From NCBI GenBank assembly GCA_028285005.1, contig JANQQP010000004.1, positions 53,261 to 117,260 on the forward strand: 64,000 nt of DNA, given 5' to 3'. Positions 1 through 64,000 of the stretch are shown piece by piece. The DNA comes from Dehalococcoidia bacterium (GTDB lineage Bacteria > Chloroflexota > Dehalococcoidia > Lucifugimonadales > Lucifugimonadaceae). Under the pieces are notes generated by a model, which saw nothing but the letters and a program-made list of their open reading frames with translations, was not told where the DNA came from and ran no database searches. The first letter of the stretch is position 1, and every line of letters starts with the position of its first letter. Position numbers and translations under genes: made by a program.

Positions 1-90
1 GCGAAGCCATTTCGTGGCGCTGACGGCGTTCGGAACTGACGGCTTCATGCTGGCTGTTAGATGCAGGCCAGCATGATGTGGTGATAGGAG

Positions 91-3000
91 TCAGTCTCCG
101 GCGCCTACAGGCTGCTCGGCGGCTGCCTGCGCCATTGCGATCATTCGCTCGCGGAACAGTAGTATCTGATCAAACAGTGCGGTCAATTCTTCGACCCAGT
201 CAGGCTCCTCGCGGTCGATCTCGACTCGGATCTGCATGTGCCCGACGTTCACGCCGCGTCCGAGCCACTTCTGCAGAGCAGATCGGGCCCCACCGGTCGG
301 CTCCTTCAGGTTCAACGTTGCGCGTTCCTCACCGATTGCCACGGAATCGACTCCAGCCTGCTCTGCAAGCACGCGCATATTCTCGGCTGCGAGCAGCAGT
401 TCCACGTTGCGAGGTACTGGTCCGAAGCGGTCCCTCAGCTCCTCATAGAGGTCCGAGATCGCCTCGACGTCATGCATCCTCGCCAGCCGCTGGTAGACGC
501 TGAGTCTCTGGGCGAGGTCCTCGACATAGCTGTCCGGTATTCGAGCGTCTACACCGAGGTCTATGCGGACTGTCGAGAACTCGATGAGGCTTGCGCCGTC
601 ATCTTTGTCGGTCTTCTGTGTTTGCTTTCCGGCCTTCAGGTCAGCGACCGTATCCGAGAGCAGTTTTGTGTACAGATCGAAGCCGATGGCGGCGATGTGG
701 CCGCTCTGTTCACCACCGAGTATGTTGCCCATGCCGCGGATCTCAAGGTCGCGCAGGGCTATCTGAAAGCCAGCTCCGAGCTCTGTGGCGGCCAGAATCG
801 TGTTGAGCCTGGCGTCTGCTGTCTCCGTGAGCGCCTTGCCACGAGGGATCATGAGATAGGCGTAGGCGCGGTTGGTGCCGCGGCCGATGCGGCCTCGCAA
901 CTGGTAGAGCTGGGACAGGCCGAACATGTCCGCTCTGTCGATTATCAGAGTGTTGGCGTTCGGCAGGTCAATTCCGGACTCGATGATCGTCGTGCAGACC
1001 AGCACGTCGAACTCTCGTCGCTCGAACGCCGACATCACCTGCTCAAGCTCGTCTTCGGGCATCTGCCCGTGGCCAATCTCAAAGCTGGCCTCGGGAACCA
1101 GTTTCATGAGCTTCGCCGCTACAAGGTCTATGTCCTTCACACGGTTGTGTAGGAAGAAGACCTGTCCGCCGCGGTCCACCTCGCGCAGTATCGCCTCGCG
1201 AGTCAGCTCATCGTTCTCTTCGGTCACGTAAGTCTTGATCGGCAGACGCTCTTCCGGAGGGGTCTCGATCGTGCTCATGTCCCGAATGCCGGCGAGCGAC
1301 ATCTGCAGCGTCCGAGGGATTGGCGTGGCGCTCAAGCTCATCACATCAATCTGGGTGCGGAACTGCTTGAGTCGCTCTTTATGCGTGACGCCGAACTTGT
1401 GCTCTTCGTCGATGATTACAAGACCGATGTTCTTGAACCGCACGTCTCGCTGAAGTAAGCGATGCGTCCCGATCACGATGTCGACGCTGCCGCTGGCCAG
1501 GCCTGACACGGTCGATTTCTGTTCGGCATCTGTCCGGAAGCGCGACAGCATCTCCACGGTGGCCGGGAACGGTTGGAGTCGCTCAGAGAACGTATCGAAG
1601 TGCTGCTGGGCGAGAACCGTTGTTGGCACGAGAATCGCGACCTGCCGTCCTGACTGGACCACTTTGAACGCCGCGCGGAGGGCGATCTCGGTCTTGCCGT
1701 AGCCCACGTCACCACACACAAGCCGGTCCATCGGGTGCGGCGCCTCCAGGTCTTTCTTGACCTGAGCCAGTGTCGAGAGTTGATCCGGTGTCTCTTCGAA
1801 TGGAAAACTGGCTTCCATCGAGTCCTGCCACGGTGTGTCAGGACCTGTTGGAAAGCCTTCGGACAGCTCACGTGCCGCGTAGAGCGCGATCAGCTCGCCG
1901 GCAAGCTGTTCTGTTGCCCGGCGAGCCCGGGCGCGGGCTCGGCTCCATTCCTGGGTTCCAAGTCGCGTGAGCCGAGGAGCGTTGTCGGATGGGCCGTGGT
2001 AGAGCTGAATGCGGTCCAGCTGTTCCGTGGGCACGTATAGCTTGTCCTCTTCGGCGTACTCGAGCACAAGGTATTCGCGCCCTTCCTCGCCCATCACCTG
2101 CGTACCCTTGAACATAGCGATGCCATGCTCGATGTGGACGACATACGAGCCCGGCTGAAGCTGCTCTAGCGCTGGACCTTTGCGGACCGGGCGTTTGCGG
2201 ACTCGTCGACGTTCCTTGGCAACGCCGAAGATCTCTGCGTCGGTGATGATGCCGAGGTTCCGCCTATCTCTTGCGAGGACGGTGAAGCCCTGCCTCAGCG
2301 TTCCCTGGACGAGCGTCACATCACCGGGCTCCAGCGGTTCTGGGACGCCGTCTGAGAGCTCTATTCGTGTATCCGTCGTCTTCGAAAGCTCGACTATCCG
2401 AGAGGCGTGGTTGGACATCACGACCGTGCGCAGCGAACTGTCTTGACGGTCTGAGATCAGCTTCATTGCGTTGTCGAGTCCGCTCGCCGTGAGTGGCGCA
2501 GGCTCGATTGGCAACCTGAGAGCCCCGCCGGGAAGCTCAGCGTCTACTCCCCAGGGAGTGATCGAGACCTTGCGGCGTGGGTGATTGAGGGCGTCGGCCA
2601 GGAGGCCGTACTCGATGTGTGGTTGCGGGAACCTGCGAGGGACTTCACCGCGGCGCTCTTTGTTCCCGCGCAGCTCCGAGTAGCGGCGGTCTGCGGTCTC
2701 AGCGCTGTCCTTGATTGCGCTTGCACGGACCTTCAACAGGAGCGCGTCGTCCGGCAGGAACTCGAACACAGACCCGCGGTTGAAGAATCCGGCGTAATAG
2801 GCGATCTCATCGAGCCTTTCGCCTTCCATGATTCTGCCCAGTTCTGACGGGATGCGATCTCTAGATTCACCGATGGCGCTGTCGAAATCGACGGAGCTGA
2901 TCAGTGCCTTGACCTGTTCGTGATCGGCATGAGAAGGGATGATTTCAGATGCTGGCGGTATGTGAATGCTCTTCAGGCTGACCGTTGACCGCTGAGTCTC

Positions 3001-3645
3001 CGTCTCGAACTCTCGGATGCTGTCGACCTCGTCGTCGAAGAACTCGATGCGCACTGGTGAGTCGCCGGAAACGGGGAATATGTCCAGGATTCCGCCTCGG
3101 TGACTTGCCGTCCCGGGAATGTCGACCGTCGGCTCAAGGACGTAGCCAGCGTTGGTCCACGAGAGCAGCAACTCGGAGATGTTGAACCGGTCGCCCACCG
3201 AGATGGTCTGGGTAGCGGAGTCGTACTCTGATACAGAGGGAGTGCGATACGAGACGGCGGGCGTTGATGCGATGATGAGCGGCGCGCGTCCCTTGCCGTT
3301 CCATGTCCTGAGCGCAGAAAGTACCCGGAGGCGCTGGTGCATGGCGCCAAGATCGGGGACGTAACGCTCGAATGGGATGTTGTCGGTCTCAGGGAACTGC
3401 AGGACAGGCGCTGCGTCGCCGCACCAGATGGTCAGCTGATCGGTCAGCCGGCGCGCTGATTCAGCGTTCGGAGTGACCACGAAAATCGGAGCGCCGTACT
3501 CGTTCCAGAGTGTGGCGATCGAGTATGCGGTCGCGGCGTCCGGGACGATCACTTCACGGTCAACAGAAGGACTTTGCACCTCGCTCAGCAGTTCCTCGAA
3601 TTCAATCGTCGAGGTCAAGGCTGAGAGCAGTCCGGACAGTGTCAT
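91..3645 (-). CDS. mfd: transcription-repair coupling factor Mfd
   Basis: 1184-aa ORF. It has a CarD/TRCF-like segment ([12 protein letters not shown]), SF2 helicase motifs GDVGYGKTE (Walker A) and IIDEEH (DEEH box), and a C-terminal TRCF domain. The length is typical of Mfd. Confidence 0.95.
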
Positions 3646-3820
3646 CTATGGGCTCCACATGCAGTTGCGCTGACCGCAACGCGCGCAAAAAGGCGTCCTG
3701 CACGGGTTGCAGGCGCCTTGTTATGTCGATCAGATCGCCGATTGGTTAGTCGGCAGGGTTCTAGCTTAGCACTCAGCAATTCTGGGTGTCTGGGTGCCAT
3801 GCATCTAGTTCGTGCGGCAA

Positions 3821-3826
3821 TATAAT
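3821..3826 (+). promoter_or_regulatory. candidate -10 box (TATAAT) for proBA
   Basis: An exact TATAAT lies 36 nt upstream of the proB TTG start, in the divergent mfd/proB intergenic region. No convincing -35 hexamer was seen. Confidence 0.25.
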
Positions 3827-3861
3827 CGGCGACACAGGAGCGACGCGGCCGGAGCGAACCA

Positions 3862-5076
3862 TTGGCGTCAACTGCGAAAAAGGTGGATGAAAAGTCCCAA
3901 GGGAGGACTCCGTCTCCGCGCGGGCTGCGACGAATCGTCGTCAAGCTCGGCACGAACCTGATTACCGGCAAGAGAGACGATGACGGACGAAGGCGCGGCA
4001 TCGACGAGGAATCGCTAAAAGGCCTCGTCGCACAGATTGCCGACCTGCACTCCGAAGGCAAGCAGGTCATAGTGGTCACGTCTGGTGCGGTTGGGGCAGG
4101 GCGCGAGGTGCTTGCCGACAAGAACGGCACTTATAGGCGCCGGTCCGGCACGGCGAGGACGGTTGCGCACAGGCAGATGCTGGCGGCCATCGGCCAGACC
4201 CAGCTCATGCTGGCTTACGAGCAGTTGTTCGCGGCGCATGGAATCCCTGTGGCACAGGCGTTGATCTCCCGCGAGGACCTGACGCAACGGCAGCGTTACC
4301 TGAACGTGCGAGACACGCTAGAGACGATTCTTGATGTCGGCGCAATACCCATCGTCAATGAGAATGACGTGGTTGCCGTCGAAGAGCTTGCTGGCGTGAT
4401 CTACGGGGACAACGACCGTCTTTCGGCGATGGTGGCGAATGACCTGGAAGCAGACCTCCTGATCCTGCTGGGTGAGGTCGAGGGGCTTTACGAGAAAGAC
4501 CCGCACTTCGACCCGGAGGCAAAGATCATCTCGGAAGTGCCGAAGATCACGGCGAGCATCAGGCGGATCGCGAAAGGGCCCCATGACGGCCGCGGTTCAG
4601 GAGGCATGGCGAGCAAGCTCGAGGCGGCTGAACTTGCGACATCTTCGGGGACTCCAATGATCATCGCGTCAGGCAGATCGCCGGGGATTCTTGCGAGGAT
4701 CTGTGCTGGCGAACAGGTCGGAACGCGCTTTCCTGCCGCCATTTCGAAGATCGAGGCGAAGAAGCGCTGGCTGATGACTGGCATTACCGACAGTCAGGGC
4801 TCAGTCAGGGTGGACGATGGCGCTGTGAAAGCCCTGAAAGAGAAGGGTCGCAGCCTTCTGGCCGCGGGAATCGTGCGAGTAGCCGGTGTTTTCGACCGCG
4901 GTGACATCATCAAGATCGAGAATGCAGACGGACAGTTGATCGCTTGCGGGCTGGCGGCCTACTCATCGGACGATGTCGATAAGATAAAGGGACGGAAGTC
5001 AGACGAAGTTCAGAAGCTTCTCGGCCACTACTTCGGCATGGAAGTGGTGCACCGCAACAACATGGTCCTTGTTTGA
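3862..5076 (+). CDS. proB: glutamate 5-kinase (with C-terminal PUA domain)
   Basis: The TTG start is preceded by GGAG at 3851-3854. The ORF has an amino-acid-kinase fold (VVKLGTNLITG, VVTSGAVGAG) and a PUA-like C-terminus (VRVDDGAVKAL...GDIIKI). It lies directly upstream of proA. Confidence 0.93.
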   Translation: MASTAKKVDEKSQGRTPSPRGLRRIVVKLGTNLITGKRDDDGRRRGIDEESLKGLVAQIADLHSEGKQVIVVTSGAVGAGREVLADKNGTYRRRSGTARTVAHRQMLAAIGQTQLMLAYEQLFAAHGIPVAQALISREDLTQRQRYLNVRDTLETILDVGAIPIVNENDVVAVEELAGVIYGDNDRLSAMVANDLEADLLILLGEVEGLYEKDPHFDPEAKIISEVPKITASIRRIAKGPHDGRGSGGMASKLEAAELATSSGTPMIIASGRSPGILARICAGEQVGTRFPAAISKIEAKKRWLMTGITDSQGSVRVDDGAVKALKEKGRSLLAAGIVRVAGVFDRGDIIKIENADGQLIACGLAAYSSDDVDKIKGRKSDEVQKLLGHYFGMEVVHRNNMVLV

Positions 5077-5103
5077 GATAGAGCCAGCGAGCTCAGTAGG
5101 GCG

Positions 5104-6381
5104 ATGACAGCAATTTCAGTCGACATAAAGCAGATGGGAGCGGCCGCTCGCGCAGCCTCTCGCAGGCTGGCCGCGAGTCAGAGCAGTGTGCGAAACGGCG
5201 CTCTGAACGCGATCGCGTCGAAGCTGCTTGAGCACGAACCAGAAATCCTGGCGGCCAATGAGAAAGACATAGCGGCTGCGAGGGAATCCGGACTCGGCGA
5301 GCACGTCATCGACCGCATGGTGCTGAACCATGATCGAATCCAGGCGATGGCCGATGCGTGCGGCGAGATAGCTGCGCTGCCGGACCCGATAGGCGTTGTG
5401 CTCGAAGAGCGGACCATGCCGAACGGTCTCGAGATCCAGAGGATCAGCGTTCCTCTCGGCGTAATCGGCGTCATTTTCGAGAGCCGACCCAACGTGACGA
5501 TCGATATCACCGCGCTCTGCCTCAAGTCTGGCAACGGCGTGATCCTGCGGGGGGGCAAAGAGGCTCTTGGCGCCAACACAGTGCTTGCGCGAATCGCAAG
5601 AGAGGCCGTGAAGAGCGTCGGACTGCCTGAAGATGTTGTCCAGTTCGTTTCAACGACCGACCGGGCTCTTGTGGGCGAGATGCTGAGCCTCGACCGGTAC
5701 ATCGACCTGATCATCCCCCGAGGCAGCGCTGAGCTTGTGCGTTTCGTTGGGGAGAACGCCACGATGCCCGCGATCACCGGTGGCGTTGGCGTCTGTCACA
5801 CGTACGTCGACGCAGCGGCCGATCTCGATAAGGCCCTGAAGGTAGTCGTCAATGCCAAGACCGAGCGTCCGACCGTGTGCAATGCCATGGACACACTGCT
5901 GGTGCATTCATCAGTGGCCGACGAGTTCTTGCCGCAGCTGGCGCGAGAGTTTGGTGTTTCGAACGTAGAGATGCGGGCGGACGGTAAGGCGATGGCCGCG
6001 CTGCAGGACATCGCGACCGGCGTTCGAGTCGTTCCTGCTCAGTCAGATGATTTCGGCCAGGAGTTCCTGGCGCTGATTGCTGCGGTCAAGGTGGTCGATT
6101 CGATGGACGAGGCGATGGACCACATATCGGAGTTTGGCTCAGGTCATTCCGAGGCCATCATCACGGAGGACTCGGAGACTGCCGAGAGGTTCCTGGCGGA
6201 AGTGGACGCCGCAGCCGTATTTGCCAACGCTTCGACCTACTTCAACGATGGCGGGCAGTTCGGCCTCGGCGCCGAGGTTGCGATCAGCACGAGCAAGCTA
6301 CACGCCCGCGGCCCGATGGGCCTCCGAGAGATCACGACCTACAAATGGGTCGTCAGAGGCAACGGCCAGGTCCGGACGTAG
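5104..6381 (+). CDS. proA: gamma-glutamyl phosphate reductase
   Basis: 425-aa aldehyde-dehydrogenase-fold ORF with ProA-type blocks (VIFESRPNVT, VILRGGKEA, CNAMDTLLVH, HSEAIIT). It forms a proBA pair. Confidence 0.95.
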   Translation: MTAISVDIKQMGAAARAASRRLAASQSSVRNGALNAIASKLLEHEPEILAANEKDIAAARESGLGEHVIDRMVLNHDRIQAMADACGEIAALPDPIGVVLEERTMPNGLEIQRISVPLGVIGVIFESRPNVTIDITALCLKSGNGVILRGGKEALGANTVLARIAREAVKSVGLPEDVVQFVSTTDRALVGEMLSLDRYIDLIIPRGSAELVRFVGENATMPAITGGVGVCHTYVDAAADLDKALKVVVNAKTERPTVCNAMDTLLVHSSVADEFLPQLAREFGVSNVEMRADGKAMAALQDIATGVRVVPAQSDDFGQEFLALIAAVKVVDSMDEAMDHISEFGSGHSEAIITEDSETAERFLAEVDAAAVFANASTYFNDGGQFGLGAEVAISTSKLHARGPMGLREITTYKWVVRGNGQVRT

Positions 6382-6401
6382 CGCTCGAGGTCTGGCGTCC
6401 G

Positions 6402-7418
6402 CTACAGGCCCTTTTCCGCCATGAAGTTGGCCAGGTCTGCAGTGCGGGACGAGTAGCCCCACTCATTGTCGTACCAGCCAACCACCTTCACGAAGCCGTC
6501 ACCGACCGCAGCCGTCGACAGGGCGTCGATGGTGCAGGAGTTCGGGTTGCCGATGTAGTCGACGGAGACCAATGGCTCGTCCGACACTCCCAGAACTCCT
6601 TTAAGCCCATTCGCCGAAGCGGTCTTGAACGCTTCATTGATCTCACCAGCTGAGGCGGTGCGCTCCAGCTTGCATGTCAGATCAGTGACCGAGCCAGTGA
6701 TGACCGGAACGCGGTAGGCCATGCCGTCTATGCGGCCGGTCAGCTCCGGAATGACCTGTGTGACGGCCTTTGCCGCACCGGTAGTGGTCGGGATGATGCT
6801 GTTGGCCGCTGCCCGAGCCCTGCGCAGATCACTGTGGACCTGGTCGAGAATGCGCTGGTCATTGGTGTAGGCGTGAATCGTGGACATCAGTGCACTCTCA
6901 ATGCCGAAATCGTCGTGCAGCACTTTCGCCATTGGCGCCACGCAGTTCGTCGTGCACGATGCGTTTGAGATCACTTTGTGCTGCGAAGGGTCGTAGTCGT
7001 CCTGGTTCACTCCGAGCACGACCGTGATGTCTTCGTTTTTGGCAGGAGCCGAAATGATGACCTTCTTCGCGCCGCCGTTCAGGTGACCTGCGGCTTTGGT
7101 CGCATCGGTGAAGATTCCCGTGGACTCAACGACCAATTCGACACCAGCGTCACCCCACTTCAGATCGGCTGGGTTTCGCTCAGAGAAGACCTTGATGGTC
7201 CTACCGTCGATGATGAGGTCGTCGCCGCTGGCTTCCACAGAGCCGCTATATACGCCGTACGTGGAGTCGTACTTGAACAGGTGAGCGTTAGTCGCGGCGT
7301 CTCCGAGGTCGTTGATAGCGACGACTTCAAGTGTGTCCGGGTGGCGTTCGGAGATGGTGCGGAAGACCTGCCTTCCGATTCTTCCGAACCCGTTGATTCC
7401 GACCTTTACCTTGGCCAT
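6402..7418 (-). CDS. gap: glyceraldehyde-3-phosphate dehydrogenase
   Basis: The N-terminus [16 protein letters not shown] is a Rossmann motif, and the catalytic SNASCTTN motif is present. The ORF track starts 3 codons earlier at a GTG (7427); the ATG at 7418 fits homologues better. Confidence 0.95.
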
Positions 7419-7455
7419 GATTCTCACTCTTTCTGATGCGGCGGCAGTGAGCCGG

Positions 7456-8820
7456 TCAGACGGTCCTGGCTCCTTGCCCGCTGTTCTCTACGAGAACTCG
7501 TTTACCTGCATATCTGGCGTCTGCCCCGAGCGCTTCCTCGATGTGCAGCAGCCTGTTGTACTTGGCGACCCGTTCGCTTCTGGCAGGAGCGCCTGTTTTT
7601 ATCTGCCCCGCAGACGTGCCGACCGCCAGATCGGCGATTGTTGTGTCTTCAGTCTCGCCCGATCGATGACTCACGACAACGCCGAATCCGGCGTCCTGTG
7701 CAGTTTTGATCGTGCTCAATGTTTCTGTGACTGTGCCGACCTGGTTGAGCTTTATCAGAATTGCGTTACCTGCCGCTTCCTTGATGCCGCGCTCAAGGTA
7801 GCGTTCCTGTGTGACGAAAAGGTCATCTCCAACGATCTGAGTCGAGCTGCCGATGCGGCTGGTGATGTCGGACCAGCCTTCCCAGTCATCTTCTGCAAGG
7901 CCGTCTTCGATCGAGTAGATCGGGAAGTCGCTTGAAAGCGACTGGTACTCCTCGGTCATGCGGCCCGAGGTGAAGCGATTTCCTTCCCGTCGCAGGTTGT
8001 AGCGGCCTTCACCGGGCCTATCGAACGGGTTGTTGTAGAACTCTGATGCTGCAGGGTCGAGAGCTATGTAGACCTGTTCGCCCGGGATGTAGCCAGCGTC
8101 TTCAATCGCCTGGGTTATGTAGCCGAGGGCCTGCCGGTTTGTCAGGCCCTGGGGAGCGAACCCTCCTTCGAATCCCACGTTCGTGGAAAGCGCCTGTTCC
8201 TCAAGTATGGATTCGAGGCCGTGATAGATCTCCGAGCCTGCTCTCAGCGCGTCAGAGAACGTTTCCAGTCCCAGCGGAGCGACCATGAACTCCTGGAAGT
8301 CCGTGGATCCCAACGCGTGGGCGCCGCCGTTGAGGATGTTGAACATCGGGACGGGCAGCTCGCTTGCGGAATCGTTGCCGGTGAGAGAAGCGACTCGCTG
8401 GAAGACGTCCTGCTCGGAGTCATCCGCCGAGGCGTGAAGCACGGCAAGTGAAACAGCCAGCAGGGCGTTGGCGCCGAGGTTGCCTTTGTTCGACGTGCCA
8501 TCGAGCTCGATCATCTTAGAGTCGATGCTCGCTTGATCTCCTGCGTCCATGCCGACTACAGCATCTCGCAGTACACCATTTACGTGAGAGACGGCTTTGA
8601 GAACGCCCTTGCCTGCATAGCGGCCGTTATCGTAGAACGCGTCGCTCTTTTCGAGCTTGCCGTCCCGCAACTCGACCGCCTCACGCGCTCCGGTGCTGGC
8701 GCCTGAAGGAACGGCGGATGCCCCGATAGCACCATTTTCCAACTTTACGCGGGCGTATACGGTCGGGTTGCCTCTTGAGTCGAGGATCTCTCTACCGTGG
8801 ACTTCTGTTATTCGAGTCAT
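7456..8820 (-). CDS. eno: enolase (phosphopyruvate hydratase)
   Basis: Enolase blocks are present: [30 protein letters not shown] and [17 protein letters not shown]. The start is either the ATG at 8820 or a TTG at 8829. The protein has a C-terminal extension relative to typical enolases of about 430 aa. Confidence 0.95.
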
Positions 8821-8968
8821 ATTCCTCAACTACTGCGACGTGTGAGTGGAGTGCCTGGGTCTAGCAGGCAGGTCAGGGTGCGACTCCTGTAAGCCTGTAC
8901 TGAATACTCTCAGTCGGGGTCGTTATCGGTCAACACGTCTATGTGAGCAAAGTGCTGGAACCAGGCTG

Positions 8969-9712
8969 TTAATCGGCGCTGTAGGCGAGTTCGATGGCCC
9001 GGTTTTGCTCTCGAGCCAGCTCGTCGATGCCGACTGCTGCGAGTTTCAGCAGGGTGTCCATCTGGGCCGCAGAGTACGGTTCACCCTCCGCAGTTCCCTG
9101 GACCTCCACGAAATCCCCTTCACCGGTCATCACCACGTTCATGTCGACATCAGCTTTGAAATCTTCGTCGTAGGCAAGGTCGAGCATCTCGGTGCCATCG
9201 ACGATGCCCACGCTGACGGCTGCGATGTTGTGCGCTATGGGATTACCTTCAACTCGTCCCTGTTGCTTAAGCCAGTGAATTGCTCCACTCAGAGCGACGT
9301 ATGCGCCCGTTATGGATGCGGTGCGCGTCCCGCCATCAGCGCGGAGCACATCGCAGTCGATCAGGATTGAGTTCTCGCCTAAAGCCTCGAGATTGACCGC
9401 CGCCCTCAACGATCTACCGATGAGTCGCTGTATCTCCTGAGTCCGCCCTCCAAGACGGCCGCCACGGTCGCGCCTAACTCTTTCGTCCGTCGCCCTTGGC
9501 AGCATCGAATATTCGGCCGTCACCCACCCCTTGCCCTGCCCCTTGAGCCAGCGTGGGACGGAGGTTTCCACGGACGCGGTGCAGATCACATGGGTTTGGC
9601 CCGTTTCGATCAGAGCCGACCCTTCGGCGTTCGGCATAAATCCGGGGGTGATCTTCACGTCCCTTAGCTGATCTGGGGCTCGACCGTCCGAGCGGAGTGA
9701 GGTTTCGGGCAA
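8969..9712 (-). CDS. rph: ribonuclease PH
   Basis: RNase PH blocks are present: [29 protein letters not shown] and [19 protein letters not shown]. The TTG start is preceded by AGGGAG 9 nt upstream. Confidence 0.93.
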
Positions 9713-9944
9713 TTCGATCTATCTCCCTATGGGTTCAGAGTTGCAGTCGAGCCGCAACCGTGCGTCGCGAACAGTGATTCGTCGGCTCAGTTTACGTCCC
9801 GGTCAGGTTCTCGCGAAGTGGCTTGCAGGCGAATACGCGGATTGCTTCCGCCTGGCCAGATGCCGCTGAGATGCGCTCCACCACTCACCGGGTTAGTAGT
9901 TTGCCGCAGTGCCGCCAGTTGCGACCAGTGCCATTCTGGAATGA

Positions 9945-11501
9945 ATGGAGAATCCATCCTCGCAGCCGGAACAGTATTCAGCGTCACTTGATGAAGGAGC
10001 GGTAAGGCTCCCAAAGCCGTTCCCATTGGTGCGCTACTACCTGCTCGCCAGCATCCTGCTGGTAGTCGGCGCGTTTGCCGTTCTCAATTTCTCCACCCAG
10101 CGCATTCAGAGTGGCACTGCGATTAACAGCCTGAGGCAGGAAGCTGAGGCTGACGTCGACAGAGTCGTATTTGACCTGTCTCTAGCGATCACCGCTTACG
10201 TTGGTCCTGATGATGATCTGTTGACAACACTTCAGGCGAGTGAGCAGGCGTTCGACAGAGACGTGATCAACGCGCTAAGCGGCATGCCGATTGTGCGCGT
10301 GGACCTGCTCACACCGAATGGGCAACTCGCCTATTCGACGGACCCTGACGCGTCCGCAGCAATCTCAGCTGCAGAATCTCAGAGCGCGATTTCCGGGAAC
10401 TCCTTTAGTCGCTACGACGAACAGTTCGATCTGAAGCTGTTCAATGGGGAGCCTGCCAGCATCGCCACAGTTATCACGGCAAATCCGATTAATACCGAGT
10501 GGAGCGTGGATAGCGACGGCCCAGTGGCGGTTCTTGTCGCGTTTAGCGATGTCACTGAAGCGGTGCCGAGTGTGACGGGCTCAGTTGCTCCCGAGCGCCT
10601 TGCTGTGCTTGGCGGAACTATGGCCGCTCTGTTCGTGCTTCTCTCCTGGATTGTGATCCGGGGCCACAAGTTCACCACAGACGCCAGGGAGCAGCTGTCT
10701 GCCATGCTTGAGACCGAGCGGGACATGCGGAACCAGCTAGATATTCGCAACTCGGAACTGGTGCAGGCGAACAACGCCAAGTCTCAGTTCTTGGCGATGA
10801 TTTCGCACGAGTTGAAGACGCCGCTTACCGCGATCAACGCGTTCGCCGTGAGTCTGGAAAAGAGCATTGGCGGCTCTCTGGACCAGCGACAGTCGAGGCA
10901 GTTTGAGGCTCTTACCCGGAACGGGCTGCGGCTAAATATGTTGATAGATGAGTTACTGGATGTTTCCGCCGCCTCGAGTGGCCAGCTGACTCTGAACTTC
11001 GAAACGGTGACGGTCGAGCAGGTCGTAAACGAAGCGATTCAGATCGTGAAGCCGCTCATCGAGGCCAAGGATCAACGGTTGCACGTGAATATCGAGGAGC
11101 CTGGACTGAGCTTCAACGGTGATCCGTTCAAGCTCCAGCAGGTAGTAGCGAACCTGTTGAGTAATGCTTCGAAGTACTCACCCGCAAAGTCGGAACTCAC
11201 TATCGATGCCCGCGAGTTTGAAGGGCACGCCTGTGTGAGAGTGATCGACAACGGGATCGGCATGTCGGCCGAGGACCAGGCGAAGCTGTTCAGCACATTC
11301 TTCCGTGCCGATGAGGCAATTGCCACCGGCGCTCCCGGGACAGGGCTCGGCATGGTCATCGTGAAATCGATCGTCGAGGGGCACGGCGGCTTCGTGAAGG
11401 TCGAGAGCGAATTGGGCGCAGGTACTACCGTGCGCGTTGACCTGCCGTTGGGCGACGCGGCAATTGAGGTTCCGGCAGAGGATTCGGAAGAAGCCGCTTA
11501 G
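9945..11501 (+). CDS. sensor histidine kinase (membrane, orphan)
   Basis: The ORF has two hydrophobic segments flanking a periplasmic-type domain. It has a HisKA H-box (FLAMISHELKTPLTAI) and HATPase_c N/G boxes (NLLSNASKYSP, DNGIGM, GTGLGM). No response regulator lies adjacent. Confidence 0.85.
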   Translation: MENPSSQPEQYSASLDEGAVRLPKPFPLVRYYLLASILLVVGAFAVLNFSTQRIQSGTAINSLRQEAEADVDRVVFDLSLAITAYVGPDDDLLTTLQASEQAFDRDVINALSGMPIVRVDLLTPNGQLAYSTDPDASAAISAAESQSAISGNSFSRYDEQFDLKLFNGEPASIATVITANPINTEWSVDSDGPVAVLVAFSDVTEAVPSVTGSVAPERLAVLGGTMAALFVLLSWIVIRGHKFTTDAREQLSAMLETERDMRNQLDIRNSELVQANNAKSQFLAMISHELKTPLTAINAFAVSLEKSIGGSLDQRQSRQFEALTRNGLRLNMLIDELLDVSAASSGQLTLNFETVTVEQVVNEAIQIVKPLIEAKDQRLHVNIEEPGLSFNGDPFKLQQVVANLLSNASKYSPAKSELTIDAREFEGHACVRVIDNGIGMSAEDQAKLFSTFFRADEAIATGAPGTGLGMVIVKSIVEGHGGFVKVESELGAGTTVRVDLPLGDAAIEVPAEDSEEAA

Positions 11502-12070
11502 TAGTCGTAGCCAGTTTCCTCATTGAACCGAGGAACGACGGTTGTCTCAGGCTCTACAGGCGCGGATTGAGGCAGAACCGGTACCGCGCCGCAAGCGGTG
11601 AACGTACTAAAGTCGGCGAATGACAGGTGCAGATTGATTGCGATGTCACCCGTAGCCAAATCGGCTACTGTCACGCCAGGTAATTCAGTCAGCGACTTTC
11701 CACCGATCACGTTTTCTAAGCGATGATCGATCACACCCAGCATGTCGCAGTGACCACGGTGGATGTGCGCAGGTTGAGCGACCGCTTCTGGCGGTGAGAC
11801 CGATATATCGACGAAGAGGCTGCCGCTTTCTTCCCACATAGTGGCCCAACCGGTCTGGTAGCTACCCTTCGGAGCTACGAGCCAGATTCTGGCTTCGGTC
11901 TCGGTGATTGTCGAACGCTGTTCGTCGTTAGACGGCGCTGACGCGACGGGGCTGTCGGGGACAGTGGCTTCCGCTCCGCCGCAAGCAGCGATGAAGAGAG
12001 CTAACCCTATGACTGGGATGAGGATCTTGCTACTGGAGACTCTCAGCGGCATGTGTCTCTCGCGATGCAA
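11498..12070 (-). CDS. putative secreted lipoprotein, unknown function
   Basis: There is a signal peptide with a lipobox (LALFIAACGG), and a His/Cys cluster (AHIHRGHCD) suggests metal binding. The likely start is the ATG at 12052 (MPLRVSS...). No family was recognised. Confidence 0.5.
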   Translation of the reverse strand: MHRERHMPLRVSSSKILIPVIGLALFIAACGGAEATVPDSPVASAPSNDEQRSTITETEARIWLVAPKGSYQTGWATMWEESGSLFVDISVSPPEAVAQPAHIHRGHCDMLGVIDHRLENVIGGKSLTELPGVTVADLATGDIAINLHLSFADFSTFTACGAVPVLPQSAPVEPETTVVPRFNEETGYDY

Positions 12071-12255
12071 CTGTTACTGGCGGCTACCTACCGTAAGGCG
12101 ACCACGAGCGTGGCCCGACAGGTGGTATCGTAGGCCGGCTGCTGCGCAATCGAGCGAGTGTTCGCATCGATAGCGAGTGCGTGACTACCGACGCTGGCTA
12201 TTCAGGTTGATTGCCAACGCGTGTCGTATCTGACGTCGAATTCCGAGGTGAACTG

Positions 12256-13170
12256 ATGAAGATTGCCGTAATGGGGGCTGGTGCGGTGGGAGGCTACTTT
12301 GGCGGCGTTCTGGCGAACGCGGGCGAGGATGTATCGCTGATCGCACGTGGCGCCCATCACGAAGAGATCAAGCGAAGCGGACTTAAGGTCGACAGCCACT
12401 GGGGCAGCTTCACGGTCGAGGTGCAATCTACGCCCGACCCTGCCGAGGTCGGCGAGGTTGATCTAGTGCTCCATTGCGTAAAGCTCTACTCGAATGTCGA
12501 GGCCTTGCCGCTCATTAAGCCTCTGGTTGGACCTGCAACGACGATTCTTACCGTGCAGAACGGCGTGACGAGCGGCGAGACGATTGCCGGTGTCTACGGC
12601 TGGGACCGCGTTCTTCAGGGAGCGACCTACATCGAGGCTGCGATCATGGGGCCGGGGCACATCGAACAATCCGGCTCCACGGCGCGAATCGAGTTTGGCG
12701 AGAACGACGGCTCTCCCTCCGAGCGCGTCGAGAAGATCCGGGCGACTCTCGACAAGCCAGGCATCCAGGTCGGGGTTAGCTCAGATATCGTCTCGACTCT
12801 CTGGACGAAGCTTGTCGCCGTGGGCGCATTTGGCACTGTCATGACCGCGGCACGTGCGAGCTTGCCGGAGGTTCTGGCAGGACCCGAGGGCGAAAACACG
12901 ATCCGTACGGTGATGGAGGAGATCGTGGCTGTCGGCAAGTCCGAGGGAGTCGATTTCGCTCCTGGAGTTGTCGATGAAAAGCTTCAAGACGGTATCGAGG
13001 AAGCTGAGGAGTTCAAGTCGTCGCTGCAGTACGACCTGACGAACGGGAAGCCGCTCGAGCTTGATGACATCCTGGGGGCTGTCGTTCAAAAAGGGCGAGC
13101 CGCTGGCATTCCGGTGCCGGCATCGGCGGCGCTGGTGATGACGCTAGAGAAGTTCAAGCACGGATCCTAA
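12256..13170 (+). CDS. panE: 2-dehydropantoate 2-reductase (ketopantoate reductase, PanE/ApbA family)
   Basis: The ATG at 12256 is preceded by GAGGTG. The N-terminus MKIAVMGAGAVGGYFGG is a Rossmann motif, and the ApbA-type C-terminal domain (SSLQYDLTNGKPLELD) is present. The ORF track start at 12211 is probably too early. Confidence 0.8.
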   Translation: MKIAVMGAGAVGGYFGGVLANAGEDVSLIARGAHHEEIKRSGLKVDSHWGSFTVEVQSTPDPAEVGEVDLVLHCVKLYSNVEALPLIKPLVGPATTILTVQNGVTSGETIAGVYGWDRVLQGATYIEAAIMGPGHIEQSGSTARIEFGENDGSPSERVEKIRATLDKPGIQVGVSSDIVSTLWTKLVAVGAFGTVMTAARASLPEVLAGPEGENTIRTVMEEIVAVGKSEGVDFAPGVVDEKLQDGIEEAEEFKSSLQYDLTNGKPLELDDILGAVVQKGRAAGIPVPASAALVMTLEKFKHGS

Positions 13171-13194
13171 ATCTAGCCGTGCTGGACAAGAGTT

Positions 13195-13932
13195 TTGGAG
13201 AGTACGTTGCCGAACGCATCTGAAACGGTGATATCCGACGAGACGTTGGCGAAGCTGGGTGAGCTTCCGACCCAGACGCTAATCGACGGTCTGTGGGTCC
13301 ACAACTGGCCGCAAACGATGATCGAGGGCGCAAGACCGCTGTTCCCAGGGCAGAAGATGGTCGGTCGGGCAGTCACCCTGCGGTTCGTCTATCACAGGCA
13401 GGACATCCTGGCCGACAAGCCCAAGGGCGAAGACTCTCCAGAGTATGTCGCGTTCGAACTCTGCGGACCAAATGAGGTGCTAGTCGCCTCGTCAGTGGGC
13501 CCGTGGGAGTCGATCGGCGGCGACATCAAGTTCCTGCGGCTTGCCCAACGCAAAGTGGGTGGACTTGTGACTGACGGCTCGGTGCGTGACACAGGCGTCT
13601 TGAAGGAGTATAGCTTCCCGGTGTTCTCGCACTCGAGCACTGCGAAGCAGGGACCAGGCGTGATGCAGCCGTGGGGTGTCAACGATGTCATCTCCTGCGG
13701 TGGTGTTGTAGTGCGCCCCGGAGATGCGGTAGTTGGCGATGACGATGGTGTTGTCGTCGTACCAGCGGCGATGGCCGAAACGGTGCTGGAAGTTGCCGCT
13801 GAGCGCGAGGCTGTTGAGCAGGTAGTGAAGACTGAGCTGGAGCGCAATCCTGGCTCGCCGGGCAAGTACTATCCGTTCAATGACGCCACGTGGAAACTGT
13901 ACGAAGAGTACAAGTCGCGCGGCGAGGCCTAG
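13195..13932 (+). CDS. RraA-family protein (RraA-like / 4-hydroxy-4-methyl-2-oxoglutarate aldolase family)
   Basis: The RraA-type core is present (GGDIKFLRLAQRKVGGLVTDGSVRD ... VVVRPGDAVVGDDDGVVVVP). TTG start. Confidence 0.75.
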   Translation: MESTLPNASETVISDETLAKLGELPTQTLIDGLWVHNWPQTMIEGARPLFPGQKMVGRAVTLRFVYHRQDILADKPKGEDSPEYVAFELCGPNEVLVASSVGPWESIGGDIKFLRLAQRKVGGLVTDGSVRDTGVLKEYSFPVFSHSSTAKQGPGVMQPWGVNDVISCGGVVVRPGDAVVGDDDGVVVVPAAMAETVLEVAAEREAVEQVVKTELERNPGSPGKYYPFNDATWKLYEEYKSRGEA

Positions 13933-14672
13933 TCAGAGTCTGTGACGCGCCTGTGAAGCTCGGTCGGGTGCCAGGTGAGCAATGCGTCTGGAGCAACAGA
14001 CGCCGCCCGTTGAGCCTCATTGACGTCGCTTGAAACGGCGTCGCCAGAGGCCAGCATCTTCTTTCCCGCGGCGTGCGTAGCCTCAACATCTGATTCAGAC
14101 GGGACGAACCTGGCGTAAATCCAGTTGGAGTACGGGTCAGTAAGAGCCAGTGGCAGAGTTTCTGCGGACTCAGCAACGGCGGAGCGCTGGAATTCTGCGC
14201 TTCCCTCATAGAAACGCCGCCGAACGTCGACGGACCGTGCGATGACCCCGATGCCGACCGTTCTGGCCATCAGATTGTGCTGCGTCAGCGCATCACAGAT
14301 CTTGTTGATGATCCCCGGCTGAAGAACCTTCACGTCCAAAGCGATTGCTGTATCGACTTTCGAGGTACTGGAGACCAGCTCGAGCACCTCGTCGAACGAT
14401 GGCACCACGGCGCCAGCGAACTCTGAGCCCTTCCAGCTTCCGGCGTCCAGCTGTCGAATCTCTTCGAACGACATCTGGGCAACGCGACCGGTTCCGTCGG
14501 TCGTCCGGTCGACGGTGTCATCGTGAATCACGACCAGTTCACCGTCCGATGTCATGGCTATATCGAACTCGATGCCCATGCCGAGGTTGAACGCCGCCTC
14601 GAAGGCCGGAATGGTGTTCTCCGGATGAGTGTCATCCATGCCCCGGTGAGCAATCAGGACTGTCTCTGCCAT
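13929..14672 (-). CDS. glycerophosphodiester phosphodiesterase family protein
   Basis: GDPD N-terminal signature IAHRGMDDTHPENTIPAFEAA, followed by EFDIAMTSDGELVVIHDDTVDRTTDG. Confidence 0.85.
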   Translation of the reverse strand: MAETVLIAHRGMDDTHPENTIPAFEAAFNLGMGIEFDIAMTSDGELVVIHDDTVDRTTDGTGRVAQMSFEEIRQLDAGSWKGSEFAGAVVPSFDEVLELVSSTSKVDTAIALDVKVLQPGIINKICDALTQHNLMARTVGIGVIARSVDVRRRFYEGSAEFQRSAVAESAETLPLALTDPYSNWIYARFVPSESDVEATHAAGKKMLASGDAVSSDVNEAQRAASVAPDALLTWHPTELHRRVTDSD

Positions 14673-14679
14673 GTGATCT

Positions 14680-15093
14680 TCAGTTCTCCACTATCCGAAT
14701 CATCAACTCGTACTCGTCCTGGCCGATGCCAGTCGCTGTCGGCGGGTCCGGACGCAACTCAAGCAAAGTTACCGTGAAACGGTCGATGCTGAAGCTGGCA
14801 CTGCCACCGGGCGCGATTTCGTGTCGCGACTCTTCCGGTGTGCCAGCGTCGAGCGTTGTGCGGAGCGAGACGAACGCTTCACCGGCTCGGACGCATTGCA
14901 CGTCGGCGGGACAGCGAGAGTCGTCCTCAACTGCCAGGAACTGTACAAGCAGTCCGTTGTTTCCGCCTCCAAAACCGAAGGAGTTTGCAATTGTCACTGG
15001 ACCTTCGATTGAAGAGGTTGTGCGTTGCGTCTGACACGCCGTGAAGATGATCGCGAAGGCGAGTAGTGAGAAGAGTATTGAGCTCTTGCGCAC
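14680..15093 (-). CDS. small lipoprotein, unknown function
   Basis: Signal peptide plus lipobox (LLAFAIIFTACQT). The ORF lies 8 nt downstream of argH on the same strand. No family was recognised. Confidence 0.5.
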   Translation of the reverse strand: MRKSSILFSLLAFAIIFTACQTQRTTSSIEGPVTIANSFGFGGGNNGLLVQFLAVEDDSRCPADVQCVRAGEAFVSLRTTLDAGTPEESRHEIAPGGSASFSIDRFTVTLLELRPDPPTATGIGQDEYELMIRIVEN

Positions 15094-15095
15094 TT

Positions 15096-16487
15096 CTACT
15101 CTTCAGCTTTCGATCTCTCAAGTCTCTCGCGTGCGTTCCGTACAGCGTCCAGAACTCGATTTGGAGCCGTTCCACCGTGAACGTCGCGTGCAGCTACGGC
15201 CGATTCTAAAGTTACGGAGAGCACGTCGTCTTCGAATAACTCAGATGCTGACTTGAAGTCGTCGAGAGTCAACTCGCCGAATCCCTTGCCTGCCGCGATG
15301 CTCTGCTTCGCTAGCGCGGCGACTGCGATGTATGCCTGCCTGAACGGAACGCCTTTGCGGACCAGGTAGTCGGCGAGGTCTGTGGCGAGGATGTAGCTGC
15401 GGTCCGCCGCGCTGCGCATACGAGCGGCGTCGACGGTCATTCCTGAGACCATACCCTCGGCAGCGGCCAGCGCCGGCAGCAGCGTATCTGCTGCGTCAAA
15501 TAGACCTTCCTTGTCTTCCTGAAGGTCGCGGTTGTATGTCAGCGGCAGGCCCTTAACTGTTGTGAACAGAGCCATGAGGTGCCCGTATACACGCCCGGTT
15601 TTGCCACGGACCAGCTCTGCGAAGTCCGGGTTGCGCTTTTGCGGCATGATGCTGGAGCCGGAGGTGTATTCGTCTGGTAGCTGAATGAACCCGAACTCGT
15701 CTGACGACCAGATGATCATCTCTTCAGCCAGTCTCGACAGATGAGCCATCGTGACCGAGGCCGCAAAGAGGTAGTAGAGGATGAAGTCGCGGTCTGAGAC
15801 GGCATCCATGCTGTTGTCTGAGATCGCGGCGAATCCCAGTTCTTCAGCTACCGAGTCGCGGTCGAGTGGGTAAGGCGAGCCGGCCATCGCTCCGCTGCCC
15901 AGTGTCATTACGTCCGCCGCGCGTTTGGCCGCCAGGAAGCGCCCTGCGTCACGGTCCAGCATCTCGAAATAGGCCAGCAGGTGGTGGGCGAATACGACTG
16001 GCTGGCCGCGTTGCATGTGGGTGTAGCCGGGCAGCACAGTCTCGACGTGCCGTTCCGCCTGTTCAACGAGCGCGCTTTGTACGCCGCGAATCGCGGTTAT
16101 CGCTTCGTCTGCAGACGACTTCACCCACAGGCGGGTATCTGTCGCTACCTGGTCGTTGCGGGAACGGGCTGTGTGAAGGCGGCCGGCTGAATCACCGATC
16201 AATTCGTGCAGCCTGGACTCCACGTTCATGTGGATGTCTTCGAGCTCCGGTTTCCAGGCAAACGTCCCGTCCTCGATCTCTTCACGGACCTGTTTCAATC
16301 CATCGACGATCTTTTTAGCTTCGCCCTCGGAGATGATTCCCTGGCGGCCCAGCATCGAGGCGTGCGCTATTGAGCCGGCAATATCTTCCCGGTATAGACG
16401 CCGATCATAGTGCAGCGATTGCGTGAAGTTGCTGGCTAGTTCGGATCCGCGAGCAGCAGCTGCTGGATCTTTTTCGGTTCCGGTCAT
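15096..16487 (-). CDS. argH: argininosuccinate lyase
   Basis: 463 aa of the fumarate-lyase superfamily, with the signature GSSIMPQKRNPD and ArgH blocks (HTARSRNDQVATD, PGYTHMQRGQP). Confidence 0.95.
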   Translation of the reverse strand: MTGTEKDPAAAARGSELASNFTQSLHYDRRLYREDIAGSIAHASMLGRQGIISEGEAKKIVDGLKQVREEIEDGTFAWKPELEDIHMNVESRLHELIGDSAGRLHTARSRNDQVATDTRLWVKSSADEAITAIRGVQSALVEQAERHVETVLPGYTHMQRGQPVVFAHHLLAYFEMLDRDAGRFLAAKRAADVMTLGSGAMAGSPYPLDRDSVAEELGFAAISDNSMDAVSDRDFILYYLFAASVTMAHLSRLAEEMIIWSSDEFGFIQLPDEYTSGSSIMPQKRNPDFAELVRGKTGRVYGHLMALFTTVKGLPLTYNRDLQEDKEGLFDAADTLLPALAAAEGMVSGMTVDAARMRSAADRSYILATDLADYLVRKGVPFRQAYIAVAALAKQSIAAGKGFGELTLDDFKSASELFEDDVLSVTLESAVAARDVHGGTAPNRVLDAVRNARERLERSKAEE

Positions 16488-16650
16488 CGACTGCTCCGCG
16501 CTCAGTAATCGGGCTGTGGCAAATGGTTCGGACAGGTGAGGCGATTATCGTCGCACACGTTAGGCCGCCGCCACACAACTTCTGAGGGTAAACTCTCCAC
16601 CGTTCTGACCACCGGATGTTCGGCCCCACCCAGAGACTTCGAGACAAAGC

Positions 16651-18291
16651 ATGAATGGATTCGAGTACGTCGCCCGCATTCTGAAGCAAGAGGGCGTTGA
16701 GATGATGCCATGTTACCCATCGAACCCGCTCATCGAAGCGGTGGCAAAGGAAGGCATCCGGCCGATCGCATTCAGACACGAGCGCGGAGCAGTGATGGCC
16801 GCCGACGGATTCTCGCGTGTCAGTGACCGCAAGCGCTTCGGTGTTGTGGCCATGCAATCCCAGGCTGGCGCTGAGAACTCGATCGGAGGGCTCGCGCAGG
16901 CTAACGCAGACAATGTGCCGATGCTCGTGCTGCCGGGCGGCAATGCCCTCGACCGGATGAACATCAGGCCGAACTTCATGGCGTCGAGGACGTGGGATTC
17001 TGTGGTCAAGAGCGTTGAGGTGGTTGTACGGCCGAACCAGATCGGCAACAACATGCGCCGTGCGTTTAGCGGGCTGAGGACTGGGCGCGGTGCTCCTGTG
17101 GCGGTGGAACTGACCGGAGACGTGTGCATGGAAGAGGTGCCGGAGGAGTCGATGAACTACACCGCTCCAACTGCACCGAAGCATCAGCCATCCAGTTCTG
17201 ACCTGAAGGATGCGGTGAAGGCGCTGCTTGAGGCGAAGAACCCCTTGATTTGGGCCGGCGCGGGCGTGATGAGCGGTAGCGCGACAGAGCAGTTGAAGGA
17301 GTTTGCTGAGCTAATCGACGCTCCGGTCTTCACGACGATGCCAGGGAAGTCGGCGTTCGACGAGCGACACCCGTTGTCCGTCGGCTCAGGTGGCATGACA
17401 ACTACTAAGTCGGCGCGGCATTGGATCGATAACTGTGATGTGTTGTTTGCGATCGGCGCATCGCTTACGTCATCGCCTTACGCACAGGCGATTCCTGCCG
17501 GGAAGTTCGTGATACACGGCGTGCTCAACCCTGAGGAGTTGAACAAAGATGTGCCGACTTCGATCGGTCTGGTTGGAGACGCCGCTTTGACGCTCGAGGT
17601 GATGATCGACCTGGTGAAAGGCGAGATCGGAGAGGATGGCAGGACCACAGGTGTCAGTGAGCAGATCTACGCCATCGATCAGGAGTGGCAGGGCCGCTGG
17701 AAGAAGTATCTCGAGGACGACGGCGAGCCGATCAGCCCTTACCGTGTGATCCACGAGCTGAATGAGAACCTAGACCTGGAGAACAGCACCGTCACTCACG
17801 ATGCCGGAGCGCCTCGAGACCAGATAGTGCCGTTCTTCCGGGCCACAACCCCTCACAGCTACATTGGCTGGGGCAAGACGACACACCTGGGTTTCGGAAT
17901 TCCGTTGATCATCGGTGCCAAAATGGCTCAGCCTGAACGGTTCTGCCTGAACCTGATGGGAGACGGCGCGTTCGGCATGTCCGGCCTGGATATCGAGACT
18001 TCTGCGCGGGCCGGGATTCCGATAACAACGGTTGTGCTAAACAACGGCATCATGGCGACCTATCCGGGCGGTTTTCCGACGGCTCGCGAACAGTTCGGTG
18101 TCTCGCACATGCAGGGCGACTACGCCGCGTTAGCGAAGGCGATGGGCGCTGAAGGCATCAACGTTTCGAAGCCTTCTGAGGTAGGTCCAGCGTTGAAGAA
18201 GGCACAGCAACTCAACGCCGAAGGCAAGACTGTGCTGATAGATGTGATCACCCGGGCCGAAGACAGCCGCGCGCCGGAACGTTTCGTCTGA
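16651..18291 (+). CDS. thiamine-pyrophosphate-dependent enzyme (acetolactate-synthase-like family)
   Basis: 546 aa with N-terminal, central and C-terminal TPP-enzyme domains. The TPP-binding motif region is GDGAFGMSGLDIETSARAGIPITTVVLNNG. The substrate cannot be assigned from sequence alone. Confidence 0.85.
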   Translation: MNGFEYVARILKQEGVEMMPCYPSNPLIEAVAKEGIRPIAFRHERGAVMAADGFSRVSDRKRFGVVAMQSQAGAENSIGGLAQANADNVPMLVLPGGNALDRMNIRPNFMASRTWDSVVKSVEVVVRPNQIGNNMRRAFSGLRTGRGAPVAVELTGDVCMEEVPEESMNYTAPTAPKHQPSSSDLKDAVKALLEAKNPLIWAGAGVMSGSATEQLKEFAELIDAPVFTTMPGKSAFDERHPLSVGSGGMTTTKSARHWIDNCDVLFAIGASLTSSPYAQAIPAGKFVIHGVLNPEELNKDVPTSIGLVGDAALTLEVMIDLVKGEIGEDGRTTGVSEQIYAIDQEWQGRWKKYLEDDGEPISPYRVIHELNENLDLENSTVTHDAGAPRDQIVPFFRATTPHSYIGWGKTTHLGFGIPLIIGAKMAQPERFCLNLMGDGAFGMSGLDIETSARAGIPITTVVLNNGIMATYPGGFPTAREQFGVSHMQGDYAALAKAMGAEGINVSKPSEVGPALKKAQQLNAEGKTVLIDVITRAEDSRAPERFV

Positions 18292-18390
18292 AACTCGTCG
18301 AGATTGCCGGATGATACGGCGGCCGGGAACAGGTGAACTTGAACCCTGCGTTGCGTCACTTGTTCGATTCACTTTGGGAGAAAATCCGGA

Positions 18391-18750
18391 ATGGACCTTG
18401 GCAGCTTTTCTGTGAGTCTGGCGGTGAAGGATATCGAGGCTTCAACCAGGTTCTACGAGAACCTGGGCTTCGAGGTGATCGACGGGCAGTTCAACTACGA
18501 TGGCCAGATCGATCTGGAAGAGGGCCAGTACTGGGTGATGATGAAGAATGGTGAGGCGAAGGTTGGTCTCTTCCAGGGAATGTTCGAAGAGAACGTGTTG
18601 ACGTGGAACCCGCCGGACGCCCGGGCAATTCAGTCTCACCTGAAAGAGAACGGCGTGCCGATCGATTTCGAGGCAACAGGCTTCGAAGGTCCGGCGACCG
18701 TGATGCTGTCAGACCCGGACGGCAACCAGATAATGCTCGACCAGTTCTAG
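18391..18750 (+). CDS. glyoxalase/bleomycin-resistance (VOC) family protein
   Basis: 119 aa with VOC-type beginning and end (FSVSLAVKDIEASTRFYENLGFEV ... MLSDPDGNQIMLDQ). Confidence 0.75.
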   Translation: MDLGSFSVSLAVKDIEASTRFYENLGFEVIDGQFNYDGQIDLEEGQYWVMMKNGEAKVGLFQGMFEENVLTWNPPDARAIQSHLKENGVPIDFEATGFEGPATVMLSDPDGNQIMLDQF

Positions 18751-18824
18751 AAGCTAGCTTCGTTCTCCGTATGTTGCAGGTGACTGCGAGCAGGCTTTCT
18801 TGACGCCGTTGGTGAGTCTGGCTT

Positions 18825-20048
18825 CTACCGCGCGTCGTGGCGCGTCTGGCTCTTGTATTGTGTGCGGGCCGGCAGCGAGTAGATGTCTATGAAGCCTGTT
18901 GCCGCCAGGTGGTCGAACTCGTCATCTGTCGAGTAGGTTGCGAGCCCAAAGTCGTAGAGAGAGTACGGCGACCTGCGGCCGGTGACGACCGCGGTGCCTT
19001 TGAACAGCCTGACGCGCACATCGCCCGTCGTGTAGCGCATCGATGAGTCGACCAGCGCGTCCATGTCTTCCCGAACTCCGGTGAACCAGCGTCCGTCGTA
19101 GACAAGGTCGGCGTACTCGGTGGCGATGAAAGACTTGAGCCGCTGCTGCTCCCTCGAGAGAGTTGCTGTTTCAAGTGCGCGGAGAGCGGCGTGAAGCACC
19201 ACGGCTGCTGGCGTTTCGTAGACCTCGCGAGACTTGATTCCGACAAGCCGGTTTTCAAGGTGATCGATACGGCCAACTCCGTGTGAACCGGCGATGTCAT
19301 TGAGCGCATCGATTAGAGCCACACCAGACATCTTCTTGCCGTTGAGCGAAACCGGAACGCCCGCCTCAAAGCCGATCTCAACTTCCTCCGGCTCATCCGG
19401 AGTGTCAGCGACAGGGCGAGTCCAGGAGTATGCGTCCTCTGGTGGCGTGACCCACGTGTCCTCGAGGTCTTCGCCCTCGATTGCCTGGCCCCAGAGGTTG
19501 CGGTCGATCGAGTAGACGCGCTGGTCGTCACCGACCTCGCGGAGCTCTAGTCCAGCCTTGGCGGCGTACTGTTTCTCTTCGTCGCGGCTCATGCCCCACT
19601 CGCGGGCCGGTGCGACGATCCGTAGCGGATCACCATGGGCCGAGAGCGTCTTTACACCAGCGTCGAAGCGGACCTGGTCGTTGCCTTTACCCGTGCAGCC
19701 GTGAGCCACAGCTGTCGCGCCGGTCTGGCGAGCAGCTTCAACCAGCTTCTTGGCCATCAGCGGACGGCCAAGGGCTGTCGAGAGCGCGTATGTGCCTTCA
19801 TATAGCGCAGCGGCTTTCAGGCCGCGCCAGACATAGTCGTTGACGAACTCGTCGCGGACGTCCCAGATAAGCGATTCGACGGCTCCGGCCCTGGCGGCAC
19901 GCTCCTTGACGCCTTCGATCTCCGGACCGGCGCCGAGGTCCACGGTCAGCGTGACGACGTCCATGTCGTACTGCTCCTGGATCCATACGACGGAGATCGT
20001 CGAGTCCATGCCTCCGCTGTATGCGAGGACACACTTTTCTCTTGCCAT
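18825..20048 (-). CDS. argG: argininosuccinate synthase
   Basis: The N-terminus MAREKCVLAYSGGMDSTI is the PP-loop SGGxDS, and the AHGCTGKGNDQVRF block is present. The ORF track extends 19 codons further upstream (to 20105) with non-homologous sequence. Confidence 0.95.
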   Translation of the reverse strand: MAREKCVLAYSGGMDSTISVVWIQEQYDMDVVTLTVDLGAGPEIEGVKERAARAGAVESLIWDVRDEFVNDYVWRGLKAAALYEGTYALSTALGRPLMAKKLVEAARQTGATAVAHGCTGKGNDQVRFDAGVKTLSAHGDPLRIVAPAREWGMSRDEEKQYAAKAGLELREVGDDQRVYSIDRNLWGQAIEGEDLEDTWVTPPEDAYSWTRPVADTPDEPEEVEIGFEAGVPVSLNGKKMSGVALIDALNDIAGSHGVGRIDHLENRLVGIKSREVYETPAAVVLHAALRALETATLSREQQRLKSFIATEYADLVYDGRWFTGVREDMDALVDSSMRYTTGDVRVRLFKGTAVVTGRRSPYSLYDFGLATYSTDDEFDHLAATGFIDIYSLPARTQYKSQTRHDAR

Positions 20049-20215
20049 TGATTGCTTCGCCTTTTTGGCCGGTGTCGGATCTGGGTGTCGAACGGAGCAG
20101 ATCACTCGCGTGAGACCGTTCGAGACAGAATAATTGTGTAACAGTGGAGGCCGCGTGTCACTCCGCGCTGTGTGCGATCAAACACGCAGTGCCGGGAGCC
20201 TGAACCGTCTCGTGA

Positions 20216-21421
20216 CTAATCGGAGCTGGCTTTAGCAAGTGCCGCGTCGACAATGTCCACGGCCTCGTCGATCTCCTCGTTTGAGACCGTCAGCGGCGGC
20301 ATGAAACGCAGTGTGTTGGGTCGAACGGCGTTGAGGAGCAGACCGTTTTCCAGGCATTCGGCTACGGCTGGTCCGGCGATGTCCCTGGTCATCTCGAGGC
20401 CGATCAGCAGCCCCAGACCACGGACTTCCTTGATGAAGTCGTACTTCTCTTTGAGAGCCGTCAATCTGCCTACGAGGTGGGCGTTCGCAGCAAGTGATTT
20501 TTCAGGGATGTCTTCATCGACCATCACTTTGGCGGCCGCAGCGCCGGCGGCCGTGGTGAGTGCATTTCCTCCGAACGTGGAGCCGTGGTCTCCGGGTTCA
20601 AGCACGGAGCAGAACTCCTTGCAGGTGAACGCGCCTAGCGGGGCACCTGAGCCGAGGGCCTTGCCAAGCGTCATCACGTCCGGTTCGACGCCTTCGAACT
20701 GCTGGTAGCCGAATAGCGTGCCGAGCCTGCCCATTCCGGTCTGAACTTCATCGAGCATGAACAGGATGTTCTTCTCGTGGCAAAAGTCCATGACAGCCTT
20801 CAGGTAGCCGTCGTCCGGAACGTTTACGCCGCCTTCGCCTTGTACCGGCTCCAACAGCACCGCGCAGGTCGCATCCGGCTTGTAGGCGGCCTTGATCGCC
20901 TCGAGATCGTTGTACGGCACATTGACGAAGCCCGGCATCAGCGGCTTCCAGTTCTCCTGGTAGGCCGGCTGACCGGTGGCTGCCATCATGGCCTGGGTGC
21001 GGCCATGGAACGAGTTGAGCGTTGTAATGATCTCAACGGCGCCGTTGAGCTTGAGCTTGCCCCATTTGCGGGCCAGCTTCGCCGCACCTTCGTTTGCCTC
21101 CGCGCCTGAGTTGCAGAAGAAGACCCTGTCAACATCAGAGTTGTCAACGATGAGCTGTGCGAGCGGTAGCTGAGGCACCGTGTAGAACAGGTTCGACATC
21201 TGCAGGATCTTTCCGGCCTGATCCTGTATCGCCTTTGTCACATCAGGATGGCTGTGGCCGAGGTTGAGCACGGCCCAGCCTGCTGTGAAGTCGAGATACT
21301 CCTTGCCGTCGTTGTCGAAGACTTTTGTCCCTTCGCCTCGGACCAGCACCGGCGGCATGCGCTTTACAACCTGCATGTAGTACTTGGCTTCCAGGTCCTT
21401 GTATTCGGCAGTGCTAGTCAT
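20216..21421 (-). CDS. argD: acetylornithine aminotransferase (class III PLP aminotransferase)
   Basis: Class III aminotransferase blocks are present: FCNSGAEANEGAAKLAR, LDEVQTGMGRLG, and DVMTLGKALG with the PLP lysine. It lies in the arg gene neighbourhood. Confidence 0.9.
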   Translation of the reverse strand: MTSTAEYKDLEAKYYMQVVKRMPPVLVRGEGTKVFDNDGKEYLDFTAGWAVLNLGHSHPDVTKAIQDQAGKILQMSNLFYTVPQLPLAQLIVDNSDVDRVFFCNSGAEANEGAAKLARKWGKLKLNGAVEIITTLNSFHGRTQAMMAATGQPAYQENWKPLMPGFVNVPYNDLEAIKAAYKPDATCAVLLEPVQGEGGVNVPDDGYLKAVMDFCHEKNILFMLDEVQTGMGRLGTLFGYQQFEGVEPDVMTLGKALGSGAPLGAFTCKEFCSVLEPGDHGSTFGGNALTTAAGAAAAKVMVDEDIPEKSLAANAHLVGRLTALKEKYDFIKEVRGLGLLIGLEMTRDIAGPAVAECLENGLLLNAVRPNTLRFMPPLTVSNEEIDEAVDIVDAALAKASSD

Positions 21422-21714
21422 CTCTGGCCCGCTTTCCTTTGTTCGAACCGGGCGGTTCGTGGTTCACGTTGAACCTGCCGCATGTCGCCGCTGAGATCAG
21501 GTCGACCCTGGCAGAAGGGTCGAAATATAGCGCAATCTGCCGAGGCGAGCTAACCAAGTTCCTGTGATTGGGCTACCCAGTTTGCGTGAGCCACTCGTAG
21601 GGCTAAAGAACCATGTAGTGACTCTGAGTTCAATCCTAGTGTTGAGAACGGAGAAATAACATCCGTCGGTCCGTGTTTGACACCCGATGATCTTCTAAAT
21701 GCGGGGGGCAACTC

Positions 21715-22665
21715 ATGAAACTACGTGGCAATAAGCGATTGCTCGGTCTTCTACTTGCGCCGTTCGCGCTGCTGACGGCGTGTGTCGGCCTGACTCCTGA
21801 AGAGCAGGCTGAGTACAAAGAGCTTCAGGCGGAAGTGCGAAGAATCCAGGTGGAAGAGATCCAGCCACGCCAGAGCGAGCTTAATGAGATCATCGAGGGC
21901 AAGCTGGTCGTCGATGTCACCGAGATCCAGGAGAGGGTCAATCAGATCCGCAACGAGCGACTGGCTCCTCTCGATGAACAGTTGGCATCACTGAAATCAG
22001 GCGATCCGGTCTTTGCTGCTCCGGGGACGCGTCTTGAGCTGGAAGAGCTAAACGGTCGCCTGAACGAACTGACGCAGCTTTACGCCGCGATTCAGGCCCA
22101 GATCGATGAGCACCGAGGCCAGATGCTCGCGGCGAAGGCCGCAGCTGCTGAGCAGCTGGAGGCTCAGATCTCTGAACTGGAGCTGGAACTCAAAGAGGCC
22201 GAGACTGACGATGCCGCTGAGTTGATCCTGGAACAGATTGCCATTCTCACCGAAGAGATTGGGGCACGTAAGTCCGCGATCATCGATCAGTTCGAAATCT
22301 TGATCCACGGTCTTGAGATCTCGCTGCACGATGTGTCGGAAGAGAAGGAAGACGTGGTCCGCAAGATCCACGAGCTGGAACTCTCAGCTCCAGAGGAACT
22401 TGAGAAGACGATCAACGAACTCGAGAACCAGATCGAGACGATCGTCACCAAGGAGCTTAGGCCTCTCATTGAGCAGCTGAACGAGGCAACAGCCGGTGGC
22501 GATCCTAACGCAGCGCTCCGTGAGCGTCTGAGGGCCGAGATCGAAGAGTGGCTCTCGAAGCTGGCATCGACTCGGGCTCGAATCAACGAGCTGACTGCGA
22601 AGTCCTTCCAGTCACTGCTCGGCGGACTTGACCTTGGCGGCCTCTCTGGCCTTGGCACCAGGTAG
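21715..22665 (+). CDS. coiled-coil lipoprotein, unknown function
   Basis: There is a signal peptide with a lipobox (LLAPFALLTACVG). This is followed by about 290 aa of E/L/Q/I-rich heptad-like sequence and a short G/L-rich tail. Confidence 0.6.
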   Translation: MKLRGNKRLLGLLLAPFALLTACVGLTPEEQAEYKELQAEVRRIQVEEIQPRQSELNEIIEGKLVVDVTEIQERVNQIRNERLAPLDEQLASLKSGDPVFAAPGTRLELEELNGRLNELTQLYAAIQAQIDEHRGQMLAAKAAAAEQLEAQISELELELKEAETDDAAELILEQIAILTEEIGARKSAIIDQFEILIHGLEISLHDVSEEKEDVVRKIHELELSAPEELEKTINELENQIETIVTKELRPLIEQLNEATAGGDPNAALRERLRAEIEEWLSKLASTRARINELTAKSFQSLLGGLDLGGLSGLGTR

Positions 22666-22690
22666 AGACTGTTAAGAACCAAGTTGTGAC

Positions 22691-22725
22691 AGAGAACGGC
22701 CGGTGAACTTCACCGGCCGTTCTCT
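22691..22725. terminator. bidirectional terminator-like hairpin between the coiled-coil gene and argB
   Basis: A perfect 16-bp inverted repeat, AGAGAACGGCCGGTGA / TCACCGGCCGTTCTCT, with a 3-nt loop. It lies between two convergent stop codons. There is no U-tract on either side. Confidence 0.6.
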
Positions 22726-22754
22726 CATTGGTGCGTAGTCAGATCCGAGTCACG

Positions 22755-23579
22755 TCAGGTGATGCGTGTGCCGATGTCTTCGCCTGCGCAGCACCTGAGC
22801 AGGGCTCCTGCCTCCCGGCCGTCGATTATGTGACCCGAGCCGACGGTCTCCAGTGCGTCTGCGCAGGCTTCGATCTTGGGGATCATTCCGCCTGCTGCGA
22901 TTCCACCAGCAATCAGGTCGTATGCCTGGCGCTTCGTCATGCGCGGTATGAGCCTTCTCGTGGCGTCCAACACACCTGCAACGTCGGTCTGGAAGACGAG
23001 CCTGTCTGCACCGAGGGCTCGAGCTATGTGACCGGCGGATGTGTCGGCATTGATATTCAGGATGCGTGTCGACGGCGTGGCCTCTTCGGCATCGTCTGGC
23101 GCCTCGGGGGACGCTGCCAACAGTGCGATGGGCGCTATGACCGGTATCGCGCCGGAGTTGAGCAGCGAGTCGACGGTTGTCGTGTCGGTCTCAACCACTT
23201 CACCCACGTAGCCGAGCTCTTCATCCTTCACATTGGCTTTGAGCATGCCTCCGGAGACGCCTGAGAGCCCAACAGCGGTCGCATCGTGGGCTGCAAACTC
23301 GGCAACCAGCTCTGAGTTCACGAGTCCCGCGAGAACAGCAACGGCGACATCCAGTGTGGAGCGGTCAGTCTTGCGCAAACCGCGGACGAACTCGGGCTGG
23401 ATACCCTGCATCGCCACCCACTGTGAGATCACCTTGCCGCCGCCATGCACAACGACAGGCCTCGCGCCTCGATTCCACAGGTCGACGATGTCCGGAACCG
23501 TGCTGTCGCCCTCGCCGAGAGTGGAGCCGCCGATCTTGATGACGATGGTTTTGCCGGAGACATCTCCGCTGCTCACCAT
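22755..23579 (-). CDS. argB: acetylglutamate kinase
   Basis: Amino-acid-kinase fold with ArgB blocks (IVIKIGGSTLG, PVVVHGGG, NINADTSAGHIA). Confidence 0.93.
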   Translation of the reverse strand: MVSSGDVSGKTIVIKIGGSTLGEGDSTVPDIVDLWNRGARPVVVHGGGKVISQWVAMQGIQPEFVRGLRKTDRSTLDVAVAVLAGLVNSELVAEFAAHDATAVGLSGVSGGMLKANVKDEELGYVGEVVETDTTTVDSLLNSGAIPVIAPIALLAASPEAPDDAEEATPSTRILNINADTSAGHIARALGADRLVFQTDVAGVLDATRRLIPRMTKRQAYDLIAGGIAAGGMIPKIEACADALETVGSGHIIDGREAGALLRCCAGEDIGTRIT

Positions 23580-23690
23580 GGCGCGCTCCGACCGGTGCCT
23601 GACGCGACTTCGCTGAAAAAGCTAGCGTTCAGCCGCTTCTCTGCTGGAGCGGTGTCTGATGGGTTTGACACGTGGACCGTCTCAGCAGGA

Positions 23691-24908
23691 TCAGGTGGTG
23701 TAGGCGGAGTTAAAGACGACGTACTCTTCAGTGAGATCGCAACCCCAGGCGGTGCCTCGACCCTCACCAACGTTGAGTTCGACGCGAAGACGCACCTCGT
23801 CCTGGCCGAGGGCTGAAACGACGCTCTGTACGTTGTACGCAATCGCCTTGCCTTCGGCGACGATCTGGATATCGTTTATGAAGACGCGAATCTTGGGCTC
23901 TTCAAGATTTATCTGGCTCTTGCCCAAGGCCATCAGGATGCGTCCCCAGTTCGGGTCGCGTCCATAGATGGCCGTCTTGACCAGTAGAGAGGACGCGATC
24001 GAGCGGGCCGCCTTACGAGCGTCTTCGTGAGACTCGGCGCCTTCGACCTTTGCCTCGATCAGGGTGCGGGCACCTTCGCCATCTCGAGCGATCTCTCTCG
24101 CCAGGTGCCTGGCTACGACGAACAGCGCCTGCTTGAACTCCTCTGAGGCCTCGTCTCCGCCTGCGATGGTCGGATTTCCGGCAGCACCGTTTGCCATCAG
24201 AAGCACAGTGTCGTTCGTGCTCTGGTCGCCATCAATGTCGATCTGGTTGAAGGTGAGCTGCACGACTTCACGCAGCGATTGGCGCATGAAGGCGTTCTCA
24301 ACCTCGGCATCCGTCGTGATGAATGCCAGCATGGTTGCCATGTTCGGGTGGATCATGCCGGCGCCCTTGGAGACGCCTCCGATTGTCACAGTTGAACCAC
24401 CGACGTTGAAGCTGGCTGCGATGTGCTTAGTGCGAGTGTCTGTTGTGAGGATGGCGTTCGCGAACTCGTCGCCCCCGTCCTCTTTGAGCGTGATCTGAGG
24501 GACATGGTCCCTGATCAGGGCCATAGGCAGCTCAACACCGATCACTCCTGTGGATGCAACTGCCACTTCGTCCGAGTTGACGCCGAGCTTGTCTGCTGCG
24601 ATTGCAGCCATCTCCTCGGCATCCTTGAGGCCATATTCGCCTACTGCGCAGTTGGCGCAACCGCTGTTGGCTATGACACCCCGGATTGTCCGGCCTGATT
24701 CAACAAGGCCCTTCGTCACGGTCACCGAGGGGGAGATCACCGAGTTCTGACTGAAGGTTCCAGCTGTGTCACACGGGCGATCTGAGTAGATGAGCCCGAT
24801 GTCGAGCTTTCCTTCACCCTGGGTCTTGATTCCAGCGAATACTCCGCCCGCTGAGAACCCGATAGGTGATGTAACGCTGCCGGTCTGGACGATCTTGATG
24901 TCACTCAT
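23691..24908 (-). CDS. argJ: bifunctional ornithine acetyltransferase / N-acetylglutamate synthase
   Basis: 405 aa with ArgJ blocks, including the self-cleavage region (ATMLAFITTDA) and GCANCAVGEYG. It ends in ...FNSAYTT, as ArgJ proteins typically do. Confidence 0.95.
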   Translation of the reverse strand: MSDIKIVQTGSVTSPIGFSAGGVFAGIKTQGEGKLDIGLIYSDRPCDTAGTFSQNSVISPSVTVTKGLVESGRTIRGVIANSGCANCAVGEYGLKDAEEMAAIAADKLGVNSDEVAVASTGVIGVELPMALIRDHVPQITLKEDGGDEFANAILTTDTRTKHIAASFNVGGSTVTIGGVSKGAGMIHPNMATMLAFITTDAEVENAFMRQSLREVVQLTFNQIDIDGDQSTNDTVLLMANGAAGNPTIAGGDEASEEFKQALFVVARHLAREIARDGEGARTLIEAKVEGAESHEDARKAARSIASSLLVKTAIYGRDPNWGRILMALGKSQINLEEPKIRVFINDIQIVAEGKAIAYNVQSVVSALGQDEVRLRVELNVGEGRGTAWGCDLTEEYVVFNSAYTT

Positions 24909-25510
24909 TGCGATTTCTACGTGAGATGAGTTCTTATCGGTGTGGGTCCCGTTCTGGCGCGTTGGGCCACGAGGCCTACCGGTTCAGAGTGGGTTCGAAG
25001 GAGCGCAGTTCAGGCGCCGGATCGTTGGCGAGTATAGCAGCGGGACGATTGACGAATGGGCTTGCAGCATGGTCCATTCAGGCTACTGCTGCCACGCCTT
25101 GAAATGCGTCCATCGCCTGCTGTTCGAGTTGCGTTAGCTTTGGCTGCGATTCGCCTTGCGCTTCGGCCACACCCCATTCTCCCAACGCCGCCAGAAGGCG
25201 CTGAATGGCATCTTGGCCCGATTGGACTTCTATATCGGTGGCCTGAGGCGAATCTTGCATCTGAAAAGGGTAAAGAAACGGTAAAGACCGTGCCTTCGTC
25301 AACGACTACGAGGTTGCGCAATTCTTGCGGTTTCAGGGCATCGATCGCAGCCCTATTTCGTCCCACTGAGGGCAGGCACGCAACGTCAGTTGATACCGGG
25401 GCACACGATGCATCGGTACCTGCCTCCGTTCTCTAACTTGCGCGCCAGCAATACGATCTTGCGCATCGCAAGTTCCCACCTGCTTTGGAACGCACGGACA
25501 GCCTCACCAA

Positions 25511-26758
25511 ATGAACATTACGATCGTTGTTGACCGCTACTATCCCCACATCGGCGGCATCGAGAGCTACATACGTGGACTGAGCGGCCAGCTAACTGGC
25601 GAGGGGCACCAGATCACGATTCTGAGCGGCCCAGCACCTAATTCGCCAGATGTGGAGATTCTGCCCGAGGCGAGCATCATCAGAACACCGGTTCTGAAAG
25701 ATACTTCGTCTGGACCGCAGAGCGTTCTCGACCGGTCGGGTGATCTGACCAGATTGATGAAGACCACATCGCCGGACGTGGTCTTTGCGAATGGCAATGC
25801 CGCTGTCGGTGCGGTTCTGGCTGCCCAGAGCATGGGCGCCCCAGTTGTCTATGGCTGCCACGGCCTGGGCCTGATGCGTCGATCCCATTTCCATCTGCCG
25901 AGGCACAGTGCTGACAACTGCCGCACCGACAGTGATATGCCTGTGGGGAGGAAGATCCTGAGTCTTGCTACTCAGGCTCTTCGTGTTCGTCGTTACCGCG
26001 GCTACAGGAGCATTCTCGATTCTGCCGACGCCCAGATCGGTGTATCGAACCTGGTGGCAAAGACGTTTGGCGACCAGACGAACACCTCGGCCATCTATCC
26101 GGGTGTTGACCTGGAGACCTTTCGACCCGTTGAAGCAGACGCTTTCAAGAAGCGAATCGGGATCCTTGGCGACTACGTGCTGGCGCCCGGACGACTCGAC
26201 CCGGTCAAGGGGCAGATAGATGCCTTGCTCGCTGTCCACGAGAGCAATCTCGACCTGAGACTGGTGATCGCGGGCAACGCCACGCTCGATCCTCGTTATC
26301 GGTCTGGCATTGGGTCGTATGGGCGCTCCTTGCAGAAGCGGGCGCAGGATCTCGGCATAGCCGATCGCATTGTGTTCACAGGTCTGCTTTCACAGGCGGA
26401 GATGGTCGAGGCTTACTCGGGAGCGGTCGCCACGATTTCTCTGCCCGTCTGGGCTGAGCCGTTCGGCTACGCCGCTGCCGAGTCGATGGCCTGCGGAACT
26501 CCTGTGATCGTCGCCAACAATTCAGGAGTGGCGGAACTGGTGAACGATGAGGTGGGGCAGAGGGTGCCTCGCAGGGACCATGTCGCCGTCGCCCGTGCTC
26601 TGGAGCGGGTTGTGCTGAATAGCGATGAGCTTGGCGTTGCCGCTCGTCGTCGGGTGATGGAAAGACTCTCCTGGCCGAACGTGGCTGCCAAGGTGCTTGA
26701 TGTGTTTGAGCGAGTGCAGAAGAGCGTGCGATCAGCGGTGGTTGCCGCGGCTGCGTAG
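25511..26758 (+). CDS. glycosyltransferase, GT4/GT1-type (GT-B fold)
   Basis: The N-terminus (IVVDRYYPHIGGIESYI) and the C-terminal sugar-nucleotide-binding block (EPFGYAAAESMACGTPVIVANNSGVAELV) are typical of GT4 enzymes. Confidence 0.85.
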   Translation: MNITIVVDRYYPHIGGIESYIRGLSGQLTGEGHQITILSGPAPNSPDVEILPEASIIRTPVLKDTSSGPQSVLDRSGDLTRLMKTTSPDVVFANGNAAVGAVLAAQSMGAPVVYGCHGLGLMRRSHFHLPRHSADNCRTDSDMPVGRKILSLATQALRVRRYRGYRSILDSADAQIGVSNLVAKTFGDQTNTSAIYPGVDLETFRPVEADAFKKRIGILGDYVLAPGRLDPVKGQIDALLAVHESNLDLRLVIAGNATLDPRYRSGIGSYGRSLQKRAQDLGIADRIVFTGLLSQAEMVEAYSGAVATISLPVWAEPFGYAAAESMACGTPVIVANNSGVAELVNDEVGQRVPRRDHVAVARALERVVLNSDELGVAARRRVMERLSWPNVAAKVLDVFERVQKSVRSAVVAAAA

Positions 26759-26792
26759 CGACGAGCGCTTCCAGCTTCAGCCGACCAAGCCC

Positions 26793-27584
26793 TCAGGCTG
26801 CTGCGTCCAGTTCTTCGTCGGTCGAATTGGCTCCATCTGAGATGTCCGACGTATCGGCTGCCTGCGTGAACGGCACGACATTGGACGGTTCGCTCGCGGT
26901 CGTTGACAGCTGTTCCTCGCCGTGAGCGCCCGACTCACTCACCGCATGGCCCCACTTGCCGAGTGCCGTGTAGATCACAGCCAGGGTCAGCAGCTTGATG
27001 TCCAGAAACAGGCTCATCGATCGCGCATAGCGCAGGTCGTAGACAAGCTTTTCAGGCGGCGTGAGATCGTAGTGCCCATAGACCTGTGCCATGCCGGCCA
27101 TGCCCGGCCTGATGCTCAGTCTCTTCTCGAAGTCCGGCGTGTGATCAGTGAACTGAGCGTGCAGTTGCGGTCGCTCTGGCCTTGGACCTACGAGACTCAT
27201 GTGCCCGGCCCAAACATTGAGGACCTGTGGCAGTTCGTCGAGTGCCGTATGCCTGAGAATCTTGCCCACACGAGTGATCCTCGGGTCGTTCCGAGTTGCC
27301 CACACTGCACCTGTGTTCTTTTCGGCGTCGGTGACCATCGATCTAAATTTCCTAAGCGTAAACACCTTGCCGTTCCGCCCGACTCGTCGTTGGGAGTAGA
27401 AGACGGGTCCTCCGTCGTCCAACTTGATTGCCAGCGGGATCAAAGTCCAGAGCAGCAACCAAAGCGGAGCCAGTAGCAGGTGGGCCAGGATGAGCACGAC
27501 GATATCGAATGGTCGCTTGTAGCGTGGTTCGCGGCCGTCTTCAATCGAAATTGTTGGGTTCACGGATTCAGTTCTTATGGCCAT
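26793..27584 (-). CDS. polyprenyl-phosphate sugar-phosphate transferase (bacterial sugar transferase, WbaP/EpsL-like C-terminal domain type)
   Basis: KRPFDIVVLILAHLLLAPLWLL (a TM helix) is followed by RRVGRNGKVFTLRKFRSM and LDELPQVLNVWAGHMSLVGPRPE, the hallmark blocks of the family. Confidence 0.88.
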   Translation of the reverse strand: MAIRTESVNPTISIEDGREPRYKRPFDIVVLILAHLLLAPLWLLLWTLIPLAIKLDDGGPVFYSQRRVGRNGKVFTLRKFRSMVTDAEKNTGAVWATRNDPRITRVGKILRHTALDELPQVLNVWAGHMSLVGPRPERPQLHAQFTDHTPDFEKRLSIRPGMAGMAQVYGHYDLTPPEKLVYDLRYARSMSLFLDIKLLTLAVIYTALGKWGHAVSESGAHGEEQLSTTASEPSNVVPFTQAADTSDISDGANSTDEELDAAA

Positions 27585-27819
27585 TTTCTTGCCGGGCGTC
27601 CATTACATCAGTCATCGTGCGCGCCCTGCTCAATACCTGATGGAATAGATGACGGTCTGGGTTTGAACTCTGACAGCATCGGGCAGCTTGAACAGGCGGA
27701 CGATGTGTCATTGCTCCACATGTCAGTACGTGAGTCCACGCAGAGGCGCTCGTGTTTGCCGTCACTGACCGAGCGACGGTAGACCATCAAACTTGATAGG
27801 CGAGACGCGGAGTTATTAG

Positions 27820-28983
27820 ATGACCGCGACTCCGCTGCTCCTTGAATCGAAACCCGTGTGCAGCCAGTTGGTCACCAAGGACGACACAGAGGACCTGCCC
27901 GCCAACATGCCAGATCTTTCACAGACGATATCTGCCGTGATCGTCGCTCAGAACGAAGAGGCGACCATCCAGCGCTGCATCAGGTCTGTGCTTTCGCAGT
28001 CTGTACCGGTGAGCGAGGTGATCGTCGTGGATGGAAACTCGACTGATCGCACTCCTATCTACGCAGCTGACCTCGCCAAACGATACGAACAGGTACAGGT
28101 TGTAAGGGAATCTCGGCTGAGTGCCGCAACGGGTCCGGCTGCCGCTCGCAATGCAGGCGCTGAGCTCGCCAGTGGTGATCTGTTGCTGTTTGTTAGCGGT
28201 GATGTCACGTTCGGTTCAGACTATGTCGCGAAGCTCCTCGATCTCATGGAGGACCAACGACTGGATGCCGCGGCTGGCCTTCGATGGAATGTGCGCAACT
28301 CGCTGGTCAGCGGCCTCATGAACGTGCACTACGCGCTTAACTACCGAAATCTATCTGCGTCTTCGAATTCTCCAGCTTTTCTGTCGAGCGATGCGATGGT
28401 CATTAAGGCTGACGTGTTCTGGAATGTCGGGGGGTACGACTCCGTCATGCCTTCGGGCGAGGATATGGACCTTGGCTATCGACTGCGCGGTGCGGGCAGC
28501 AGGATGGGATACGACCGCAGCGCGACGATTTGGCATGAGGGTAGGCGCTTCAGGTCGGTTGCTGACTGGTTTCAACAGCTGAAGTGGTACGGCCGCGGCG
28601 CAGCAGCGCTGGCCAGGGCGCATAGCTGGAGGCTGGAGCGAGCCAGGACCGATTTCCACCAGAACGTCGTTCTGCCGCTTTCGCTCGCCATGACGCTACT
28701 GCTTATCGCGATAGTGGCTGGCTCAGTGCTTGGCCCCGTTATTTGGCCGATTGGAGCAGTGGGCGTGGCCGTGTTGGCAGTCAGATACACCAGGGCGGCT
28801 CTGCGTGTTCAGCAGACTTGCGCGTCTGCCAAAGCACCGGGTCAGTTGTTGCCGGGCGACATCCTGCTTTATCCACTGTTCAGGGCCGTTCGATACGCAG
28901 CGTTGTCTGCGTTTACGTGGCAGGCGATCTCCAGTTCAGGCGATATCGAGGCTGAGCGTAGTGCCAGGGACGGCGGCATTTGA
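27820..28983 (+). CDS. glycosyltransferase family 2 with C-terminal membrane domain
   Basis: The ATG is preceded by GGAG. The GT-A core is present (SAVIVAQNEEATIQRCIRS, VIVVDGNSTDRT, and a DxD-like GDV), and the C-terminus is hydrophobic. Confidence 0.85.
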   Translation: MTATPLLLESKPVCSQLVTKDDTEDLPANMPDLSQTISAVIVAQNEEATIQRCIRSVLSQSVPVSEVIVVDGNSTDRTPIYAADLAKRYEQVQVVRESRLSAATGPAAARNAGAELASGDLLLFVSGDVTFGSDYVAKLLDLMEDQRLDAAAGLRWNVRNSLVSGLMNVHYALNYRNLSASSNSPAFLSSDAMVIKADVFWNVGGYDSVMPSGEDMDLGYRLRGAGSRMGYDRSATIWHEGRRFRSVADWFQQLKWYGRGAAALARAHSWRLERARTDFHQNVVLPLSLAMTLLLIAIVAGSVLGPVIWPIGAVGVAVLAVRYTRAALRVQQTCASAKAPGQLLPGDILLYPLFRAVRYAALSAFTWQAISSSGDIEAERSARDGGI

Positions 28984-30449
28984 AAGATTCGTTCCTGAGC
29001 CAACGTTTGCAGATGGTGCGTGAACGTGTTTCGGCATGGCATGAACAGGCCCAATCCCTGCGCAAGTCGGTTGTCGAAAGGTTGCGAGAGAAGTCTCTGC
29101 GCACCCGCGTTCTGAGCGCTTTGCACAGAATGTTTGTGCGGCCTTTGCCGCCGCTGGCGATCACGCACATTCAACCGCCGACACTGGTTGTCCTTATGGC
29201 AGGAACTTCCATTGAACAGTATGACCGTGCGGGGCAGTTCGGAAGACTGGCATCTTCGCTTGAGCGACACAGGAAGTACTTTCGCACGGTTCTATTCATG
29301 ACGGCCGACCGCCGAAACTACACAGGCCAGATCGGACTGGACGGTGTACGGCATATCTCCGCGTCTCGACTGTTGCCGACTCTGCTGCCAGACGGCGTGA
29401 GTTTGCTCCTCTCTGGGCTGTTGCGCTTCAGGACTATGCGGAAGGTGACGAGCGTCGTGATACTCGACGAAGAATCAGCAACCGCCGGATGGCTGATTAA
29501 GCGTCTGAGCAGTTCCCAACTCGCACTATCGTCTGGCGCCCCATGGGCTCCGCCTCGACGTATGGATATCGGTGTTAAGCGACGATGGCTGGTGCGGGCG
29601 GCTCTACGGCGACTCGATCGAATCGTCGTATGGCCGTCAGACGAGTCCGACACCGTGAGCGACGCAGCTGCCGAGGGTCTCGAACGGAATCGGTTGCCAG
29701 ACCTTGTCGATGCCGACCTGTTCTGTCCCTTGACGACCACGGACCCTGCGCGTCCACGGACGATCGGTGCATTCATGAGCACCGGCGATGAGGCGGACGC
29801 GAGAGTGATGATGGGTGTGGGAGAGAGGCTTATTCGCCGCAACCCGGGAGCGGTGCTTCGAGTCTTGCTGTCTGGACACGATGCCGAGGTTCGTGCGTCG
29901 GCCCTGCAATCAGAAGTTGCGCAGCGAGGCATTCCCATAGAGTTTCAGGTCTTGCCGCCCGCCGAGATGCTGCCTGACGCAATCGCCCGGCTGCGAATGT
30001 GCCTGGCCTTTTCTGATCCGGAGTCGGTGCGGGGATTGTTGAGGGCAATGTCATCGGGCGTTCCCGGCATCATCGTCAGACCATCTGCCGATGAGGAAGG
30101 CGAAGCGGAAGCTGAGGTTCCTGGCTGGTCTCACTTTGTGCTGAACTCGTCGCCAACTCAAGAAGAGATCACTCGCAACATCGAGACGCTTTTCAGGGAG
30201 CCGGGAGTGCGGCTCAGGATGGCTAGAGAGGGACGGCGTTTCGTCGTCGCCAAGCATTCCCTCAAGGCGCTGGCTGCCGAGGAGTCGAAGTTTCTACTCG
30301 GGCAGGACCTGTTCGAAGAGTTGAATCCAATCGTGGAACCCGAGTTCGATCCCGATGCAGAGGCGGAAAAGCTGGCCCAGATGCTCGAAGGGCTGGGCGT
30401 TACGCGCACGGAGTCTCAGGATGCGGAAGGGCTGGAAGCCGCGGCTTAA
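28980..30449 (+). CDS. hypothetical protein, weakly GT-B glycosyltransferase-like
   Basis: 489-aa ORF whose putative TTG start overlaps the GT2 stop (TTGA); an alternative ATG lies at 29013. The C-terminal part (LLRAMSSGVPGIIV...) weakly resembles GT1/GT4 nucleotide-sugar binding domains. The function is not supported beyond genomic context. Confidence 0.5.
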   Translation: MKDSFLSQRLQMVRERVSAWHEQAQSLRKSVVERLREKSLRTRVLSALHRMFVRPLPPLAITHIQPPTLVVLMAGTSIEQYDRAGQFGRLASSLERHRKYFRTVLFMTADRRNYTGQIGLDGVRHISASRLLPTLLPDGVSLLLSGLLRFRTMRKVTSVVILDEESATAGWLIKRLSSSQLALSSGAPWAPPRRMDIGVKRRWLVRAALRRLDRIVVWPSDESDTVSDAAAEGLERNRLPDLVDADLFCPLTTTDPARPRTIGAFMSTGDEADARVMMGVGERLIRRNPGAVLRVLLSGHDAEVRASALQSEVAQRGIPIEFQVLPPAEMLPDAIARLRMCLAFSDPESVRGLLRAMSSGVPGIIVRPSADEEGEAEAEVPGWSHFVLNSSPTQEEITRNIETLFREPGVRLRMAREGRRFVVAKHSLKALAAEESKFLLGQDLFEELNPIVEPEFDPDAEAEKLAQMLEGLGVTRTESQDAEGLEAAA

Positions 30450-30792
30450 GACCGATGGCAGAGTTACGCTAAGCCCGGCTGCTTGACGGCGAACTCGTCC
30501 GTACGTCTCAAAGAACCCGATATCTGCCAGTTAGTGCGCAGTTCCGCTGACCAATAAATCCGTATAGGCCAGGTTGGCATCTAAGTATTAGTAAGTTGCC
30601 GTTTGAGGCCAGCGTATTCGCCTTCGAGGCGAAGTTTGGTGCGCCTGGGCCCGTCCTGCGGCGAATCTGGCGTGAATTCCTGCCGAATTCACGCTCGACA
30701 CCCTAAGTTGCGCCTCATAACCTATGAACGGCACCGAGTATGCACTTGTCACACAATGGAATGGGACTAACACCGGAAGGTGACGAACAGAT

Positions 30793-31782
30793 ATGACTGA
30801 AACCAGAGAAGTAGACCTTCTTATCGCCGGCCAGGGCGCAGCGGCCTTCGCCGCCGGCCTTTACGCGGCCAGGTACCAGATGGACGTGGCTATCGCTGCA
30901 GAGCAGTTCGGTGGCGAGACCGCAATCGGCGGAATGATTGAAAACTACCCTGGCACCGGCGACATCGACGGTTTCGAGTTGATGATGAAGTTCAAGGAAC
31001 AGGTAGACGCCCTAGAAGTGCCGACTCTGAACTCCAACGTCGTGGGAGCGAAGAAGGACGGCGAGCGCTTCAGAGTGGAGCTTCAAGACGGCACAATCGT
31101 GAACGCTCTCTCGGTGATCCTCGCAGTTGGGCGAGAGCGCCGTAAGTTGAACCTGCCGAACGAGGAAGAGTGGACCGGAAACGGCGTCTCGTACTGCTCG
31201 ACCTGTGATGCTCCGCTCTACCGGAACAAGCAGGCCGCTGGCGTCGTTGGAGGCGGAAACGCAGCGGTAGAAGGAGCCATTCTGCTGGCGAAGTATGCAG
31301 AGACCGTGTACTTGATCTATCGAGGCGAGAAGCTGTTCCGGCCTGAGCCGATTCTGCTGAAGGTGCTTGAGAAGACCGAGAACGTGAAGGTCCTACTCGA
31401 GACCGAGGTTTCGGAGCTGGTAGGCAGCGACGAAGCCGGGCTTACTGGCGTCAAGTTGAACAGACCATTCGAGGGCAACGATGAGTTGATCCTGGATGGG
31501 CTGTTCATCGAGGCTGGCGCAGATCCCAGGCTCGAGATCCCGAACCAGCTTGGCCTCGAGCTGAATCCGGACACGAACGAAGTGCATGTCGACCGCATGC
31601 AGAAGACGAACGTTCCAGGGATCTATGCGGCCGGCGACCTGACGGACGGCACTGACCTGAAGCAGACGATCACTGCGGCATCGCAGGGCGCGATCTCGGC
31701 GCTTTCTGCCTACACATACGTGATGGAGCACCCATCCAAGCTAGGCGAAGAAGTCGAGCCGGTGGCCGCCAGCGCAGACTAG
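30793..31782 (+). CDS. thioredoxin-reductase-like flavoprotein disulfide reductase
   Basis: FAD motif (LLIAGQGAAAFAAGLYAAR), redox motif GVSYCSTCDAPLY (CxxC) and second dinucleotide motif VVGGGNAAVEGA are present. The ATG is preceded by GGAAGGTGA. The canonical HRR NADPH motif is changed (see findings). Confidence 0.85.
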   Translation: MTETREVDLLIAGQGAAAFAAGLYAARYQMDVAIAAEQFGGETAIGGMIENYPGTGDIDGFELMMKFKEQVDALEVPTLNSNVVGAKKDGERFRVELQDGTIVNALSVILAVGRERRKLNLPNEEEWTGNGVSYCSTCDAPLYRNKQAAGVVGGGNAAVEGAILLAKYAETVYLIYRGEKLFRPEPILLKVLEKTENVKVLLETEVSELVGSDEAGLTGVKLNRPFEGNDELILDGLFIEAGADPRLEIPNQLGLELNPDTNEVHVDRMQKTNVPGIYAAGDLTDGTDLKQTITAASQGAISALSAYTYVMEHPSKLGEEVEPVAASAD

Positions 31783-31813
31783 CGCTGTTCCTACGACAAA
31801 GATGATGGTTTGG

Positions 31814-31842
31814 TGTCGCCCCGGTTTACTACCGGGGCGACA
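31814..31842. terminator. terminator-like hairpin between convergent trxB-like and deacetylase genes
   Basis: TGTCGCCCCGG-TTTACTA-CCGGGGCGACA forms an 11-bp perfect GC-rich stem with a 7-nt loop. There is no clear U-tract. Confidence 0.55.
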
Positions 31843-31915
31843 TTCGCGATGGACTGCGATTACGTGAAGAATTAAGAATCCCGATCAAGTTAATCGCGAT
31901 ATAGCCTAACGACGC

Positions 31916-32851
31916 TCATCGTCCGCTCATCGAGCGCAGCATGCCTCTGACGTTCGCCGACCCAACAGCTCGTCTTATCTCAAGTATCTCGCCGCGATTT
32001 AGAGAGTGCAGTAAGGTCCGAGGCCTGCCGATGATCGTGGACAGCACCGTCGAGTAGCCCAGCTCTGCAGCCATGCGCAGAGTGTCTGAGTTCCAATCCG
32101 AGCTGCCGCCGAAAGGTAGCGAGAGAACCTCCTTGTTTACTTCAACCGTCTCCGTGAGCACGCGATCAGCTTCGGCTATCTCTTCGCGTTGGTTTGAACC
32201 TGAGAGCGTGGCGAGGACGTGATGCCCCCGGGTGTGGTTTCCAAAGTGCACACCACCTTGGGCTAACCTGCGGACGTCGGTTGGTCGCAAGTACAGTGAT
32301 TCGAGATTGTGCAATGCATCATGTGCTCCGAGGAAAGCGAGAGTTGCCTCGGCGAATCTGTTGGAATCGCCCGGCTCGTGAGACTTGGACCATCGGTAAA
32401 GCGAGCTGGAAGCCGGAGGCGACTGAAACCCGCGTGACCGGAGGTGTTTAGCAAAAGCCTGCTCTTCGCCTTCTGAGATGATCAGTCGAACGACATCTCG
32501 CCAGAAAGGCAGACCCTGTAGGACTTGCGAGATCAAGAATATGGTGGCCGGGATCCCGCGGTCAGAAAGAATGGGTACGGCATAGTCCGCGACACACCTG
32601 TAGCCGTCATCGAAGGTTATTGCCGCAATTCTCTCTTTGCTCCCGGCTTTGATGGCGCCAATGACATCGTCCAGCGAAGCAAAGTCATAGAACCTGCTGA
32701 TCCAACGCAATTGACGTTCGAAGTCGGCCGGCTCAACAGCGTCAGCATTGCGATCTAGCAGCGGGTATGCGCCCTTCGGCGTCACTGCGTGATAAAGAAA
32801 CACCTGCTGGCTTGGCAGAAACGGACTGCTCAGGGCCTTAAGGAACTTCAT
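31916..32851 (-). CDS. polysaccharide deacetylase family protein
   Basis: The NodB-type motif region IAAITFDDGYRCV is present, with downstream His-containing blocks (FGNHTRGHH). Confidence 0.75.
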   Translation of the reverse strand: MKFLKALSSPFLPSQQVFLYHAVTPKGAYPLLDRNADAVEPADFERQLRWISRFYDFASLDDVIGAIKAGSKERIAAITFDDGYRCVADYAVPILSDRGIPATIFLISQVLQGLPFWRDVVRLIISEGEEQAFAKHLRSRGFQSPPASSSLYRWSKSHEPGDSNRFAEATLAFLGAHDALHNLESLYLRPTDVRRLAQGGVHFGNHTRGHHVLATLSGSNQREEIAEADRVLTETVEVNKEVLSLPFGGSSDWNSDTLRMAAELGYSTVLSTIIGRPRTLLHSLNRGEILEIRRAVGSANVRGMLRSMSGR

Positions 32852-33717
32852 AGTTCCACGATTTTCGGAGCTTCTACTTGGCCGCGAGTGTTTCGATCGA
32901 CGTAATCGGAGATCGAGCCGTCATTCACGAGGTCGTAGTACTGTTTGATTTTCCTCGCGTTTAGCTGTCGTCCGAGGTAGAGATTGCCTTCTTGCCATTG
33001 AGGGACGTAGTTAAGCGGCCCGCTCGCCAGGCGCCTTGTCGAGTCCACAATCGCCTGGATGCCTTGTTCTATGCACTTGCAGTTGATCGAGAAGAATGTG
33101 TCATCGGGAGTAATCGGTGGCCGGGCCTGGGTCACAATGCCGCCCGAATCGATGCCTGCTGTAAGCCCATGTATCGTCACTCCGCAGTACTCGGCTCGCT
33201 CCTGCAGTAAGGGCCAAAAATTGGTATTGGCTCCCCGGTAATAAGGGGATAGTCCGGTATGGAGATTCAGAGCCGCTGTTTCTGCGAGACGAATAATTCT
33301 CTTCGAGAGCAAGGAAGTTCCCATGACCAGGATCACATCTGGCCGATAGTCTCGGATCTTATCGATGTACTGTCGGCTACTAATACGTTCTGAAGCCTCT
33401 ACATGGAACAGTGAGTGACGCTGAACATCGCGAGCTTTTTGATCTGCGATTTCACCAAAATAGCTGCGTTCCACTGTATGCTTGTCGCTCCAGAACTTAG
33501 CCACCATTCCTCGATAGATCGACGAGTACAGGCGGTTGACGATTTTGCCCTTGACTCGCGGAAGGCTGGCTCTGACCGTCCGCATGAGCGTCTTGCGTCG
33601 TACCGGCGCGGTCGATTTTGGTTCGATGCCTATGGCGACGTTGTCGAATGACTCGAGGATTCGCGAGGCAAACGCCATGTGCCGAGCAGCTTCGGAGGTC
33701 AGAGCCAGGATGCGCAC
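32848..33717 (-). CDS. formyltransferase-domain protein
   Basis: The Formyl_trans_N catalytic block LNLHTGLSPYYRGANTNFWPL...GVTIHGLTAGIDSGGIV is present. There is a 4-nt overlap with the downstream deacetylase gene. Confidence 0.7.
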   Translation of the reverse strand: MRILALTSEAARHMAFASRILESFDNVAIGIEPKSTAPVRRKTLMRTVRASLPRVKGKIVNRLYSSIYRGMVAKFWSDKHTVERSYFGEIADQKARDVQRHSLFHVEASERISSRQYIDKIRDYRPDVILVMGTSLLSKRIIRLAETAALNLHTGLSPYYRGANTNFWPLLQERAEYCGVTIHGLTAGIDSGGIVTQARPPITPDDTFFSINCKCIEQGIQAIVDSTRRLASGPLNYVPQWQEGNLYLGRQLNARKIKQYYDLVNDGSISDYVDRNTRGQVEAPKIVEL

Positions 33718-33896
33718 ATCTGCACCTTGTCAACTTGTGTAGAGGCGTATCTAGGCTAGTGGAACCGAAGAGCGAAATTCTCGCACCGCCGATTCGAATC
33801 CTCGGCCAATACACGGCGCGGGGACGTGTTTACGAAGCGAATCATTCAGGCTGGTCGAATCTTCTTATCGGCCAGCGATCTCATTGAAGAGAGATA

Positions 33897-33973
<77 letters not shown>

Positions 33974-34245
33974 ACGTTTTCGGCCTCTGCCTTTCGGAAC
34001 CTCGTAATTATAGCCACGCGCTGAGCCGACGGAGTACCGAGCAGAGCGCTCTTGGCCCGTTCTGTATTGGGTCACGCGCGGGTTGCGGTGTTTCAAGTAG
34101 CCCCGGAGTTGCCTCTTCGCTGTCGGCGCCGCTGTCTCAATGTCATGCCCATCCGCCGTCATCACTACCGGTCCTTGCCTGCATACAGGGAACCCGGCAT
34201 TCTGCTGTTGCCTTCAGCTAGCACTGATCACGACAGAGGGAGCCG

Positions 34246-35109
34246 ATGGACGACACATTCGATCTGAATTTCGATCTTTCGCGGGTTATCACCAGCGGCG
34301 TTACCGTGGTGGTCATCGTAATCGCTGCCTGGCTCATCACTCGTCTCACATCGCGCCTGATTGCTTCCTCAGTGAACCGTCGGCTCCAGCGAATTACTGA
34401 CCTGCCTGAGGAGGACAGACAGAAACGGGTTGAGACCGTATCCGGCACGCTCAATCGAGTGGTGAAGATCGTGATCTGGTTGATCGCCGGAATGACGATC
34501 ATGGCCGAATTCGGAGTCAGCATTGCGCCGATCATCGCCGGGCTGGGCATCGGTGGACTGGCGCTGGCGTTCGCAGCCCAGAACATCGTCCGGGACTATC
34601 TGCATGGCTTTCTGATAGTGACGGAGGATTGGTATCGAGTTGGCGAGGCGGCGCGCATAGCCGGAACAGCCGGGCTTGTGACGGCTGTCAACCTGCGCAC
34701 AACTGTCCTGAGGGACGGTGACGGCACGCTGCACCAGATTCCCAACGGTCAGATCACCATGGCTTCCAACATGACCAGGGAGTTCGCACGGATCAACTTC
34801 AATGTGGAAGTCGGTTACAGCGAAGACCTGGATCGAGTCATGGATGTGATCAACGATGAGTGCGAGAAGTTTAAAGCCGATCCCGAATGGACCGAGATTC
34901 TCCTGAACACGCCGAGCGCTGTCAGAGTCGAAAACCTTGGTGCCTCAGGTGTGGAGATCAAGGTGATGGGCGACACGAAGCCGATGAGCCGCGTCGGCGC
35001 GATGGGCGAACTACGTAAGCGGCTTAAGAACAGGTTGGACGCTGAAGGGATCGATATTCCGTTCCCGCAGACAGTTGTCCATTTCGCGAACTCGATTCCG
35101 ACCAACTGA
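34246..35109 (+). CDS. small-conductance mechanosensitive channel (MscS family)
   Basis: The ATG is preceded by AGGGAG. TM helices are followed by the MscS pore/beta-domain block GGLALAFAAQNIVRDYLHGFLIVTEDWYRVGE. Confidence 0.88.
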   Translation: MDDTFDLNFDLSRVITSGVTVVVIVIAAWLITRLTSRLIASSVNRRLQRITDLPEEDRQKRVETVSGTLNRVVKIVIWLIAGMTIMAEFGVSIAPIIAGLGIGGLALAFAAQNIVRDYLHGFLIVTEDWYRVGEAARIAGTAGLVTAVNLRTTVLRDGDGTLHQIPNGQITMASNMTREFARINFNVEVGYSEDLDRVMDVINDECEKFKADPEWTEILLNTPSAVRVENLGASGVEIKVMGDTKPMSRVGAMGELRKRLKNRLDAEGIDIPFPQTVVHFANSIPTN

Positions 35110-35133
35110 TACGTCAGAGGGCCTCGCAGAGAG

Positions 35134-36126
35134 TTAGACCGGGGCGACTATCCAGTCGGGCTTTTCGCCTCGGGCCAATCTCGCCACGTTCGTGATCGCG
35201 TACTCAGCGGCGTTGTACTCGGACTCGATGGCACGAGTCGCCAGATGCGGCGTCAAAACCACGTTCTGCATCTTGAGCAGAGGGTTGTCCATCTCGATCG
35301 GCTCGATCTCTGTCACATCGAGACCGGCGGCGAATATCTGCTTCGAGTCGAGAGCCTTGATCAGGGCGGCTTCATCCACAACCGGTCCACGACAGGTGTT
35401 GACGAGGATCGCCGTTTCTTTCATGAGCGAGAGCTCGCGCTCGGAGATCATGTGCCTGGTCACCCGGTCCAGAGGCACATGAAGCGTGACGATGTCAGAC
35501 GTAGACAGCAGTTCGTCGAGTTCGACTCTTCGTGCGCCGGTCGCGGTCACGTAGTCAGGTTCGTGGTCGACCACATCGGAGTAGACAAGCTCACATTCCC
35601 ATCCCGCAAGCCGCTTTGCGACACGCGATCCGATTCTTCCGAGCCCTACGATGCCGACGCGCTTGCCGACGAGCGTGTGGAAGTCGGTCCTTTCTCCGGT
35701 GACACCGGCCATCCATGTTCCAGCCTTCACGCTATCGATCTGCATCTCCAGTTTGCGGTTCACCGCGAACATGAGAGCTATCGCGTGCTCTGCTACCGCC
35801 ACAGCGTTGGCTCCACCGTTGTTCGAAACGTCCACGCCGTTCTCGGCCAGCATCGTCTTGTCCAGATAGTCGGTTCCGGCGGAGAAGGTCTGTATGAGCC
35901 GCAGCTTTGGCAGCTTCTCGATCATCTCTGGCGTGAACTCACGCACACCGGCGGGCATGATGGCGACCGCATCCTTCAGTTCTTCTATCAACTGACTTTC
36001 GGGCAGTTCGCTATCGACGAAACGGAGGTCCAGTTCGGCGAAATTGTCTGCAACCGCCTGACACTCCTTCATGCGCACATCTGTGAGCGGTGATTTGGGG
36101 CCGAGGATGACTGCGACTTCGGACAT
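35134..36126 (-). CDS. D-isomer-specific 2-hydroxyacid dehydrogenase (phosphoglycerate-dehydrogenase-like)
   Basis: NAD motif VGIVGLGRIGSRVAKRL, and catalytic-domain blocks LHVPL, ILVNTCRGPVVDEAAL, AGLDV and LTPH. Confidence 0.88.
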   Translation of the reverse strand: MSEVAVILGPKSPLTDVRMKECQAVADNFAELDLRFVDSELPESQLIEELKDAVAIMPAGVREFTPEMIEKLPKLRLIQTFSAGTDYLDKTMLAENGVDVSNNGGANAVAVAEHAIALMFAVNRKLEMQIDSVKAGTWMAGVTGERTDFHTLVGKRVGIVGLGRIGSRVAKRLAGWECELVYSDVVDHEPDYVTATGARRVELDELLSTSDIVTLHVPLDRVTRHMISERELSLMKETAILVNTCRGPVVDEAALIKALDSKQIFAAGLDVTEIEPIEMDNPLLKMQNVVLTPHLATRAIESEYNAAEYAITNVARLARGEKPDWIVAPV

Positions 36127-36316
36127 GTGAGTGATGACCTTTCGGAGGGTTGCTGTTGAGCGTGCCGATTATTGGTGAGTATCGGTGTGATCTGAGATGC
36201 CGGGCGGGATTATACTTGCAAGGTTGCGCGGTGCGTACGTGGTCTTACAGAGACCGGCTCTCCGCGTGCCTTTTCGAATTGACCTGGCGAGTTCAGATGC
36301 TCGCGGATGGACCCAC

Positions 36317-37225
36317 GTGGATAGAGTCACCGTTTTCTCGCCGGCCACCACTGCCAACATGGGGCCGGGATTCGATTGCATCGGCATGGCGTTCGAGATG
36401 TGGAACGAACTCACGGTCGAACGCGGCGATTTTCATGTGACGATCGAAGGCGAAGGCGAAGGCGCAGCCGAACTGCCCGAGGATTCCAGGAACCTGGTGG
36501 TAACAGGGGTGGAGGCGGCGTTCCGGGCCGTCGAAAAAGAGTTGCCACCGCTCCGCTACACGTGCAAAAACGAGGTGCCTCACGGGCGCGGCCTCGGCTC
36601 GAGCTCGGCGGCCATTGCGGCGGGACTGATCGCCGGGTCGGCCCTCGCAGACGCGAAGCTGAGCATCGAGCAGATCGTGTCGCTCGCTGCCGACCTCGAG
36701 GGCCATCCCGACAACGTGGCTCCGGCGATTTACGGCGGATGCACCATTGGTGTTCACGATGGCGGTCAGTGGATCATCAATTCTGTACCTGTACCCGATG
36801 ATCTCTCGGCGGTTGTTTTCATCCCTGACCTGCTCACCAACACCCACGAATCGCGGGCGAGACTGCCTGAGCGAATTCCGCGATCGGACGCTGTATACAA
36901 CATCGGCCGTGCGGCGTTGCTCGTTAGCGCCATGCACAACAGCAGATTCGATCTGCTGAAGCAGGCGACACAGGACCGGCTGCACCAGCCTCTGCGCGGT
37001 CAGGCGTTCCCAGCGCTAAACCGCCTGATAGAAGCCGCCCTGAGCGGTGGAGCCCATGGAGCCTTTCTCTCCGGCGCAGGCCCCACCGTTATGGCGCTCA
37101 CCACCGGCAAAGAGGTGACGGTTAGCTACGAAATGGCGGAAGCGGCGCGTCTCTCTCAAGTTCCTGGCAAGCCAGCAATACTCAAGCCCGCCATGCGCGG
37201 TACCTATGTGGCTGAAACGGCATGA
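36317..37225 (+). CDS. thrB: homoserine kinase
   Basis: GHMP-kinase blocks are present: VFSPATTANMGPGFDC and the motif II PHGRGLGSSSAAIAAG. The in-frame GTG at 36317 gives a typical 302-aa ThrB (MDRVTVFSPATTAN...). The ORF track start (36197) adds 40 non-homologous residues. Confidence 0.88.
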   Translation: MDRVTVFSPATTANMGPGFDCIGMAFEMWNELTVERGDFHVTIEGEGEGAAELPEDSRNLVVTGVEAAFRAVEKELPPLRYTCKNEVPHGRGLGSSSAAIAAGLIAGSALADAKLSIEQIVSLAADLEGHPDNVAPAIYGGCTIGVHDGGQWIINSVPVPDDLSAVVFIPDLLTNTHESRARLPERIPRSDAVYNIGRAALLVSAMHNSRFDLLKQATQDRLHQPLRGQAFPALNRLIEAALSGGAHGAFLSGAGPTVMALTTGKEVTVSYEMAEAARLSQVPGKPAILKPAMRGTYVAETA

Positions 37226-38466
37226 GCACCGGAGCAGACAGTGCCCTCGTCGTGCAGAAGTACGGCGGCTCATCGGTAAGCACCGCAGAGAAGATTCGCA
37301 GCATCGCCCGGAAGATCTGCGATCGCGCGCGAACAGGAGACCGTTTAGTAGTAACCGTCTCTGCAATGGGCGACTCGACTGACGATCTGATTCGTCTCGC
37401 CAACGCTGCGACCGGGCCAGATATTTCTCCGCCACTGCGTGAGATGGATACGTTGCTCTCCACGGGGGAACTGGTCAGCTCGACGCTTATGGCGATGGCC
37501 ATTCATTCACTGCAGCAGGACGCGGTTAGCTTGAGTGGGCAGCAGGCGGGAATCAGAACCAATGCGATCCACGGCTCGGCACGAATCGCGTCAATCGATA
37601 CCGCACGAATCAACCGGGAGCTGGACGCAGGCAGAATCGTGATCGTCGCTGGCTTTCAGGGACTTGACGACACTGGCGACGTGACGACGCTCGGCCGAGG
37701 CGCTTCCGACACAACCGCTGTTGCATTGGCCGCGGCACTCTCGGCGGAGAGGTGCGAGATCTACACGGATGTCGATGGCATATACACAACGGATCCGCGA
37801 ATCGTGCCGGGCGCTCGCAAGCTGAGCGAGATTGGCTACGAAGAGATGCTAGAGATGGCGTCTCTCGGGGCGAAGATGAACCCGCGGTCGATTGAACTTG
37901 CGGCGGTCTATGAGGTGCCTGTCCTCGTCGCCTCGACTTTCGATGATGTCCCCGGAACACTGATTCATGGAGGAGAACCGACCATGGAGCTGCGAAGGGC
38001 GGTGACCGGCATCGCCATTGACAAGAATGTTGCGAAGATAACCGTGAGGGGTGTCGAGGACCGCCCGGGAGTGGCAGGTGGCATTCTCCAGCCGCTGGCG
38101 GACGATGGCATCAGCGTGGATGTGATCGTGCAGAACACCAGCGATGATGGGACCACAGACTTCACATTCACTGTTGGCGAAGCCGATGCTCAGAGGGCGC
38201 TTAGTGCTGTCGAGCGGCAAGGAAACGTGCAGTTTCGCGAGGTCGCCCAGGGAGGCGAGCTTGCGAAGGTGAGTATCGTCGGCACAGGGATGCAGAATGG
38301 TCCCGGATACGCCTCGACCATGTTCACGGCGCTGGCCGGAGCCGGAGTGAACATCGATATGATCACTACCTCGGAGATACGTATCACCTGCATAGTGCAG
38401 CGCAGCGATGTGTCTGCGGCTGCGAACGCTCTGCACGACGCGTTCGAATTGGACCGGACGGAATAA
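37222..38466 (+). CDS. lysC: aspartate kinase (with two C-terminal ACT domains)
   Basis: VVQKYGGSSV, VVVTVSAMGDSTD and GRGASDTTAVALA are present, followed by ACT repeats. The ATG overlaps the thrB stop (ATGA). Confidence 0.93.
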   Translation: MSTGADSALVVQKYGGSSVSTAEKIRSIARKICDRARTGDRLVVTVSAMGDSTDDLIRLANAATGPDISPPLREMDTLLSTGELVSSTLMAMAIHSLQQDAVSLSGQQAGIRTNAIHGSARIASIDTARINRELDAGRIVIVAGFQGLDDTGDVTTLGRGASDTTAVALAAALSAERCEIYTDVDGIYTTDPRIVPGARKLSEIGYEEMLEMASLGAKMNPRSIELAAVYEVPVLVASTFDDVPGTLIHGGEPTMELRRAVTGIAIDKNVAKITVRGVEDRPGVAGGILQPLADDGISVDVIVQNTSDDGTTDFTFTVGEADAQRALSAVERQGNVQFREVAQGGELAKVSIVGTGMQNGPGYASTMFTALAGAGVNIDMITTSEIRITCIVQRSDVSAAANALHDAFELDRTE

Positions 38467-38558
38467 GCCCAATTAGCGTTCTGCGAAGACGCCCAACCGC
38501 TGGCTTATCTCTCAGGTTCGGGTAAAGTTCCGCTGGCCGTCGTTCCGCACTCAGCGAG

Positions 38559-39347
38559 ATGGCGGCCGAACGATATGGCATTGAGAAGCCAGAGGTCTTT
38601 CGGAGCTTGGACTCTCCATACCTTTCAATAGTAGTTCCAGCCTTCAACGAGGAGGCCCGGATTGGTGGGTCGCTCGATCGGCTGACCGAATATCTGTCGA
38701 CCTTCGATAAGTCGTGGGAGATCGTTGTCGTCGACGACGGCAGCAGCGATAGGACCGCGGCGATCGTGGAAGAGCATTCTCGACTCGACGGGCGCATCAG
38801 GTTGATCAGGGCCGAACACGGCGGAAAAGGGGCGGCGGTCAGGCGCGGGATGCTCGAAGCGGAAGGCGAGTGGCGGTTCTTGAGCGATGCCGATCTTTCA
38901 ATGCCACCCGAGAATCTTTCAAGGTTCTTCGACGAAGAGCTTGGAGAGCCGAAGTTTGATGTCTCAATCGGATCGAGAGAGGCGGCCGGGTCGCGCAGGA
39001 TAGGTGAGCCCTGGGCTCGTCATTTCCTTGGACGCGTCTACAACTGGACCGTGAAGCTGGTAGCTATCAGAGGTATCGAGGACACCCAGTGCGGGTTCAA
39101 GCTATACAGCGCTGATGCGGCGAATACGGTGTTCCCTGTACAGAGACTCCACGGCTTTGCGTTCGATGTGGAGAACCTCTTCATCGCGAGAAAAGCCGGG
39201 CTGACGATCGGCGAAGTGGCCATTGATTGGCAATACTACGAAGGCGGCAAAGTGACACTGTGGAGCAGTGTGACTGCTTATGTAGACATATTTAGAGTCC
39301 GTCTGAACCACCTTCTGGGTAGATATCGAACTGGTAGCCGATCATGA
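38559..39347 (+). CDS. glycosyltransferase family 2 (polyprenyl/dolichyl-phosphate glycosyltransferase-like)
   Basis: LSIVVPAFNEEARI, IVVVDDGSSDRT, DADLS (DxD) and the QCGFK block are present. Confidence 0.85.
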   Translation: MAAERYGIEKPEVFRSLDSPYLSIVVPAFNEEARIGGSLDRLTEYLSTFDKSWEIVVVDDGSSDRTAAIVEEHSRLDGRIRLIRAEHGGKGAAVRRGMLEAEGEWRFLSDADLSMPPENLSRFFDEELGEPKFDVSIGSREAAGSRRIGEPWARHFLGRVYNWTVKLVAIRGIEDTQCGFKLYSADAANTVFPVQRLHGFAFDVENLFIARKAGLTIGEVAIDWQYYEGGKVTLWSSVTAYVDIFRVRLNHLLGRYRTGSRS

Positions 39348-39775
39348 GCGAACTCACCACTGACTCCCAGATACGCGAACTTTTACTGTCCGTGCGGACG
39401 ATCGCGGTGGTCGGACTGTCTGAGCGCCAGTCAAGACCCAGCTTCGGAGTTGCGAAGTACTTGATCAATGCCGGATACGAGGTGATACCGATCAACCCTC
39501 ATGTCGATCAGTGGCAAGGCATAAAGGCGTTTCCGACCGTCGCTGACATAGGTCGAACGGTCGATCTGGTGGATGTCTTCAGACGTCCATCGTTCGTTAT
39601 GGACACGGTCGAAGATGCAATCCTGGCCGAGTCTGGAGCTATCTGGACGCAGCTGGGTGTAGTCGACGAAAATGCCACGCAGCGTTCAGTTGAAGCCGGA
39701 GTTCCGATAGTGGTTGACCGCTGCACGGCCATAGAGCACGGACGGCTGATCGCTGGCCGGGAGACTAGCCGTTGA
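39344..39775 (+). CDS. CoA-binding domain protein (YccU/YneT-like)
   Basis: 143 aa with IAVVGLSERQSRPSFGVAKYLINAGYEVIPINP, typical of the small CoA-binding family. The ATG overlaps the upstream stop (ATGA). Confidence 0.8.
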   Translation: MSELTTDSQIRELLLSVRTIAVVGLSERQSRPSFGVAKYLINAGYEVIPINPHVDQWQGIKAFPTVADIGRTVDLVDVFRRPSFVMDTVEDAILAESGAIWTQLGVVDENATQRSVEAGVPIVVDRCTAIEHGRLIAGRETSR

Positions 39776-40524
39776 CTTCGAACTCGGAAAACGTTGATCA
39801 GGACGAGACGATGCCACTAAAGGTGGCGGTCGTGATACCGACCTACAACGAGGCCGAGAACCTTCCTGTGGTAGTCACAGAATTGATGGGACTGGGCATA
39901 GAGGGCCTCGGGTTCGTCATCGTCGACGACGGTTCTCCTGATGGCACAGGGGATATCGCCGACTCGCTGGCCGCTGAGTATGAGGGCGTTTTCGATGTCA
40001 TTCACAGGGAGCGCAAGCAGGGACTCGGAAAGTCATACGTGGCCGGGTTTGCCCGGGCGCTAGAGCTGGGCGCAGAAAACATCGTCCAGATGGATGCTGA
40101 CCTGTCTCACCCGCCAGTGGAGGTCCCGCAGATGCTGGCGCTCCTGGAGGACGCAGACATCGTTGTTGGTTCACGCTACGCGCCTGGCGGAGCCGTGGAC
40201 CCGAACTGGAGCTTCCTGCGCAGGCAGATCAGTTACTGGGGTGGTGTTGGGATTCGCCTCGTGATGGGCCTAAAGGTCCGAGACGCAACGTCCGGCTTCA
40301 AGGCCTTCCGCCGGGACGCCCTGAAGAAGGTTGGGATCGACCGACTCACATTGTCAGGGTATGGATTTCAGTCGGAAGTTACTTACCGCGCCCAGAAAGC
40401 CGGCCTGCGGATTGCCGAGCACCCGTTCACCTTCCTTGACCGGACGGCCGGCAAATCAAAGATGACGTTCGGGATCGCGGCTGAAGCCATTTACCGGCTC
40501 ATCCTTATCCGTCTCGGCCGATAG
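39772..40524 (+). CDS. polyprenol-phosphate mannosyltransferase-like GT2 (Ppm1/DPM1-like)
   Basis: KVAVVIPTYNEAENL, FVIVDDGSPDGT, QMDADLSHPP, SRY and DATSGFKAFRR are present. The start is either a TTG at 39772 (overlapping the upstream TGA) or the ATG at 39811. Confidence 0.88.
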   Translation: MTSNSENVDQDETMPLKVAVVIPTYNEAENLPVVVTELMGLGIEGLGFVIVDDGSPDGTGDIADSLAAEYEGVFDVIHRERKQGLGKSYVAGFARALELGAENIVQMDADLSHPPVEVPQMLALLEDADIVVGSRYAPGGAVDPNWSFLRRQISYWGGVGIRLVMGLKVRDATSGFKAFRRDALKKVGIDRLTLSGYGFQSEVTYRAQKAGLRIAEHPFTFLDRTAGKSKMTFGIAAEAIYRLILIRLGR

Positions 40525-40754
40525 TCTCCCGCCACTTTCTGCTTGACTCGTTAATGCTGCTGTCGCAGCCTGTTGGAGCGCATCCTGCGGCCTATCCGGT
40601 TCCGGTGCGTTTGTGGTCATGTGGGTGTTCCGACGCCCAGTTTTCGGTGAAACTCCACATGGCAACACTGGACGAGGGCGGATATCAATCACTAGAACTT
40701 AATCGCGGTTGTGAGCTGACGGTTAGTTTCATCCTGATTCTTCAGTGGAGTGAC

Positions 40755-41600
40755 ATGGTCCAGCAACCACATCAACAACCCGGCCGTCCGTTCGGTGAGC
40801 TGAAATCTGCGGCTGTTAAAGCGGCACTTGACGGCAACTGGGAAGAGGCTGTCAAGCTTAACCACGAGGCCGTGGCATCGGCACCTGAAGACGCAGGTAG
40901 CTACAACCGGTTGGCTACCGCTCTGATCGAACTGGGACGTTACTCAGACGCGAAGCAGGCCGCCGAGAAGGCGCTTTCACTCAGCCCCGACAACAAGATC
41001 GCTCGCAAACATGTAGACAGACTGTCCCAACTCGCCGGTGAGGTGGCTGTGACTCCCGTGACGTCAGGATCACGCGCTGCGGTCAGATTCATCACAGATT
41101 CCGCCAAGGCCACAGTCACAGAGCTGATCAACCCGGCCGGATCTCGTGTGCTGGCCACCGTTGCGCCCGGCCAGGAACTTCATATGAGTGACAACGGCAT
41201 TCGTATGGAGTTGCATACTCGTGCCGGTGAGAGGATCGGCACCCTCGAAGTGCACATCGCTCAACGGGTACGGAACCTCTGCGAGAAGGGCAATGGGTAC
41301 GAATTCAGCGTCGCCAAGCTATCGGAGTCGGCTATCGCCGTGATGATCGCTGAGACTCATTGCGCTCCAGGGATGACATCAGTCGTCTCTTTTCCGCCCG
41401 CGTTGCAGAAGTCGGTCAGTGATATCGACCTTGAAGACGAGGTGCTGGACACCGAAGATGACGGCCTTGAAGTGGTGGATGTGGAAGACGACGACGAGGT
41501 TGTAAGGCCCGAAGCTGAACGGTCCGAGCGATTGAAGTCAATCATGTCCGGTCGACTTGGTGGAGCCTACGGAATCGAAGACGAAGGGCTCAGCATATAG
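40755..41600 (+). CDS. TPR-repeat protein with acidic C-terminal tail, unknown function
   Basis: The ATG at 40755 is preceded by GGAG. The N-terminus has TPR-like repeats (GNWEEAVKLNHEAVASAPEDAGSYNRLATALIELGRYSDAKQAAEKALSLSPDN). The C-terminus is a D/E-rich tract (DLEDEVLDTEDDGLEVVDVEDDDEVV). The ORF track start (40554) adds an implausible leader. Confidence 0.6.
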   Translation: MVQQPHQQPGRPFGELKSAAVKAALDGNWEEAVKLNHEAVASAPEDAGSYNRLATALIELGRYSDAKQAAEKALSLSPDNKIARKHVDRLSQLAGEVAVTPVTSGSRAAVRFITDSAKATVTELINPAGSRVLATVAPGQELHMSDNGIRMELHTRAGERIGTLEVHIAQRVRNLCEKGNGYEFSVAKLSESAIAVMIAETHCAPGMTSVVSFPPALQKSVSDIDLEDEVLDTEDDGLEVVDVEDDDEVVRPEAERSERLKSIMSGRLGGAYGIEDEGLSI

Positions 41601-41612
41601 TCCGGATGCCGC

Positions 41613-42950
41613 TCAAGCGTAGCCCGCGCGAACCAAAACCCTGCGCAGCGCCGCCACGAACTTCTCCAGGTCCTCATCTGTGTGCACCGCTGAGACGTTT
41701 CCAGCGCAACGGTTCGACATCAATATTCCTTCATTCAGCAGCCCGGTAAAGACCGTCTGTAGCATCTGCTTATCGTTGGTGGCATAACTGCGATAGTCGG
41801 TGACCGCTTCCGTGGTGAACTGCAGCGCGAATAGAGATGTCGCGCCAGTGACTCCCATCGGTACCTCGAGCTCGGCGATCAAGTCCCGAATCATCTGCCT
41901 GAGCTTCTCGCCTTTTCTCTCCAGTTCTTCATAGACCTCGGGAGTTAGCAACTCCAGGGTTGCGACACCGGCTGCCGCAGTCATCGGGTTTCCGTTGAAG
42001 GTGCCTGCGTGCTGAACGAAATCGGGGCCGTGGTTTGGGTCCCAGAGGTTCATGATCTCGTCTTTGCCACCGAACGCGCCGACGGGCAGGCCACCGCCGA
42101 TCACCTTGCCGAAGCAGGTCATGTCTGGCGTGATTCCGTACCACTCCTGCGCTCCACCGCGTGCCGCTCGGAAGGAGATCACTTCATCGAATATGAGCGG
42201 AATATCCAGCTCATTGGTCAGGTCTCGGAGCAGCTGGAGAAACTCCGGCTTTGCGGGGATCATGCCGCACTGACCGTTAATCGGCTCAACGATCACAGCC
42301 GCAAGTTCGTCCGCTCTCGATCGGATGATCTGTTCAGCGGCATCGAGGTTGTTGTACGGCATGATGATGATGTCATCAGCGGCGCCGGGGTTGATGCCAG
42401 GGAACATGACGACCGGATCAGGTCGTTCAGCGTTGCCAGCCTTGTCTACAGGTGGCGTTACTGAGATCTGGATCGCGTCGTGGTTGCCGTGATACGCGCC
42501 TTCGCACTTGGCGACGAGAGTCTTGCCGGTATAGGCGCGAACAGCTCGAATAGCGTTGAGCGTGGCCTCGGTGCCGGAATTTACGAAACGGATCTTGTCC
42601 AGGGACGGCACTCGCTCACACAGGATTTCCGCCCACTTGATTGCTGACGGTGCAGGCGCCGGATAGCTCGCACCGTGGTCGACTTGATCGTGGAGCGCCG
42701 CTACCACGTCAGGGTGTCGATGGCCCATGATGAGCGTGGTCATGTTGTTCACGAAATCGGTGCGGACGTTGCCGTCGACGTCGGTTAACTGGGTGCCCTC
42801 AGCGTGTTTGATGTAGACCGGGAACGGGTTCCAGAATATGGAGTTGCGAGTGTCGCCGCCTGGCAGCACTTCGGCCGCACGTTCGTGCATCTGCTTCGAC
42901 TTCGGGTTGGCCTCGGTGTAGGTGGCTATCTCGGTATCAAGAGCGGTCAT
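41613..42950 (-). CDS. class III aminotransferase, glutamate-1-semialdehyde aminomutase-like paralogue
   Basis: NSGTEATLNAIRAVRAY, FDEVISFR and FGKVIGGGLPVGAFGG (with the PLP lysine) are present. The N-terminal PGGDTRNS differs from the canonical HemL PGGVNSPVR, so it is not called hemL. Confidence 0.85.
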   Translation of the reverse strand: MTALDTEIATYTEANPKSKQMHERAAEVLPGGDTRNSIFWNPFPVYIKHAEGTQLTDVDGNVRTDFVNNMTTLIMGHRHPDVVAALHDQVDHGASYPAPAPSAIKWAEILCERVPSLDKIRFVNSGTEATLNAIRAVRAYTGKTLVAKCEGAYHGNHDAIQISVTPPVDKAGNAERPDPVVMFPGINPGAADDIIIMPYNNLDAAEQIIRSRADELAAVIVEPINGQCGMIPAKPEFLQLLRDLTNELDIPLIFDEVISFRAARGGAQEWYGITPDMTCFGKVIGGGLPVGAFGGKDEIMNLWDPNHGPDFVQHAGTFNGNPMTAAAGVATLELLTPEVYEELERKGEKLRQMIRDLIAELEVPMGVTGATSLFALQFTTEAVTDYRSYATNDKQMLQTVFTGLLNEGILMSNRCAGNVSAVHTDEDLEKFVAALRRVLVRAGYA

Positions 42951-43003
42951 GCCTGTCTTCCCGCCGACTGTGTTGTGGGTTTAGGTGAGGCGTATCGTAC
43001 TGC

Positions 43004-43747
43004 TCATTCGTTCGCCGCGATATCTCCCGAGACCTGCACGGCGGAAGTAGCGAAGATTTCTGCCAGCTGATCCAGTGCCTCGCCAGCCGTTGCTCGAACT
43101 ACGACATCGCATATAGACGTCAGCTTAGTCTCGAAGGGATTGATTTCGATCAGTTTGGCTCCTTGAGACTTAGCGATCCATAGGAGTCCGCTGGCAGGTC
43201 TCACAGATGCCGATGTTCCGATGGCAACAACGCAGGTAGCGAGGTCTATCTGTGCACGGGCCGCCTGCATTGTGTCTTCAGGTATCGGCTCGCCGAACAT
43301 GACGGTATCGAACTTGACCGTGTCTCCGCACTCCGCGCAGGGCTCGGGGGGTTCGACAGGCACGAAATCACCGAGCGACTCCCTCTCGCCGCAGCCGAGG
43401 CACCGCAAGCGGCTCCGGTTGCCGTGGATCTCGATCAGGTTCTGCAGACCTGCCTTGAGATCCAGTCCATCGATGTTCTGCGTGATGACATGATTGAGCG
43501 CTCCGGCTTCTTCGAGCGCAGTCAGCGCGTGATGTCCTGGGTGTGGCTCGGCTGCTATGAGGGCGTCGCGAAGCTCGACCATGTGGGCGTCCATCTGCCG
43601 GTTGACCTGCTTCTGCCACCAGCCGACGGGGTCGGCGCGGAAGCGCTTGAACCCGTCCATCGGCGGCTGTCCGTAGCGCGTCCACAGGCCGTCCTTGCCG
43701 CGGAACGTCGGTATGCCGCTCTCGACCGACATGCCGGCGCCGGTCAT
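43004..43747 (-). CDS. cobB: NAD-dependent protein deacylase, Sir2 family (CobB-like)
   Basis: TGAGMSVESGIPTFRG, ITQNIDGL, a Zn ribbon (CLGC...CAEC) and VVAIGTSASV are present. The homologous sequence continues upstream of the first ATG, so the true start is probably upstream and non-canonical (see findings). Confidence 0.85.
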   Translation of the reverse strand: MTGAGMSVESGIPTFRGKDGLWTRYGQPPMDGFKRFRADPVGWWQKQVNRQMDAHMVELRDALIAAEPHPGHHALTALEEAGALNHVITQNIDGLDLKAGLQNLIEIHGNRSRLRCLGCGERESLGDFVPVEPPEPCAECGDTVKFDTVMFGEPIPEDTMQAARAQIDLATCVVAIGTSASVRPASGLLWIAKSQGAKLIEINPFETKLTSICDVVVRATAGEALDQLAEIFATSAVQVSGDIAANE

Positions 43748-43817
43748 CGCGACAACGTAGGAGCTACCGTGGATCAGCTCCGCAGCCTGATGAATGTCCG
43801 CCTGAATGCCGTTCTTC

Positions 43818-45026
43818 TCAACCTGCGACAGGTGTCACCTTGCCTTCCCGTACGCTGTACTGCGCTGCGGTCTCCAGGAACTCGCCAGATATGGCGCCGA
43901 GCTCGGCCGATGTCAGCAGAACCTGCTCGAATTTGGTGGCATGCTCCAGCACGAGGCGCCGCCTGCCCGGGTCAAGCTCAGAAAGGATGTCGTCGAGCGC
44001 TAGCACCGGCGCGCGGCCTGTGAACGATTCGACAACGGACGCCTCCGACATCTTGAGCGCAAGTGCGATGATCCTGGCCTGCCCGCGTGAAGCGAACGAC
44101 GCAGCCATCTGCCCATTCAGTTCAATCGAGAGATCATCACGGTGCGGGCCGACCACAGTCACTCCCTGCCCGGTTTCTCGTCTGCGAGCGTTCTCAAGCC
44201 CTTGTGTGAGGGTCTGGACTAACTCGCTATGCGATGAGAGGTCCGGCGATGCATCCCCCGGGCCCGATTCTGTCAGTTGCGGCATGTACGTAAGACTCAG
44301 GGAGTCTCCGTCCGTAAGTTCATCGTGCGTGGGAATGGCCACGGAGCTCAGCTTCTGCACTGCCTGGTGACGCTCCTGCACGATCTCAGCGCCTTCATAG
44401 GCCAGTCGCTCGTCCCAGAACGACATCTCGTCGTTGGTCGCCGATCCCTCTCTGATACGTCGCAACAGGTGGTTTCGTTGCGTCACTACCTTCGAGTAGC
44501 GCTGCAGGGACTTCAGGTAGGTGGGATGGCTCTGTGAAATCAGGATATCGAGGTAGCGGCGCCTGGTTGACGGCGAGCCAAGGATGATCTCCAGGTCATC
44601 CGCCTCGAAGAACACGACGTTGAGGTGTCCGACGAAATCGGAAGAGTTGCGCACGATGCCGTTGAGCCTGAGCGATTTACGGTAGCCGTTGCCACTGCCA
44701 GTCGCCGAAACATCGAAATCTATTTGTGCCTGAACGGTCTGATCGCCTTCTCTTCCGACTCCGAGCACCTGAACGTGCCCTCCAGAGTCAGCCAACCGCC
44801 AGTTGATCAACTCTCTCTCACTTGAAGTACGGGGAGACTTGGCTATCGCCAGCATGTACACGGCTTCGAGCAGGTTGCTTTTGCCGTGGCCGTTTTCGCC
44901 TTCGAAGACGTTGAGTCCAGGCGAAAGTTCGAGAGTGGTCTGAGTATGATTCCTGAAGCCTGTGAGAGACAGGCGCGCAATGTGGATCTTTGTGCTCCCG
45001 GCGAAAGTCGCGGCTTCTGGCTGCAT
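43818..45026 (-). CDS. recF: DNA replication and repair protein RecF
   Basis: RLSLTGFRNH, the Walker A motif FEGENGHGKSNLLEAV, the signature-like SRGQARIIALALKM and the Walker B motif VLALDDILSELD are present. The ATG at 45026 was chosen; the ORF track extends 58 codons further without homology. Confidence 0.9.
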   Translation of the reverse strand: MQPEAATFAGSTKIHIARLSLTGFRNHTQTTLELSPGLNVFEGENGHGKSNLLEAVYMLAIAKSPRTSSERELINWRLADSGGHVQVLGVGREGDQTVQAQIDFDVSATGSGNGYRKSLRLNGIVRNSSDFVGHLNVVFFEADDLEIILGSPSTRRRYLDILISQSHPTYLKSLQRYSKVVTQRNHLLRRIREGSATNDEMSFWDERLAYEGAEIVQERHQAVQKLSSVAIPTHDELTDGDSLSLTYMPQLTESGPGDASPDLSSHSELVQTLTQGLENARRRETGQGVTVVGPHRDDLSIELNGQMAASFASRGQARIIALALKMSEASVVESFTGRAPVLALDDILSELDPGRRRLVLEHATKFEQVLLTSAELGAISGEFLETAAQYSVREGKVTPVAG

Positions 45027-45157
45027 CGAGAAAGGCGTCGGGCTGAATCTGATTGCAGCGGATAACGATTCTACCAACTGAGGCTTGAGTTCCGGCGCTC
45101 CTGTAGCACCGTGGCGTAGTGGGCGGCATCTAAGCCCAGAAGAGCAGCCATCGATCA

Positions 45158-46294
45158 GTGGTAGGAGCGATTCCGGCGGCTTTGATATCGAAGTATTCAA
45201 GCTATATCGTCATAGCCGTCGTTGTTGCGTTCGGTGTCTTTCTTGTCTGGCAGATAACGAACTCCAGCCTGTTGACGCGAATACTCAACCGGACAGAGAC
45301 GATCACCGTGACGGGAACCAATGGCTCATCTTCATCCGTGATGAGCCGCGAGTTCGACCTCGTCACGCTTCTTCCATTCGACGCCATACGCTCGATCGAG
45401 GACCCAATTCACCTCGAGCGCGCAAGAGCAGATGAGCTCTACAAGCCTGATGAACTAGTGCTGGGTGTTGAAATCGACGGCGACGCAAGAGCGTATTCGG
45501 TTCCACTGCTGAGCAGGCACGAGGTCGTGAACGATGTTGTCGGAGGTCAACCGGTCGCCGTTACCTGGTGACCGCTCTGCTTTACTGGAATCGGGTATTC
45601 CAGAGAGATCGACGGGCAGATACTCGAGTTCGGAGTGTCCGGCAAGCTGATCAATAACGCACTGGTGATGTACGACCGCGAGACGCGCTCTCTGTGGAGC
45701 CAGTTCCTCTCTTTCAGTGTCCAGGGTGAGTTCGAAGGAACGCCGTTGGAGCCAGTTCCACTGGTTTTGACCACATGGGAGCAGTGGACGGCGCAGCACC
45801 CAGAAACCGTCGCTCTGCGAAAACCAAGCTCCTCGTCCCGTGATCAGTACGAGGGTTACTACCTCAACAACGATGCCGGTGTTATCGGTGAGAAGATCGG
45901 TGACAATCGCCTCGACCGCAAGGAACTTGTACTGGGACTCGGGTTCGACGATGGTCCAAAGGCCTTCCCGCACTCGGAGCTTGAGAAGACTCGAGTTGTG
46001 AACGACGAAGCTGCTGGCCAAAAAACCGTCGTCTACTACCAGACCGAATCCTCGACCGCGCTGGCCTACGGTAGGGAAGTCGATGGCCAGGAGCTGACAT
46101 TCCGGCTTGAGAGCTCAGGTGGCCAGGAGTGGTTGGTCGACCTCGAGACAGGCACGCGCTGGTTGCCTTTCACGGGTCAGGCGGTTGAAGGTCCGCTCTT
46201 GGGTAGTTCACTGCCACGACGGCATGCGGTCAACGTGTTCTGGTTCGCATGGACTGACTTCTATCCGGAGACTGAGCTGTTTGGCGTCTCCTGA
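45158..46294 (+). CDS. DUF3179-family membrane-anchored protein, candidate selenoprotein (in-frame TGA at 45569-45571 read as Sec)
   Basis: Two track ORFs (45158..45571 and 45635..46294) share one frame and are separated by a single TGA. The read-through product is ...HEVVNDVVGGQPVAVTW-U-PLCFTGIGYSREIDGQILEFGVSGKLINNALVMYDRETRSLWSQ..., which is continuous DUF3179-like sequence. The N-terminus has a TM helix (YIVIAVVVAFGVFLVW). Confidence 0.7.
45575..45607 (+). promoter_or_regulatory. candidate bacterial SECIS hairpin downstream of the DUF3179 UGA
   Basis: The mRNA reads UGA-CCG-CUCU-GCUUUA-CUGGAAU-CGGGU-AUUCCAG-AGAG. A perfect 7-bp upper stem and a 4-bp lower stem are separated by a 6-nt 5' bulge. 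The G/U-containing apical loop starts 21 nt after the UGA. Confidence 0.5.
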
Positions 46295-46393
46295 TCCGGT
46301 GCTCGATGAGCCGGGTTTCCACGGTAGAATTGGCTCCCCGACACGCGATGTGGTCTCGTGTCGTCTGCAGCAAAAAGGTTCGAACACCGACCG

Positions 46394-46927
46394 ATGACGT
46401 CACCTACCAGTGAGCTTGATTTGAAGCAGTGGATCCGGGACGTGCCGGACCACCCGCAGCCTGGAATTCTCTTCAGAGACTTGAGCCCGCTGATGGCGAA
46501 TCCTGTGGCGATGCGCTACGTGACTGACCGGTTTGTTGAGCACGTGGAAGAGAAGCGGGCTGACGCCATCGCAGCGATCGATGCACGCGGCTTCATTTTC
46601 GCCGCACCCGTTGCAGTGCAAGCAGGGCGGCCCTTCATACCGCTCAGAAAGCCCGGCAAGCTACCTCCCGAAGTGATCGGCGCCGACTACGAACTGGAGT
46701 ACGGTTCCGCACGACTCGAGGCCCGGCACGACGCCATAGTTCCGGGCCAGCGTGTCGTGATCGTCGATGATCTGCTAGCTACCGGTGGTACCGCTGCAGC
46801 TGCCGCCAGGTTGCTGGCCGAGCTAGGGGCTGATGTGGTCTCGTTCGCGTTCGTAGTTGAACTCACTTTTTTGAATGGCACAGACGCTTTGAGTGGCGTT
46901 GAGGTGTTCAGATTGGTGCAGTACTGA
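46394..46927 (+). CDS. apt: adenine phosphoribosyltransferase
   Basis: IRDVPDHPQPGILFRDLSPL and the PRPP motif VVIVDDLLATGGTAAAA are present. The ATG at 46394 fits the usual 170-180 aa length. Confidence 0.92.
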   Translation: MTSPTSELDLKQWIRDVPDHPQPGILFRDLSPLMANPVAMRYVTDRFVEHVEEKRADAIAAIDARGFIFAAPVAVQAGRPFIPLRKPGKLPPEVIGADYELEYGSARLEARHDAIVPGQRVVIVDDLLATGGTAAAAARLLAELGADVVSFAFVVELTFLNGTDALSGVEVFRLVQY

Positions 46928-46973
46928 GCGAGTTTAGACGCTTGAGATTTGTACACAAGGGATTCGAGTCTCG

Positions 46974-47774
46974 ATGAGTACTGAGCGAACGTCTGGAAAG
47001 CCGGCTGTGACGCTGGATCTTTGGCTCACGCTGATTGCTGAGTTGGACGGCTCGCAGAGATCGCAGAAGCGATACGAAACGAGGGCGCAGCTGGCGGGTG
47101 AGGTTCTCGAAGGGTTCGATCTTGGAGTTCCCGAACAGCAGCTACTCGATGCCAGCCAGCAGATCAGTCAGATGGTCACGTCCGATCATGATCTAGGGGT
47201 CGATCTGGACTTCAATGACCGTGTGGCACAGATGCTGTCGATCGTGGACGACCAGGTGGTTGAACGACTCGGCGAGACGGGACTCAAGGCTGTGGCTGAC
47301 GCGGTGGACCGGGCTTTTCTCGACAATCCGCCATCGTTCTTACCCGGCTCGAAAGATGTGCTTGCGCAGCTCAACGATATGGATCTCAATGTTGCGCTGA
47401 TCTCGAACACCGGACTCACCTCTGCCACGGCTTACAGAGAATGGTTTCGTGCCGAAGGCGTACTGGACATGTTCGATGAACTGACATTCTCGAACGAGAT
47501 AGCGTGCGCCAAGCCGAATCCTGACATCTTCTGTCCGACGCTTGAGAGCGTCGGGTCCGTGGCTGCATATGGTCTGCACATTGGCGACAATCTCTTGACC
47601 GATATTTCAGGTGCCGCTGGCATCGGCATGAAGACTGGCTGGATTGCCGGTCACGATGACCGCGAGCCGATGGTGCAGCCTGACTACACGTTGAGTTCGA
47701 TCGTGGATCTGCCGGAGGTCATCGGGCACTGGCTCGATGATCGGGCGGCGAAAGACGGCGCTGACTCGGAGTAG
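46974..47774 (+). CDS. HAD-superfamily hydrolase
   Basis: Motif I-like VTLDLWLTLI, motif II ALISNTG and motif IV HIGDNLLTDISGA are present. The specificity is unknown. Confidence 0.78.
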   Translation: MSTERTSGKPAVTLDLWLTLIAELDGSQRSQKRYETRAQLAGEVLEGFDLGVPEQQLLDASQQISQMVTSDHDLGVDLDFNDRVAQMLSIVDDQVVERLGETGLKAVADAVDRAFLDNPPSFLPGSKDVLAQLNDMDLNVALISNTGLTSATAYREWFRAEGVLDMFDELTFSNEIACAKPNPDIFCPTLESVGSVAAYGLHIGDNLLTDISGAAGIGMKTGWIAGHDDREPMVQPDYTLSSIVDLPEVIGHWLDDRAAKDGADSE

Positions 47775-47778
47775 AGCT

Positions 47779-48300
47779 ATGAACACCGCAGACGTTCTGC
47801 GAGATTCGTTTCAGAGAGTCCGCGACCAGCTGTCAGTCGTGTTTGATGGGTTATCTGAAGAGCAACTGGCGTACCGTCCGCACGAGGACGCCAACTCGAT
47901 CGCCTGGCTCGCGTGGCATCTGACCAGGGTGCATGACGACCACATGTCAGAGATTGCGGGTGAGCAGCAGGCCTGGGTAGCAGACGGCTGGGCTCAGCGG
48001 TTCAGCATGGAGCCGGATCCACACAACCAGGGGACCGGTCACGGGCCTGCCGAGGTTGCTGCGATTAGACCCGATTCCCGTCTGCTGCTCGGATACCAGG
48101 ACGCAGTGCTGGCTCACACTTTCGAGTACCTGGGAGCGATCACGCCGGAAGAGCTGGACCGAGTGATCGACACGCGATGGGACCCTCCAGTGACCGTCGG
48201 CGTGCGGATAGTCAGTGTGATCAACGACAGCACTGAACACGCGGGACAGACCGTCTACCTGCGCGGTCTGGTCGAGAAGCGTCGCTGGTACTTCGTCTAG
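47779..48300 (+). CDS. DinB-family (DUF664-type) four-helix-bundle protein
   Basis: The ATG at 47779 is preceded by GGAG. A DinB-like His pattern is present (AWLAWHLTRVHDDH ... DSTEHAGQ). Confidence 0.78.
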   Translation: MNTADVLRDSFQRVRDQLSVVFDGLSEEQLAYRPHEDANSIAWLAWHLTRVHDDHMSEIAGEQQAWVADGWAQRFSMEPDPHNQGTGHGPAEVAAIRPDSRLLLGYQDAVLAHTFEYLGAITPEELDRVIDTRWDPPVTVGVRIVSVINDSTEHAGQTVYLRGLVEKRRWYFV

Positions 48301-48309
48301 AGGCTTGAA

Positions 48310-49116
48310 CTACGCCATCACCTGGCCGCCATCGCACTGAATCACCTGGCCGGTGATGTTGCTGGCGTCGTCAGAGGCCAGGAAAGCTGCGAGCGCGCCA
48401 ATGTCTGAGGGCGTCTGTGGACGGCCAAGTGGGATCACCTCTTTCGCCGCAGCTTCGAACACCTCGTAGCGGTCCTTGCCGACAACTGATGTGTCGCCCT
48501 GTTTCTCGCGTTCCGACATCCAGTCCTGGTGGAATGCCGTCCAGATGCGTCCCGGCGCGATGGCGTTCGAGTTGATGTTCTCTGCCGCGAACTCGCGAGC
48601 CACGGCCTGCGTGTATGCGATGACCGCCATCTTCGTCGTGCCGTAGTAGGCGGTGACGTAACGAGCCGCTTTTGCAGCGACCGATGAGATGTTGACGATC
48701 TTGCCGTACTTGCGTTCTCGCATGTGAGGCAGAACGGCCTCCGTAACATCAGACAGGCCCTTGACATTCACTTTCCAGGTGAACTCCCAGTCAACGTCTC
48801 GGAACGCGACTCCGGTCGAGCCTGGTGCGCCTGCGACACCAGCGTTGTTCACGAGAACGTCGATCTGACCTGCCTCGGAGAGGATCTTTCCGACTGCAGA
48901 GTCGATGCTTTCCTTGTCCGTCACGTCCATCCTGGCGGTGTAGGCTTTGCGACCCAGCGCTCGGACCTGCTCAGCGGCGTTTTCTGCGTTCTCTTCGCTC
49001 AGATCTGCGATGGCGATGTCAGCTCCCTGTTCAGCCATGCGAAGAGCGATTCCGAGGCCAAGCCCCTGGCCGCCTCCTGTTACGAGCGCAACTTTTCCGC
49101 TTAGGTCTGCGAGCAT
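48310..49116 (-). CDS. short-chain dehydrogenase/reductase (SDR)
   Basis: TGGGQGLGLGIA (TGxxxGxG), NNAGV and the catalytic YGTTKMAV (YxxxK) are present. Confidence 0.9.
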   Translation of the reverse strand: MLADLSGKVALVTGGGQGLGLGIALRMAEQGADIAIADLSEENAENAAEQVRALGRKAYTARMDVTDKESIDSAVGKILSEAGQIDVLVNNAGVAGAPGSTGVAFRDVDWEFTWKVNVKGLSDVTEAVLPHMRERKYGKIVNISSVAAKAARYVTAYYGTTKMAVIAYTQAVAREFAAENINSNAIAPGRIWTAFHQDWMSEREKQGDTSVVGKDRYEVFEAAAKEVIPLGRPQTPSDIGALAAFLASDDASNITGQVIQCDGGQVMA

Positions 49117-49302
49117 TTTCAGTTCCTCTGATTTGTAGGTCTTGTGGGGTTCGGGCGTAACACTGCCGGAAGAGGCAGTGCATCTTAACCCGCTCTCTCC
49201 GTGTTCGCCGGAACCTTTCGATCGCAGTTCGTCCTTTCAGCCACTGGCGCTGTCACGGGTTAAGATGTGGCCTCCAACCCGCAATTCAGCTTAGGAGCAA
49301 GT

Positions 49303-50322
49303 ATGGTCCCGCCCGTCGTCACCAAGGACACGAAGTATGAGCCGGTGCCCGGCTGGGCGAAGATCCCACACGGTATCTGGCTGCGAGAGGCGACGGCTGT
49401 GACGGTCGATGAGGATGACCGGGTCTATGTGTTTTGCCGCGGAAACGTGCCGGTGCTGGTGTTCGACCCTGATGGCAATCTGATCGACTCCTGGGGCAAC
49501 GACAATCCGCCCGGTGATGTGAGGATCGTCCGTGACTCGTATGGCAACGCCATGCAGTTCTGGAACACCTGGTTCACCAGGACGCACGCCATCACCGCTG
49601 ACGGCTCAGGCAATCTCTGGCTTGTGGACGACGTGGGCAACCAGATCCACAAGATGAGCAAGGACGGCGAGTTCTTGCTGACTATCGGGACAGGTGAAGC
49701 CACGCCTCGGGAGAGCGGCGACCCGTTCTGTCGTCCAACTGACGTTGCGGTGTCTGAGAAGACCGGTGAGGTGTTCATCTCTGACGGTTATGGCAACTCA
49801 CGAGTTCACAGGTACAGCCCGGATGGCGAGTTCATGGCGTCGTTCGGAGAGTCGGGCACGGACGCTGGACAGTTCAGCCTGCCCCACAATTTGGCATTGC
49901 TGGATGACGAGGAGATCGTCGTTTGCGACCGTGAAAACCACCGTGTGCAGGTGTTCACACTGGACGGCAAATACCTGCGTGAATGGCGTGCGCATAAAGC
50001 GGTGGCCGTCGAGGTTGTTGGCACCGGTGCCGATGCGCAGATCTATGTCGCCGAGCAGGGACCTCCGCCGGTGCAGCAGGGCGTTGCGAGGCTCGGCAAC
50101 CGGGTTGATGTCTTCACGCGAGATGGCGAGCTGATCACGCGATTTGGCGCCGATCACTATGGTCAGGGGGCGGACCAGTTCCTGTGGCCGCATTCGCTGG
50201 GAGTCGACTCACGCGGAGACGTTTACGTGGCTGAAGTATCGTTCGTTGAGTGGGGTCGGCACCAGCAGCCTGTGGTCGACAACCCGGCGAGCCTCAGGAA
50301 GTGGCGACGAGTCAGCGGGTAG
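49303..50322 (+). CDS. NHL-repeat beta-propeller protein
   Basis: The ATG at 49303 has an excellent AGGAG 5 nt upstream. There are repeated NHL-like blades (GNLWLVDDVGNQIHKMSKDG, GEVFISDGYGNSRVHRYSPDG, EEIVVCDRENHRVQVFTLDG, GDVYVAEVS). The track start (GTG at 49267) is probably too early. Confidence 0.8.
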   Translation: MVPPVVTKDTKYEPVPGWAKIPHGIWLREATAVTVDEDDRVYVFCRGNVPVLVFDPDGNLIDSWGNDNPPGDVRIVRDSYGNAMQFWNTWFTRTHAITADGSGNLWLVDDVGNQIHKMSKDGEFLLTIGTGEATPRESGDPFCRPTDVAVSEKTGEVFISDGYGNSRVHRYSPDGEFMASFGESGTDAGQFSLPHNLALLDDEEIVVCDRENHRVQVFTLDGKYLREWRAHKAVAVEVVGTGADAQIYVAEQGPPPVQQGVARLGNRVDVFTRDGELITRFGADHYGQGADQFLWPHSLGVDSRGDVYVAEVSFVEWGRHQQPVVDNPASLRKWRRVSG

Positions 50323-50363
50323 AGGGCACATCGGCCGACTGGAACAGAGACGGAGTAACGACG

Positions 50364-51218
50364 ATGCAGCAGCGGGAATATGGCAACACGGGCGAGATGC
50401 TTTCGATCGTCGGGTTCGCAGGCATCGTGGTCAGCAAAGTCGATTCTCGAACCGCAGCCGACGATGTTTCGTGGTCCATCGACCATGGAATCAACTACTT
50501 CGATGTCGCTCCTGCTTACGGCAACGCGCAGGACATGCTTGGGCCGGCGCTGGAGCCACACCGAAACGATGTGTTTCTTGCCTGCAAGACGAAGTATCGG
50601 GATGCAGAGACCGCTCGCGAGGACCTGGAGAACTCGCTTAGGCTGCTGAGGACGGACCGGTTCGACCTGTATCAGCTGCACTCGATGGCGACCTGGGATG
50701 ATTTCGAACAAGCGACCGGACCGGGCGGCGTGCTGGAAATGGTTTCGAAGGCCCGTGACGAGGGCTTGATCCGCTACATTGGCTTCTCGGCCCACTCGTC
50801 CGAGGTTGCGGTCGAGCTGATGAGCCAGTTCCACTTCGATTCGGTTCTGTTTCCGGTCAACTGGGTGAACTTCTTCGAATCGGGATTCGGCCCGAAGATC
50901 ATGGAGAAGGCACAGGCAGAGGGCACCGCTCGTCTTGCGTTGAAGGGGATGGCGTCACACAAGCTGGCGGACCCAACTCAGCGTGTTCGTGAGAAGTGCT
51001 GGTACTACCCGGTGGAGGATCCGGAACTGGCAGCGCTTGCACTCAGATATACGTTGTCGCAGCCGATCACCGCGGCGGTCCCGCCCGGGGACCCCGAGCT
51101 ATTCCGGCTTGCGGTGGAGATCGCCAGCGATTTCGCGCCGATCACCGAGGAAGAGACCGAGCAGCTACGCGAGCGAGCAAAAGGCCTGGCTCCAATATTC
51201 GAGCTGGCGCACGCTTAG
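50364..51218 (+). CDS. aldo/keto reductase
   Basis: The ATG at 50364 is preceded by GGAG. AKR blocks GINYFDVAPAYGNAQ, DLYQLH and IGFSAH are present. Confidence 0.88.
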   Translation: MQQREYGNTGEMLSIVGFAGIVVSKVDSRTAADDVSWSIDHGINYFDVAPAYGNAQDMLGPALEPHRNDVFLACKTKYRDAETAREDLENSLRLLRTDRFDLYQLHSMATWDDFEQATGPGGVLEMVSKARDEGLIRYIGFSAHSSEVAVELMSQFHFDSVLFPVNWVNFFESGFGPKIMEKAQAEGTARLALKGMASHKLADPTQRVREKCWYYPVEDPELAALALRYTLSQPITAAVPPGDPELFRLAVEIASDFAPITEEETEQLRERAKGLAPIFELAHA

Positions 51219-51223
51219 CAGCA

Positions 51224-52357
51224 TCACCCGCTGAAGCGTGCGATTCGATACGGCTCCAGCAGGTCTATCTGGGCTGAATCGAGGATCTCCAGCGCGGCGA
51301 ACTCTCCGGTGAGCGGGGCGAGAGTCACTCCGCTGTGCATCACCGCGAAGTAGAGGTTCGGAACCGAGTCCGCGAAGCCGATCACCGGAAAGCCGTCTTC
51401 GGGCATGGGGCGCATGCCACGACGGATCTGCTTCACCTTCGCTGTCCCGAGCAGCGGGATGAAGTTGGCAACCTCTCCGATAAGCTTTTCGGCATCGTCG
51501 TCACTGGTGTCGCCGACCGAACCTTTGTGCGTTCCACCGTGAACCATCACTGAGCCGTCTGCGAATTGCCGAACGTTCATGAGCGGTTCAGGTAGGTCTC
51601 GTGGCGTGTGCATGCAGACAACGTTGCGAAAGATTGGGCTTAACGGCTCTGTGACAACGGTTGCCCCCGGACTCGTGGTCTGCGGAAACTCGATGCCCGC
51701 CATCGCTGCCAACCCGGTCGTTTCGTAGCCTGCGGCCAGCACCAGCACGTCACATGGCAACTCCTTGCCGCTGGCAAGAGTGATGGCTGTTGCGGCGGAC
51801 TTACCCTCTGCGCTCGGCTCAGTTGTGATCGCGGTGACTGGGTCGTTGGTTATCACGTCGGCGCCGGCCTGCTGAGCGAGATTCAGGCAGGTGCGAACCA
51901 CCCTCTGAGTGTCGACGTGCCCTTCGATGCCACAGTAGACAGCTGAGGTAAAGGGCTCCATGACGACCCCGGGCTCCATTGCACGAGCGTGGTCCCTCGA
52001 CATCTCGATGACCGGGTACCCCCACGATCTCAGCCTTTCGGCCTGATCCAGGAGGTCGGCAGCCCCATCTTCGGTTGCTGTCCACCGCATCTCACCGCCC
52101 CAGCGCAGGCCGATATCTGCGTTGAGATCTCGTGCGAAACGCGGCCACATATCGAGTGAGCGACGGTTGAGGTCGTGGTACTGGCGAGGTTCTTTGTCTC
52201 GCGAGTTGATCCATGCGTAGGAAGCGAGGGTCGCTCCGCTGCCGGGCTGGCTGCCCTCGACTACCGTGACGTTGCGATGCCGTCTCGTCAGTTGAAATGC
52301 GATGGCGGAGCCGATGATGCCAGCTCCAACGATGATGATCCTGGAATTAGGGTTCAT
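51224..52357 (-). CDS. FAD-dependent oxidoreductase (DAO / D-amino-acid-oxidase-type family)
   Basis: The N-terminal FAD motif IIIVGAGIIGSAIAF is present, with DAO-family length and C-terminal blocks. The substrate is unknown. Confidence 0.85.
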   Translation of the reverse strand: MNPNSRIIIVGAGIIGSAIAFQLTRRHRNVTVVEGSQPGSGATLASYAWINSRDKEPRQYHDLNRRSLDMWPRFARDLNADIGLRWGGEMRWTATEDGAADLLDQAERLRSWGYPVIEMSRDHARAMEPGVVMEPFTSAVYCGIEGHVDTQRVVRTCLNLAQQAGADVITNDPVTAITTEPSAEGKSAATAITLASGKELPCDVLVLAAGYETTGLAAMAGIEFPQTTSPGATVVTEPLSPIFRNVVCMHTPRDLPEPLMNVRQFADGSVMVHGGTHKGSVGDTSDDDAEKLIGEVANFIPLLGTAKVKQIRRGMRPMPEDGFPVIGFADSVPNLYFAVMHSGVTLAPLTGEFAALEILDSAQIDLLEPYRIARFSG

Positions 52358-52463
52358 GGATTCTCTGCTGAGACGAGAGTTTGGTCGTATCTGTCACCCT
52401 GCCGACCGATAACGTCACGCTACACCCGGGTGGCCTGGCGTTCACTAGCCCTTTCAACCCATG

Positions 52464-52931
52464 TCAGTCCATGCGGCTCTTAATGAACTGGAGTACCTCT
52501 CGCGGGTTCATCCTGCCCAGCTGCGTGGTCGAGTACATCGATGCCATGACGATTCCATCCGGGTTCAGGACGAACTCGGCCGGTTGGACGATCGTTCTTT
52601 CCTGCCTGACGCCCGAGACGGCACCGACCGCTTCGATCTGCTCGGCATCGACCGAGTAGCCAATCGGGAACGTGATCTCGTTGTCCTCCGTCATGATCCT
52701 TGCACCGACTTCGCCGTCAGCGCTTGCCGCGATCACCTCGATCCCCAAGCGTTCGAAGAGAGGAAGGTTGGACTGCACCTCGGCCAACTGCCGGGCACAG
52801 TAGGGTCACCAGTGCCCACGATAGAAGGCGATGTAGGCCCACGATCCGGCCAGGTCGTCTGGCAACGTGATGCTTTCGTCCCTGAAGACTGGAAGCGCTA
52901 TGGATGGGAACGAATCGCCTGGATTGAGCAA
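52464..52931 (-). CDS. peroxiredoxin-like AhpC/TSA (thioredoxin-fold) protein, candidate selenoprotein (in-frame TGA at 52806-52808 read as Sec)
   Basis: The track ORF (52464..52787) covers only the C-terminal two thirds. Extending the frame upstream gives MLNPGDSFPSIALPVFRDESITLPDDLAGSWAYIAFYRGHW-U-PYCARQLAEVQSN.... The TTG start at 52931 is preceded by AGGAAGG 8 nt upstream. FYRGHW(C/U)PxC is the redox motif of this fold. Confidence 0.75.
52773..52800 (-). promoter_or_regulatory. candidate bacterial SECIS hairpin downstream of the peroxiredoxin-like UGA
   Basis: The mRNA reads UGA-CCCUA-CUGUGCC-CGGC-AGUUG-GCCG-A-GGUGCAG. This gives 11 bp (two of them G-U pairs) with one bulged A. The G/U-containing apical loop starts 17 nt after the UGA. 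Confidence 0.5.
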
Positions 52932-53022
52932 GGGTGATGCCTTCCTGAAAGCTGTTTGACAGGCAAATCGTGACACTGACCGACAGCGGTGTCCAGCGAC
53001 GGTGTCGAACGCTATGTATCGA

Positions 53023-53469
53023 CTATGGCGAGCTCAGTGGTGGCTCTTGCGGCGGCCATGGGCCGTCATAGTCTTCGTAGGAGGCGACTCGCCAATCATC
53101 ATCGATTCGCCGGAGGAGCATTCGATGTGTCGGCGTGCCGCCTGAGGCCAGTTGAATCAGAGTGTGCGCTCTCGCGATGTCACCTGAAGTTTCGTTCAGC
53201 ACGGTCCAGTCGAAGAGGCGGTCCTGCGGTGGAGCGTTTTCACGAGACCGCTCAATGAACTGTTCACGATCAAGCCCGTCTCTGAATTCGGGTGCGCTCA
53301 GATCCCACATCGCTTCGTAGTTACCGCCGAACACCGCCTGTTCAAACTCGATAACCGCTTCTGGCAGGGAGAGGTCGCGATCTCGTGTCGAGGTGAGCGC
53401 AATCACGGCTATCGTCACGTTTACCGCCACGACGATACCGATGAACCCGAGCGCTAGTTTCTTGAGCAT
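53023..53469 (-). CDS. membrane-anchored hypothetical protein
   Basis: 148 aa with an N-terminal TM helix (LALGFIGIVVAVNVTIAVIAL) followed by a soluble domain. No family was recognised. Confidence 0.5.
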   Translation of the reverse strand: MLKKLALGFIGIVVAVNVTIAVIALTSTRDRDLSLPEAVIEFEQAVFGGNYEAMWDLSAPEFRDGLDREQFIERSRENAPPQDRLFDWTVLNETSGDIARAHTLIQLASGGTPTHRMLLRRIDDDWRVASYEDYDGPWPPQEPPLSSP

Positions 53470-53473
53470 CTGC

Positions 53474-53923
53474 CTACGATTCGTGCGGGCCTTCGATCAA
53501 AGCCTCCACCACATTCACGGCGATTTCTTCAGACGGATCATGCTCCCATCCACGGATCACCTTCCAGCCAGCTGACGTCAAGAGTTCCGTGTTTCGGCGA
53601 TCGCGATCTGAGTTTCCATTGATTTTTGCGTTCCAGTATGTGCGATTCGATTTAGGCACACGGCAATGCCTTCGGCAGCCGTGCCAAAAACAGCCATCGA
53701 CGAACACGGCGACTCGGTGTTTGGAGAACACTAGATCAGTCTTAATCGAAACATTGCCGACTTTGACGCGCATGTGCTTTCTAAATCTGAAACCAGCTCT
53801 GTGTAACAGACTTCTGACGACCTTCTCCGGGGAGGTATCAACGCTCTTGTTGGAACGCATTGACTTTGAGACGGCACTCGACGAAGACTTCGGCCACCGT
53901 CTTGTTTGTTGAGGCCTAGACAA
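53474..53923 (-). CDS. vsr: very-short-patch-repair endonuclease (Vsr)
   Basis: Vsr blocks are present: SKSMRSNKSVDTSPE, TDLVFSKHRVAVFVDGCFWHGC, NRTYWNAKINGNSDRD and GWKVIRGWEHD. The TTG start overlaps the upstream gene by 8 nt. Confidence 0.9.
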   Translation of the reverse strand: MSRPQQTRRWPKSSSSAVSKSMRSNKSVDTSPEKVVRSLLHRAGFRFRKHMRVKVGNVSIKTDLVFSKHRVAVFVDGCFWHGCRRHCRVPKSNRTYWNAKINGNSDRDRRNTELLTSAGWKVIRGWEHDPSEEIAVNVVEALIEGPHES

Positions 53924-54458
53924 TGGCGTTATGAGGGTGAGTTACTTCCCCGTCTTGCAGGACCATAAGCAACTCCCCATGAGCCATGACCCAACTGAAG
54001 TTCACGCTACGTCGAAAACGCTGCTGGCTTGGATCAGAGTACGGCTTCTCAGCCAACCACTTCTCGAAAAAAGACGGTGCTAGTTCGGTTCCCGCGGCAA
54101 ACCACAACTCGACTCGTTGAAGATTCCTCTCGTGCATGAAGAAGAGATGTCCTACTGCGATGTCTCGTTGTAACTTCTCTTGCCATGAATTCCGATGGTA
54201 TTGGTACTCGAACGACGACCCTTTTCTTGCTGACTTCACTTCGTAGTCATTAAGGTCGATACCTTCGTTGGTTCCGGTACCTGGATCACCGGTCAGGATC
54301 GACGCGAACACTTCCCAGTCACTTGGACTTGCCACTGTGGAAGGTGATATGTCTCTCGCCTTGTAGAGGCGAAGCTTTCCCTGAAGTGGACCAAACATGT
54401 AGGCATGAAAGAACATGAGTCCTTTCTCGAAATCGAGGCTTGTCGGAGGCTCAACCAA
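53916..54458 (-). CDS. hypothetical protein; candidate restriction endonuclease partner of the adjacent methyltransferase
   Basis: 180-aa ORF wedged between dcm and vsr, with 8-nt overlaps at both ends. GDPGTGTNEGIDLNDYEVK contains a D-x14-E-x-K arrangement compatible with a PD-(D/E)XK core. No family was recognised from memory. The start is ambiguous (TTG at 54458 or ATG at 54416). Confidence 0.55.
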   Translation of the reverse strand: MVEPPTSLDFEKGLMFFHAYMFGPLQGKLRLYKARDISPSTVASPSDWEVFASILTGDPGTGTNEGIDLNDYEVKSARKGSSFEYQYHRNSWQEKLQRDIAVGHLFFMHERNLQRVELWFAAGTELAPSFFEKWLAEKPYSDPSQQRFRRSVNFSWVMAHGELLMVLQDGEVTHPHNAIV

Positions 54459-55614
54459 GAGGCAGCACTCTCTGGGCCGTGTATGGGTCTGTAGAGAGTT
54501 CCTGGGGATCTTCCTTAACTAAAGGAACGGTGGATCCTCCTAGTAGTAGAGGCGTAAGGTAGTTTCTTGACAGAAACCTGATGACAGGTACGCAAACGGC
54601 GTCGCCCAATGCGCTCATTGCCTGATTCGGTGACACTGCGTCCAGCGGAAAGTCTGATGAGCCCTGAAGCCCCGCGTATTCGATTGGGGTCATCCATCGG
54701 ACCCGCGCCTCGCCATTTCCGGCTTCTACTAAGGCCTGCTTGCTTGAGCCGCCTTTTGTGGTTCTAAGACAACCGCTGATCTCATCAGCTCGTATCTCCC
54801 ATGCCGTCTTCCCACTTCGTGTTCTCCGAAATGCAGTAGCCCAACCCACACTGCGAACCCTTTTCATAAGTTCCAAGCGTTTCATTTGGCCGGTAGACAA
54901 CTGCGAAAGGAATTTCTCTGAGCGTTCTTCATCCCACCATCGTTTATCTTCGGGTGCCATGTGCTCCACGACCGAAGCAAGTTTGGTGAGTTTAGGCTTC
55001 GGCGGGTGCAAACTGAGCGCGTGCAGCTCGAGATGTGGGTGTTTTTTTGCGAAATCAAGAATCCACTGAGGACGTATCGACGATGAGAGCCACGCATTCG
55101 CGTGCATAGGCCTATCGAGCATGCCAATTATGAATAGTCTTTGCCGGCTCTGAGGCACGAACGACTTGGCGTCAAGAACAACCAGATCGCAGGAGTAACC
55201 GAGGTCATTGAGGACTTTGACCACCGACGCCAAGTCCTGTCCTTGCGCGGACGAGCCCAATCCAGAAACATTTTCGATGAGAATTGCCCTCGGCCGTTTG
55301 CTTCCCATTCTCTCGACGAGATTCGTGAACGCCCAAAAAACGCTGGACTGATTGCCACTTAGGCCAGCCCGGTTCCCCGCCAGAGACAAGTCTGTGCAAG
55401 GGAAAGAGGCCGTGAACAGATCAACGGTTGGCACAGATTCGGCGCGGACCGCCTTGATGTCTCCGCACACTAGATCATCGGAGCCGAAGCGAGCTTTGTA
55501 GAGCGAACACTTGACTGGGTCGATGTCATTCGCGAACACGACATCAAAGTCAGGCTCTAGCCCCTCCCTCACCAGTCCCATTCCGGCGAAGAACTCTGCT
55601 GCCGTAAGTGACAT
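54451..55614 (-). CDS. dcm: DNA (cytosine-5)-methyltransferase
   Basis: All hallmark m5C-MTase motifs are present in order: I FFAGMGL (FxGxG), IV FPCTDLS (PC), VI ILIENV (ENV), VIII QSRQRLFIIG (QxRxR) and X LGDAVCVPV. Confidence 0.93.
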   Translation of the reverse strand: MSLTAAEFFAGMGLVREGLEPDFDVVFANDIDPVKCSLYKARFGSDDLVCGDIKAVRAESVPTVDLFTASFPCTDLSLAGNRAGLSGNQSSVFWAFTNLVERMGSKRPRAILIENVSGLGSSAQGQDLASVVKVLNDLGYSCDLVVLDAKSFVPQSRQRLFIIGMLDRPMHANAWLSSSIRPQWILDFAKKHPHLELHALSLHPPKPKLTKLASVVEHMAPEDKRWWDEERSEKFLSQLSTGQMKRLELMKRVRSVGWATAFRRTRSGKTAWEIRADEISGCLRTTKGGSSKQALVEAGNGEARVRWMTPIEYAGLQGSSDFPLDAVSPNQAMSALGDAVCVPVIRFLSRNYLTPLLLGGSTVPLVKEDPQELSTDPYTAQRVLPLG

Positions 55615-55618
55615 GTGG

Positions 55619-55638
55619 AATCCCCTTTTTAGGGGATT
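55619..55638. terminator. hairpin between the leuS stop and the dcm start
   Basis: AATCCCCT-TTTT-AGGGGATT is a perfect 8-bp stem. On the minus-strand mRNA it follows the leuS stop by about 50 nt, and its 3' arm contains the only Shine-Dalgarno-like sequence (AGGGGA) in front of the dcm ATG. Confidence 0.4.
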
Positions 55639-55688
55639 ATAGGAGTTTCGTGCCTAAATGTAGGCTCGCACGTCGTTCCCATATGCAT

Positions 55689-58142
55689 TCACCTGCCGGG
55701 ACGGACGACGATGTTCATGAGTCGGCCCGGCACGAAGATCTTTTTGATGATCTCTGACCCGTCCGTGTAACGCTGGACCTTCTCACTGGCCATGGCAGCC
55801 TCTAACGCCGCGTCCTCAGACACACCAGCCGGCAGTTGCAGTTGTTCTCTAACTTTGCCGTTTATCTGGACGACGATTGTCTCTGTGTCGGAGGTGGCCT
55901 TCGCTTCGTCCCAGTCCGGTGTCGACTGCAGGTGAACCGAGTATCGATGGCCAGTCTGCTGCCACAGTTCTTCTGCAATGTGTGGAGCTAGCGGAGCCAG
56001 GTGCAGCAGCAGTCGTTCGATGGCGGACGTCCAGGTTTCGCGTGAGACGCCGTTGGAGTCCGCGATTCGGCTCAGGTCATTCGTGTACTCCATCAGCGCA
56101 GCGATCGTCGTGTTGAACTTGAACTGCTTCATATCGGTAACGACCCGTCCGGTCGTTACGTGCGACATGCGTTCGAGCTCTCGCTCCGCTTTGGGGTCAC
56201 TCTGTGTTGGATCAGTCGTGTCCCGTAGTGTCAGGTCCCACACGCGGTGCAACCATCGAGAAATGCCGTTGATCGCCTGGTCCGACCAGTCACCACCCTG
56301 GTCCCAGGGTCCCAGGAACATCAGGTAGCAACGCAGAGTGTCTGTGCCGAAGCGCTCGACAATCGGCTCCGGGTTCAGCGGATTGGCCCGCTTCGAGATC
56401 TTCATGTGGTCGCGGGTCAGCGTGCCCTGGTTGAACAGCCGAGCATAAGGTTCATCAAATTCGACGAAGCCGATGTCTCGCAGCGCCTTGTTGAAGAAGC
56501 GTGAGTAGAGCAGGTGCATCACTGCATGCTCGGCACCACCCATGTACTGATGGACCGGCACCCACTGCTTTACTCGTTCTGAGTCGAACGGCTCCTCCAT
56601 CAGACCGGGGCTAGTGAATCGGAGGTGATACCAGGACGAGTCGACGAACGTGTCCATCGTGTCGGTCTCGCGTTTGGCCGCGCCATCGCAGTTAGGGCAA
56701 GTCGTGTTGACGAAGTCGTCATCCAGTGTCAACGGTGACTGACCGGTGGGAGTGAACTCTACGTTTTCTGGCAGCAGCACCGGTAGGTCCTGCTCCGGCA
56801 CAGGCACCGTACCGCAGTTATCGCAATAGAGGATCGGGATCGGTGTACCCCAGTAGCGCTGTCTCGAAATCAGCCAGTCGCGCAGGTGGTAGGTGACTGT
56901 TCGGCTGCCCCAACCATTCGCTTCGATCTTGTCTGCGATCTTCTGCATGCCTTCCTGGCTTGGAAGGCCGTCAAACTCGGCCGAGTTGACCTGGGTGCCG
57001 GGAGCGATGTAGGCCTCGGCCAGTGCCTCGCCCGACCAGCCGTCCGGTGCAACGACGACACGAATCGACAGACCGAATTTCTTTGCGAATATGAAGTCAC
57101 GTTGATCGTGAGCCGGCACACCCATGACCGCGCCGGTTCCATACGTGGCCAGCACGTAATCTCCGATCAGGACCGGAACCTTCTCGCCATTCAGCGGGTT
57201 GGTGGCGAATGCACCGGTGTGTACCCCTGTCTTCTCGCGCTCGGTCGAGGTGCGCTCGATTTCAGACTGCTTCCGGGCGTTCTCGATATAGGCGTCGACT
57301 TCTGCCTTCTGGCCGGGCTGCGTCAGAGTTTCGGCCAGCGGATGTTCGGGTGCGAGTACGACGAATGTGACGCCGTAAACGGTGTCGATGCGGGTGGTGA
57401 AGGTCTGGATCTTGTCCGCATCGCCCGCTTCGACATATTCGGAGACATCGAAACCGATGGTCACGCCGGTCGAGCGGCCAATCCAGTTCCGCTGCATCAC
57501 TTTGATCTTCTCGGGCCAGTCGATGCTGTCCATTTCGAGAAGCTCGTCTGCGTAGTCGGTTATGCGGAAGAACCATTGCGGCATCTCGCGCCTGACCACG
57601 GTGGTACCACAGCGCTCGCACGCGCCGTCTTTGACCTGCTCATTTGCCAGCGTTGTCTGGTCTTTCGGGCACCAGTTAGCCGCACCGTTCTTCCGATAAG
57701 CAATGTCCTTTTCAAAGAACTTCAGAAAGAAGAACTGGTTCCACCTGTAGTAGTCGGGGAGACAGGTGGCGAGTTCGCGGCTCCAGTCGTACGAGGCTCC
57801 CATCAGGTTGAACTGCCGCCGCATGTTGTCCATGTTGGCGATGGTCCATTCACGCGGGTCAATGTTGCGCGAGATTGCTGCGTTCTCGGCCGGTAGACCG
57901 AATGAGTCGAAACCCTGCGGATGCATGACGTTGTAGCCCTGCATCCGCATGAAGCGAGCGTGGGCATCGGCAGGCGTGTAGGCGAACCAGTGGCCTATGT
58001 GAACGTCGCCTGACGGGTACGGGAACATCGTCAGGGCGTACCAGTTCTCTTTGCCCGGAACCGAATCTTCAGCTTTGTAGAGCTGGTCTGCAGCCCAACG
58101 GCCCTGCCACTTCGCTTCGATGTCCGCCGGTGAATACTTCAC
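55689..58142 (-). CDS. leuS: leucine--tRNA ligase
   Basis: VKYSPADIEAKWQGRW is followed by a HIGH motif (PYPSGDVHIGH) and a KMSKS-type motif (HMKISKR), with CP1 editing and Zn-finger regions. The in-frame GTG at 58142 gives 817 aa. The 48 residues further upstream in the track ORF have no LeuS similarity. Confidence 0.92.
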   Translation of the reverse strand: MKYSPADIEAKWQGRWAADQLYKAEDSVPGKENWYALTMFPYPSGDVHIGHWFAYTPADAHARFMRMQGYNVMHPQGFDSFGLPAENAAISRNIDPREWTIANMDNMRRQFNLMGASYDWSRELATCLPDYYRWNQFFFLKFFEKDIAYRKNGAANWCPKDQTTLANEQVKDGACERCGTTVVRREMPQWFFRITDYADELLEMDSIDWPEKIKVMQRNWIGRSTGVTIGFDVSEYVEAGDADKIQTFTTRIDTVYGVTFVVLAPEHPLAETLTQPGQKAEVDAYIENARKQSEIERTSTEREKTGVHTGAFATNPLNGEKVPVLIGDYVLATYGTGAVMGVPAHDQRDFIFAKKFGLSIRVVVAPDGWSGEALAEAYIAPGTQVNSAEFDGLPSQEGMQKIADKIEANGWGSRTVTYHLRDWLISRQRYWGTPIPILYCDNCGTVPVPEQDLPVLLPENVEFTPTGQSPLTLDDDFVNTTCPNCDGAAKRETDTMDTFVDSSWYHLRFTSPGLMEEPFDSERVKQWVPVHQYMGGAEHAVMHLLYSRFFNKALRDIGFVEFDEPYARLFNQGTLTRDHMKISKRANPLNPEPIVERFGTDTLRCYLMFLGPWDQGGDWSDQAINGISRWLHRVWDLTLRDTTDPTQSDPKAERELERMSHVTTGRVVTDMKQFKFNTTIAALMEYTNDLSRIADSNGVSRETWTSAIERLLLHLAPLAPHIAEELWQQTGHRYSVHLQSTPDWDEAKATSDTETIVVQINGKVREQLQLPAGVSEDAALEAAMASEKVQRYTDGSEIIKKIFVPGRLMNIVVRPGR

Positions 58143-58363
58143 GGCGGCATTGCGTTCTGTTCTCGAAGCGATGTTGGTCAACTCAGTACTCCGCGCTGGC
58201 TCCAGGTGGCGGTCATGGCAAGTCTCCAGTTGCCACAAGTTTACGCACTCGCCACATGGCTGAACCTTCTGACGTTGAGGTGCCATCGACGCACTCTACG
58301 ACGAATATCGTCATCGCAAGATGCCGAATTCTAGCAATAGCAGGCACGTAGGCGACGAGCAGG

Positions 58364-59167
58364 TTAGCTGTCAACGAGCACCAGTTCATGGCCATTGGCG
58401 AGGATTCGATCGCCGCCGGTTGCTTGCAACATGACGGCGAACTGCGGTTTCTCCGGGGTGAAATCGGAGACCAATGTCTTCATGACATCGAGGTCTCTAC
58501 GACCTGTGACCGGGTTCGCATGAGTGACCAGGCAACGAGTGACTGGTTTCGTCACCTTGAACTCGGTGTTGCCAATGGCTATTCGTTTGCCGACCCAGGA
58601 CATCTCCTCGAAGGGTTTGCCGAGGCCGCGTACGACGATATTTGAACGAAACCTGCGGCCGTCGATACCGGTTTCGTTTAGCGAGTCGCCAAGTGCGGCG
58701 AGGCTCTCTTCACTGTGCAGGGTGACGAGTCCGGCCGCCGTGTCGTGGAACAGCGGCTGTTCGCCATCGCCGACGAGCGTAACGGGACATCGCTCGGGAT
58801 GATTGGTTAGAGGGTTGTCTGGCAAGGTTGCAACGTAGTCCGTGAAGGCGAGTTCGATGGTTCTTCTCTCGTTGGGATCGTCGATTCGCCCATCGATTAT
58901 CTGCAGATCTTCTGCGTGAATTCGCAATCGGTTGCTGTTCTCGTCTAACTCAGTTATCAGCGTCGCAAGCGCTGGCGTGTTCACAAGCCCGACGAAGTTA
59001 TGTTTGGTCTGCCAACTCCAATCGTCAGGGTTGCCGGCGTTTCTGAAACGGAATCCGAGCACGCGATCGCCGACCACACGGCCATCTTTGGTGAGGCTGA
59101 TCGCTTCCAGTCGCTCTGGAGTGAGTGACTTAACCGGATGTCTGTAGAGCTCGGAAACGGTGATCAT
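58364..59167 (-). CDS. MOSC-domain protein
   Basis: An N-terminal beta-barrel start (ELYRHPVKSL) and the MOSC block with conserved Cys (VTRCLVTHANPVTGRRD) are present. Confidence 0.85.
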   Translation of the reverse strand: MITVSELYRHPVKSLTPERLEAISLTKDGRVVGDRVLGFRFRNAGNPDDWSWQTKHNFVGLVNTPALATLITELDENSNRLRIHAEDLQIIDGRIDDPNERRTIELAFTDYVATLPDNPLTNHPERCPVTLVGDGEQPLFHDTAAGLVTLHSEESLAALGDSLNETGIDGRRFRSNIVVRGLGKPFEEMSWVGKRIAIGNTEFKVTKPVTRCLVTHANPVTGRRDLDVMKTLVSDFTPEKPQFAVMLQATGGDRILANGHELVLVDS

Positions 59168-59324
59168 GGGTTGTTGCCGAGAAAATGGGAGAGTTGTTGT
59201 GAGTCTGGCGCTGAGACTTCAGCCAGTAGCTGCGCCGAGCGCCAACGACACGCTCCGTACACTGTACTTTCACACGTTTCCTGATGCGATACGTAGTTCG
59301 ACTGGTCGCTTCGCCTGCTCATCC

Positions 59325-59354
59325 TTGACACGATTTTCCAATGCTACGTAGTAT
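59325..59354 (+). promoter_or_regulatory. candidate sigma-70-type promoter for rny
   Basis: An exact TTGACA (59325-59330) is followed by an 18-nt spacer and TAGTAT (59349-59354), about 75 nt upstream of the rny ATG. Confidence 0.3.
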
Positions 59355-59427
59355 CGAGAGACATATCGTGGGTTAACATCCACGATTAGAACAAGTTAAC
59401 AATTACGGCCAGGTAGGAGCGTCCAGC

Positions 59428-60957
59428 ATGGACATCGTCCTAACGGCCGTCCTGACCGCCCTTGTGATAGGGGTTCTAGCAGCTGCAGGTGGTTTTTACC
59501 TGCGGAACAAGCTAGCGTCGAACTCGATCAGAGCCTCGGAGAACGCTGCGGAGCAACAGATCCGCCGAGCCGAGGCCAGAAGCAAAGAGATCCTTCTCGA
59601 AGCGAAGGAGCAGACTCTTCAGTTACGCACCACGACTGAAGAGGAGTTGAGGAGAGAGCGCCAGGAACTGCAACGGACGGAGAGCCGTCTGGAGGCCCGT
59701 GAGGAGAACCTCGAAAACAGGGCCGGGTTGCTGGAGCAGCGAGATGCAGAGCTACGCCAAACACGTGATGCACTGGAAGAGGAGCAGCGCGAGCTGGCCT
59801 CGGTCAGAATGCAGGAACAGGAAAGGCTTGAGCAGATCTCCGGCCTTTCAATGGCGGACGCCCGACAACTACTCCTTGACCGTGCTGAAGAAGAGGTTGA
59901 GTTTGAGCTAGCCCGTCGCTACCGCGACTCGGAACTCCAGGCAAGAGAGGAAGCGGACGGCAAAGCGAGGCAGGTCCTCGCTTCGACCATTCAGAGACTG
60001 GCCTCAGAGGTCGTCTCAGAGGTCACTGTGAGCAGCGTGCAGCTGCCCAGTGATGACATGAAGGGCAGGCTCATCGGCCGAGAAGGCCGAAACATTCGGG
60101 CCATTGAGGCAGCTACGGGCGTCGACCTCATCGTTGACGACGTGCCAGAGACGGTGACTCTTTCCTGTTTCGACCCGATCAGGCGGGAAGTTGCACGTGT
60201 TGCGCTGGAGCGCCTGATACAGGATGGCAGGATCCATCCGGCTCGCATCGAAGAGTCTGTCGAGAAGGCCCAGCGTGAGGTTGATGAGACCGTGCGCAAG
60301 GCTGGTCAGCAGTCTCTTTTCGACGCCAATGTGAAGGGTCTCCACCCTGAACTGGTCAAGCTGATGGGGCGCCTGAAGTATCGGTACTCGTACGGTGAGA
60401 ACGTGCTGATGCACTCCGTCGAGGTCGGCATTGTTGCCGGCATGATCGGTGCTCAGATCGGAGCTAACCCGCAGCACTGTCGTACGGCAGGCTTTCTGCA
60501 CGACATCGGCAAGGCACTTACCCACGAGGTCGAGGGACCACACGCTGAGATCGGCGCTGACATCGTCTCGAAGTACAACATGCCGGCACGAGTGGTGACT
60601 GCGATTCGCGAACATCACGACCGCGAGATGACGACTGTCGAGTCGTTCGTGGTCGCAGCGGCCGACGCTGTCAGTGCGGCGCGGCCGGGCGCACGGCACG
60701 ACACCGTGGAGAACTACATCCAAAGGTTGCAGGCGCTGGAGGACGTGGCGAGAGGCTTCGAAGGCGTCGAACGTTGCTATGCAATCCAGGCAGGACGGGA
60801 GATCCGCGTGCTTGTGCGGCCGGAAGACGTAGACGATGCGCGTGCGGCCGTGCTCGCCCGAGACATAGCCAAACGTGTTGAGGAGACGCTGGCGTATCCG
60901 GGTCAGATCAGGATCGTTGTGATCAGGGAGTCTCGGTCGGTCGAGATAGCCACGTAG
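59428..60957 (+). CDS. rny: ribonuclease Y
   Basis: An N-terminal TM helix and a long charged coiled coil are followed by a KH domain (GRLIGREGRNIRAIE) and an HD domain (LHDIGKA ... REHH). The ATG is preceded by TAGGAG. Confidence 0.95.
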   Translation: MDIVLTAVLTALVIGVLAAAGGFYLRNKLASNSIRASENAAEQQIRRAEARSKEILLEAKEQTLQLRTTTEEELRRERQELQRTESRLEAREENLENRAGLLEQRDAELRQTRDALEEEQRELASVRMQEQERLEQISGLSMADARQLLLDRAEEEVEFELARRYRDSELQAREEADGKARQVLASTIQRLASEVVSEVTVSSVQLPSDDMKGRLIGREGRNIRAIEAATGVDLIVDDVPETVTLSCFDPIRREVARVALERLIQDGRIHPARIEESVEKAQREVDETVRKAGQQSLFDANVKGLHPELVKLMGRLKYRYSYGENVLMHSVEVGIVAGMIGAQIGANPQHCRTAGFLHDIGKALTHEVEGPHAEIGADIVSKYNMPARVVTAIREHHDREMTTVESFVVAAADAVSAARPGARHDTVENYIQRLQALEDVARGFEGVERCYAIQAGREIRVLVRPEDVDDARAAVLARDIAKRVEETLAYPGQIRIVVIRESRSVEIAT

Positions 60958-61099
60958 TACAATTCGAATAGAAACCCGAGATGGCGGAGCGGGAGCTTGA
61001 TCAACAGGCGGCCTTGCTCCGCCGTTTCGCGTCTTTAAGAGAGGCACAATGAAGTGATCGGCAAGGACTGCTGATCTTGGAAAGCTATCGGAAGTCGAC

Positions 61100-61876
61100 A
61101 TGCGCATATTGATGGTTGGTGACGTGGTCGGGTCAGGGGGCCGGCGCACGGTCAAGAAGATCCTGCCGAAGCTGCGACACGACCTTGCGTTGGACTTTGT
61201 GGTCTTGCAGGGCGAGAACCTTGCCGGTGGCTTCGGTCTGACACTGGAGACGGTGTACGAGATGATCGAGGCTGGAGCTGACATCATCACTACCGGAAAC
61301 CACGTCTGGGACAAGCGAGACATCGTCCGAAAGCTAGATGATCCCTCGTTTCCTGTTCTGAGACCTCTCAACTACCCGCCGATGAACCCGGGACGCGGGG
61401 CAAGTGCAGAAGGGCCGGTCGGCGTAGTCAATCTCATCGGCAGAGTCTGGGTTGGCGAGTTCGACTCGCCGTTTGCAGCGATCGATGACCTGCTGGCGGG
61501 CGACTGGGCCAAAGGAAAGCCAATCGTTGTCGACCTGCATGCGGAAGCAACGTCGGAGAAGGTCGCACTCGGATGGCACCTTGATGGGCGGGTTTCAGCG
61601 CTAGTTGGCACTCACACGCATGTTGCGACGGCCGATTGCCGCATACTGCCGGAGGGCACTGCGTACGTGACGGACCTTGGGATGGTCGGCGGAACCGAGT
61701 CAGTGATTGGCATGCATGTTGAGGAGGCTCTTGACCGGTTTTTGACTGGAGTGGGGCGACGGTTTCGACCTGTTGAGAACGGACCGATGAGGTTCAATTC
61801 GGTGATGATCGAGGTTGACGACTCCACGGGCAATGCGGTGTCGATAGAGAGAGTCGACAGGGAGTTGGAGCTTTGA
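61100..61876 (+). CDS. ymdB: YmdB-family metallophosphoesterase (2',3'-cyclic-nucleotide phosphodiesterase type)
   Basis: MRILMVGDVVG, GENLAGGFG, TGNHVWDK and HAEATSEK are present. The conserved rny-ymdB gene pairing is known from Bacillus. Confidence 0.9.
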   Translation: MRILMVGDVVGSGGRRTVKKILPKLRHDLALDFVVLQGENLAGGFGLTLETVYEMIEAGADIITTGNHVWDKRDIVRKLDDPSFPVLRPLNYPPMNPGRGASAEGPVGVVNLIGRVWVGEFDSPFAAIDDLLAGDWAKGKPIVVDLHAEATSEKVALGWHLDGRVSALVGTHTHVATADCRILPEGTAYVTDLGMVGGTESVIGMHVEEALDRFLTGVGRRFRPVENGPMRFNSVMIEVDDSTGNAVSIERVDRELEL

Positions 61877-62799
61877 CCGGCGAGAGTGACGTTTCACGAT
61901 ACGAGCCTGCTGCCAGGCCGTGGCGGCCCGACTGGCCTGTCGAGGTCGATCTTCATCTGCACACCACTGCCTCGGATGGATCACTATCTCCCACTGAGCT
62001 GATCAATCAGATCCTGCAGACGACCCTCAAAACTGTAGCGATCACCGATCATGACTCGACCGAAGGTGTGGACGAAGCGATGGCGGCGGCTGAGGGTTCT
62101 GAGTTGACCGTCATCCCGGGAATAGAGTTCGGGTCAGAGATCGGCGAGTCCGAGGTTCACTTGATCGGTCTGTTCATCGACCACAACTCTGCCGCTTTGC
62201 AGGCTGCTCTGCGACGATTCCGGGACCAGCGCATAGAAGCCGCGCAGAACATGGTCAAGAAGTTGAATGACCTCGGCATGGATATCACATGGGAACGGGT
62301 GAATGAGCTCGCAGGCGGCGCTGTGGGCCGGCCACACGTCGCTCGGGCACTGCTTGAGAAGGGCTACATCTCTTCTATTCGTGAGGCGTTCGATCGCTTC
62401 ATCGGCAACGACGGGCCGGCGCGAGTGCCTCGCCCGAAGTTCACACCTGTTGAGGCGCTGGAGATTGTTCACGCCGCTCGAGGAGTCGGCATCGTCGCTC
62501 ATCCCAGGACAGTTGATGATCTCGAATCGGTTCTTCCGCCGCTTGCCGAGGCAGGGCTGGCAGGGATTGAGGTCTTCGCTGAGAAGTATGGCGCTGAGCA
62601 CCAGCAGCGATATATGGACATCGCCGAGAAGTACTCGCTGATTCCGGGCGGCGGGACGGACTATCACGCATTTGGGAGCGAAAACGAGGTTAAGCCCGGG
62701 ATGAGTGGGCCTCCGCCTGAAACGGCTCGACTGTTTTTCGAGGCGGCTCTGCAGAAGCATGACGGCAACCCCGGGTTTGTTCCCGAACGCGATCTGTAG
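61873..62799 (+). CDS. PHP-domain metal-dependent phosphoesterase
   Basis: VDLHLHTTASDGSLSP, ITDHDS and GIVAHP are present. The TTG start overlaps the ymdB stop. Confidence 0.85.
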   Translation: MTGESDVSRYEPAARPWRPDWPVEVDLHLHTTASDGSLSPTELINQILQTTLKTVAITDHDSTEGVDEAMAAAEGSELTVIPGIEFGSEIGESEVHLIGLFIDHNSAALQAALRRFRDQRIEAAQNMVKKLNDLGMDITWERVNELAGGAVGRPHVARALLEKGYISSIREAFDRFIGNDGPARVPRPKFTPVEALEIVHAARGVGIVAHPRTVDDLESVLPPLAEAGLAGIEVFAEKYGAEHQQRYMDIAEKYSLIPGGGTDYHAFGSENEVKPGMSGPPPETARLFFEAALQKHDGNPGFVPERDL

Positions 62800-62808
62800 T
62801 GGACTGAG

Positions 62809-63546
62809 ATGGAAGCACTGGCAACGGTCCTGCTGCTCATCGGAGCCTACTTCTTTGGCGCGATCCCAACTTCCTACTGGATGGCCCGTGTCATTCGCGG
62901 GATCGACATTCGCAAGTATGGAAGTGGCAACGTTGGCATTTCGAACTTCGCCCGGCACGTCGGCAGGAGATGGGCCGTTCCGGTCATCATCTTTGATGTA
63001 GCGGTTAAAGGCCCGCTGCCGGTACTGCTGGCATCAAGCAAGGTGCTGGACCTTGGCCTGACGGTTGAAGTCGGCGCCGGGTTGGCGGTGATCCTCGGTC
63101 ATAACTGGTCGATATTCATTCGGTTTTCAGGCGGACGCGGCATGGGTACCGTGCTCGGGGTTGTGGGTTCGCTGAGCTTCGTGCTGGTCTGGATCTACTT
63201 GCTTACGTCGTTCTCGATTTGGCTCATCACCTGGGGCATTAGTGGCCGCAGGGACAGTTCGGTTAGCTGGGTCATATCAGCAGCGCTGCTGCCGGTCTAT
63301 TCGGTGATTCTCGACCTTGAGCCGGAGATCACCTACTACACTCTGATCTTCCTTGGCATCACTATGCTCAAGCGAGCCACGTCCAACGATCCCTCGTACT
63401 GGAAAGAAGTGAACGGTGTGGTTCCGGCAGCCAAATTGCTGCTGGTGAGAATCCTGTTCGACCGGGACACCCTGTCTAGAGAAGGCTGGGTTGGGCGGAA
63501 GCCCGTCATAGACGTCTCATCTGATCCACAGGACTCCCCGAACTAG
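62809..63546 (+). CDS. plsY: glycerol-3-phosphate acyltransferase PlsY
   Basis: This is a multi-pass membrane protein with PlsY blocks (GSGNVGISNF, GHNWSIF, GGRGMG). It has a C-terminal extension compared with typical PlsY of about 200 aa. Confidence 0.9.
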   Translation: MEALATVLLLIGAYFFGAIPTSYWMARVIRGIDIRKYGSGNVGISNFARHVGRRWAVPVIIFDVAVKGPLPVLLASSKVLDLGLTVEVGAGLAVILGHNWSIFIRFSGGRGMGTVLGVVGSLSFVLVWIYLLTSFSIWLITWGISGRRDSSVSWVISAALLPVYSVILDLEPEITYYTLIFLGITMLKRATSNDPSYWKEVNGVVPAAKLLLVRILFDRDTLSREGWVGRKPVIDVSSDPQDSPN

Positions 63547-63598
63547 ACTGAACACGGCCTATCGGCCCTCGTTCGGGCTATTCGATAGACTCCCTTAG

Positions 63599-64000
63599 AT
63601 GCAGCCATCTCAAGCACCAGAGCAGACGGACTTCACTTACTGCAAGCGACACCCGGACACCGAAACCAATCTGCGGTGCGGCAGGTGCGGTGATCTGATC
63701 TGCCCGCGCTGCATGGTGACATCGCCTGTTGGCGCTCGCTGCCCATCATGTGCACGTATCGGCAGGCCGGCGATTCTCGACACAACTTCGACTGAATTGA
63801 GTCGAGCGGTGCTCGCTGGCGCAGGTGCGGCGATTGCCGGTGCGTTGCTGCTGGCGGTTTTGGTGCGAGTGCTGGTCGCGATACCTGGGATCAGTTCAGG
63901 TATCGGGATATTCATAGCTGCGGCCGGCATCGCCGCGCTCGGCTACGGTGTTGGCGAGGCGATCAGGTACGGCTCCGGAAAGAAGGTCGACAAGCGACTG
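63599..64000 (+). CDS. zinc-ribbon/B-box-type membrane protein, partial (runs off the window end)
   Basis: This ORF is not in the supplied track because it has no stop within the window. The ATG at 63599 opens 134 codons: MQPSQAPEQTDFTYCKRHPDTETNLRCGRCGDLICPRCMVTSPVGARCPSCARIG..., with four C-x2-C/H pairs followed by a hydrophobic segment (AGAAIAGALLLAVLVRVLVAI). Confidence 0.5.
   Translation, partial: MQPSQAPEQTDFTYCKRHPDTETNLRCGRCGDLICPRCMVTSPVGARCPSCARIGRPAILDTTSTELSRAVLAGAGAAIAGALLLAVLVRVLVAIPGISSGIGIFIAAAGIAALGYGVGEAIRYGSGKKVDKRL

Follow-up and report, generated by a model that had tools for sequence, protein, structure and literature searches.

We describe a gene of the DUF3179 family in a Dehalococcoidia genome, which is interrupted by an in-frame UGA codon and which, to judge from the comparative sequence data, very probably encodes a selenoprotein together with its own SECIS element. 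It occupies positions 45158-46294 of the window, as we call the whole 64-kb stretch of DNA that was analysed. Two reading frames that gene callers keep apart were established to be one gene here; its UGA forms a Sec/Cys pair with the homologues and is present clade-wide, and it is followed by a covarying hairpin, specific for the TGA forms and fitting the SECIS model. In the mechanism we infer, UGA 45569 would be read as selenocysteine (Sec) in the translation of a single DUF3179 gene; the hairpin at 45585-45603, lying inside the coding sequence, would act as bacterial SECIS (bSECIS) and recruit SelB with Sec-tRNA(Sec) to the ribosome, where this complex would outcompete release factor 2. The predicted product is a protein of 378 residues, N-terminally anchored and probably extracytoplasmic, composed of a pair of homologous repeats, each all-beta and about 120 residues long; in it, Sec138 would stand in for the near-universal Cys of the family (CPLC, CPLT). 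The features to which we refer below are the following (window coordinates):

45158..46294, plus strand: complete gene of the putative DUF3179 selenoprotein, GTG start codon, one Sec-UGA among 378 codons, stop codon TGA at 46292-46294
45203..45250, plus strand: N-terminal hydrophobic segment, residues 16-31 (YIVIAVVVAFGVFLVW), seen in the sequence and as a helix at residues 7-34 of the AlphaFold2 model
45452..45808, plus strand: DUF3179 repeat 1, residues 99-217, carrying U138-P-L-C141, from self-alignment
45569..45571, plus strand: putative Sec-encoding UGA, residue 138, first position of U-P-L-C; a Cys column in homologues, TGA being kept in orthologues
45575-45578 and 45604-45607, plus strand: possible lower stem CUCU/AGAG, proposed earlier
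45585..45603, plus strand: apical hairpin of the putative bSECIS, 7-bp stem 45585-45591/45597-45603, loop CGGGU at 45592-45596, UGA-loop spacing 20 nt
45923..46273, plus strand: DUF3179 repeat 2, residues 256-372, with Q-T-E-S opposite U-P-L-C, from self-alignment
52464-52930, minus strand: second selenoprotein candidate, AhpC/TSA-Redoxin (E = 1.1e-19), motif UPYC

A reading of the window made beforehand from the letters alone (hereafter the sequence-only reading) had placed the open reading frames 45158-45571 and 45635-46294 in a common frame, with the TGA at 45569-45571 as the sole intervening stop. Translation bears this out and reproduces the sequence quoted around that codon: reading through it gives ...VVNDVVGGQPVAVTW-TGA-PLCFTGIGYSREIDGQILEFGVSGKL..., with VTW-TGA preceded by GGQPVA. 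With Cys written at the stop codon, the translation product of 378 residues matches PF11376 (DUF3179) from end to end (profile positions 2-292 of 292, E = 2.9e-82) and scores 276.8 bits against a gathering cutoff of 27; among the NCBIfam models none matched the read-through protein. Gene callers divide it into two products of 137 and 219 amino acids, each of which matches PF11376. From the TGA to the GTG at 45635 there are 21 codons (PLCFTGIGYSREIDGQILEF), which fall within the Pfam domain and rank with the best conserved in the family.

The position of the TGA at the first Cys of the CPLC motif, likewise proposed from the letters, was confirmed by aligning the window protein with 21 full-length homologues of 40-55% identity: 19 of the 21 have Cys in the TGA column (CPLC), one has Ser (P0107) and one a deletion (P0018). 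More distant homologues from Gemmatimonadota read VTYCPLT at the motif, and a homologue from one unclassified bacterium reads ITHCPLT. Judging from these alignments, the first Cys of the motif is the residue kept across nearly the whole DUF3179 family and the second is dispensable, in agreement with the 'UxxC/T' pattern under which the family is catalogued; the window protein, with its U-P-L-C, would carry Sec at the first position of this U-x-x-C/T.

Scanning one genome per GTDB species yielded 58 loci, nearly all of them from Dehalococcoidia/Chloroflexota MAGs and several from closed chromosomes. Every Chloroflexota species-representative locus that covers the site has TGA in the context ...VTW-TGA-PLC... 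(53 of 53, with protein identities of about 42-84%); the remaining loci are three non-Chloroflexota ones with Cys and two that end before the site. From a scan of metagenomes the best 80 contigs were kept, and TGA is likewise found in all 75 of these that cover the site. Protein identity across the TGA-bearing genomes and metagenome contigs ranges from 42 to 88%, coding conservation is seen on both flanks, and the stop at the site is TGA in 128 of 128 cases, TAA or TAG in none. A stop that is invariably TGA and has conserved coding sequence on either side, in over 120 distinct sequences, is strong evidence against a mistake in the data, a dead gene or a boundary between two genes.

The hairpin downstream of the TGA is unremarkable as long as a single sequence is folded (57 nt, -14.7 kcal/mol, z = -0.51); a lone sequence is therefore unable to settle the matter, and significance can come only from comparison across species. 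For this comparison 54 nt starting at the TGA were aligned, without gaps, in 54 sequences (alignment A2). RNAalifold returned a single structure, in which columns 17-23 and 29-35 form a 7-bp stem; in the window this corresponds to the letters CUGGAAU-CGGGU-AUUCCAG (45585-45603). Stem pairing is found in 95.8-97.9% of the cells, compared to 22-60% in slid controls, and four of the seven pairs show double changes: 18-34 (GC 26 / UA 20), 20-32 (GC 37 / CG 9), 21-31 (CG 31 / AU 14) and 22-30 (AU 38 / GC 10). None of 500 shuffles reached the observed covariation score. Pair 18-34 combines the third base of a Thr codon (ACU/ACG) with the first base of an Arg codon (AGA/CGA) and thus covaries synonymously on both sides, for which selection on the RNA structure, not on the protein, is the only explanation; at the other stem pairs the residues of both arms switch jointly, giving TG..YS, TG..YA and TA..YG. 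Two loop positions, the G in column 25 and the U in column 28, are invariant in the 54 sequences.

The published bSECIS model comprises a loop of 3-9 nt with a G in the first two loop positions, an upper stem of 4-16 bp, a distance of 16-37 nt between UGA and loop and an MFE of -7.5 kcal/mol or lower (PMC13188914). With CGGGU, 7 bp, 20 nt and -10.4 kcal/mol, the window hairpin lies within all four of these constraints, as had been expected of it. When they are applied by single-sequence MFE, 105 of the 122 distinct TGA forms pass and none of the seven Cys forms does; the TGA forms that do not pass adopt a competing fold, yet retain 5-7 of the 7 stem pairs. The hairpin drawn in the sequence-only reading was longer than the one upheld here: its apical stem-loop is backed by covariation and by RNAalifold, whereas the lower stem CUCU/AGAG can be drawn but is not backed in this way, being 87% paired with almost no covariation and having its outer pair unpaired in 15 of 48 sequences. 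This lower stem might be an optional part of the element. An alternative lower stem, pairing columns 13-15 with 37-39, was discarded, as no double changes support it.

Of the seven stem pairs the Cys forms (n = 7) keep just 2-5; their 21-nt hairpin segment has a mean of -2.5 kcal/mol, that of the TGA forms a mean of -9.6 kcal/mol. In two loci (L060 and L064) both types are found in tandem in the same genome, a TGA form with 7/7 pairs and a Cys paralogue with 4-5 of 7. The downstream structure thus appears, in the sequences compared, to be under selection and specific to the TGA forms; orthologues with TGA keep the covarying hairpin and forms with TGT or TGC go without it, which is the outcome that the sequence-only reading had set as a check for a Sec codon.

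How the UGA is decoded has to be considered separately. TGA is the ordinary stop of 11 of the 21 identified window genes, as had been claimed on the basis of a few of them, so that the genetic code here is the standard one and reassignment need not be assumed. It is highly improbable that the UGA is read as Trp, Cys, Arg or Gly without Sec machinery, be it by hairpin-stimulated read-through or by a lineage-wide code change. Downstream structures can stimulate read-through in some systems, and neither sel genes nor a tRNA-Sec were seen in the window, where their absence, in 64 kb out of about 3.5 Mb of genome, is uninformative. ARAGORN and Rfam gave only a tRNA-Pro, a Pfam scan of nine large window ORFs returned housekeeping genes and no sel genes, and a six-frame scan for motifs of SelD (GxGCGCK), SelA (FSGDKLLGG) and SelB (GHVDHGKT) found none in the window or in loci L001-L059. 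Apart from the stop usage just mentioned, decoding as a standard amino acid is opposed by the specific pairing of the position with Cys and by the loop G, the spacing and the size of the hairpin, all of which fit the SelB-type bSECIS model. It is also opposed by the neighbourhood of the TGA-form orthologue in L064, a 3.68-Mb Chloroflexota-type chromosome, where divergent selB and selA genes directly adjoin the DUF3179 gene and encode a SelB of 626 aa with SelB-specific domains and a SelA of 452 aa. Decoding as Sec is further supported by the second selenoprotein candidate of the window, on the minus strand. Finally, Dehalococcoidia are known to be rich in selenoproteins; two MAGs of this class, with 49 and 46 selenoprotein genes, are in the bacterial top ten of BSepDB (PMC13326102).

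We consider it just as improbable that the locus produces two polypeptides, an N-terminal one of 137 residues and a C-terminal one of 219 residues starting from GTG 45635, with the hairpin serving translational coupling or mRNA stability. Both frames are indeed called as genes, the GTG start is present, and partial termination is normal at Sec-UGA codons. Such an arrangement, however, would leave the 21 intervening codons, highly conserved and within the Pfam domain, outside of either product; it would divide repeat 1 within a beta-sheet of the structural model (pLDDT 90.9) and release a C-terminal piece without membrane anchor. Nor would a plain terminator be expected to be TGA in each of the 128 sequences. 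The remaining explanation, that a mistake in sequencing or assembly has put TGA for TGC/TGT or that the gene is dead and has lately become a pseudogene, takes up the facts that MAG and metagenome sequences contain errors and that public calls split the gene, but has next to no probability in view of the same TGA in 53 independent species-level genomes (several closed) and 75 metagenome contigs with coding flanks, and of a TGA-form-specific structure that covaries downstream.

The proposed DUF3179 selenoprotein is not new in kind, contrary to what the sequence-only reading had claimed, because the family is already found in selenoprotein catalogues: PMC9312934 (2022; example MBW1804167.1) counts DUF3179 (pfam11376) among the known prokaryotic selenoprotein families, giving its motif as UxxC/T and its number of Sec as one, and PMC13188914 (2026; example MDJ0986319.1) again has it with UxxC/T. 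Both publications attribute it to Zhang and Gladyshev (NAR 2007), who did not use the name DUF3179 and whose family OS_HP1 is possibly the one meant. The window gene shares the Pfam family, the position of Sec and the number of one Sec per protein with the catalogued members, and is an orthologue of these. What is added to the catalogued family is the near-fixation of the Sec form throughout a large clade of marine Dehalococcoidia, the covariation of the SECIS and the tandem Sec/Cys paralogues, and further the adjacency of selAB in one genome, the internal duplication discussed below and a public annotation that still splits the gene.

Known elements and proteins offer some further points of comparison. 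Like the bSECIS of E. coli fdhF and fdnG, the window hairpin is situated in the coding sequence just 3' of the Sec-UGA, and it resembles the E. coli type in its small loop with G second and then G/U, its 20-nt spacing, its 7-bp upper stem and its adequate stability; in sequence it shows no resemblance to its E. coli counterparts, and it matches no Rfam entry. In DsbA-like, ResA/TlpA-like and Prx-like UxxC selenoproteins, Sec takes the place of the N-terminal Cys in a motif of the CxxC type, as it would in DUF3179, and a probably extracytoplasmic location is shared with the UxxC proteins resembling thiol-disulfide oxidoreductases. A gene of the latter kind is present in the window itself, namely the second candidate on the minus strand (52464-52930): its motif FYRGHW-TGA-PYC corresponds to a ResA-like W-C-x-x-C with U first, and a hairpin starts 5 nt past its UGA (-18.7 kcal/mol, z = -2.1). 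DUF3179 differs from these oxidoreductase-like proteins in its modelled structure, an all-beta tandem repeat instead of a thioredoxin fold.

The N-terminal hydrophobic segment of the DUF3179 protein is probably a membrane anchor or an uncleaved signal, and several homologues have lipobox-like N-termini (...LAACS) instead in the alignment; from both observations the DUF3179 domain would probably be located outside the cytoplasm. Self-alignment revealed an internal duplication, residues 99-217 and 256-372 being 35% identical over 119 aa (E = 9e-18). The AlphaFold2 model, based on an alignment of 22 sequences, is almost wholly beta (pLDDT 90.9, pTM 0.84). A sequence search against solved structures returned chance matches to antibody Fab chains only, and Foldseek gave no match at E <= 1e-3. 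Short of this level of significance, Foldseek reported a similarity to Rieske ferredoxins and NirD over about 95-120 residues (E 8e-3 to 9e-2, target TM 0.43-0.57), which is weak and local and was therefore dropped as a classification and retained as a lead. The matched module, in NirD a Rieske fold without cluster, has about the size of one DUF3179 repeat, and the second ligand motif of Rieske proteins, C-P-x-H after a beta-strand, resembles U-P-L-C, though by motif only and with no similarity at the level of sequence. A genuine Rieske [2Fe-2S] domain was rejected: the ligand set CxH...CxxH is absent, conservation being confined to U/C138 and C141, with His121 variable. An oxidoreductase of the thioredoxin-fold CxxC type was rejected as well, given the all-beta tandem repeat of the model and the lack of any thioredoxin fold among the best 50 Foldseek matches. 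Gene neighbourhoods, counted over 59 loci (the 58 fetched and the window), contain no clade-wide partner gene; neighbours of the recF/SMC-like, SIR2 and aminotransferase types occur in 16-22 of the 59, in close relatives only.

Sec/Cys pairs generally mark catalytic redox cysteines, and on this rule Sec138 is best regarded as a redox-active nucleophile that Cys141 would be able to resolve. We hold this to be the most likely role of Sec138 on the strength of the Sec/Cys pairing and the UxxC/T pattern. Where the second Cys exists, Sec138 and Cys141 could form a selenenylsulfide, and a metal-binding role of the U-P-L-C site is possible. Going further, one might speculate, with little confidence, that the Sec-containing clade of DUF3179 represents an extracytoplasmic selenoenzyme of an unrecognised type, in which a Rieske/NirD-like beta module was duplicated and U-P-L-C, as a site for redox chemistry or metal, arose from an ancestral C-P-x-H loop that bound the cluster.

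For annotation the consequences are more immediate. Many of the best matches in the protein database are fragments of 207-229 residues that correspond to no more than the C-terminal 55-60% of the query, from which the same split can be recognised in other assemblies. Owing to split gene calls, fragmentary database entries and the missing NCBIfam model, this selenoprotein is bound to be overlooked in Dehalococcoidia MAGs, and the main new element of the present analysis is the correction of a gene that public annotation divides into two 'DUF3179' fragments. With regard to the family, the Sec/Cys pair marks residue 138 as its functional centre. With regard to the organisms, the Sec form is fixed clade-wide in the marine Dehalococcoidia sampled, which suggests that selenium matters for the activity of the protein. 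Should the derivation from a Rieske/NirD module prove true, it would provide the first structural and mechanistic assignment for DUF3179 and would imply a selenium-dependent activity at the cell surface of an abundant ocean lineage.

The window (1-64000) has a G+C content of 58.6%, and its genes include mfd-like, eno, gap, argG, argH, thrB-like, aspartate kinase, apt and SIR2; in composition and genes alike, this is housekeeping material of the usual kind for a Dehalococcoidia MAG. Within the species set (one genome per GTDB species, 58 DUF3179 loci), the closest relative is OZ253938.1, the two DUF3179 proteins being 84% identical. Besides the DUF3179 gene, we found a candidate for a second selenoprotein gene on the minus strand, overlapped by a mechanical ORF call on the opposite strand:

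52464-52930, minus: AhpC/TSA-Redoxin selenoprotein candidate (PF00578 match, in-frame TGA, hairpin)
52806-52808, minus: its in-frame TGA
about 52772-52801, minus: its hairpin, beginning 5 nt past the UGA
52461-52937, plus: 158-aa ATG ORF

PF00578 matches the product of the candidate gene with E = 1.1e-19, and the surroundings of the TGA (FYRGHW-TGA-PYC) form a ResA-like W-C-x-x-C motif with U in first place. Compared with AhpC, this U lies opposite Thr/Ser, while the second Cys of the candidate lies opposite the peroxidatic Cys. The hairpin has a folding energy of -18.7 kcal/mol (z = -2.1). The plus-strand ORF covers the minus-strand gene almost completely and is probably a spurious shadow ORF, which a gene caller could choose because the TGA breaks the real gene.

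The DUF3179 protein itself is built from two repeats, which are 35% identical (E = 9e-18):

45452-45808: DUF3179 repeat 1, carrying U-P-L-C
45923-46273: DUF3179 repeat 2, with Q-T-E-S in place of U-P-L-C

DUF3179 consists of a beta module, about 120 residues long, that is duplicated in tandem within the protein, and U-P-L-C is confined to repeat 1. Rieske ferredoxin and NirD domains show a weak local likeness to it (Foldseek).

Sec and Cys forms of the gene occur in tandem in two cases. The first is locus L064 (ENA ERZ25072999 ctg321994, 3,680,599 bp; region of interest 5497-11056), the second L060:

L064 5497-7377, minus: selB
L064 7478-8836, minus: selA
L064 8916-10004: TGA-form DUF3179 gene, TGA at 9276
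L064 10001-11056: Cys-form paralogue, directly after the TGA-form gene
L060 227-1761: tandem paralogues, Cys form then TGA form

In L064, the TGA-form gene adjoins selB and selA in divergent orientation; no tRNA genes were found in the 21-kb locus. The Cys form in L060 (P0011) reads ITWCPLC and has no hairpin; its TGA-form paralogue, of which only the start is present at the contig end, reads VTW-TGA-PLC and keeps all seven stem pairs of the hairpin.

Two homologues in the full-length alignment depart from U/C at the Sec column. P0018 (372 aa, 20 member sequences), with 55% identity otherwise a close homologue, has about 50 residues deleted, so that the whole ...RAY...HEVVND...W-U/C-PLC... segment is gone; either a naturally occurring form that lacks the active-site motif, or an artefact of the gene model near a TGA, could explain this. 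P0107 from Candidatus Tectomicrobia has Ser in this column (TWSPLC), and therefore U, C or S is possible there within the family.

The stem also leaves its mark on the encoded residues:

45584-45604: hairpin codons, Thr-Gly-Ile-Gly-Tyr-Ser-Arg

Across the clade, residues from both stem arms change jointly, as TG..YS (GGA/UCC), TG..YA (GGC/GCC) and TA..YG (GCC/GGC); in Cys-form homologues, the 3'-arm position is mostly Asp, Glu or Thr. The protein sequence is constrained by the SECIS stem.
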